Notes: generated by a model from the sequence alone, not told the origin. Numbered from the stretch's first letter, positions 1 to 32,000 are shown. The stretch is DNA of 32,000 nt from Pirellula staleyi DSM 6068 (GCA_000025185.1 CP001848.1:1140001-1172000), one strand, 5' to 3'. Numbers and translations: made by a program.

Positions 1-62
1 GGCATCAATGTCAGCCTTAGTACAGTACGTGGTCGTCATGGCGTCACACTTTCATAGATAGG

Positions 63-82
63 CATATTTCTAGTGAAATACG
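63..82. promoter_or_regulatory. Degenerate copy (site A) of the 20-bp palindrome family CGTATTTCC-NN-GGAAATACG
   Basis: The sequence catatttct-ag-tgaaatacg matches the consensus at 7/9 (left arm) and 8/9 (right arm). It is intergenic, just beyond the capsid-gene terminator. Confidence 0.35.
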
Positions 83-116
83 CATGCTTTCTTGCTGTCA
101 CAGTGGATCACGAGCC

Positions 117-155
117 AAAAAAAGGCGCACGAAGCGAGTGATCACTTCGCGCGCC
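117..155 (-). terminator. Rho-independent terminator ending the capsid-like module
   Basis: On the minus strand, GGCGCGCGAAG-(10-nt loop)-CTTCGTGCGCC forms an 11-bp stem with one mismatch (124-155). It is followed directly by a T7 run (117-123), 56 nt after the stop codon at 212-214. Confidence 0.75.
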
Positions 156-211
156 GCATGTGCCGCACAAAAAACTGCACAGCACTATTTGTCGATCGAG
201 TTGAGTCGCGA

Positions 212-1324
212 CTAAGGGGTCACGATCTTGCCGTAGGCGATAGCCGCTGGGGTGTAGAGCGCAGGGATGCCGTTGAACACACCGCACAAATCCCAGCCAC
301 TCGGATCGTGCGTCGCATAGGCATAGGGATAGAAGCCAAACTGTTCTTGCTTGGCACCACCGGGACCTTCCGTCACAATCTCCGACCCTTCGAGATACTG
401 AGCCCAGCGCGGTGATGGTTCAGGAAGGAACGCGGCATAGTCATCTTCGATCAGCTTGACGAACGATTCTTGCGAGCCGTTCCAAACTTCGAGACCGTAG
501 TCCACGATGTGAAACGTCACCCAAGGAATCGCCCGCAAAACAGCCGAAAACTCGCCACTTCCGACACGCTGCATCGATTCAAACACAACGTTGGTCGAAC
601 CACCTTGCGCTTGCACCTTGGTGTTGTTCACCACATGCTGCCAACCAGCGCCGGTGAGCACCACATGCGCGAGTCCCATGCCGGTCAGCTGCACCATCGC
701 GGTGTTAATCAGCTGCAATTGCTTCGGAATATCGGTGCTGGTCGAGCTCCAGCTAGCGCTCAGGATGTCGCCAGCACCGAGCATGTTCAGTCCCGAACGA
801 TTACTCGCAGGAACTTGAAAATCGATCTGCACCTGACCACTCGTGAAGCCATGTCGCAGCTGATCGCCATCGGCGGTGTAGGAGTACGAACCGCGCAGCA
901 TTGCGGCAGTTTGGAACTCCACCAGATTCGCGAAGCGCTGCGCCAGGTAGTACTCTTGCCGTGTGAGATAGCTCTCGCCGCCGAAGTCGAGGTCGTCGGT
1001 CGATTCACCAATCTCGCGGCGGTTGAGCAGGTCTTCATCGAGGAGTGAGATCACTTCTGCAGCGCGGGGAAATGTCGCGGCGACTGTCCCCACTCGCTGA
1101 GGCCGTGTTCGACTTGCCACCTGACCGGGAACACGGCCCGTGGCCACGCTGCGCGTGTGGTTGAAAATGTCGTACGAAAAATGACGCCCCGAGAGACGAC
1201 GAATGTTTCGCCCACCAAGCTTCCATCCAAAAAGCGATTGCAGCGTCGTGCCAGGCAGATCGAGCTGCGAGATGGCCTTGTAGATGGTCTTGGGAGCGAG
1301 GAGCGTAGCTGCTGAGGTACCCAT
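212..1324 (-). CDS. Phage major capsid protein, lambda gpE-like (Phage_cap_E family)
   Basis: The ORF encodes 370 aa, with an ATG preceded by GGAG (cGGAGaagttctcATG). The motif order parallels lambda gpE: RPQRVGTVAATFPRAAEVISLLDEDLL, LVEFQTAAMLRGSYSYT (compare lambda VEEMQAVSAVLKGKYTMT), and the C-terminal THDPSGW...IPALYTPAAIAYGKI. A gpD-like gene lies directly upstream, as in lambda D-E. Confidence 0.7.
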   Translation of the reverse strand: MGTSAATLLAPKTIYKAISQLDLPGTTLQSLFGWKLGGRNIRRLSGRHFSYDIFNHTRSVATGRVPGQVASRTRPQRVGTVAATFPRAAEVISLLDEDLLNRREIGESTDDLDFGGESYLTRQEYYLAQRFANLVEFQTAAMLRGSYSYTADGDQLRHGFTSGQVQIDFQVPASNRSGLNMLGAGDILSASWSSTSTDIPKQLQLINTAMVQLTGMGLAHVVLTGAGWQHVVNNTKVQAQGGSTNVVFESMQRVGSGEFSAVLRAIPWVTFHIVDYGLEVWNGSQESFVKLIEDDYAAFLPEPSPRWAQYLEGSEIVTEGPGGAKQEQFGFYPYAYATHDPSGWDLCGVFNGIPALYTPAAIAYGKIVTP

Positions 1325-1425
1325 GAGAACTTCTCCGAACTTTCTAAACTTCTATTGATGACTTTGTTACAACATTTGATTTCATCGGGCGAGTGCGCAA
1401 GCGAAGTCGCACTCGTCGTTAAGCG

Positions 1426-1445
1426 ACTATTTCCAGGGAAATACG
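1426..1445. promoter_or_regulatory. Site B of the 20-bp palindrome family
   Basis: The sequence is actatttcc-ag-ggaaatacg. Its 17-mer tatttccagggaaatac is identical to the reverse complement of 31552-31568 (site C). It lies in the spacer between the decoration-like and capsid genes. Confidence 0.6.
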
Positions 1446-1465
1446 GCTGTTCTTTGTTCCAGTGA

Positions 1466-2245
1466 CTAGGCGGCAACGGCAGCGGTCGTTCCACCAAGAT
1501 TGGTGACCAGCCACTTCACGTTCACCGAGTCGACGAAGACACCCTCGACCAGCACCTGACTGCCAATCTTGTTTGCTCCAGCGGTAAACGACACTGTCGA
1601 TGCATTCGAGTACCCTCTGTGGATCATGTTCCCGCTGCCGACGATCGTCAGGTCGTTATCGGTCGTTTGAGCGATGCGATAGGCGAGACCATTGGCCGCC
1701 GCTGGCAGCGTGATGGTGGATGCACCAGACATCAAAAAGAGGAGACCAGTTTGTGCACTCGTGAGCGTTTGATTCCCTGCAGCACGAACGACACCACGTG
1801 GGTGCATGAGAACCCCTGGATGCACCTCGAGATTGTCGAACTGAATCCGACCAGCGAGTTGCTGCTTGGCACGCTCGTCGAGGTTCGGCAACTCAGCGGC
1901 ACGCACCAGCCCTTGCACAATCAGCTGCGTGAACCGCTGCGTAGGCTGACCATCGACTTCCATCGGGAGAGGATTCTCGAGAACACCCACGGCAATCTGA
2001 GCACCATCCACTCCGTTCGGCTGATAAGGAACGGCGAAGCCGGTGCTGCTCGAAATGGCCATCACCAGACCACCACGCAGCGTACTGCTGGGAACATTTC
2101 CTTCATCGACCGTATCGTCATCGACGACAACGCCTCGTGTGGCCACAAGGTCGATCCCTTGTCGAGCCGACCAAGTGATCTGACGTTCATCCGACTCAAT
2201 CTTGGGTTGAAATCCGGGGAGATTTCCATTTTTGAAATGCGACAT
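1466..2245 (-). CDS. Head decoration protein-like (lambda gpD-like core) fused to an unassigned C-terminal domain
   Basis: The internal ATG at 2245 gives 259 aa; the track ORF extends to 2392. Residues about 55-137 (GGLVMAISSSTGFAVPYQPNGVDGAQIAVGVLE...LIVQGLVRAAEL...AKQQLAGRIQF) follow the gpD pattern ([27 protein letters not shown]...KSGTFRYEDV...AFAGTAISI). Residues about 140-259 form an extra beta-rich region (TITLPAAANGLAYRIAQTTDNDLTIVGSG...VKWLVTNLGG). Confidence 0.6.
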   Translation of the reverse strand: MSHFKNGNLPGFQPKIESDERQITWSARQGIDLVATRGVVVDDDTVDEGNVPSSTLRGGLVMAISSSTGFAVPYQPNGVDGAQIAVGVLENPLPMEVDGQPTQRFTQLIVQGLVRAAELPNLDERAKQQLAGRIQFDNLEVHPGVLMHPRGVVRAAGNQTLTSAQTGLLFLMSGASTITLPAAANGLAYRIAQTTDNDLTIVGSGNMIHRGYSNASTVSFTAGANKIGSQVLVEGVFVDSVNVKWLVTNLGGTTAAVAA

Positions 2246-2449
2246 GATGTTTCTCTCTTCTACCTGCAAAACATGCTTAAAACACTTGAAATTGGACAAT
2301 ATTGAGAAGCGCCGACCCGCATCGCGACACTTGCGGAGACTGCTGGCCGTGACCTGCGGTGCATGGAGCCAGAGGGTTGTGTCAGTCCACAAAGCGAAGC
2401 GCTCGCGTGTGCGGTTGGCACCGAAGTTCGATCGAAACGAACTCGATTG

Positions 2450-2989
2450 CTACTTGCGACGGAAGCCGGTGCGCTCGAGTTGAGCGCGAGCAATCTGGTC
2501 GGCCTCGTCGTCGGTGAGCTCGTCGCTTGCCACCTTGCCTGAGAAGAATTTCTCGCCGGCATGATGCTCGGGATAATCGAGATCTTCGGTGGAAAGAAGG
2601 AAGGCTCGTGGAACAGCCGAACGCATGGCGCTCAGCGTGGCATCGATCGGCAGCAGCAGTTTGCCACCGGTCGACTCCCCCTGCTCGATCGCGAGGTTTG
2701 CAAGCAATTCGCGCAGGCCCCGAGGTAATGCCTGCTGATGCCGAATCTGATCGGCAGTGCTTGTGCGGAGCGAGCGAAGCTGATCGTGCGAGACTGGCCT
2801 CAGGTGCTCGCTGATCAGGTTGCTCATATCGTGGCCGATGATCGACTCGACTTGCTCGATCACTTCGCGGGCTGTCGGCTCGGCAGTAGATTCGATCGCA
2901 GCTTCGAAAGAACTGGACGGCACCACAACCGTGTCGAGATCGGTCGCGGCGGGATCAACGGGCGCATCAGCGGCGGCGAGCGCTTGCAT
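2450..2989 (-). CDS. Hypothetical acidic protein, first gene of the capsid-like module (scaffold-like role is speculative)
   Basis: The ORF is co-directional with the module. The ATG at 2989 is preceded by AAAGG, and an alternative GTG lies at 3004. The protein is rich in Asp/Glu and predicted helix, with a basic C-terminal tail (ERTGFRRK). I recognise no family. Confidence 0.45.
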   Translation of the reverse strand: MQALAAADAPVDPAATDLDTVVVPSSSFEAAIESTAEPTAREVIEQVESIIGHDMSNLISEHLRPVSHDQLRSLRTSTADQIRHQQALPRGLRELLANLAIEQGESTGGKLLLPIDATLSAMRSAVPRAFLLSTEDLDYPEHHAGEKFFSGKVASDELTDDEADQIARAQLERTGFRRK

Positions 2990-3094
2990 GGCAATACCTT
3001 TCACAAGTGAAGAAACATAACATTCGGGAAGGAGGTGGAAGGAACGAACAGGAGCCAGGTCTTAAGTAGCTCACATCCGTTCACTACATGTACG

Positions 3095-3123
3095 TATATT
3101 CACATGTTTTTGCGCGTCGTCAA
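3095..3123 (-). promoter_or_regulatory. Candidate sigma70-type promoter for the capsid-like module
   Basis: The minus strand reads TTGACG (3123-3118), a 17-nt spacer, then AATATA (3100-3095), about 100 nt upstream of the first gene. It is a pattern match only. Confidence 0.3.
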
Positions 3124-3366
3124 TTCAATGCTGGCAGTCGATTTCGTGGTGTTTGGAGTTGCGCCCCAGGAGAGCGGAGCAACTCAAGCGGGGGACAAGA
3201 GTTATCGATTCGGTGAATTTTTTCGCCCGTTTTTTTCGACTGACACGTCTGGTCCCAATTGCCGCTAGGCTGCTGGCGCTAGGGCGTTTAGAATCTCCCC
3301 AGACGCTTGGAAATACCGTGCATTTCCGCGTGTTTCTTCGCCTGTTTTCACCAGAAAAGCGGTTTT

Positions 3367-4941
3367 ATGTCGCAGCTGATCGCCCGGCTGTTGGTCGTCG
3401 CCGTTGTCATTTGCTCACCATTGGTCGTTGGTCCCATGAACCAAGCAGCCGCCGAAGATAGTCTCGCGATGGCCGTGCAGGCCCTCGCCGATCAGCCGCT
3501 CTACGCGCAAGCTCATTGGGGGATCTTGGCGGTCGATCTCGAGTCGGGCGAAGTGGTGCTCGAGCGCGATAGCGGCAAGCTCTTCGCGCCGGCGTCGGTC
3601 ACCAAGCTGTTCAGCTGCGCAAGTGCGCTCGACTATCTCGGAGCCAGCTATCGCTCGCGCACTCCACTGCTGATGCGTGGCACACTTGCGAGCGACGGCA
3701 CCTTGACCGGTGATCTCATCCTCCGAGCTAGTGGCGATTTTCATCTCGGCAATCGTTTGCGTGAGGATGGAACGATCGACTTCACAAGCAGCGATCACAC
3801 CTATTCAAACTGGGCCAGCGATTCGCGGCTCACGCCTCAAGATCCTCTCACGGGGATCATTCAACTCGCCAAAGCGGCCCGCGCGTTCGGCATTCGTAAA
3901 GTGACCGGGGAAGTGCTGGTCGACGATACGCTGTTCGATCACACCACCAGCAGTGGCAGTGGCCCTGCACAAGTCACTCCTATTTTTGTGAACGACAATG
4001 TGCTCGATCTCACCATCACACCGGCCGCCGCAGGAGAGATGGCCACAATCGAAGCACGACCTGCCACCGCGCTGTTTAAGATCACATCGGAAGTGACTAC
4101 CGGAGCCAGCGACTCGAAGGCCTCGGTACAAGTTTCATGCGACCCGCGTGGCAATGTCGTTGTGAAGGGAACCATTCCGGCAGGTCGAGCACCGCTCCTT
4201 CGCCATGTGGAAGTTCCTAGCCCCGCCGGCTATGCCCGCGCTCTGCTGATCGAAGCCCTTGCTCGCGAAGGAATCGAGCTCGTCGCCAAAATTTCGCTCG
4301 ATCATCCTCAGGCAAAACTGCCGACAGCCGACGATTACCAAAAACTGGCCGCTGTAGGAGAAGTGGTTTCGCCACCTCTTTCGGAGTCGGTGAAGTTGAT
4401 CCTCAAAGTGAGTCACAACTTGCACGCGAGTTCGTTGCCTCTGGTGGTCGCAGCCTCGCAAGGAAAACGAACCGCCGCCGAAGGGATGAAACTCGAAGGG
4501 GAGTTTTTGAAGCGTGCGGGGGTCGATGTCGGCACCATCAGCTTTGGCGGTGGAGCTGGTGGCAGCTCGGCCGATTTTGTCACGCCACGCGCCACGGTTC
4601 AGCTGCTGCAGTACATGGTCAAACGGGACGACGCCAAGGAGTACATCGCCGGGCTGCCGATCCTGGGAGTCGATGGAACTCTGGCGACAGCGATCGATCC
4701 CGAAAGCCCGGCGCGAGGCAAAGTGCAAGGGAAGACTGGCACCCTGGTGTGGGACAACTTGCTCAATGGCGATTCGCTCCTCACTAGCAAAGGCCTAGCG
4801 GGGTACATGACCACCACGAAAGGCCGGCGACTAGCATTCGCGCTGTTCGTCAACGGAGTCCACCTGCGCGACGGCGTGGAAGCGAAGCAAATTGGCATGG
4901 ATCTGGCCCGCATCTGCGAGATGATTCACGCCGCGCGATAG
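3367..4941 (+). CDS. dacB: D-alanyl-D-alanine carboxypeptidase/endopeptidase, PBP4 (peptidase S13)
   Basis: The three PBP motifs are present: SxxK (SVTK), SxN (SHN) and KTG (GKTGT). The ATG at 3367 gives an N-terminal signal peptide (MSQLIARLLVVAVVICSPLVVG...AAAED). The track ORF starts further upstream at a TTG (3307). Confidence 0.85.
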   Translation: MSQLIARLLVVAVVICSPLVVGPMNQAAAEDSLAMAVQALADQPLYAQAHWGILAVDLESGEVVLERDSGKLFAPASVTKLFSCASALDYLGASYRSRTPLLMRGTLASDGTLTGDLILRASGDFHLGNRLREDGTIDFTSSDHTYSNWASDSRLTPQDPLTGIIQLAKAARAFGIRKVTGEVLVDDTLFDHTTSSGSGPAQVTPIFVNDNVLDLTITPAAAGEMATIEARPATALFKITSEVTTGASDSKASVQVSCDPRGNVVVKGTIPAGRAPLLRHVEVPSPAGYARALLIEALAREGIELVAKISLDHPQAKLPTADDYQKLAAVGEVVSPPLSESVKLILKVSHNLHASSLPLVVAASQGKRTAAEGMKLEGEFLKRAGVDVGTISFGGGAGGSSADFVTPRATVQLLQYMVKRDDAKEYIAGLPILGVDGTLATAIDPESPARGKVQGKTGTLVWDNLLNGDSLLTSKGLAGYMTTTKGRRLAFALFVNGVHLRDGVEAKQIGMDLARICEMIHAAR

Positions 4942-5220
4942 CATGCGTTTTTCCCTAGAAATTGGCGACTTTCACCTCGCGCCAAGCCCGAACTCCACCT
5001 AGTTAGGGGAGATGGGCAATAGACAGTGGGTTAAGTCACTTCTACACTCGCGGTTAGCTCTACGTGAGGTTCTGCCACGACGCACGAGAGGTCGTGGCGA
5101 TGTCTCCCCGAAGGAGACAGATGCCGGCCTCCTACAATCTCACGCACTGCCCACTGCTCGCCGTCTGGCAGCACTGCCGAAGCGAGATCAGATCGAACTT
5201 TTTAGAAGCTGTAGTCTGCC

Positions 5221-6369
5221 ATGCTCATTCAATCGACCAGCCCGAGCCTGAAAAACATTCGCGACAAAGTCGAAGCGGGCAAACGCCTGTCGCTCGACGA
5301 CGGGCTTTTGCTCTCCGACGAAAAGACGCCGCTACACGAAGTTGGCGCACTGGCCAATTTTGTTCGCGAGCGAAAGAACGGCAACTACGCCTACTACAAC
5401 ATCAACACCCATCTCAACGCCACGAACATCTGCGTCTATCGCTGCACGTTCTGCGCGTTTCGTAGCGACCTGCGTGAAGCCAAAGGCTACGCGATGGACG
5501 ATGCCCAGGTGATCGCGCGAGGGCAAGAGGCAGTCGACAACGGCTGTACTGAACTGCACATCGTCGGTGGACTGCATCATCAGCGAAAATACGAGTGGTA
5601 TCTGGAGCTTGTCCGTTTGCTCCACACCAACTTTCCCGATCTGCATCTCAAGGCCTGGACTGCTGTCGAAATCAATTGGTTTGAGTTCCTCACCAAAAAG
5701 TCGGTCCGCACGATTCTCGAAGAGATGCGCGAAGCTGGCATGGGAAGCATGCCCGGCGGTGGCGCCGAGATTTTCCACCCCGAAGTTCGCTCACGGATTT
5801 GCGAACACAAAGCCGACGCCAGCAAGTGGTTCGAAGTCCATCGCACTGCGCATCAAATGGGTGTAAAGACCAACTGCACGATGCTCTATGGTCATATCGA
5901 AAACGCCTATCACCGCATCGATCACCTGATTCGATTGCGCGAACTGCAGGATGAGACCAATGGTTTTCAGGTCTTCATTCCACTCGCGTTTCACCCGGAA
6001 AACACGGGACTTTCGCACATTAAAAAGCCATCGTCGCTGATGGACTTGCGTGTGATGGCTGTCAGCCGACTGATGCTCGACAACATCCCACACATGAAGG
6101 CGTACTGGATCATGCTCGGCATCGGGACCGCGCAAGCAGCACTCGCCTATGGCGCCGATGATCTCGATGGCACGGTTCGTCACGAACTGATTTATCACGA
6201 TGCCGGCGCGACGACTCCCGAACTACTCACCGTCGATCAGATTCGTCGTCTGATCGTCGAAGCGGGTCGCGAACCGGTCGAACGCGACACCGTTTACAAC
6301 CGCATCGAGCGCGACCCTGCCAATCCCTCGAAGTGGTTCCTCGGCGAACCGATCACCGTCGGCGCCTAA
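5221..6369 (+). CDS. mqnE: Radical SAM enzyme of the futalosine menaquinone pathway, aminofutalosine synthase-like
   Basis: It carries the CxxxCxxC cluster (CVYRCTFCAF). The N-terminal pattern IRDKVEAGKRL...LANFVRERKNGNYAYYNINTHLNATNIC resembles MqnE rather than MqnC (which has TYIIDRNINYTN). Length is 382 aa. Confidence 0.7.
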   Translation: MLIQSTSPSLKNIRDKVEAGKRLSLDDGLLLSDEKTPLHEVGALANFVRERKNGNYAYYNINTHLNATNICVYRCTFCAFRSDLREAKGYAMDDAQVIARGQEAVDNGCTELHIVGGLHHQRKYEWYLELVRLLHTNFPDLHLKAWTAVEINWFEFLTKKSVRTILEEMREAGMGSMPGGGAEIFHPEVRSRICEHKADASKWFEVHRTAHQMGVKTNCTMLYGHIENAYHRIDHLIRLRELQDETNGFQVFIPLAFHPENTGLSHIKKPSSLMDLRVMAVSRLMLDNIPHMKAYWIMLGIGTAQAALAYGADDLDGTVRHELIYHDAGATTPELLTVDQIRRLIVEAGREPVERDTVYNRIERDPANPSKWFLGEPITVGA

Positions 6370-6405
6370 AGCCTTTCGTGCCTCAATCTGTAGGTTAGCT
6401 TGTAG

Positions 6406-6448
6406 GTCAGGTCCCCTCTCAGGGACCTGACGGCGGTTGACTCCGCCG
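6406..6448. terminator. Tandem GC-rich hairpins between convergent genes (candidate bidirectional terminator or REP-like element)
   Basis: The first hairpin is gtcaggtccc-ctctca-gggacctgac, a perfect 10-bp stem (6406-6431). The second is cggcgg-ttgact-ccgccg (6431-6448). Neither has a T-run. A direct repeat tgtaggt(t/c)ag lies just upstream at 6389-6410. Confidence 0.5.
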
Positions 6449-6484
6449 CTATTCGAACGCTCGGCCGCTGAACTTGTTCTAGTC

Positions 6485-7354
6485 CTAAGTTTTCATCGCG
6501 ACCGTCTGTTGCGTCAAGCGATATCCTCTCGCGCGAAGCACATAACAAATCATCGCCAAGGTGTTGAAGGCGAGCAGATACACTTCGAAGACGACTCTTA
6601 CACCTCCAGTTTCAAAATTAGAACTGTGGAATAATCGAGCTGAAATGAGTCCTAGCAGGATGAGGAGTAACAGCACTGCTATGAATGTAGAAATTGCACG
6701 CGACTTAGCACTCCAGTTGTCAATCATCAAAAAAGCGACAGCAATCGTTAGTCCGATGATTGATGCAACATTGATTCCCAGAACAAGCAAGTCGTCCTGT
6801 TCTAAGCGGAGGCCACCACCAACTCCTAAGCCAACGGCGCAAATAAGCGTGACTTGCAACAACCCGCTGATAGAAAACTGATTTCCGGGCGTAGGTGGCA
6901 TCGTGATATGTCGAACATGCCACCCAGTGAATCGAACCATTGATAAAAACACGCCACTTCCTATCACGATGACGAAGATTGCCATGAATGCTCGGTTGAG
7001 TGGTTCACTGAAGATGATGCGACCGTTTTCTATATAAAACAACAGCTCTCCACAGAAAATTGCTAAACAAGCCATTAGAATCGCTGCTGCGAATCGTAAG
7101 AGCAATAAGTACCGTGAAAACGCAAAGTAAAGAGACGCACTTGTGAACATTGTTAGAATGGGAACATACAATGCGAGATGAGCCCAACGATGTTCGAGGA
7201 CCCTAAGATTAATCGCCTTTTGAATGGCTCCGCTCACGGAGATCGCGACGATGGTGCCTATCAGCCAAAGGACGAGAATGACTGCAATTTCGCGAAGTGA
7301 CGCGATGCGTGGCTTGGTCTCCGTTTTTAATACCTGGTTTTTTTGATCGCTCAA
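6485..7354 (-). CDS. Polytopic membrane protein of unknown function (about 8 TM helices), in an AT-rich gene
   Basis: The ORF is open to 7513, but a TTG at 7354 is preceded by GGGAGG with a 6-nt spacer. The protein has eight hydrophobic segments, for example IAVILVLWLIGTIVAISV and AISTFIAVLLLLILLGLI. A hand-counted sample (6601-6660) is about 42% GC. I recognise no family. Confidence 0.55.
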   Translation of the reverse strand: MSDQKNQVLKTETKPRIASLREIAVILVLWLIGTIVAISVSGAIQKAINLRVLEHRWAHLALYVPILTMFTSASLYFAFSRYLLLLRFAAAILMACLAIFCGELLFYIENGRIIFSEPLNRAFMAIFVIVIGSGVFLSMVRFTGWHVRHITMPPTPGNQFSISGLLQVTLICAVGLGVGGGLRLEQDDLLVLGINVASIIGLTIAVAFLMIDNWSAKSRAISTFIAVLLLLILLGLISARLFHSSNFETGGVRVVFEVYLLAFNTLAMICYVLRARGYRLTQQTVAMKT

Positions 7355-7656
7355 CGAGAACCTCCCGAGTGCCAGACAAAATGCGATACAGCAACTGCCG
7401 TGAGCAGTTATAGAAGTATTTTGCCAGCAGTGGCAACTTGCCAAGCGGTAAGTTGTGGCAATGATGGGATGGGTTTGAAGTGGTAGGCGGGTAGAATGCC
7501 TAGAGCAATACAACGATAGAATAGCAGGCCGTTATCCCGTCAGATTTCCTGCGGGAATCGGACTTACGAAGCTTCGAGAATGCTTCAGAAGGCAGGATTC
7601 TGCTCTGCAGAGTTGCCCTTCACCGGCACGCGTTTTGTAACGAACTGTCGCAGCTT

Positions 7657-8334
7657 TTAGCTCGAAGCTGTTGCCTTTTTCTCGGACATACGATGATCAT
7701 CGGTACTTGGCTTCTGATCACTACGCTTTTCGTCAGCGGGCGATTGCTCCTCGCTCGGCTCACGAAAAAAGAAGGCGTGAAGTCCCAGCATGATGGCACC
7801 GGTCACTAGCAGCATGTCGGCAATGTTGAAGTTGGGCCAGGTGTACTGCTGGTAGCGAAAGAGAATCCAGTCGCGAACACCATGCTGAAAATCGGGGGCA
7901 AGTCCGGTCGAATCCCATAGCCCCAGTCGATCGTACAGATTGCCGAGGATGCCGCCGGTCACCATGCCGAGGGCCACATTCAGCCACCGATCGCGGGCTG
8001 CTTGAAAAACAAAGAGCCAAACGAAGATGCCGAGCATCGCCACCACCGAGAGTGACGCGAAAACCCAGCTGTAACCCGCTCCCATACCAAACAGAGCACC
8101 GCGGTTCACACTGGTCTCGATGCCGAAGAAGCCTTCGATGATCCACCACTCGTTGCTGGGCCGGGGCAATCCACGCCAGCGAAAGATCAGCTCTTTCGAA
8201 ACGAGATCGGTGGTGCAGCCCAGGATCGCTAGCCCGAAGTAGACCATGTAGGTCCGTAGCGAGAGAGCGTCGGCTGGAGGAGCAGCGAGCGGTGAAGAGG
8301 GTGTGTCGGCTGTCGCAGGCTTGCTGGCAGTCAC
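7657..8334 (-). CDS. lspA: Lipoprotein signal peptidase (signal peptidase II)
   Basis: The LspA motifs are present: DLVSK, NRGALFG, GGILGNLYDR and FNIADM. The GTG start at 8334 is uncertain. The C-terminal tail is charged. Confidence 0.85.
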   Translation of the reverse strand: MTASKPATADTPSSPLAAPPADALSLRTYMVYFGLAILGCTTDLVSKELIFRWRGLPRPSNEWWIIEGFFGIETSVNRGALFGMGAGYSWVFASLSVVAMLGIFVWLFVFQAARDRWLNVALGMVTGGILGNLYDRLGLWDSTGLAPDFQHGVRDWILFRYQQYTWPNFNIADMLLVTGAIMLGLHAFFFREPSEEQSPADEKRSDQKPSTDDHRMSEKKATASS

Positions 8335-8634
8335 GTCGCGGTAATCGGGAAGAGAGGAAGTCGCACGCTGAAGCAGTTGCCGAGAAGTTCTAGTACCACG
8401 AAATCGGTGTGCAGTTGGAAATCGAGTAGCAAGCTACCAGCACCAAGTGGGCTGGTATGTTGCGCAGTGAGGGAGTTTTTGGAACCGAGTCGCAGTGTGG
8501 TGGCACAACTGCTTCCTGGAACATGTTCCTTCTGCCAGCAATCGTCGATTGCCAGCATCGATTTCGGGGTAGCACAGATTCGTACTAGCAACGCTGCCGA
8601 GAACTAACTCGGGTGCGATTGGTCCCGAGAAGAT

Positions 8635-9006
8635 CTACCGAGGAGACGCTTTTTCCGCACATTTCACGCAGTGAGCCGTGTAAGGGAGCACTTCGAGACG
8701 TGCTTTCGGAATCTTGCAGCCGCATTCGGTGCAGACACCATACGCACCTGCCTCGATCCGTTCAAGAGCGGCTTCGATCTGCTCGAGCGTGCTACCGTCG
8801 TGTTCCATCAAGCTGAGGGTGAACTCTTGCTCGAAGTTGTCGGTACCCACGTCGGCCATGTGAATAGGCATGCTGGAAAGATCGCCGCTATTCTCGCTGC
8901 GAGTCTTTCCGAGTGCGGCATCGGCGAGGGCATTCACATCGCCACGCAAACGGGCTCGCAGGGTCAGTAGCAACTGCCGAAAATCCTTGGCCTCGGTCTT
9001 TTTCAT
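8635..9006 (-). CDS. DksA/TraR family C4-type zinc-finger protein
   Basis: It has a Cx2C-x17-Cx2C finger (CTECGCKIPKARLEVLPYTAHCVKC). The ATG at 9006 is preceded by GGAG. Its position upstream of lspA is a common arrangement. Confidence 0.8.
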   Translation of the reverse strand: MKKTEAKDFRQLLLTLRARLRGDVNALADAALGKTRSENSGDLSSMPIHMADVGTDNFEQEFTLSLMEHDGSTLEQIEAALERIEAGAYGVCTECGCKIPKARLEVLPYTAHCVKCAEKASPR

Positions 9007-9240
9007 CACCAAGCTCTCCACAGTCCGCACGCTTTCGCACGCTACATCCACACGCACAGAAAGCAAAATCAAAGTTAGCAGCCGCAGCAGCCTGCCACGG
9101 TGTGGGCACGCAAGGTAGCCTTGTTATGATAACTCGACTGGCGACAGAAAGTCAAACTTCGGCGAGCCAGAATATGGATTTTTTTGTTCACTATCGAGAG
9201 CCGCTACCTTTTTTAGCCTCGCGCAACGGAGTGCCCGCTC

Positions 9241-9693
9241 ATGCCCCCCACCCTGCTCTTCCTGTGCACGGGAAACTACTATCGCAGCCGACTTTCCGAA
9301 CTCTATTTCAGGCACCACTTCAGCTTGCTGGGGATCGATTGGCAACTCGACAGCTGTGGACTGGCGATCGACGGTCGCAACCCGGGCCCGATCTCGCGCG
9401 ATACGGTCCGCTGGCTGAGTGCCATGCAGATCCCGCTACCTAGCGAGCACCGCTGGCCGCGCGACCTCACCACCCGCGACCTCGAGCAAGCGACTCGTGT
9501 GATCGCTATGAAAGAGGCCGAGCATCGACCTTTGATGCGTCTGCGTTTTCCCGACTTCGAGCACAAAGTGGAGTATTGGCATATCGACGATCAGGATGTC
9601 GCGACACCTGCGGAGGCGCTGCCGCTGCTCGTCGCGCGTCTCGATGCACTGCTACAAGAGTTTGCCTCCGCTAAGCAAAATCCCCACGACTGA
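9241..9693 (+). CDS. Low-molecular-weight phosphotyrosine phosphatase / arsenate reductase family protein
   Basis: The N-terminal P-loop is CX5R(S): LLFLCTGNYYRS. Length is 150 aa, with an acidic DD motif near the C-terminus (WHIDDQD). Confidence 0.75.
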   Translation: MPPTLLFLCTGNYYRSRLSELYFRHHFSLLGIDWQLDSCGLAIDGRNPGPISRDTVRWLSAMQIPLPSEHRWPRDLTTRDLEQATRVIAMKEAEHRPLMRLRFPDFEHKVEYWHIDDQDVATPAEALPLLVARLDALLQEFASAKQNPHD

Positions 9694-9794
9694 TGGCTGC
9701 CGCGCAAGCGCTCGAAAGCTTGCATCGGCTCGCGCGGCGTGCTGAGATACGAGATTGAACTGGTCCGAGCCCACCTTCCACCGGAAACCTCTCC

Positions 9795-12700
9795 ATGCTT
9801 CCTGTGCTTCCGCATCACTCGCGCCCCCTCGCGCTGGCACTTGCACTGCTCGCGACGCTGGTCAGCAGCAGCTTGCTCGCACAAGATCCGTTTGCCCTCG
9901 GCGTGCGCGAAACCCCGTGGCTCCCTCCAGCCGATCAGCAAAAGGCCTTTAAGCTTCCCGATGGGTTTTCGATTAACCTCGTCGCCGCCGAGCCGCAAAT
10001 TCAAAAGCCGCTGAACATGGCGTTCGACGTGCGGGGGCGCATCTGGCTCACCGATTCGGTCGAATATCCCTACGCTGCGCCGCTTGATAAGCCGGGGCGC
10101 GACACCGTCAAGATCCTCGAAGATGTCGACCGCGATGGCCACTACGAAAAAGTGACCACCTTTGCCGATGGACTCAACATTCCGATCGGAATCTATCCAC
10201 ATGCCAAGGGATGCATCGTTTACAGCATCCCCAACGTCTGGCTCCTGGAAGATACCGACGGCGACGACAAGTGCGATAAGCGAACGATTCTCTACGGCCC
10301 TTTCGATCACACACGCGATACGCACGGCATGGTGAATGCCATGCGTCGCGGCTTCGATGGCTGGCTCTATGCCTGCCACGGCTTCAACAATCAGAGCAAA
10401 GTGCAAGGTTCCGATGGTCACCCAATCGAGATGAACTCGGGCAACACATTTCGGATGCGACTCGACGGCTCGCGCGTCGAGAACTTCACGTTTGGCCAAG
10501 TGAATCCGTTCGGCATGGCGATCAACAATCACTTTCAGCTCTTCACCGCCGACTGCCACAGTAAGCCACTCTACGCCCTGATTCCTGGCGGATCGTATCC
10601 CAGTTTTGGTCGTCCGCACGATGGTCTTGGATTCGTTCCCGAAGTGATGACGCACCTGCATGGCAGCACCGCGATTTGCGGCGTCACGCTGGTGACAGGA
10701 GACGTTTTTCCCGAGGAATTTCAGGGAAAAGTGCTCAGCGGCAACGTGATGACGAGCCGTATCAACTGCAACATGCTCGAGAGTCATGGCAGCACCATCA
10801 AAGCGGTGGAGCAGCCTGATTTTCTTTCGACCACCGACCCTTGGTTTCGTCCGGTCGATGTGCAGATGGGGCCCGATGGTGCGCTTTATATTTTGGACTT
10901 CTACAACCGGATTATTGGCCACTATGAAGTGCCGCTTACGCATCCCGGGCGCGATCGGACGAGTGGTCGCATCTGGCGCGTGACTTACACCAAAAACTCT
11001 CCCAAGGTTCCCGCAGCGGTTGATCTGACACAGCTCCCTGCTGCGGAACTTCTGGAAGCTTGCAATCATCCCGTGATCGCGCAGCGACTACTGGCGCTCC
11101 ATCAGCTGAGCGACGTGGTCTATCCCCAGCAAACCGAAGCTGTGCAGCAGTTATGGCGCGCCGATCTCGCGCCGCGCAGTCTCATCGCGCTGGCCTGGAC
11201 ACTCGCGCGCCACGACGCGCTCGCTGCCGACAAGCTGGCGAAACTCGCCGCGCACGACCAGAGCGAAGTTCGCACGCACGCGATGCGAATCGCCGGTTTT
11301 CTCGGGAAAAAGCAGCAAGATTCGTCCATTCCGCTCGTGTCGAAAGGAATCGGCGACACCGACGGCCACGTGCGACTCGCCGCGCTCGAAGCGGCTGCCA
11401 AGTTCGATAGTCGCGAGCTAATGACGCAGATTTCCGAGACGTTTTCGAAACCGACCGACGATGTTTTCGCATTACAAGCTGCCAAGATCGCGCTCCGCGA
11501 TCAGCTAGCGCGACTTTCGACTCCATCGAGCAACGACTGGCAATACGTAGGCATCCTTAAGTCCAAAATCGTCGCGAGCGCTGTCCCTGCGGTGAAGAAC
11601 GAGCTGGGTGGCAATCTCGCAGCCGAACTGTTCAAACTCGATCACGACCTGCACCCTACCGACTGGCAAGTGCTGGCCGAACATGCCGCGCGCTACGCGA
11701 GTGAAACCAAGCGCGCGACTTTGCTCGCCGATATCGATGCGCTCGCCAAGCGAAAACAGTTGCCGCTGCACACACTCATGCAAGCGGTCGCGCGTGGGGC
11801 CCAGCAGCGCGGCGGCGGTGTTCCTCCTGTATGGATCGAGCATCTCACCAAGCTGATGGCTACGACACTGACCATCAACGACGATACGCCTCTTGGCTGG
11901 AACTGCTTTACGCTCGATGGTCAGCCGATCACTCCGATGATCTGGGAAGCGAACTGGCGCAAAGCGACCGACGAAGACAGCTATTTGATGTACACCAGTT
12001 TGCCAGCTGGCGAACAGCGGACCAGCATGCTTCGTAGCGATCCGTTCAAAATTCCCGAAGAACTGAGCTTCTGGAGCTGTGGTCACGTCGGTTTCACGGG
12101 AGCCCCGAGCAATCATAAAAACAAGATTCGTCTGGTAGATGCTGCCACGGGCGAGATGCTGATCGAGTCGGAACCACCGCGCAACGACATTGCGCATCGC
12201 ATCGTGTGGGACCTAAAAAAGTTCGCTGGCCGACCTGGAAAGATCGAACTGGTCGACAGCGACGACGGCACGGGCTATGCCTGGATTGCGGCGGGCCATT
12301 TCTCGCTGAAGACGCTTAACGTTAGCGACTGGGAAGCAGCCGCCACGACAGCGCTCGAGTTAGTCAAGACTTGGAAACTTCGCGATGCACAGCCGGCGAT
12401 TGTCGCGCTCGTTTCGTCGTCGCGCGCTCCTTCGGGGCTACGCCGTACAGCAGCCGAAACACTCGCGTCGCTCGAAGGCTCTGCGATCGTTTCCGCTTTG
12501 GCAGGGAGCCTGATTTTTGATCTTCCTGAAGCGCTTCGCAGCGAGGTTTCGGCTGCCATCACCAGCACCAGCGCAGAAGCGCGCGAGAAGTCACTCGCGC
12601 TGTTGCTTTCACGCCTCGCATCGCGCGAACAAGAGCGGGTGACGCAGCTGCTCGCAACCGATGCTGCTGGCACGGCCCTCTTCACACAGCTTATCGAGCG

Positions 12701-13301
12701 CGGCATTCTTCCCGCACGACTTCTTGCGGTCCGGACCATCGAGCAATCGGCCATGGCATCAGCCACGAAAAACGATGCTGAGAAACTGACGGCGATCAAA
12801 GCAGCGCTTCCAGCGGAGGCGGCGAACCTCGATCAGCTAATCGAGGAAAAGCAAAAAACAATTGCTTCGCTCACAGCGGATCTAGCACGCGGCCAGCAAA
12901 TCTTCACCAAGAGCTGCGCCAACTGTCATCAAGTTGCTGGAGCGGGTGCGATTGTCGGTCCTCAGCTCGACGGCATTGGCCTGCGCGGTCGTCAGCGGCT
13001 GCTGGAAGATATGCTCGACCCTCATCGCAACGTCGATGTTGCCTTCCGCACCACCACGCTCCTGCTCGACGACGGCCGCGTCATCACTGGCCTCGTGCGA
13101 CGGGAAGAAGGGGCCACACTAGTTCTGGCCGATCCCCAAGGTAAAGAACAGTTCGTGGAGAAAGCCTCGATCGAACAGCGCAAGCAAACCCCTCTCTCGC
13201 TGATGCCCGAAAACATCGCCCGCGAACTCCCCTCCGAAGATCTCGCCCACCTCGTCGCCTGGCTCATCGCTCAAAAGCAGGCCAAAGAACCCATGCCTTA
13301 G
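9795..13301 (+). CDS. PVC-type heme-binding CxxCH protein (membrane-bound dehydrogenase-like N-domain, HEAT-like middle, cytochrome c C-domain)
   Basis: It has a signal peptide. The N-terminal LPDGFSINLVAAEPQIQKPLNMAFDVRGRIWL is typical of the Pirellula/Verrucomicrobium dehydrogenase-like domain. The C-terminal FTKSCANCHQVAGAG...GPQLDGIG is the matching heme-binding domain. Confidence 0.85.
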   Translation: MLPVLPHHSRPLALALALLATLVSSSLLAQDPFALGVRETPWLPPADQQKAFKLPDGFSINLVAAEPQIQKPLNMAFDVRGRIWLTDSVEYPYAAPLDKPGRDTVKILEDVDRDGHYEKVTTFADGLNIPIGIYPHAKGCIVYSIPNVWLLEDTDGDDKCDKRTILYGPFDHTRDTHGMVNAMRRGFDGWLYACHGFNNQSKVQGSDGHPIEMNSGNTFRMRLDGSRVENFTFGQVNPFGMAINNHFQLFTADCHSKPLYALIPGGSYPSFGRPHDGLGFVPEVMTHLHGSTAICGVTLVTGDVFPEEFQGKVLSGNVMTSRINCNMLESHGSTIKAVEQPDFLSTTDPWFRPVDVQMGPDGALYILDFYNRIIGHYEVPLTHPGRDRTSGRIWRVTYTKNSPKVPAAVDLTQLPAAELLEACNHPVIAQRLLALHQLSDVVYPQQTEAVQQLWRADLAPRSLIALAWTLARHDALAADKLAKLAAHDQSEVRTHAMRIAGFLGKKQQDSSIPLVSKGIGDTDGHVRLAALEAAAKFDSRELMTQISETFSKPTDDVFALQAAKIALRDQLARLSTPSSNDWQYVGILKSKIVASAVPAVKNELGGNLAAELFKLDHDLHPTDWQVLAEHAARYASETKRATLLADIDALAKRKQLPLHTLMQAVARGAQQRGGGVPPVWIEHLTKLMATTLTINDDTPLGWNCFTLDGQPITPMIWEANWRKATDEDSYLMYTSLPAGEQRTSMLRSDPFKIPEELSFWSCGHVGFTGAPSNHKNKIRLVDAATGEMLIESEPPRNDIAHRIVWDLKKFAGRPGKIELVDSDDGTGYAWIAAGHFSLKTLNVSDWEAAATTALELVKTWKLRDAQPAIVALVSSSRAPSGLRRTAAETLASLEGSAIVSALAGSLIFDLPEALRSEVSAAITSTSAEAREKSLALLLSRLASREQERVTQLLATDAAGTALFTQLIERGILPARLLAVRTIEQSAMASATKNDAEKLTAIKAALPAEAANLDQLIEEKQKTIASLTADLARGQQIFTKSCANCHQVAGAGAIVGPQLDGIGLRGRQRLLEDMLDPHRNVDVAFRTTTLLLDDGRVITGLVRREEGATLVLADPQGKEQFVEKASIEQRKQTPLSLMPENIARELPSEDLAHLVAWLIAQKQAKEPMP

Positions 13302-13428
13302 AAGCCGCTTGAGGGAACCGAGAAGGAAACCAATTTCCAGCAAATGAACGGCTTTACAGGCGGTGCCGGTAACGGATCGATGCAGGCTACAAGTTAGTCT
13401 GCTTTCAAGCGGTGGCGAACTGAAGAGA

Positions 13429-13626
13429 CTACTGGACGTCGCGATGCGACTGGCGTTTGGCGAGATTAGTTGCCAGTTCAGCGGCGGCTTGATCGGGAGT
13501 TAGCTCGACGATCTTACCATCGCGCCAGATCACTATCTCCGTGTGTGACTGTCTCGCACGCTCAATGACGGTTTGACAGGCGATCTTAAACGCTGCGTCG
13601 GCTTTTTCGATCAGTGAGTCACTCAT
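13429..13626 (-). CDS. Small hypothetical protein (65 aa)
   Basis: It has an ATG start and host-like codon usage, and lies 59 nt downstream of the PIN-TRAM gene on the same strand. I recognise no family. Confidence 0.45.
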   Translation of the reverse strand: MSDSLIEKADAAFKIACQTVIERARQSHTEIVIWRDGKIVELTPDQAAAELATNLAKRQSHRDVQ

Positions 13627-13685
13627 GTAGTCCTGGCAGGCGGGAGCCTGCCCTACAAGAAATGCGCGAGGGAGAGGTGGGCAGA

Positions 13686-14726
13686 TTAAGCGTTGCTGGT
13701 GGGGGCGAAGCGGCCGAAGATCATGCGACCGGCGGAGGTTTGCAGCACACTGGTGACGCTGACGAGAATCTCTTTGCCGATATGGTCGCGCCCTTGTTCG
13801 ACCACGATCATGGTGCCGTCGTCGAGGTAGCCGACCCCTTGGCCCATCGCTTCGCCCGGTTTGACGATCTTGACCATGAAGGTTTCGCCCGGCAAGAAGA
13901 CCGGTTTAAGGCTGTTCGCAATGTCGTTGAGATTGATCACTTGCACATTGTGCAGCCGAGCGACTTTGTTGAGGTTGTAGTCGCCGGTGACGATCTTCCC
14001 CTCTAAGTGCTTGGCCAAAAGGACCAGCTTCATGTCGACCGCTTGTCCAGCCATCTCGGGGAGTTCGCGATCGTACATCTTCAGATCGACCGATTCGTTG
14101 CTGCGAAGTCGGTTGAGAATATCGAGTCCACGACGACCGCGAGCGCGGCGGAGCTTATCGCTCGAGTCGGCAATCCCTTGCAGTTCGCTCAGAACAAAGC
14201 GCGGCATGATCAGCTGATTATCGAGGACGTTGGTCTCGACCAAGTCGGCGATACGTCCATCGATCACCACACTGGTGTCGAGCACATATGGCTTAAGCCC
14301 CTTCACTTCCTTCGCAAATTCGACGTAAGGAATGATGAAGCGGAAGTCGTCTTTGGTTTGAATCAAAACGGTGATGCAGGTGTAGGAGAGAACCATCCCC
14401 AGAATCAGCTGCACGCCGGTCCGGATATCTTGGATGTACTTGCCGGTGGCACCCACTTCGAGCAGCGGCGAAAGGGCCAGCATGAAGATGTAGGTGAGGA
14501 GCACGCCGACGAGGAGGCCGAAGTAGACAGCGGAAATGACTTCGATTTGCTTGCGGGGGATGAAGACGTCGAGCGTGATGACGCCACTGGCCAGCAGCAA
14601 GATGCTGCCAAACAGCGCCCAGGGCAAGAGTGGCGAGCCTGCTTGTTCGTTGGAAAAACGGACAAAGAGCGTGGCAACGCCAACCGCCACGACCATGAAC
14701 ACGCAGCGGAGAATGAGCAGTGGCAT
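13686..14726 (-). CDS. Membrane-anchored PIN and TRAM domain protein (YacL-like)
   Basis: Several N-terminal TM helices are followed by a PIN-like core (YVLDTSVVIDGRI...TGDYNLNKVA) and a C-terminal TRAM-like beta domain (GETFMVKIVKPGEAMGQGVGYLDDGTMIVVEQG). Confidence 0.75.
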   Translation of the reverse strand: MPLLILRCVFMVVAVGVATLFVRFSNEQAGSPLLPWALFGSILLLASGVITLDVFIPRKQIEVISAVYFGLLVGVLLTYIFMLALSPLLEVGATGKYIQDIRTGVQLILGMVLSYTCITVLIQTKDDFRFIIPYVEFAKEVKGLKPYVLDTSVVIDGRIADLVETNVLDNQLIMPRFVLSELQGIADSSDKLRRARGRRGLDILNRLRSNESVDLKMYDRELPEMAGQAVDMKLVLLAKHLEGKIVTGDYNLNKVARLHNVQVINLNDIANSLKPVFLPGETFMVKIVKPGEAMGQGVGYLDDGTMIVVEQGRDHIGKEILVSVTSVLQTSAGRMIFGRFAPTSNA

Positions 14727-15050
14727 CGGCAGACTTGGATGTTAGTTGACGGAACGCGGCCAGCAGTGCGCGGGCGAGCGGCAATGCTGGGAGGTGGGAT
14801 GGAAGCGTGGCGGGGACCGAACGAGCATGCACTCGCTTCGGTGGCAGGCTATCGCGAAACAACGCAACAGCTGCTGATGAAAAAAGTGACCCTCCAACCG
14901 CTTCCGGGCGATTGTCGTGTCGACCTTTTGGTCCTGAATGCCTGCTTCTCTCTGGTGGAGAGAGTATAGCATACGTCGGTGGAGCGCCGACTACCCCCAG
15001 ATTCAGCGAGAAGCCGGGAAGTTACACGCCCCTTAAGGTACTGAAGATCG

Positions 15051-16184
15051 CTAGCTGGCCCCCGCAAACGACTGATGGAACGTCTGGTCGCAGAAGCGGT
15101 CAGTCATCCCTGCCAGGTAGTCGCCGATGCTGCGGGGGAGCCCCACCTGCTCGGCGCGAACGCGAAACCGCTCGGGAAGTAGGTCGACCCGCTCTAAATA
15201 GCCGTGAAACATCGCGCGGAGTCGTTGCTGTGCGAGAGACCGCACCACAACGAGCTTGGGATGACGATAGACGCGCTCGTAGAGGAACTTTTCGAGCTCC
15301 TTTTTCTTCTCCGATAATTCTTGCGACGGAGCGATCAGCAGCCCTAGGCGGCGGGCTTCAGCAGCGGAGGCTGGCGCTCGCTCGACGAGTGTTTTCGAAG
15401 TAGTTTCGAGCAAATCGGTGACTTGGCGATAGAGCAATTCGTGCACCACCGCTTTGCGGAGGACATCGGCATTCATGTCGACATAGCGGCTCTTCACGGT
15501 GGCCATCGCTTCGCGCACGAGGGTGCACTCGAGCAAGTCGTCGATCGTTACGAGTCCGAGCTTCACCGCATCGTCGCTGTCGTGCGCGTCGTAGGTCATG
15601 CTGTCAGCCGCTTCGACCACTTGCACTTCGAGGAGTGGCCCATCGACCTGGTTGGCAGCAGCCGACTTATCGACGCGCGTCTGTTGTCCTTCGAGGACTT
15701 CATAGGTGAGGTTTAGCCCGGGAAAGCGGGGATAGCGTCCCTCGAGCTGCTCGGCGATCACCAGCGCATTGTGGTTGTGCGAGAAGCCCCCTTCAGCAGC
15801 CAGGCATTCATCGAGTGCATCTTCTCCGGCATGACCGAACGGTGGATGGCCGATGTCATGAAACAGCGCGAGCGCCTCGACGAGATCTTCGTTCAAGCGC
15901 AGCGCGCGGGCCACGGTGCGTGCGAGGCTCGAAACCTCGTGGGTGTGGGTCAGCCGCGTTCGGTGATAGTCTCCCATGTCGCCGGTGAAGACCTGCATCT
16001 TGCCACTCAAGCGCCGAAACGCGCTGCAGTGGACAATGCGATCGCGATCGCGCTGAAACGCGCCACGGTAGGGAACCGCTTCCTCGGGATACTTTCGTCC
16101 GCGCGATTGATGGCTCGCCAAAGCATAGGGAGCGAGAAACGAGGTCTCGCGCTCAAGTGTCGATTGCAGCAGAGAATTGGTCAT
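15051..16184 (-). CDS. dgt: Deoxyguanosinetriphosphate triphosphohydrolase-like HD-domain protein
   Basis: The motifs FQRDRDRIVHCSAFRRLSGKMQVF, RLTHTHEV and HDIGHPPFGH are present. I take the start at the ATG at 16184 (MTNSLLQS); an alternative ATG lies at 16256. The longer track ORF runs into the ABC gene in another frame. Confidence 0.8.
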   Translation of the reverse strand: MTNSLLQSTLERETSFLAPYALASHQSRGRKYPEEAVPYRGAFQRDRDRIVHCSAFRRLSGKMQVFTGDMGDYHRTRLTHTHEVSSLARTVARALRLNEDLVEALALFHDIGHPPFGHAGEDALDECLAAEGGFSHNHNALVIAEQLEGRYPRFPGLNLTYEVLEGQQTRVDKSAAANQVDGPLLEVQVVEAADSMTYDAHDSDDAVKLGLVTIDDLLECTLVREAMATVKSRYVDMNADVLRKAVVHELLYRQVTDLLETTSKTLVERAPASAAEARRLGLLIAPSQELSEKKKELEKFLYERVYRHPKLVVVRSLAQQRLRAMFHGYLERVDLLPERFRVRAEQVGLPRSIGDYLAGMTDRFCDQTFHQSFAGAS

Positions 16185-16279
16185 AATCCCAGGGAAATCA
16201 GGCAGATCGTAAGGGGCGTCGAAGAGCGAATCACAAGGCCAACTGGCGAAACACATTACCGCTGGCCGAATAACATAGC

Positions 16280-18367
16280 TTATGCCGAGGGGTTCGCGTC
16301 GCTCGGTTCTGTCATCGCAGCCGGAGTGACCGAAGGGGCGATGGTCGCTGGCGGACTCCCCGCCGTTTGCACTTCCTGAGGAAGTGGTCCTTCGACATGG
16401 GTGGTGGCCGATTCGAGCATCGTCGGCTGATTGCGCTCGATGTGCAGCGCTTCGACAATCTGCGCCCCGCGCGCAAACTGCGCCAGGAGCGAGGCATATT
16501 CGCCACGCTTGGCCACCAGCTGGTCGTGCGTGCCACGCTCGATGATCTTCCCTTGCTCGAGAACCAGCACCAAGCTGGCATCGCGAATCGTACTCAACCG
16601 ATGCGCGACGACAAAGCTCGTCCGCCCCGCCAGCAGTTTGGCGAGCGAACGCTGAATGCGCAGCTCGGTGAGGGTGTCGATGCTGCTGGTGGCTTCGTCG
16701 AGGATCAAAATGCGAGGCTGAGCCACCATCGCCCGCGCGAAGCAAACAAGTTGACGTTGCCCGAGCGACAGCTGCGCGCCGCGCTCCCCCACCTGCGTAT
16801 CGAGTCCACTGGGGAGCGATTCCATGAGGTCGATGCAATCGAGATCCACGAGCGCCTGTCTGACTTCCTCGTCGGTGGCACTGGGACGACCGAGGCGAAT
16901 GTTTTCGCGGATCGTTCCGGTAAACAAAAAGTTCTGCTGCAGCACGATACCCATCTGATGATGGAGCGAATCGCCGGTGATCTCGCGGGTGCTATGTCCG
17001 TCGAATTTCACGTCGCCTGATTGCGGACGATAGAACCGGGCAATCAAGTTGATGATCGAACTTTTACCACTCCCAGTACGACCGACCAGCGCGATGCTTT
17101 GGCCGGGCTCGGCAGTGAAATCGATATCGTGGAGCACGGGACGGGCGGGGTCGTAACCGAAAGAAACCCCTTGAAATTCGACCTTTCCGGCCAGTGGCGG
17201 AAGGTCGTGAGCATCGGGAGCATCTTCCCATTCGGGTTTTTCGTCGAGCAGGGCAAACACACGCTCGGCACCTGCCATCGCGGTGAGCGCTTGGTTGTAC
17301 TGATTGCCGAGAATCTGAATGGGACTGAAGAAAATGTTCGCCAGGAAGAAGAAGTAAATCAGTTCGCCAGCGGGCTTCGCGATGTCGGGATCGAGCACGC
17401 GATAGCCACCAATCAGCAGCAGCGCGACAATAAAACTTTGGCTACTCAGTTCGAGCAGCGGGAGCAGCCGACCTTCCATGCGCGCTGCTTTCACCACGTT
17501 TTCGCCATGCCAGGCAAGCAAGTCGCGAAACAATTTGGTGTTGAGTTCTTCGCGCACAAAACCTTGTGTCACACGAATGCCGGCTATCGATTCGGCCAAG
17601 GTGGCGGTGAGGCGGCTGAAGCTTTCCTGCACCACCCGATACGCGCCGCTCAGCTGCTTGCGAAAGTATTGATTCACCACCCACAGCACCGGGCTGATCG
17701 CCGCCACCACGCTGAACATCGCCCAGTCGTAGTAGAGCATCACCGAGGCAGCGACCATCATCTGTCCCACACCTACCAGGGTCACAAACAGAACATCTTG
17801 CACACCGACGCGGAGCGCTTCACAGTCGCTAGTGACGCGGCTGATGATGCGGCCAATTTTCGTTTTGCTGAAGAAGCTCATCGGCATCCGCTGCAAGTGC
17901 GCGAAGATCGCATTCCGCAGGTCGTGGATCACCGCTTCGCCCAGCTCGAGCGCTAGCCGTTGCCGAAAATGAAACACCACCTGCGTGCTTCCCGCGAGGA
18001 GCAGCAGCCCCAAGGCGCCTGCAAGAATCGAGGAGAACTCGGCGTGACCTGCGATGGGCCCTTCAATCACCGCGCCAATGGTCCACGCAATCGCGGGGAG
18101 CTGAAACGCGCGTAAGAAAACGCACACAAACAGCACGTTTCGCTTGAAGGCGTAGGGGCGTGTGTACGAGAGCAAACGGGTGATGAGCCGCAGATCGAGC
18201 GGGCGCTTATCGGGCTCGCGATCATCATCGCGACGGGGCGCGGTGATCGACAGTTTCGGAATCGCGCGCTCCGAAGCACTTGCTACAGCAGTTTTCTCAG
18301 GGGTTCCCTTCGAACTGGCCGGGAGCTCGGAACTGGCAATCGTGTTTGACGTCGTCCCTGGTCCCAT
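16280..18367 (-). CDS. ABC transporter, fused permease/ATPase (type I exporter, MsbA-like)
   Basis: A six-TM N-terminal half is followed by Walker A (GRTGSGKSS), the signature LSLGQRQ and Walker B (ILILDEATS). I take the ATG at 18367; the track's TTG at 18484 is less likely. The C-terminal tail is Pro/Ala-rich. Confidence 0.8.
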   Translation of the reverse strand: MGPGTTSNTIASSELPASSKGTPEKTAVASASERAIPKLSITAPRRDDDREPDKRPLDLRLITRLLSYTRPYAFKRNVLFVCVFLRAFQLPAIAWTIGAVIEGPIAGHAEFSSILAGALGLLLLAGSTQVVFHFRQRLALELGEAVIHDLRNAIFAHLQRMPMSFFSKTKIGRIISRVTSDCEALRVGVQDVLFVTLVGVGQMMVAASVMLYYDWAMFSVVAAISPVLWVVNQYFRKQLSGAYRVVQESFSRLTATLAESIAGIRVTQGFVREELNTKLFRDLLAWHGENVVKAARMEGRLLPLLELSSQSFIVALLLIGGYRVLDPDIAKPAGELIYFFFLANIFFSPIQILGNQYNQALTAMAGAERVFALLDEKPEWEDAPDAHDLPPLAGKVEFQGVSFGYDPARPVLHDIDFTAEPGQSIALVGRTGSGKSSIINLIARFYRPQSGDVKFDGHSTREITGDSLHHQMGIVLQQNFLFTGTIRENIRLGRPSATDEEVRQALVDLDCIDLMESLPSGLDTQVGERGAQLSLGQRQLVCFARAMVAQPRILILDEATSSIDTLTELRIQRSLAKLLAGRTSFVVAHRLSTIRDASLVLVLEQGKIIERGTHDQLVAKRGEYASLLAQFARGAQIVEALHIERNQPTMLESATTHVEGPLPQEVQTAGSPPATIAPSVTPAAMTEPSDANPSA

Positions 18368-18591
18368 GGAAGTTCGGAAGCATTGTCCGACATTCGAGAA
18401 GGTTGGCACTGGCAAGAGCGGGCACTCGCCTGAAGCGACACGTCCGTCGTCGCCTCGGTTCACACAAAATAGTGCCGATGCCAAAGCAGCAAAGTGCTGA
18501 AATCACTTGCTTTAAGATAATCCCCGTACCCATCTTTCGGCAGCGGGGAAACGCACTTTGGCGAAGAAATTCTGGCTGAAATCGCCAGGCG

Positions 18592-19044
18592 TTAAGCCGT
18601 TACGGGCTGACGCAGCGTGTCGAGCACTGCGGATTGCCAGCGGCGAATGCGCGAGCAAACCATCGTGATCACCGACACCAAGTCTTCGCGATCGATCGGC
18701 TTCAGCAGGTAGTCGCTGGCCCCAAATTCGACCGCTTCGGCGATGCGATCCCAAGTGCTATGTCCGGTCAGGAACACCACTTGTGTCCAGGCGTTCTGCC
18801 CCTTGGCAAATCGCAGCATCTCCAGACCGTCGATCCCCGGCATCTCGATATCCGAGATGAGCAGATCACAGCAGTGACGCTGAATCCACTTTTGAGCCTC
18901 GGCTGGGTTATTGAGCGTGGTGATGACCACATCGTCGGGGAGAGCCGAGCTGAGGTAACTCGACACCAGACGGGTGATCGAAGGGTCGTCGTCCACAACG
19001 AGAAGATTCAACTTACGATGGCTACTCATCAGACTGGCTCTCAT
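18592..19044 (-). CDS. Single-domain response regulator (CheY-like receiver)
   Basis: It has the acidic pocket VVDDD, the phospho-acceptor context LLISDIEMPGIDG and the conserved Lys in YLLKP, with no output domain. The start is ambiguous (ATG at 19071, 19044 or 19029). Confidence 0.75.
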   Translation of the reverse strand: MRASLMSSHRKLNLLVVDDDPSITRLVSSYLSSALPDDVVITTLNNPAEAQKWIQRHCCDLLISDIEMPGIDGLEMLRFAKGQNAWTQVVFLTGHSTWDRIAEAVEFGASDYLLKPIDREDLVSVITMVCSRIRRWQSAVLDTLRQPVTA

Positions 19045-19388
19045 GGTGCGGGTGGTGCGGCGTCGTGGCACTCCGAGAGGAGATTGCCAGCGATTGCGAC
19101 AGAAAAACTTACTCCAAGAAAGTTCATGGCGTCTGACCTGCCGCCACCGATTGTCGTCTCCACACTTTCCCGGCGCTGCCGCAGGCGAAAGTCGGGGCCA
19201 CTACAATCAGCACGTAAGCCAATGCCATTAAATGACTTAGCGGCGACACTAGCCCCAACAAATCGACCTGGGAGTTTTTGCCAGATTTCTCTACAATCTT
19301 GCCCTGGGTAGGACTGCGCGCAGCAGGATGCAGGCGTTGCCACTACCATCCTGAGCTATGAGCAACACATCCCACGGAGGGGATTTCG

Positions 19389-22300
19389 ATGACAACCTAC
19401 GCCGCAAAAACAACTTCAGCGCCGGCCGGGCGCGCTGATTTTTTGGCGATGTGCGTCTCGCTTTTGCTCTGGGGTGGGCTTGCCGCCGAGCTCTTGGCCG
19501 GGCCACCGATCGACGATCCGCTGAGCAGTTTTCCAGCCACTCTGCTCTCCGATAGCCAGCTCAGCTCGATCCATTTTGCCGATCACGATCACGGCTGGGC
19601 GGTGGGAGATCGCGGCGTGATTCTTGCCACCACCAATGGTGGCCGAACCTGGCAGCGTCAAAACAGCCCGGTCGCTTGTCGTCTGGCGGCGGTGCAGTTC
19701 CTTTCCCCTCAGGTCGGCTTTGCCGTGGGGGGCTGGACCCATCCTTACACCCATCACACCAGCGGCGTGGTTTTGAGCACGCGCGATGGTGGCTTTAGCT
19801 GGCGCGTGATGCCGGGGCTTGTTCTCCCCCGACTCTCCGGTCTGCGAATGACTTCAACTCAAGAGGGGCTTGCGTTTGGCGAGTCGAGTTCGCTCTTCCC
19901 TTCCGGCGTCTTTCGTACGAGTGATGGTGGCAAGTCGTGGCACCCGGTCTCGAAAAATGTAATGCCGGGCTGGGTGGCAGGCGATATGCGCAGCGATGGA
20001 AGTGGCGTGCTGGTGGACCATCACGGCACCGTCAAACTGCTGGCTGCTCAAGAGATCCGCGACAGCCGATCGCCATCGATTGGCAAACGGTCGCTCCACC
20101 AACTCAAGCTGATGGAGGATGGCAAAGGTTGGCTCGTCGGCAGCGCGGGGCTCGCCCTCACCACCACCGACGGCGGCATCAGCTGGACTCTACCGTCGCG
20201 CTCGCTCCCTGAAATTGCCGCGAGCGATTTCGACTTGCACTGCGTGGCGACCTATCAAAACCATGTGTGGATTGCTGGCAACCCGGGGACTTCGATCTTC
20301 TATTCGCACGATGGTGGGGGATCGTGGCAAACGTTTCGCACGTCGAGTCACGTGCCGATTCAGAGTCTGTTTTTCCTCGACCAGCAGCGAGGCTGGGCAG
20401 CAGGGGCGATGGGAACCATCCTGGCCACGCGCGATGGTGGCCGCACTTGGCGCGTGCAGAACTCGGGTGGGAAAGAGGCCGCGATGCTGGCGATTTTTAG
20501 CGAACCAAGTCGCGTTCCCTGGGAAGTGATTGCGCGCGATAGTTATGGCGATGGCTATCTGGCGCACGTGGAAATTTTGGGGCGACGTGAAACCGCTTCC
20601 GGCGCACAGGCCGATCCATCGATCGCGTTTCGCACCCACGAAGCGGCCCTTGCAGTGGGTGGCTGTGGCGCGACAACCGCCTGGCAATTTCCGCTTCGGA
20701 GCGAGGGGCTGAGTGAAACCGCCGAATCGATTTTTGCTTACTGGAATCGGTCGCTCGACGGCCGCGCAAAAGAGAAGATCGAGCAGCATTTGGTGCGGCA
20801 AATTCGAACCTGGCGACCTTCGGTCATTCTGACCGACGACGTCAGTCCACTCGGCACCGATCCGCTCGCGCACCTAACCAATCAGCTTGTGCTCACCGCT
20901 GTTGAAAAAGCAGCTGACGCCACAGCCTATCCCGATCAACTCGCCAGTGGCGGGCTCGAAGTGTGGCAAGCGCGCAAGGTTTTAGCCGTGCAGCATCACG
21001 GGCGACAAGGGAGCCTCAACGTCGTTCCCGCGCAGTGGGCACCGCGACTCGGCGGCGCTGTTTCCGACATCGCCTCGCGGGCCAAAGCGCTGCTCGAACA
21101 CGAGGTCACCTCCTCTCCCACCAACATTCCGCTGGCGATACTGATCGACCATCTGCCGCAAGGGACAGGTCGTCGCGATGTGTTTAGCGGCCTCGCCCTC
21201 ACCCCCGGCGGAAGTGCGCGACGCATGCTGCACGAAGCACCAGCGGGCGATCTGGCGAGCTTGAGCAAAGCGGCTCAGAAACGACACAACGTGCAGCAAC
21301 TGCTGGCGCGGATCGACAAAAACAATCCGACCGGCGCAGGGTGGATGGGGCAAATCGATGATCTGACGCGCGACCTGCCAGCGCGTAACGGCGGCGAAAT
21401 TTTGTTCCAGCTCGCCACGCGCTATCAGCAGAGTGGTCAGTCGGAGCAAGCTGCCGAGGTGATGCAGCAACTCGTCGATCGCTATCCGCAACATCCGCTC
21501 GCCGATTCAGCCGCCATTTGGCTCCTCAAGTATCTGGCGAGTGGCGAGGAGTCGCATCGTACGCGCAGCGAAACGCGCTATACCGTGCAACTGGCAACCG
21601 CGGTTCGTCCTGACGAAAAAGAAATCGACGACAATCCCAACCTAGCCCCGAGCGAGACCAACACCAAACAAGTGCAAAACGTGCTCGATCAGCGGATCGA
21701 CACCACGTTCACCGGCGCTGCTCGCACCACCACCGCAGCGCCGCAAGTGTCGGCCAGCGAGCGCGCCAGCCGCGCTATCAATTTGGCTCGGCAAATCGAG
21801 CGGGCTCGCCCCACGCTCTATGCCGATCCTGCGTTTCGCTTTCCTCTGGCAGTTCTCTTCCGGGCCGCTGGTCAGCCGCGCCAGTCGGAAAAATGGATCG
21901 GCGCAATCGCTGCCTCTTCCACCACCGATCCGTGGGCCCTGCAAGCACAGAACGAGCTTTGGCTCGCCCATGGACAAGGTCAGCCTCCGAAGCGACTGGC
22001 GAGTTGCACGTTCGCCCCTGCCCCTCCAAAACTCGATGGCCGCCTCGACGATCTCGTCTGGACCACAGCCCGGCCCATCTCGCTCGTCGATCCTGCTGGA
22101 AGTCGCGAGCAATTGCCGGCTGCTGTTGTCGTCGTGACCTACGATCGCGAGTTCCTGTATCTTGCCGCGAGTGTGCAAAAGCATGCCGCGCAGGCTTATC
22201 CAGTCGACGATGCGCCGCGCACCTACGATGCCGATCTCGCCAAGTTCGATCGCCTGCAGATTGCCCTCGATCTCGACCGCGACTATCAAAGTTTCTATCA

Positions 22301-22577
22301 AATCGACGTCGATTCCCGTGGTTTTACGAGCGATCAGTCGCTCGGCGATAAGACCTGGAATCCGCAGTACTACGTTGCTCGGGGTGGCGACGATGCCTGG
22401 TGGACCATCGAGATGGCGATCCCTTTTGCCGAGCTCAGCAGTCAGCCAGCGCAGTCGAAAGATGCATGGGGCATCGCTGTGATGCGCGTGCTCCCGACAG
22501 TCGGCGTGCAAGCGATCACCCCTCCGGAAAGTGCTACCCTTCGTCCCGAAGGGCTCGGTCTGCTACTCTTTGATTGA
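19389..22577 (+). CDS. Large secreted or anchored multidomain protein: BNR/Ycf48-like propeller, degenerate LmbE-like region, TPR-like segment, CBM9-like C-domain
   Basis: GGAGG lies 9 nt upstream of the ATG, and the N-terminus is a hydrophobic anchor. There are six Asp-box repeats (TTNGGRTW, TRDGGFSW, TSDGGKSW, TTDGGISW, SHDGGGSW, TRDGGRTW). The C-terminal KLDGRLDD..W...YDREFLYLAA...WTIEMAIPFAEL resembles the carbohydrate-binding family 9 pattern. Confidence 0.75.
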   Translation: MTTYAAKTTSAPAGRADFLAMCVSLLLWGGLAAELLAGPPIDDPLSSFPATLLSDSQLSSIHFADHDHGWAVGDRGVILATTNGGRTWQRQNSPVACRLAAVQFLSPQVGFAVGGWTHPYTHHTSGVVLSTRDGGFSWRVMPGLVLPRLSGLRMTSTQEGLAFGESSSLFPSGVFRTSDGGKSWHPVSKNVMPGWVAGDMRSDGSGVLVDHHGTVKLLAAQEIRDSRSPSIGKRSLHQLKLMEDGKGWLVGSAGLALTTTDGGISWTLPSRSLPEIAASDFDLHCVATYQNHVWIAGNPGTSIFYSHDGGGSWQTFRTSSHVPIQSLFFLDQQRGWAAGAMGTILATRDGGRTWRVQNSGGKEAAMLAIFSEPSRVPWEVIARDSYGDGYLAHVEILGRRETASGAQADPSIAFRTHEAALAVGGCGATTAWQFPLRSEGLSETAESIFAYWNRSLDGRAKEKIEQHLVRQIRTWRPSVILTDDVSPLGTDPLAHLTNQLVLTAVEKAADATAYPDQLASGGLEVWQARKVLAVQHHGRQGSLNVVPAQWAPRLGGAVSDIASRAKALLEHEVTSSPTNIPLAILIDHLPQGTGRRDVFSGLALTPGGSARRMLHEAPAGDLASLSKAAQKRHNVQQLLARIDKNNPTGAGWMGQIDDLTRDLPARNGGEILFQLATRYQQSGQSEQAAEVMQQLVDRYPQHPLADSAAIWLLKYLASGEESHRTRSETRYTVQLATAVRPDEKEIDDNPNLAPSETNTKQVQNVLDQRIDTTFTGAARTTTAAPQVSASERASRAINLARQIERARPTLYADPAFRFPLAVLFRAAGQPRQSEKWIGAIAASSTTDPWALQAQNELWLAHGQGQPPKRLASCTFAPAPPKLDGRLDDLVWTTARPISLVDPAGSREQLPAAVVVVTYDREFLYLAASVQKHAAQAYPVDDAPRTYDADLAKFDRLQIALDLDRDYQSFYQIDVDSRGFTSDQSLGDKTWNPQYYVARGGDDAWWTIEMAIPFAELSSQPAQSKDAWGIAVMRVLPTVGVQAITPPESATLRPEGLGLLLFD

Positions 22578-23560
22578 TGCACTACGTACTCGGAACTGAC
22601 GAAGCTGGTTACGGCCCGACGCTCGGCCCTTTGCTCGTGGGAAGTTCGCTGTGGCAATTGCCCGACGAGCTTCCCGCCACCCTGCTCGCCACAAAGCTGG
22701 CGCAGCATGTGGTGATGTCGCGCGAGGCGCTCACCGAAGCCAAACAACGGGGAGGAACCGTCGCGCCACTTCTGCTGGCCGATTCGAAGGTGGTCTACTC
22801 CCCCGCGCGCGGTCTGGTCGATCTCGAACTGGCGATCCTGGCCCTCGCTGCTCTGCAGCATCCAGTCCCACAAACGTGGCACGCGCTTTGGAGCACCTTC
22901 GCGCCGCAAGCGCTTCCCCCTGCCGATTTGCCGTGGCATCAAGCGCTCGAGCTAGCGCTGCCGATCGCGAGCGCGCTGCCAGCCATCGAGCGCACCGCAA
23001 GCGAGCTGCGGCTGACATTTCGTGAAACAGGCATTCGCCTCTTCACTCCCCGCGCACGTGCCGTTTTCCCTGGGGAATTCAACGATTTAGTGACGCGCTA
23101 TGGCAACAAAGCGTCGCTGCTGTCGACCGTCACGCTCGAACTGGCGCGCAGCTGGCTCGATGAAGTCCCCCCGGCTCCTGCCACCATTTTTTGCGACAAA
23201 CATGGAGGGCGATCGTCGTATGCCGCGCTACTGCAGCAGCTGTTCGACGTTGGGCTGGTCCGTACGCTTCACGAAGGTCGCGCCGAGAGCAGGTACCAAA
23301 TTACGTACCGCGATCAGCCGATCGAACTTGTGTTTCTTGCTAAGGGGGAATCGCAGCTGCCGACAGCGGTCGCATCGATGCTCGCCAAATATCTGCGCGA
23401 AGTGGCGATGATTCCCCTGAACCGATATTGGCAGGCGCTGGTGCCGGGTCTTCGCGAAACCGCTGGCTACCCCGAAGATGCCAAGCGTTTTCTCGCCGCG
23501 ATCGAACCCGAGCGTAAAAAACTCAGGCTCGCCGATCATGGCTTCATTCGGTCGCGCTAA
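22577..23560 (+). CDS. Divergent, elongated RNase HII-like protein
   Basis: The ATG at 22577 overlaps the upstream stop by 1 nt (tTGATGc). RNase HII motifs appear in order: GTDEAGYGPTLGPLLV, ADSK, AKGES..PTAVASMLAKYLRE and TAGYPEDAKRFL. The spacing between the second and third motifs is far longer than in canonical enzymes of about 200 aa. Confidence 0.6.
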   Translation: MHYVLGTDEAGYGPTLGPLLVGSSLWQLPDELPATLLATKLAQHVVMSREALTEAKQRGGTVAPLLLADSKVVYSPARGLVDLELAILALAALQHPVPQTWHALWSTFAPQALPPADLPWHQALELALPIASALPAIERTASELRLTFRETGIRLFTPRARAVFPGEFNDLVTRYGNKASLLSTVTLELARSWLDEVPPAPATIFCDKHGGRSSYAALLQQLFDVGLVRTLHEGRAESRYQITYRDQPIELVFLAKGESQLPTAVASMLAKYLREVAMIPLNRYWQALVPGLRETAGYPEDAKRFLAAIEPERKKLRLADHGFIRSR

Positions 23561-23572
23561 AACGCCCGTGCG

Positions 23573-23863
23573 TTACGACTGCGATTCTTCGTAGCTCGGT
23601 GGAGCGGTCGGCGGCTCGAACTTCGGCGCCGAGACTTCGTCGCGCTCTTCGTTGTCGTAGTTTCGTTTGGCCGGTTTGCTGCGAACCGGTGTCGAGTTAT
23701 ACGTTTCCGTAAAATCGACTTGGCCTTGAATGTCCGACAAGCCTTTGCGGAATTCGCGATAGCTCTTGCCAAACTTCTTCGCCACTTCCGGCAAATTCTT
23801 GCCAAACAGCATGATGGCGATGATGCCGAAGATGATCAGTTCCGATGGTCCTAGGCCAAACAT
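23573..23863 (-). CDS. tatA: Twin-arginine translocase subunit TatA/E
   Basis: MFGLGPSELIIFGIIAIMLFGKNLPEVAKKFGKSYREFRKG has the TatA TM helix, hinge and amphipathic helix pattern. Confidence 0.8.
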   Translation of the reverse strand: MFGLGPSELIIFGIIAIMLFGKNLPEVAKKFGKSYREFRKGLSDIQGQVDFTETYNSTPVRSKPAKRNYDNEERDEVSAPKFEPPTAPPSYEESQS

Positions 23864-24076
23864 CGTGATTCTCGTCGTCCGGTGGGATGGTAGTCAGGAA
23901 GGTTCCGGCGGTGCGCGAGATCGAAATCCGATGGACTCGCGCGAAGGACGATTCAGCTCACAAGCTCCACGGGCCCGCTTTGTGGCTCAGCAGGCGGCTG
24001 CACGCTTTTCAAAAAGCGGTCAGCAAAAACCGTCGCCCGCAGCACAGCAGTAGCTGGCCCCGCGAGGGTGAGTGAA

Positions 24077-24298
24077 TTACGAGTCGCTCTTCTTGCTCGT
24101 CGTGTCGGCTGGAGCGGGCTCGTCTTCTTCGGTCGAGTTAATTCCCTTTTTGAAGTCCTTAATTCCCTTGCCGAGGGAGAACATCATGGTGGGGAGTCGG
24201 TGACCGAACAGAATCAGAATGATCACCCCGACGACGATCAGTTCGAACTGACCGATGCCGAAAATTCCAAACAGCTGAAGATGGTTGGCCTGAAACAT
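24077..24298 (-). CDS. tatA: Twin-arginine translocase subunit TatA/E, second paralog
   Basis: GIGQFELIVVGVIILILFGHRLPTMMFSLGKGIKDFKKG follows the TatA pattern. The C-terminal tail is acidic. Confidence 0.75.
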   Translation of the reverse strand: MFQANHLQLFGIFGIGQFELIVVGVIILILFGHRLPTMMFSLGKGIKDFKKGINSTEEDEPAPADTTSKKSDS

Positions 24299-24599
24299 AC
24301 ATATCGCTTTCGCACGAAGGTGGGATAAACGTCATCGCGAGACGGTCAGGGGCGAAAGCGGATGCTCACCCCCGCATCGCGCCGGGCGCAACATGGGGTG
24401 GATCAGAACCAGCCTGAACAGAGGCCCGCGCGATTCCCCGCGCGAGCGCACATCTCTCGGAACATCTTTAATGGTAACTAGAACCCCGCAGCGGGTCAAA
24501 TGGGAAAAGGATTGGGGCAGAAGTTAGCTGCGGGAGGCTTGGGACTCGAGAGGGAATCACTGGTACCTCTGCTCGACTCACCACCTTACCCCCACTTCA

Positions 24600-24628
24600 T
24601 TGACGCCACCGCAGCACTCCACCATAGT
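24600..24628 (+). promoter_or_regulatory. Candidate sigma70-type promoter upstream of the small ORF and scpA
   Basis: The plus strand reads TTGACG (24600-24605), a 17-nt spacer, then CATAGT (24623-24628). It is a pattern match only. Confidence 0.25.
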
Positions 24629-24690
24629 GAGGGAGAACAGCGCCGAGCAATTGTCGCTACCTCAACCCCGTTTTCACCGCAGTGAACACC

Positions 24691-24867
24691 ATGGACAAAG
24701 TGACCCGCTTCGAGTGGCACGGCAACGTCTGGATTCTGACAATCCTAACGCTGCTGGTGATCACGATCCCCTTGGCGGTCATCTATTTCATCATCAATCT
24801 GCTGGTGATCCAAACCGAAGTGACGAGCGCCGAGGAACTCTCTCAAAGCTTGCTCAAGCGGCGGTGA
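24691..24867 (+). CDS. Small membrane protein (58 aa), hypothetical
   Basis: The ATG is at 24691; the track starts at a GTG at 24682. It has one strong TM segment (VWILTILTLLVITIPLAVIYFIINLLVI) and host-like GC3-rich codons, and lies upstream of scpA. Confidence 0.4.
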   Translation: MDKVTRFEWHGNVWILTILTLLVITIPLAVIYFIINLLVIQTEVTSAEELSQSLLKRR

Positions 24868-25000
24868 AAACTTCCAGCCCTCCCCTCTAGATCCTAGCCC
24901 CTTCCTCCCCCACTTTCCCCTCGCCAGCAGCGGCGACTTTCACTAAGCTCGATCCTGGCCCGTTATTACCAACACCCTTCCTGCTAGCAGAAAGATCGCG

Positions 25001-25801
25001 ATGGATTTTCGAGTACAGCTCGACAGCTTTCGCGGTCCGCTCGACCTGCTGCTTTATCTGGTTCGTAAAAACGAGCTCGATGTCGCCGATCTGCCGATCG
25101 CCAAGGTGACCGAACAGTACCTTGCGCATCTCGAGATTCTCGAGCAGCTCGACGTCAATTCGGTCGCCGATTTTCTCGATCTGGCGAGCAATCTGCTCGA
25201 GATCAAATCGCGGCTGGTGCTCCCCGCTGCGGGCGAAGAAGAAGCGGCCTGGGAAGATCCGCGCGACGAATTGGTGATGCGGCTGCTCGAATACCGGCGC
25301 TACAAAGAAGCGGCCAGCATGCTCGAAGAGCGTGGTCGCGACTGGCAGCAGCACTACGGACGTTTGACGAGCGACCTTCCCCCGCGACAAGTCGACCCAG
25401 CGGGTCAGCCGATCCAGGAGGTCGAGCTGTGGGATCTCGTTTCAGCGATGGGTCGCATCTTGCGCGACAACACGGTGAAAAAGTCGACGCAAATCGTGTA
25501 CGACGACACGCCGATTCAGGTCTACATGCAGCGGATTCACTCGCAACTCACAAGCGCCCAAAAAGCTTCGTTTTCCGAGATGTTTCAGCCCGGCATGCAC
25601 AAATCGGCGATGATCGGTGTGTTTCTGGCGATCCTCGAGCTCTGCCGCCATCACAGCGTGCGTGCCGAACAAAACGATCTGCATGGCGAGATTTGGATCG
25701 TCCCTGGCGAGTCGTTCAATCCCACCCAAGAGATCGCCACCGCCGACGACTACAACACCCGCCGCCCCAGCACCGAAGACATGCCCCACAACATGCGGTA
25801 G
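25001..25801 (+). CDS. scpA: Segregation and condensation protein A
   Basis: The N-terminal FRVQLDSFRGPLDLLLYLVRKNELDVADLPIAKVTEQYLAHL is the characteristic ScpA motif. Length is 266 aa. Confidence 0.85.
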   Translation: MDFRVQLDSFRGPLDLLLYLVRKNELDVADLPIAKVTEQYLAHLEILEQLDVNSVADFLDLASNLLEIKSRLVLPAAGEEEAAWEDPRDELVMRLLEYRRYKEAASMLEERGRDWQQHYGRLTSDLPPRQVDPAGQPIQEVELWDLVSAMGRILRDNTVKKSTQIVYDDTPIQVYMQRIHSQLTSAQKASFSEMFQPGMHKSAMIGVFLAILELCRHHSVRAEQNDLHGEIWIVPGESFNPTQEIATADDYNTRRPSTEDMPHNMR

Positions 25802-25826
25802 GTGGCTGACCATTCAATTTGCGGAC

Positions 25827-25864
25827 GGGTGGCGGGGGCGCTCTGCGCGAGCAGTAGCCCCCGA
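25827..25864. repeat. Left inverted repeat / REP-like hairpin
   Basis: The sequence is gggtggcgggggcgctc + 13 variable nt + gcccccga. Internally, gggggc (25834-25839) can pair with gccccc (25857-25862). Confidence 0.7.
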
Positions 25865-25889
25865 TCATGTTCAGCCAGCGCCACACATT

Positions 25890-26453
25890 TCAATCAAAGG
25901 ACCTACTAGTATCGGTCCACTCGTGAGGAATTCTATCAACGGGCATCAAACCCGAACCAGACTCAATCCATTGAGCAGATGACCATTTCCATTCGTTGGC
26001 CCGAGAAACAAGTCCCTTGCGTACAGGGTTAGCGTGAATGTATTGAATCATTTTCATCAACGTTCCCGGCTCAGTGATATTTCTGTCATAACCTCCACCA
26101 CGTTGCCAAAAGTGAGCCTCCTGTTTATTCGAGGAATTGCCTTGTAACTTGGGTATCCAGTGTGGAGCATGCTTGCGAAGGAATGCCAATGCTTTGCGAG
26201 AAACAGGCCACTTGATTTGATGAAGGACTTCTTCAATTTTGTACTGGGACGCTCCAAAGTGAACGATCATGTGGACATGATTGGGCATGAAAACATAGTC
26301 CCAAAGCGACATCCCTAACTTGGATCGTGCGTCGGAGATAGAATCGGCAAGCCATTGACAAACCCTGTCACGCGATAGAAATGCATAGCCTCTATAACAA
26401 CCAAATGTTAGCTCATGAGCATGTCCAGGATCGTTATAAGATTTGCGATGCAT
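25890..26453 (-). CDS. REP-associated tyrosine transposase-like (IS200/Y1 HUH family)
   Basis: The ATG at 26453 gives 187 aa. It has the HUH motif PNHVHMIV and a candidate catalytic Tyr in MIQYIHANPVRKGL. A purine-rich stretch (GAGAAGAAGAAG) lies upstream. Confidence 0.75.
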   Translation of the reverse strand: MHRKSYNDPGHAHELTFGCYRGYAFLSRDRVCQWLADSISDARSKLGMSLWDYVFMPNHVHMIVHFGASQYKIEEVLHQIKWPVSRKALAFLRKHAPHWIPKLQGNSSNKQEAHFWQRGGGYDRNITEPGTLMKMIQYIHANPVRKGLVSRANEWKWSSAQWIESGSGLMPVDRIPHEWTDTSRSFD

Positions 26454-26492
26454 TGATGCTTCTTCTTCTCTAAAGCTGCAGCTTATCCCGTT

Positions 26493-26530
26493 TCGGGGGC
26501 TTCCGCCGACGCGGAGCGCCCCCGCCACCC
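26493..26530. repeat. Right inverted repeat / REP-like hairpin
   Basis: The reverse complement reads gggtggcgggggcgctc + 13 variable nt + gcccccga. Both arms (17 and 8 nt) are identical to the left copy. Confidence 0.7.
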
Positions 26531-26740
26531 ATCGCAGAGTAAGAACGCGCTATTCGGTTCCACAATTCTTCCCACAGTGGTGCTTCTGGGTGCACTGCTG
26601 GCTTGCCCAGCGTTGCGCAGTTCTATAAAGTCAAAGCTCTGTTGAGTTATGCCAAGCACAGATACCCCAAGGTTCGCGGCATAGATCGTTAGACAAAGTA
26701 CTCTTGAGTACTACAGGAAAAATAGGCGGACTGATCAATA

Positions 26741-26938
26741 ATGTCGAAAATTTACACTTGGAAAATCGTACTTGCTGGGCTTTTGGGAATTGCAATCGGA
26801 CTCGACTGGACGATTGGCAACTTCAAAGCGAACCATCAATACTTCATGGCACCCGTCGGCAAATGGCAGGGACCAGTAGTCTTATTGCTGGGGCTTGTGG
26901 CGCTCACTATTGGCGTGCGAATCCTAAGAGCCCGCTGA
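26741..26938 (+). CDS. Small two-TM membrane protein (65 aa), hypothetical
   Basis: It has an ATG start and two hydrophobic helices (IVLAGLLGIAIGL and VVLLLGLVALTIGV). It is an open frame inside AT-rich sequence, where stop codons are frequent. There is no clear RBS. Confidence 0.35.
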   Translation: MSKIYTWKIVLAGLLGIAIGLDWTIGNFKANHQYFMAPVGKWQGPVVLLLGLVALTIGVRILRAR

Positions 26939-27054
26939 CATATGCCAATCTCGCAGGGATGGCAGTACAAGATGGCCCAGCAGTGGGAAGTTCCGTCATC
27001 TGCGCCGCTGGACAATAGTTGAACTACGAAGCAATCAATCTTCTGCGCACTTGG

Positions 27055-27912
27055 CTACGCGATTCCATAAAAGCCTTCCGCAGTGGTGCGGAAGATTTGC
27101 TCGGTTTCACTTGGGGAAATCGGGCCGAGCGATTCGATTAAGCTGTCGACCACTTGGCTGTAGCTAGCGGCGAGTTCGCACACGGGCCAGTCGCTCCCGA
27201 ACATGCATCGCGCGGGGGAAAACGCATCGAGCGCCACCTGCACATAGGGGCGAAGATCGGCCGGTTTCCAAGCGGTCCAGTCCGCCTCGGTCACCATGCC
27301 CGAGAGCTTGCAGTAGACGTTGGGAAATCTCGCAGCGGCGCGCAGGTGAGGCTCCCAGTTGTCGAGCCGCCCCAGTTTGATCTCGGGTTTGGCGAGGTGA
27401 TTGATCACCAGTTTGAGACTCGGAAATCGCGCGGCAAGTGTGGGGACCAGCGGCAAGTGCTTGACGTACAGCAGCAGATCGTACGGCACCGCGTGCCGCT
27501 CGAGCACCGCAAGACCTCGCAGCACATTCTCGCGCAGCAGCCACTGATCGTCGGGCTCATCCTGCACCACATGCCGAATCCCCACGAGCGAGCCAAGCTG
27601 CTTTGCCTCAATCAGCTGCGCTTCGACATCGTCGCTTTGCAAATCGACCCAGCCGACAACGCCAGCAATAAAATCGTTATCGTGCGCGAGGCTATCAGCC
27701 CACACATTCTCGGCCACGTTGTGCTGCGTTTGCACGGTGATGCAGCGCGCGACACCAGCTTCGCGCATCAGCGGCGCAAGGTCCGCCGGCAAGCGATTCT
27801 TGCAGATCGGCTGTTTGTCGTCCGAGCGCAGCCAGTCGTAGTAAAACGTCGTACCGAGATCCCAAAAGTGCTGGTGAGCATCGATAGCGCGAAGCGAAGG
27901 ATCGAGCGGCAT
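27055..27912 (-). CDS. Amidohydrolase-2 family lactonase, L-fucono-1,5-lactonase-like
   Basis: The ATG at 27912 gives 285 aa. The motifs IDAHQHFW, GVVGWVDL, GIRHVVQDE, VINHLAKP, CKLSGM and FGSDWPV follow the fuconolactonase pattern. Confidence 0.75.
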   Translation of the reverse strand: MPLDPSLRAIDAHQHFWDLGTTFYYDWLRSDDKQPICKNRLPADLAPLMREAGVARCITVQTQHNVAENVWADSLAHDNDFIAGVVGWVDLQSDDVEAQLIEAKQLGSLVGIRHVVQDEPDDQWLLRENVLRGLAVLERHAVPYDLLLYVKHLPLVPTLAARFPSLKLVINHLAKPEIKLGRLDNWEPHLRAAARFPNVYCKLSGMVTEADWTAWKPADLRPYVQVALDAFSPARCMFGSDWPVCELAASYSQVVDSLIESLGPISPSETEQIFRTTAEGFYGIA

Positions 27913-27956
27913 ACTGGCGACATTCCTATCGGATGAGAGCTGAAACGGGCAGCCTG

Positions 27957-28403
27957 CTAATCCATTCGCACGCCGATTGATAGCAGCAGGTTGGCAAAAC
28001 GCTGCGTGTCGGCTGTTTGAATCGTGAGAACGTGATCCGCTGTCGCCACGGCGTCGTAAAAGTCCCACTTGTCGATCGGCTTGAGCTCGAGATTCATCCC
28101 CAGCTTAGCGAGCGTTTGTCGATACTCGTTCCATACGGGCGGGTCGCTGTCGAGCGTGTAGGGATCGTCTTTCGGATAGTTCATCGTGTTGATCTCGTCG
28201 ATCGGAACCGCCGATAGTACGGCCTGCAGCGCTTGATCGCACGTGATCAGTCCCGGCATCAGATTCATGCTGACGACCGTTGCATTAGGCCCCTTCTTCG
28301 ACGATGCCGGATAGTGACCGTCGGCAATCAGAATCTTGGCGTGATGCCCTGCAGCAGCAAGTACGCGGCTGATCTCAGGATGAATGAGCGTGGAACGTAG
28401 CAT
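27957..28403 (-). CDS. fucU: RbsD/FucU family sugar mutarotase
   Basis: MLRSTLIHPEISRVLAAAGHHAKILIADGHYP matches the RbsD/FucU N-terminal pattern. Length is 148 aa, and it is adjacent to the lactonase. Confidence 0.7.
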   Translation of the reverse strand: MLRSTLIHPEISRVLAAAGHHAKILIADGHYPASSKKGPNATVVSMNLMPGLITCDQALQAVLSAVPIDEINTMNYPKDDPYTLDSDPPVWNEYRQTLAKLGMNLELKPIDKWDFYDAVATADHVLTIQTADTQRFANLLLSIGVRMD

Positions 28404-28442
28404 GGAGAGAGCTCGATAGAAGTAAGTGAATGAGTAGTCTGG

Positions 28443-29261
28443 TTAGCGAGGAAAATACTTTTGAAACGTGTGAATGGTTTGCTCGGCAGCGGTCACACTA
28501 TCAGGGAGTGCGAGCGCTTCGGCGGAGAGATAACGATCGTACTTGATCTCCTGGAGCGCTGCAGCGATGGGTCCGTAGTCCATGTGTCCCATACCCGCAG
28601 CGCGGCGATTGCTGTCGACAAAATGGACGTGACCAATGGTGTCACTCGCTGTGCGAATGGCCACAGCGAGATCGGTCTCTTCGATGTTCATATGAAACAG
28701 ATCGGCCAGCAGTTTCACGTTTTTGGTAGACAGTGGCGCGAGCAATTCACTGGCCGCGCGCAGCGTGGTGGCGAGATTGGTCTCGTAACGATTCAGCGGC
28801 TCGTAGATGAGGATTTGACCGTTTTTCTCGGCAAATTCGCCCAGTTCCTCGAGCCCCTCGAGTAGATAGCTCACAGCAGTCTTGCGATCGACAGCGGCAT
28901 CCCAGCGACCTTGCATACTGCCAATGATCGCCGGCGCGCCGATCGCAGCAGCAGCTTCGATCATGCTACGGATGAACAGCTTCGCGGCGTCGCGCTGACT
29001 CTTCTCCGGCTGACAAAGATGCAGTTTGTGCTTCACCCATCCAGCGCCGGTGCCAACCGCAGCGACTGCCAGATCGAGTCCACTGGTGAGCTGCGTGACC
29101 GCATGCGCGGGGATCGCTTCGGGACCCGGCGGAAAGATCTCAATGGCGTCGAAACCAAGTCGGCTCGCCTGGGCAGCAGCAGCTTGCAGGTCGTACCAAA
29201 AGACAAACGGGCCACCTTGCGCTTCGGCCACAAGGCTCACGGTAACAGCAGAGCGAATCAC
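28443..29261 (-). CDS. Sugar phosphate isomerase/epimerase (xylose isomerase-like TIM barrel)
   Basis: The GTG start is preceded by GAGGAA. The motifs FDAIEI, YEPLNRYET and HVHFVDSNR...GHMDY are typical of the family. Confidence 0.75.
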   Translation of the reverse strand: MIRSAVTVSLVAEAQGGPFVFWYDLQAAAAQASRLGFDAIEIFPPGPEAIPAHAVTQLTSGLDLAVAAVGTGAGWVKHKLHLCQPEKSQRDAAKLFIRSMIEAAAAIGAPAIIGSMQGRWDAAVDRKTAVSYLLEGLEELGEFAEKNGQILIYEPLNRYETNLATTLRAASELLAPLSTKNVKLLADLFHMNIEETDLAVAIRTASDTIGHVHFVDSNRRAAGMGHMDYGPIAAALQEIKYDRYLSAEALALPDSVTAAEQTIHTFQKYFPR

Positions 29262-29287
29262 GGAGAGGTTCCTCGATCGAAGTTGAA

Positions 29288-30409
29288 TTAGAGCGTGCGC
29301 GCGAGTGCTTCATCGAGCTTCGCAGGGCGACAGCCAAAGAGTCGTTGATACTCGTCGGCTGTCGGCGCGAGTCGTACCTGCAACTTCGCCGCATGGTTGA
29401 GCGCAATGTCTTTCAGCTGATGATTCAAATGGACATTGCGAAAGCGATCCCACGTTTGATCGGCAAACTCAGCGACATCGCTCACACGATAGGCAATCGT
29501 CGGCACAATCTCTTCAAACAGGAGTGCGCGAAGCCACTTCGCTTTCTCAAGATCGGCCAAAACATCAGCGACCGTCACGGGACCGGTGCCGAAGAACTTA
29601 GCGACCATCGCAGTGTGCAGTCCGTTGAGAATACGGACTTTTCGTAGGTAAAAAGGGGACAAATCACTCACCCAGCGAATTGCCGGATGATCGATCGGCT
29701 GAGGCATCGACGGATCAAGCGGCTGCTGCGCCCAAAGCTGATAAGGCTCGGCGCAAACCAAGTTAGGATCGGTAGTGAGATGTGGATTCGTTGGCTCGGG
29801 ACTCGTCACGATACAATCGACCAAGCTGTTGACCCACTGTGTTTTGTTGGTGACATAGTCGATGAACGCTTCCCCCAGCGACCAGCGCCGCGCTTGTTCG
29901 ACCACCAGATCGCGGAGCTTCGCGCCGTTACTTTCGATCAGCTCGCAGGGCAGCATCACCAGCGGCGCGAGGTCCTTCGCATAGCGCAGGTGCAATAGCT
30001 GCGCGAGCTTGCCGGGAAGCGAGGAAGGTGGAGCATCGCTCGGTGCATCGCCGTCGGCGAGCTTATACCCAGCTTCGGTCGCATTGCTAATCACGAACTT
30101 CAGCGCATCGGTTTGGACGAGTCTTTGCACTTCGCTCCACTGCGTACCGGCGACGAGCGCGCGACTGATGCTCGCCACAAGATCGATGCGCTCCACAGGC
30201 TCGCCATTTTGAAAGCCTCGCACGAGTACGCTGTAGCCTTCCGGGCGAGACGCCAGCGAATCGGCACGCGAACCGGCAGTCGATTGCACAACGACGATCT
30301 TGCCAACAGGCCGACTCGAAGCGTTCGCCTGGTGAATGAATCGATCGCAGAAGGCGCGCAAGAATCGACCAGCGCCGAGCTGCAATACGGTTTCCGAAAG
30401 TTCCGCCAT
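29288..30409 (-). CDS. Mannitol dehydrogenase family oxidoreductase, tagaturonate reductase (UxaB)-like, short form
   Basis: It is collinear with E. coli UxaB: LQLGAGRFLRAF (UxaB IQFGEGNFLRAF), VISNATEAGY, LPCELIESNGAKLR, VRILNGLHTA and FRNVHLNHQL. At 373 aa it lacks about 90 C-terminal residues relative to UxaB. Confidence 0.7.
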   Translation of the reverse strand: MAELSETVLQLGAGRFLRAFCDRFIHQANASSRPVGKIVVVQSTAGSRADSLASRPEGYSVLVRGFQNGEPVERIDLVASISRALVAGTQWSEVQRLVQTDALKFVISNATEAGYKLADGDAPSDAPPSSLPGKLAQLLHLRYAKDLAPLVMLPCELIESNGAKLRDLVVEQARRWSLGEAFIDYVTNKTQWVNSLVDCIVTSPEPTNPHLTTDPNLVCAEPYQLWAQQPLDPSMPQPIDHPAIRWVSDLSPFYLRKVRILNGLHTAMVAKFFGTGPVTVADVLADLEKAKWLRALLFEEIVPTIAYRVSDVAEFADQTWDRFRNVHLNHQLKDIALNHAAKLQVRLAPTADEYQRLFGCRPAKLDEALARTL

Positions 30410-30437
30410 GAGTCTTGATGTCTCCAGCTATTTTGTG

Positions 30438-30457
30438 CGTATTTTTAGAGAGATACG
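30438..30457. promoter_or_regulatory. Degenerate copy (site D) of the 20-bp palindrome family
   Basis: The sequence cgtattttt-ag-agagatacg matches the consensus at 7/9 in each arm. It contains the 7-nt inverted repeat tgcgtat/atacgca. It lies between the Zn-ADH stop and the UxaB-like start. Confidence 0.4.
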
Positions 30458-30470
30458 CAGATTCCTTGTA

Positions 30471-31499
30471 CTACTCGCCGACGTCGACAATCGCTTTGAT
30501 GCAACCGGTTTCGGGTTTCGTCAGCGATGGAAAAATGCCGGCGACATCGGCAAATGCAGGGCGGTGCGTGATCCACGGATTGGTGTCGATCTGACCATTC
30601 TCGATGAGCGAAACGATGCGACTGAAGTCGGCTGAGAGTGCGTTGCGACTGGCTAGAAGTGTCATCTCGCGGCGATGCATCAGCGGATGAACAAACGAAA
30701 TCTCTTGCGTCGTGATCCCGACAAAGACCAGTCGCCCAGCAAAGCCGACGTACTGCAGTGCGCCACTCATCGAGCGATTGTTCCCCGTGGCATCAATCAC
30801 TACTTGGGCGAGCTTCCCTTCAGTAAGCTCTGTGAGCTGCGTTAGTTCGCTGCCGTCCCCTTTCACCTGAATGGTGTTAGTGACACCCATGCTCGTGCGA
30901 ACGAAATCGAGGCGCTGCTCGCTCAGGTCCATCACGATGATGTTTGCGCCTGTAAGCTTCACGAACTCCAGTGCCGAGAGACCGATCGGTCCAGCGCCGA
31001 TAATCAGCACCCACTCACCAGGTTTGGGATTACAGCGATTCACCGCGTGGCAGCCAATGGCGAGGGTCTCGACGAGCGCTAGTTGTTCGTACTCTAGTTT
31101 CGTTGAGATGTGCAGCTTCCGCGCGGGAACGGTGAACTGTGGACGGAGCCCACCATCGCAGTGAACACCGAGCGTTTGATGATGCTCGCAGCAGTTGGTG
31201 TGTCCACGTGTGCAGCTGAAGCATTTTTGGCAATTGATATACGGCTCGACAGCGCAGCGATCGCCCGGCTTGACGTTGGTGACACCTTCGCCGACCGCGA
31301 GCACTTCCACGCCCAACTCGTGTCCAGGAATTCGCGGGTAGCTGAAGAACGGCATCTTGCCGAGATAGCCACTCAGATCCGTTCCACAGATGCCGACGCG
31401 ATGAACGCGCACGACAGCTTCGCCTGGTCCAGGCGCAGCTGGTTCGGCAATATCGATCGTCTTGAAATTCAGCGGAGCTTCGAGAAGCAATGCCTTCAT
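30471..31499 (-). CDS. Zinc-dependent medium-chain alcohol/polyol dehydrogenase
   Basis: It has GICGTDLSGY and GHELGVEV (catalytic Zn ligands), a structural-Zn Cys cluster (CQKCFSCTRGHTNCC) and a Rossmann motif (IIGAGPIGL). Confidence 0.8.
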   Translation of the reverse strand: MKALLLEAPLNFKTIDIAEPAAPGPGEAVVRVHRVGICGTDLSGYLGKMPFFSYPRIPGHELGVEVLAVGEGVTNVKPGDRCAVEPYINCQKCFSCTRGHTNCCEHHQTLGVHCDGGLRPQFTVPARKLHISTKLEYEQLALVETLAIGCHAVNRCNPKPGEWVLIIGAGPIGLSALEFVKLTGANIIVMDLSEQRLDFVRTSMGVTNTIQVKGDGSELTQLTELTEGKLAQVVIDATGNNRSMSGALQYVGFAGRLVFVGITTQEISFVHPLMHRREMTLLASRNALSADFSRIVSLIENGQIDTNPWITHRPAFADVAGIFPSLTKPETGCIKAIVDVGE

Positions 31500-31550
31500 G
31501 GAGAGGTTTCCGGCAAGTGGGGGCGAGTGAATCTGCGTTTGCGGAGTGAA

Positions 31551-31570
31551 TGTATTTCCCTGGAAATACG
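31551..31570. promoter_or_regulatory. Site C of the 20-bp palindrome family
   Basis: The sequence tgtatttcc-ct-ggaaatacg has perfect 8-bp arms (gtatttcc/ggaaatac). Its centre lies about 61 nt upstream of the Zn-ADH start codon. Confidence 0.6.
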
Positions 31571-31586
31571 CACGTTTTGAACAGGA

Positions 31587-32000
31587 CTAGGAAGGGAGCG
31601 GGTCGTTATTCTCGGGCTTGCCTTCGATGTAGAACCAGTTGTGAATCGGCTGGAGAATAGCGAGGACTTCGGCAAGCAATTCTTGGTCGATTGGTTCTTC
31701 CGACCACTTCACCCACTGCTCGACATTGGCCGGATTCGCCGAGCCCACGATGCACGTGGCGAGGTCTTCATTGGCGATCGAGAACTGCACGGCGAGCTTG
31801 GCGATGTCGCTACCTCGCGCGGCACAGTGATCGGCTGCGGCTTTGGCAATCGCACGCACTTCAGGAGTTGCTTTGTGCCACGGTGGCAAAGGTTGATTCG
31901 TAAGCAGTCGCGCCGAGAAAGGGGCGGCGTTCATGATGCCGACATTTTTGCTTTTGAGATAAGGAATCTCATCGGCCAGCATCGTGTTTTGCAGCGTGTA
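31587..32000 (-). CDS. Aldo/keto reductase family protein, C-terminal part (5' end lies beyond the window)
   Basis: The frame is open to the window edge. The C-terminal pattern GIMNAAPFSARLLT...AKLAVQFSIANEDLATCIVGSANPANVEQ resembles AKR aldose dehydrogenases. The catalytic tetrad is not visible in this part. Confidence 0.55.
   Translation of the reverse strand, partial: YTLQNTMLADEIPYLKSKNVGIMNAAPFSARLLTNQPLPPWHKATPEVRAIAKAAADHCAARGSDIAKLAVQFSIANEDLATCIVGSANPANVEQWVKWSEEPIDQELLAEVLAILQPIHNWFYIEGKPENNDPLPS

Follow-up and report, generated by a model that had tools for sequence, protein, structure and literature searches.

Pirellulaceae chromosomes carry phage-derived genes that we read as an anciently domesticated, two-locus head-and-packaging system, predicted to form a GTA-like particle that is tail-less or borrows its tail; we give this reading a probability of roughly 0.6. 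The analysis started from a 32,000-nucleotide stretch of the Pirellula staleyi DSM 6068 chromosome (CP001848.1:1140001-1172000, hereafter the window), near the left end of which a first-pass annotation had placed three capsid-related genes and had suggested, among other options, that they were the head part of a GTA-like system dispersed over the genome. That suggestion fits best: a vertically inherited head cassette under selection, a terminase (TerL) module at a second, distant locus and no tail genes at either locus together make the system a GTA-like particle candidate in Planctomycetes.

ORF calling returned the same three minus-strand genes, with internal spacers of 204 and 141 bp derived from their coordinates, and the GC content of the module (0.556-0.577) resembles that of its flanks, as had been estimated. 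The description of the genes as an orphan, three-gene module with no packaging genes did not hold. The label is an artefact of the window edge, because an adaptor gene starts at position 39, beyond the hairpin that had been taken for the end of the module, and a portal gene lies just past the edge; TerL is found elsewhere in the genome. Codons 1-13 of the adaptor are inside the window (MTTTYCTKADIDA), and the gene runs past the left edge to a full length of 164 aa (PF07030, 3.3e-11; phrog_195 'head-tail adaptor', 3e-12). A Mu-type portal gene of 381 aa lies 3' of it (11829-12974 on contig L001; PF06074, 4.4e-13; phrog_113, 6.9e-17), and a Portal_Mu gene follows the adaptor on every contig with a head locus. 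The trio is the first part of a five-gene phage head cassette in the order acidic, gpD-type, major capsid protein (MCP), gp36 adaptor and portal. Portal, terminase, tail and integrase genes directly left of position 1 had been named as the mark of an ordinary prophage; the portal and adaptor were present there, whereas terminase, tail and integrase genes were absent within 10 kb, so the locus is still not an ordinary prophage, in keeping with the earlier view that it is no conventional prophage head operon. Neither a prohead protease nor a clear small terminase was recognised in the head or packaging module.

Table 1 Features at the left end of the window and its first neighbouring gene
Feature	Position	Strand	Remarks
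Mu-gp36-like head-tail adaptor, first 13 codons	1..39	-	ATG at 39; matches L001 adaptor start
Intrinsic-terminator-like hairpin	117..155	-	Stem 155-124, T-run 123-117; between capsid and adaptor genes
Predicted MCP, lambda gpE class, 370 aa	212..1324	-	PF03864, phrog_29
Predicted decoration/capsid-spike protein, 259 aa	1466..2245	-	gpD-like N-terminal half and C-terminal beta-sandwich
Acidic protein, 179 aa, first cassette gene	2450..2989	-	ORF
Divergent intergenic region, acidic gene/PBP4	2990..3306		By-eye promoter candidate within
PBP4 (Peptidase_S13), divergent	3307-4941		Neighbour upstream of acidic gene

The capsid gene is predicted to encode a gpE-class MCP with an HK97 fold. A capsid-family profile search upheld the original gpE-like call, with matches to Phage_cap_E (PF03864; E 7.1e-11, 42.2 bits against a cut-off of 22.9, profile positions 38-328 of 329) and to phrog_29 'major head protein' (1e-10). 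The protein is identical to Psta_0913 (ADB15598.1) of P. staleyi DSM 6068, and its relatives, uniformly 368-373 aa long, fall into >120 clusters with 66-84% identity. Its AlphaFold model is of low confidence (mean pLDDT 49), and the Foldseek matches of that model at E<=1e-3, to capsids of Chi, YSD1, lambda and a CFT073 prophage, are all gpE-class with TM-scores of ~0.35.

The 259-aa protein matches a Pirellula staleyi protein at 100% identity, and every homologue is 257-261 aa long; it had been described as a gpD-like fusion. This is supported by a match to phrog_3583 'head decoration' (7.6e-8) and by precomputed PF02924 (lambda gpD) matches in most homologues; the N-terminal half of the window's own protein scores 26.7 bits against PF02924, just below the 29.1 cut-off, and is poorly modelled by AlphaFold. 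The C-terminal beta-sandwich (~residues 148-259) is modelled at pLDDT 80-89. The best Foldseek match in the PDB is the capsid spike of Pseudomonas phage Pa223 (9ny6_C, E 2.9e-5), and matches in BFVD are distal domains of tail fibres.

The acidic protein is a candidate scaffold-like protein that matches no family in Pfam or PHROG. Its N-terminal half is variable and Ala/Pro/Glu-rich, and conservation across loci is confined to the C-terminal half (26-40% identity), with a conserved stretch of ~90 aa at the C-terminal end (LPxGLRxxL...HPxGExFF...LSDxQAEQIA). A weak profile match (E 2e-4) links it to the C-terminal region of a 452-aa protein that occupies the same position, upstream of the gpD-fusion, on the phage contig L035. 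An alternative GTG start at 3004 would lengthen the acidic protein to 184 aa.

The packaging module, itself conserved, comprises g92 (small and divergently transcribed), an HTH protein, g86 (small), a ParB-like protein, a fusion of an ABC-like ATPase with a GNAT acetyltransferase (ATPase-GNAT) and TerL. In P. staleyi DSM 6068, TerL is the full-length, 498-aa ADB15344.1, ~254 genes from the capsid gene ADB15598.1; it is 99.4% identical to the TerL of contig L135, which carries the whole packaging module and shares its sample with a contig 98.8% identical to the window. The position of the module varies by genome: it adjoins the head cassette in many loci, directly upstream or directly downstream, lies inverted beyond PBP4 in others, shares a 2.35-Mb contig with the head module at a distance of 81 kb in one case, is ~254 genes away in P. 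staleyi, and stands alone amid housekeeping genes in L042, L043, L047, L049 and L123. Next to the packaging module a MerR-TPR gene is conserved, outside any integrase-regulator-primase unit. In the window's form, neither locus had a recognisable tail, holin or endolysin gene, and no integrase, replication or lysogeny-control gene lay within 10 kb of either module at any annotated locus; the flanks consist of housekeeping genes.

A comparison of synteny and dN/dS across relatives, which the first-pass annotation had proposed, found the five-gene order (acidic-gpD-MCP-gp36-portal) in ~30 Pirellulaceae loci, from 23 species-representative genomes and metagenome contigs, with head genes intact in ~30 while PBP4 identity across loci falls to 52-56%. 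The divergent housekeeping PBP4 gene, correctly placed upstream by the annotation, is the usual neighbour of the cassette, at no fewer than 11 loci spread over the whole tree, and this position is ancestral and co-diverges with PBP4. Between the window and L001 the MCP gene has 15 synonymous and 0 non-synonymous differences. For all five head genes, dN/dS was 0.07-0.27 in unsaturated pairs; the gpD-type gene gave 0.07-0.19, the acidic gene 0.15-0.39, and the window's own clade 0.078 for MCP, 0.095 for gp36, 0.061 for the portal and 0.12 for gpD, but most pairs have a saturated dS, which turns many of the dN/dS values into mere upper limits. Median dN was 0.254 for MCP and 0.383 for PBP4, and the two were correlated among 8-11 related genomes (Mantel r 0.93) with a slope of 0.49, the capsid protein changing at about half the PBP4 rate; across the same range of genomes, Mantel r for dN was 0.94 for portal and PBP4, 0.70 for MCP and TerL and 0.84 for MCP and GNAT. 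By these data the head cassette is vertically inherited in Pirellulaceae and kept under purifying selection, and it co-evolves with the packaging module. Losses of function have nevertheless been tolerated in some lineages: in L027 the MCP is split by an inserted element, gp36 is missing and TerL is broken, the portals of L121 and L031/L134 are split by serine-recombinase elements, and that of L016 is frameshifted.

The head cassette descends from a lineage of uncultured phages, represented by IMG/VR and metagenome contigs (L035/L045, L130, L131/L133, L125-L129 and L069); tblastn against 50,697 GenBank phages gave no match. These phages share with the chromosomal loci the gpD-fusion, MCP (28-52% identity), gp36-type adaptor (36-37%), portal (37-42%) and TerL (35-57%), as well as the relative order of MCP, adaptor and portal. 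They differ in having eight further unannotated genes, a block of 6-7 kb, inserted between adaptor and portal, in a far larger portal of 1103-1161 aa that is a fusion protein, in phage functions such as RusA and a small-terminase-like protein, and in diverging from one another far more than the chromosomal copies do. In the tree, the chromosomal copies group in a single tight clade that a long branch separates from the phage relatives; the whole clade amounts to about one 50%-identity cluster, the nearest representatives being <=48% identical. A few chromosomal long forms (L007, L050 and L028) have retained additional phage genes in the interval from adaptor to portal, an unannotated block that could encode tail genes. 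The window's form has lost this block and is, by history, a reduced prophage.

Head spikes are known from the GTA of Rhodobacter capsulatus (RcGTA), and a capsid-surface spike is predicted here too. Like GTAs, and the multi-locus RcGTA in particular, the Pirellula system consists of chromosomal, phage-derived structural and packaging genes at more than one locus, inherited vertically under purifying selection at host-like rates and lacking integrase, replication and lysogeny-control genes; tail and lysis or release genes, as needed for a complete particle, were recognised at neither locus in the window's form. A multi-locus layout has a precedent in RcGTA, a domesticated particle whose genes number at least 24 and are spread over five loci (PMC5026251). 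The two systems differ in that RcGTA encodes a tail, tail fibres and lysis and has demonstrated activity. The ancestries also differ, with a gpE/gpD head, a Mu-type portal and adaptor, and a ParB-like protein and ATPase-GNAT as terminase partners in Pirellula. The cassette resembles lambda Nu3-D-E in having a gene at the scaffold position followed by decoration protein and gpE-family MCP, the lambda order of D and E that had been noted earlier and for which both proteins have Pfam matches, the D match falling just below its cut-off. In lambda, however, a portal and protease precede these genes and head-completion genes and a full tail operon follow; in Pirellula no protease was found, the portal comes after the adaptor, as in the phage relatives L130 and L131, and the decoration protein has an extra C-terminal spike domain.

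In gene content the system resembles capsid-forming PICIs (cf-PICIs), which encode capsid, portal, head-tail adaptor and TerL and have no tail or holin (PMC10085698); in both cases the predicted product is a tail-less, DNA-filled head. Those elements are mobile islands, contiguous over ~10-15 kb and reported mostly from Proteobacteria and Firmicutes, with an integrase, a regulator and a primase-replicase. The Pirellula system has none of these three genes, is fixed beside PBP4, co-diverges with its host and is split between loci in several genomes. Identity with a cf-PICI was rejected: gene content agrees, but the integrase/AlpA-MerR regulator/primase end is absent and the genes do not form one contiguous mobile island.

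A related explanation, which we regard as unlikely, is that the system derives from a capsid-forming satellite that became fixed, or behaves like such a satellite, making its own DNA-filled heads and taking, through gp36, the tails of an infecting phage from the related uncultured lineage. The genes correspond to the hijacking half of capsid-forming PICIs, metagenome phages with homologous MCP, adaptor and portal exist (L035, L130 and L131), and the adaptor is under selection though no tail gene is nearby. Against this, no locus has an integrase, AlpA-type regulator or primase-replicase in the 10 kb around it, the PBP4-adjacent position is ancestral, no helper phage is known for these bacteria, and the modules can be 81 kb or ~254 genes apart, which prevents the element from packaging itself in one piece. 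Such hijacking, if true, would spread host DNA and drain the phage's supply of tails. It is less probable still that the head and packaging proteins are kept to disturb assembly or packaging in infecting relatives of the ancestral phage, for example by forming mixed capsids that are not viable, by poisoning the portal or by cutting the phage DNA, and not for any useful particle. Cryptic prophage genes are often kept for exclusion of related phages, and purifying selection in genes lacking tail and lysis partners, together with related phages in the same kinds of sample, would suit that role. Interference usually takes one or two proteins, however, whereas here at least ten genes in two co-evolving modules have kept their full length and order, and an MCP conserved over its whole length, at ~70% identity and uniform size, is what would be expected of a shell that still assembles.

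The first-pass annotation had also offered a remnant with intact ORFs and a nanocompartment. The former is right as history, as the genes lost relative to the long forms indicate, but not as neutral decay: a cryptic prophage remnant without present function, intact by chance or through recent deletion, could account for the disruptions in several lineages, yet it is strongly disfavoured by the selection data and we consider it very improbable. Cassettes are intact at the depth of PBP4 divergence given above, dN/dS is 0.06-0.2 with the window's own clade included, MCP evolves more slowly than PBP4, and even the separately placed P. staleyi TerL is full length. A nanocompartment, that is, an encapsulin-like closed shell of capsid protein holding enzymes and not DNA, would agree with a chromosomal, conserved shell protein of predicted HK97 fold and no tail. 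It is not supported, because conservation extends from the capsid gene to a portal, an adaptor and a terminase that co-evolve with it, and these serve DNA packaging via a unique vertex; no conserved cargo enzyme gene sits beside the capsid gene, and MCP matches the phage gpE family and not the encapsulin family. Encapsulin identity was rejected on the same grounds, and we hold this reading to be extremely improbable.

Under the preferred reading of a domesticated, GTA-like system, the two loci would jointly build DNA-filled capsids. MCP would assemble on a portal ring with help from the acidic, scaffold-like protein, and the terminase would package DNA, with the ParB-like, HTH and ATPase-GNAT proteins in a DNA-recognition role. 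The gpD-type spikes may lend stability to the expanded shell and present on its outside a beta-sandwich domain that could bind surfaces, and the adaptor may close the portal or offer a docking site for tails. The resulting particle would lack a tail or would acquire one, either from genes located elsewhere or from an infecting phage. In a literature search we found no paper mentioning the head locus and no GTA report for Planctomycetota. A bolder proposal, which we advance only tentatively, is that this is an undescribed two-locus Pirellulaceae system building DNA-filled heads with no tail encoded, either a tail-less GTA or a host-owned 'tail thief'. If it is a tail-less GTA, delivery would depend on capsid spikes or borrowed tails; if a 'tail thief', infecting phages would become vehicles for host DNA.

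Most of the window resembles ordinary chromosome. As first annotated, the remaining ~29 kb hold no integrase, tail or lysis gene; they also lack any tRNA or Rfam match, and consist of ordinary chromosomal genes and one IS200-like transposase. An intact prophage was likewise rejected: integrase, att sites, lysis cassette and tail operon are absent from the window and the 10 kb to its left, and the window has no tRNA.

The terminator hairpin after the capsid gene was confirmed on the minus strand (14-bp stem with 9 G-C pairs and a T7 tail), and folding of the entire MCP-distal spacer gives z = -4.4 relative to shuffled sequences. Directly after the stop codon of the capsid gene, most of 21 loci have a strong GC-rich hairpin, and among these the T-run is found only in L001/window and L017. 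The hairpin is probably an attenuator that sets a high ratio of capsid to adaptor and portal, not the end of the module; cutting read-through after the capsid gene would leave little adaptor and portal. The claim that the module has its own promoter fared less well. No common motif was found between the upstream regions of the head cassette and the packaging module, and a consensus scan upstream of the acidic gene found no sigma-70-like site. A weak candidate was picked out by eye on the minus strand, TTGACG (3123-3118) and AATATA (3100-3095) with a 17-nt spacer, and two ACATGT hexamers (3107-3102 and 3091-3086) flank its candidate -10.

All three minus-strand open reading frames that the first-pass annotation had read as an orphan capsid module are present at the positions it claimed, and profile searches support its call of a major capsid protein (MCP), with matches to both Phage_cap_E and a PHROG family. 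Psta_0913 (ADB15598.1) of P. staleyi DSM 6068 has the same sequence as the 370-aa capsid protein, P. staleyi also encodes a protein 100% identical to the 259-aa gpD-like one, and the 179-aa acidic protein returned zero matches in Pfam and PHROG family searches. As described, the GC content of the module equals that of its flanks, the divergent PBP4 gene lies upstream, and the remaining window is ordinary chromosome with one IS200-like transposase, no tRNA and no Rfam match. A promoter of the module's own had also been proposed, and no site passes a consensus scan. Two palindromic ACATGT hexamers, 16 bp apart on the minus strand (3086-3107), bracket a candidate -10 element of the acidic gene and may constitute an operator. 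The transposase ORF (Y1_Tnp; 25890-26528) lies at the edge of the window's sole GC dip (0.489, 26001-27000).

Features of the head cassette, the long-form block and the packaging module. L-numbers are contigs of relatives; coordinates are those of the window or of the contig named.
Feature	Location	Strand	Matches and remarks
MCP, 370 aa	window 212-1324	minus	Phage_cap_E E 7e-11, well above cut-off; PHROG major-head family
gpD-like spike protein, 259 aa	window 1466-2245	minus	N-terminal half vs lambda gpD 26.7 bits, just short of the Pfam cut-off of 29.1 bits; PHROG head-decoration 7.6e-8
Acidic protein, 179 aa	window 2450-2989	minus	ORF without family match
Head-tail adaptor, Mu-gp36-type, 164 aa	left of capsid gene		PF07030 3e-11; phrog_195
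Mu-type portal, 381 aa	after adaptor		PF06074 4e-13; phrog_113
Long form, block genes of 223, 176 and 566 aa	L007 11841-15473		homologous to L130/L131 block; PBP4 neighbour
Long form, block genes after adaptor	L050 16164-16733		homologous to L130/L131
Long form, block genes after adaptor	L028 (Blastopirellula) 1509-3377		homologous to L130/L131
g92, small	L037 16367-16645; L135 6557-6844	minus; minus	divergent from module in every copy; 55-67% identity
HTH protein	packaging module
86-aa protein	packaging module
ParB-like protein	packaging module		phrog_620 4e-11
ABC-like P-loop ATPase-GNAT fusion	L037 18247-19344; L135 8339-9478		phrog_11143 2e-97, family without annotated function
Large terminase (TerL)	packaging module		phrog_979 1e-55; 57% identity to TerL of phage-like L035

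The module does not consist of three genes only. On contigs with an identical capsid gene, the sequence left of the window encodes an adaptor, a portal and a small ORF, followed by housekeeping genes, and the adaptor start codon falls at window position 39, so that its first 13 codons lie within the window. The intrinsic terminator taken to end the module is genuine (stem 155-124, 14 pairs, T7 tail; spacer folding z = -4.4 versus shuffles); because the adaptor and portal genes continue beyond it, it is internal to the head cassette, where it separates the abundant capsid protein from the low-copy adaptor and portal. Most of 21 loci have a strong hairpin at this site, but its sequence is not conserved. 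In several loci, a small conserved ORF follows the portal gene (12986-13321 in L001, a close relative of the window; 13088-13291 in L037), with a core of ~67 aa that includes '...CTLSEANAW...'; in L012 it adjoins a GGDEF gene, 6.6 kb from the portal gene.

The order acidic protein, gpD-like protein, MCP, gp36-type adaptor, portal is kept in about 30 loci from species-representative genomes and metagenome contigs, including one complete Anatilimnocola chromosome, and the presence of PBP4 upstream in at least 11 loci across the whole capsid tree indicates that the PBP4-side position is ancestral. More than 120 cluster representatives, all 368-373 aa long, share 66-84% identity with the capsid protein, and the named ones are from Pirellulaceae or Planctomycetales; the nearest full-length relatives among 1.84 billion 50%-identity representatives are only 47-48% identical, and tblastn of the MCP against GenBank phages gave no match. 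Compared with a closely related MAG, the window's capsid gene shows 15 synonymous changes and 0 non-synonymous ones. In most pairs dS was saturated; in the unsaturated pairs, dN/dS was 0.07-0.19 for capsid, spike and portal, with higher ranges for the adaptor (0.14-0.23) and the acidic gene (0.15-0.27); inside the window's own clade it was 0.078 (MCP), 0.095 (gp36), 0.061 (portal) and 0.12 (gpD). Capsid and PBP4 divergence go together (Mantel r 0.93), the capsid changing about half as fast. On these sequence grounds, the head genes are a host-paced set under selection; neither a prophage in decay nor a phage in circulation would bear such marks. Broken copies in several lineages indicate that the system is dispensable at least sometimes.

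A second gene group, the packaging module, recurs near the head cassette and includes TerL. Its divergent small gene, g92, has no family match and is a possible regulator. The ATPase-GNAT acetyltransferase gene always sits just upstream of TerL, after the ParB-like gene, and its product may replace or assist a small terminase. In one subclade the module immediately follows the portal gene; Anatilimnocola and L038 have it in inverted orientation on the far side of PBP4, L050 has it immediately upstream, in a phage-like order, and on five contigs (L042, L043, L047, L049 and L123) it stands by itself, surrounded by housekeeping genes. On a further contig, of 2.35 Mb, 81 kb separate it from the head cassette. 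Protein distances co-vary with those of the capsid (TerL, r 0.70; ATPase-GNAT, r 0.84). The TerL of P. staleyi DSM 6068 itself (ADB15344.1, 498 aa) is 254 accession numbers from the capsid protein and 99.4% identical to that of L135, a contig with the full module between housekeeping genes, whose sample also yielded a contig with 98.8% identity to the window. A MerR-TPR gene adjoins g92 in both L135 (5445-6347, +) and L038 (5832-6737, -), with 54% identity between the two, and in L038 sits between g92 and PBP4; this comparison suggests an ancestral divergent layout that was disrupted, in the P. staleyi lineage, between MerR-TPR and PBP4. The MerR-TPR gene marks the rearrangement that parted the two modules there. 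A k-mer search for a cis-motif common to both modules turned up nothing beyond a TTGACA-like word, weak and confined to a minority of loci. Two contigs of equal length (5,098 bp), one with TerL and the other with an MCP gene, proved distinct.

Large viral contigs (L130, L131/L133 and L125-L129) carry homologues of the MCP, adaptor and portal genes, with a 6-7 kb block of eight unannotated genes between the last two; their placing of the portal after the adaptor marks this order as ancestral for an uncultured phage group. Block genes persist in three long forms, and in L007 their GC content is that of the flanks. In the window's form and most others, the portal gene comes right after the adaptor gene, the block having been lost. 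The block genes of the long forms may encode neck or tail parts, in which case the common short form would be a tail-deleted derivative. PHROG annotation returned nothing for the L130 block or the ORFs of phage contig L069, and profile searches against PDB sequences found no match for three block families. In tblastn searches of GenBank phages, the 631-aa L130 block protein had no useful match, and the L130 portal fusion had accessory-domain matches only. This phage-relative portal is a fusion protein of 1103-1161 aa (L130 9791-13102), with a portal-like N-terminus, a 2'-5' RNA-ligase-like segment and a C-terminal domain (phrog_23460). Portal ancestry via the L069 ORFs of 686 and 474 aa was rejected, as profile comparison showed no relation to the module portal.

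In the model of the 259-aa protein, the C-terminal beta-sandwich is confident (pLDDT 80-89) and the gpD-like half poorly modelled. Its closest counterpart among solved structures is the Pseudomonas phage Pa223 capsid spike, and among predicted viral structures it matches the distal domains of tail fibres; on this modelling, the best description is a decoration protein that would present a possible binding domain on the outer face of the capsid. The acidic protein combines a variable, acidic N-terminal half with a conserved C-terminal domain, which aligns weakly (E 2e-4) with the C-terminal part of a 452-aa phage protein encoded at the same position and shares with it the motif HPxGGxF. The pair resembles C and Nu3 of lambda, and by this analogy the acidic protein fits the role of a candidate scaffold. 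Profile searches against PDB sequences found no match for the MCP, gpD-fusion, portal or acidic protein, and an AlphaFold model of the MCP from an 18-sequence alignment, at pLDDT 49, was too low for use.

Between them, the two loci encode parts that would serve to assemble a head (shell, scaffold candidate, spike and portal), to complete it (adaptor) and to package DNA (terminase plus candidate DNA-recognition partners), and no others. Read most economically, this would be a system, maintained by the host, that makes DNA-filled heads and works like a gene transfer agent (GTA). It shares those GTA traits that could be tested here, and a multi-locus GTA layout has precedent (PMC5026251), but no complete tailed particle is encoded at the loci examined. 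Its gene content likewise equals the hijacking half of a capsid-forming PICI (PMC10085698), whereas the mobility features of such elements fail: integrase and primase are absent and the genes are not contiguous. Encapsulin or nanocompartment, intact prophage and neutral remnant were each rejected; of the two domesticated forms proposed initially, the dispersed GTA-like head locus holds and the nanocompartment is not supported.

We found no paper describing the system and no GTA report for Planctomycetes. GTAs have been described in few lineages, and a vertically inherited, selected head-and-packaging system of this kind in Planctomycetes would represent an independent domestication event in a new phylum. 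Living genomes display stages of domestication, from phage relatives through chromosomal long forms to short forms, with a terminase module shifting position. With tail genes missing, it is a puzzle what a tail-less capsid would offer its host and how it would be released and delivered; P. staleyi and Anatilimnocola can be cultured, which opens the system to experiment.

Individual copies are interrupted by inserted elements. The L027 locus (10001-16760) is a decaying copy: a 5.6-kb low-GC insert carrying a serine-recombinase-like gene interrupts the capsid gene near residue 272, no adaptor gene is present, and both TerL and ATPase-GNAT are broken. The portal gene is split in two independent lineages at one site, residue ~214-215, within the conserved YIGDIFWYP codons (L121 12514-17560; L031 ~3322 with L134 8415-10001, the latter two forming one 27.9-kb contig). 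The inserts, of ~5 kb (GC 0.45) in L121 and ~24 kb in L031/L134, carry a large serine recombinase; both portal halves are intact, and in L121 they share 84-89% identity with those of the window lineage. Such interruptions may be reversible, or the portal gene may serve as a favoured site of attachment, and the serine-recombinase inserts at one portal codon are possibly a separate story of gene interruption.
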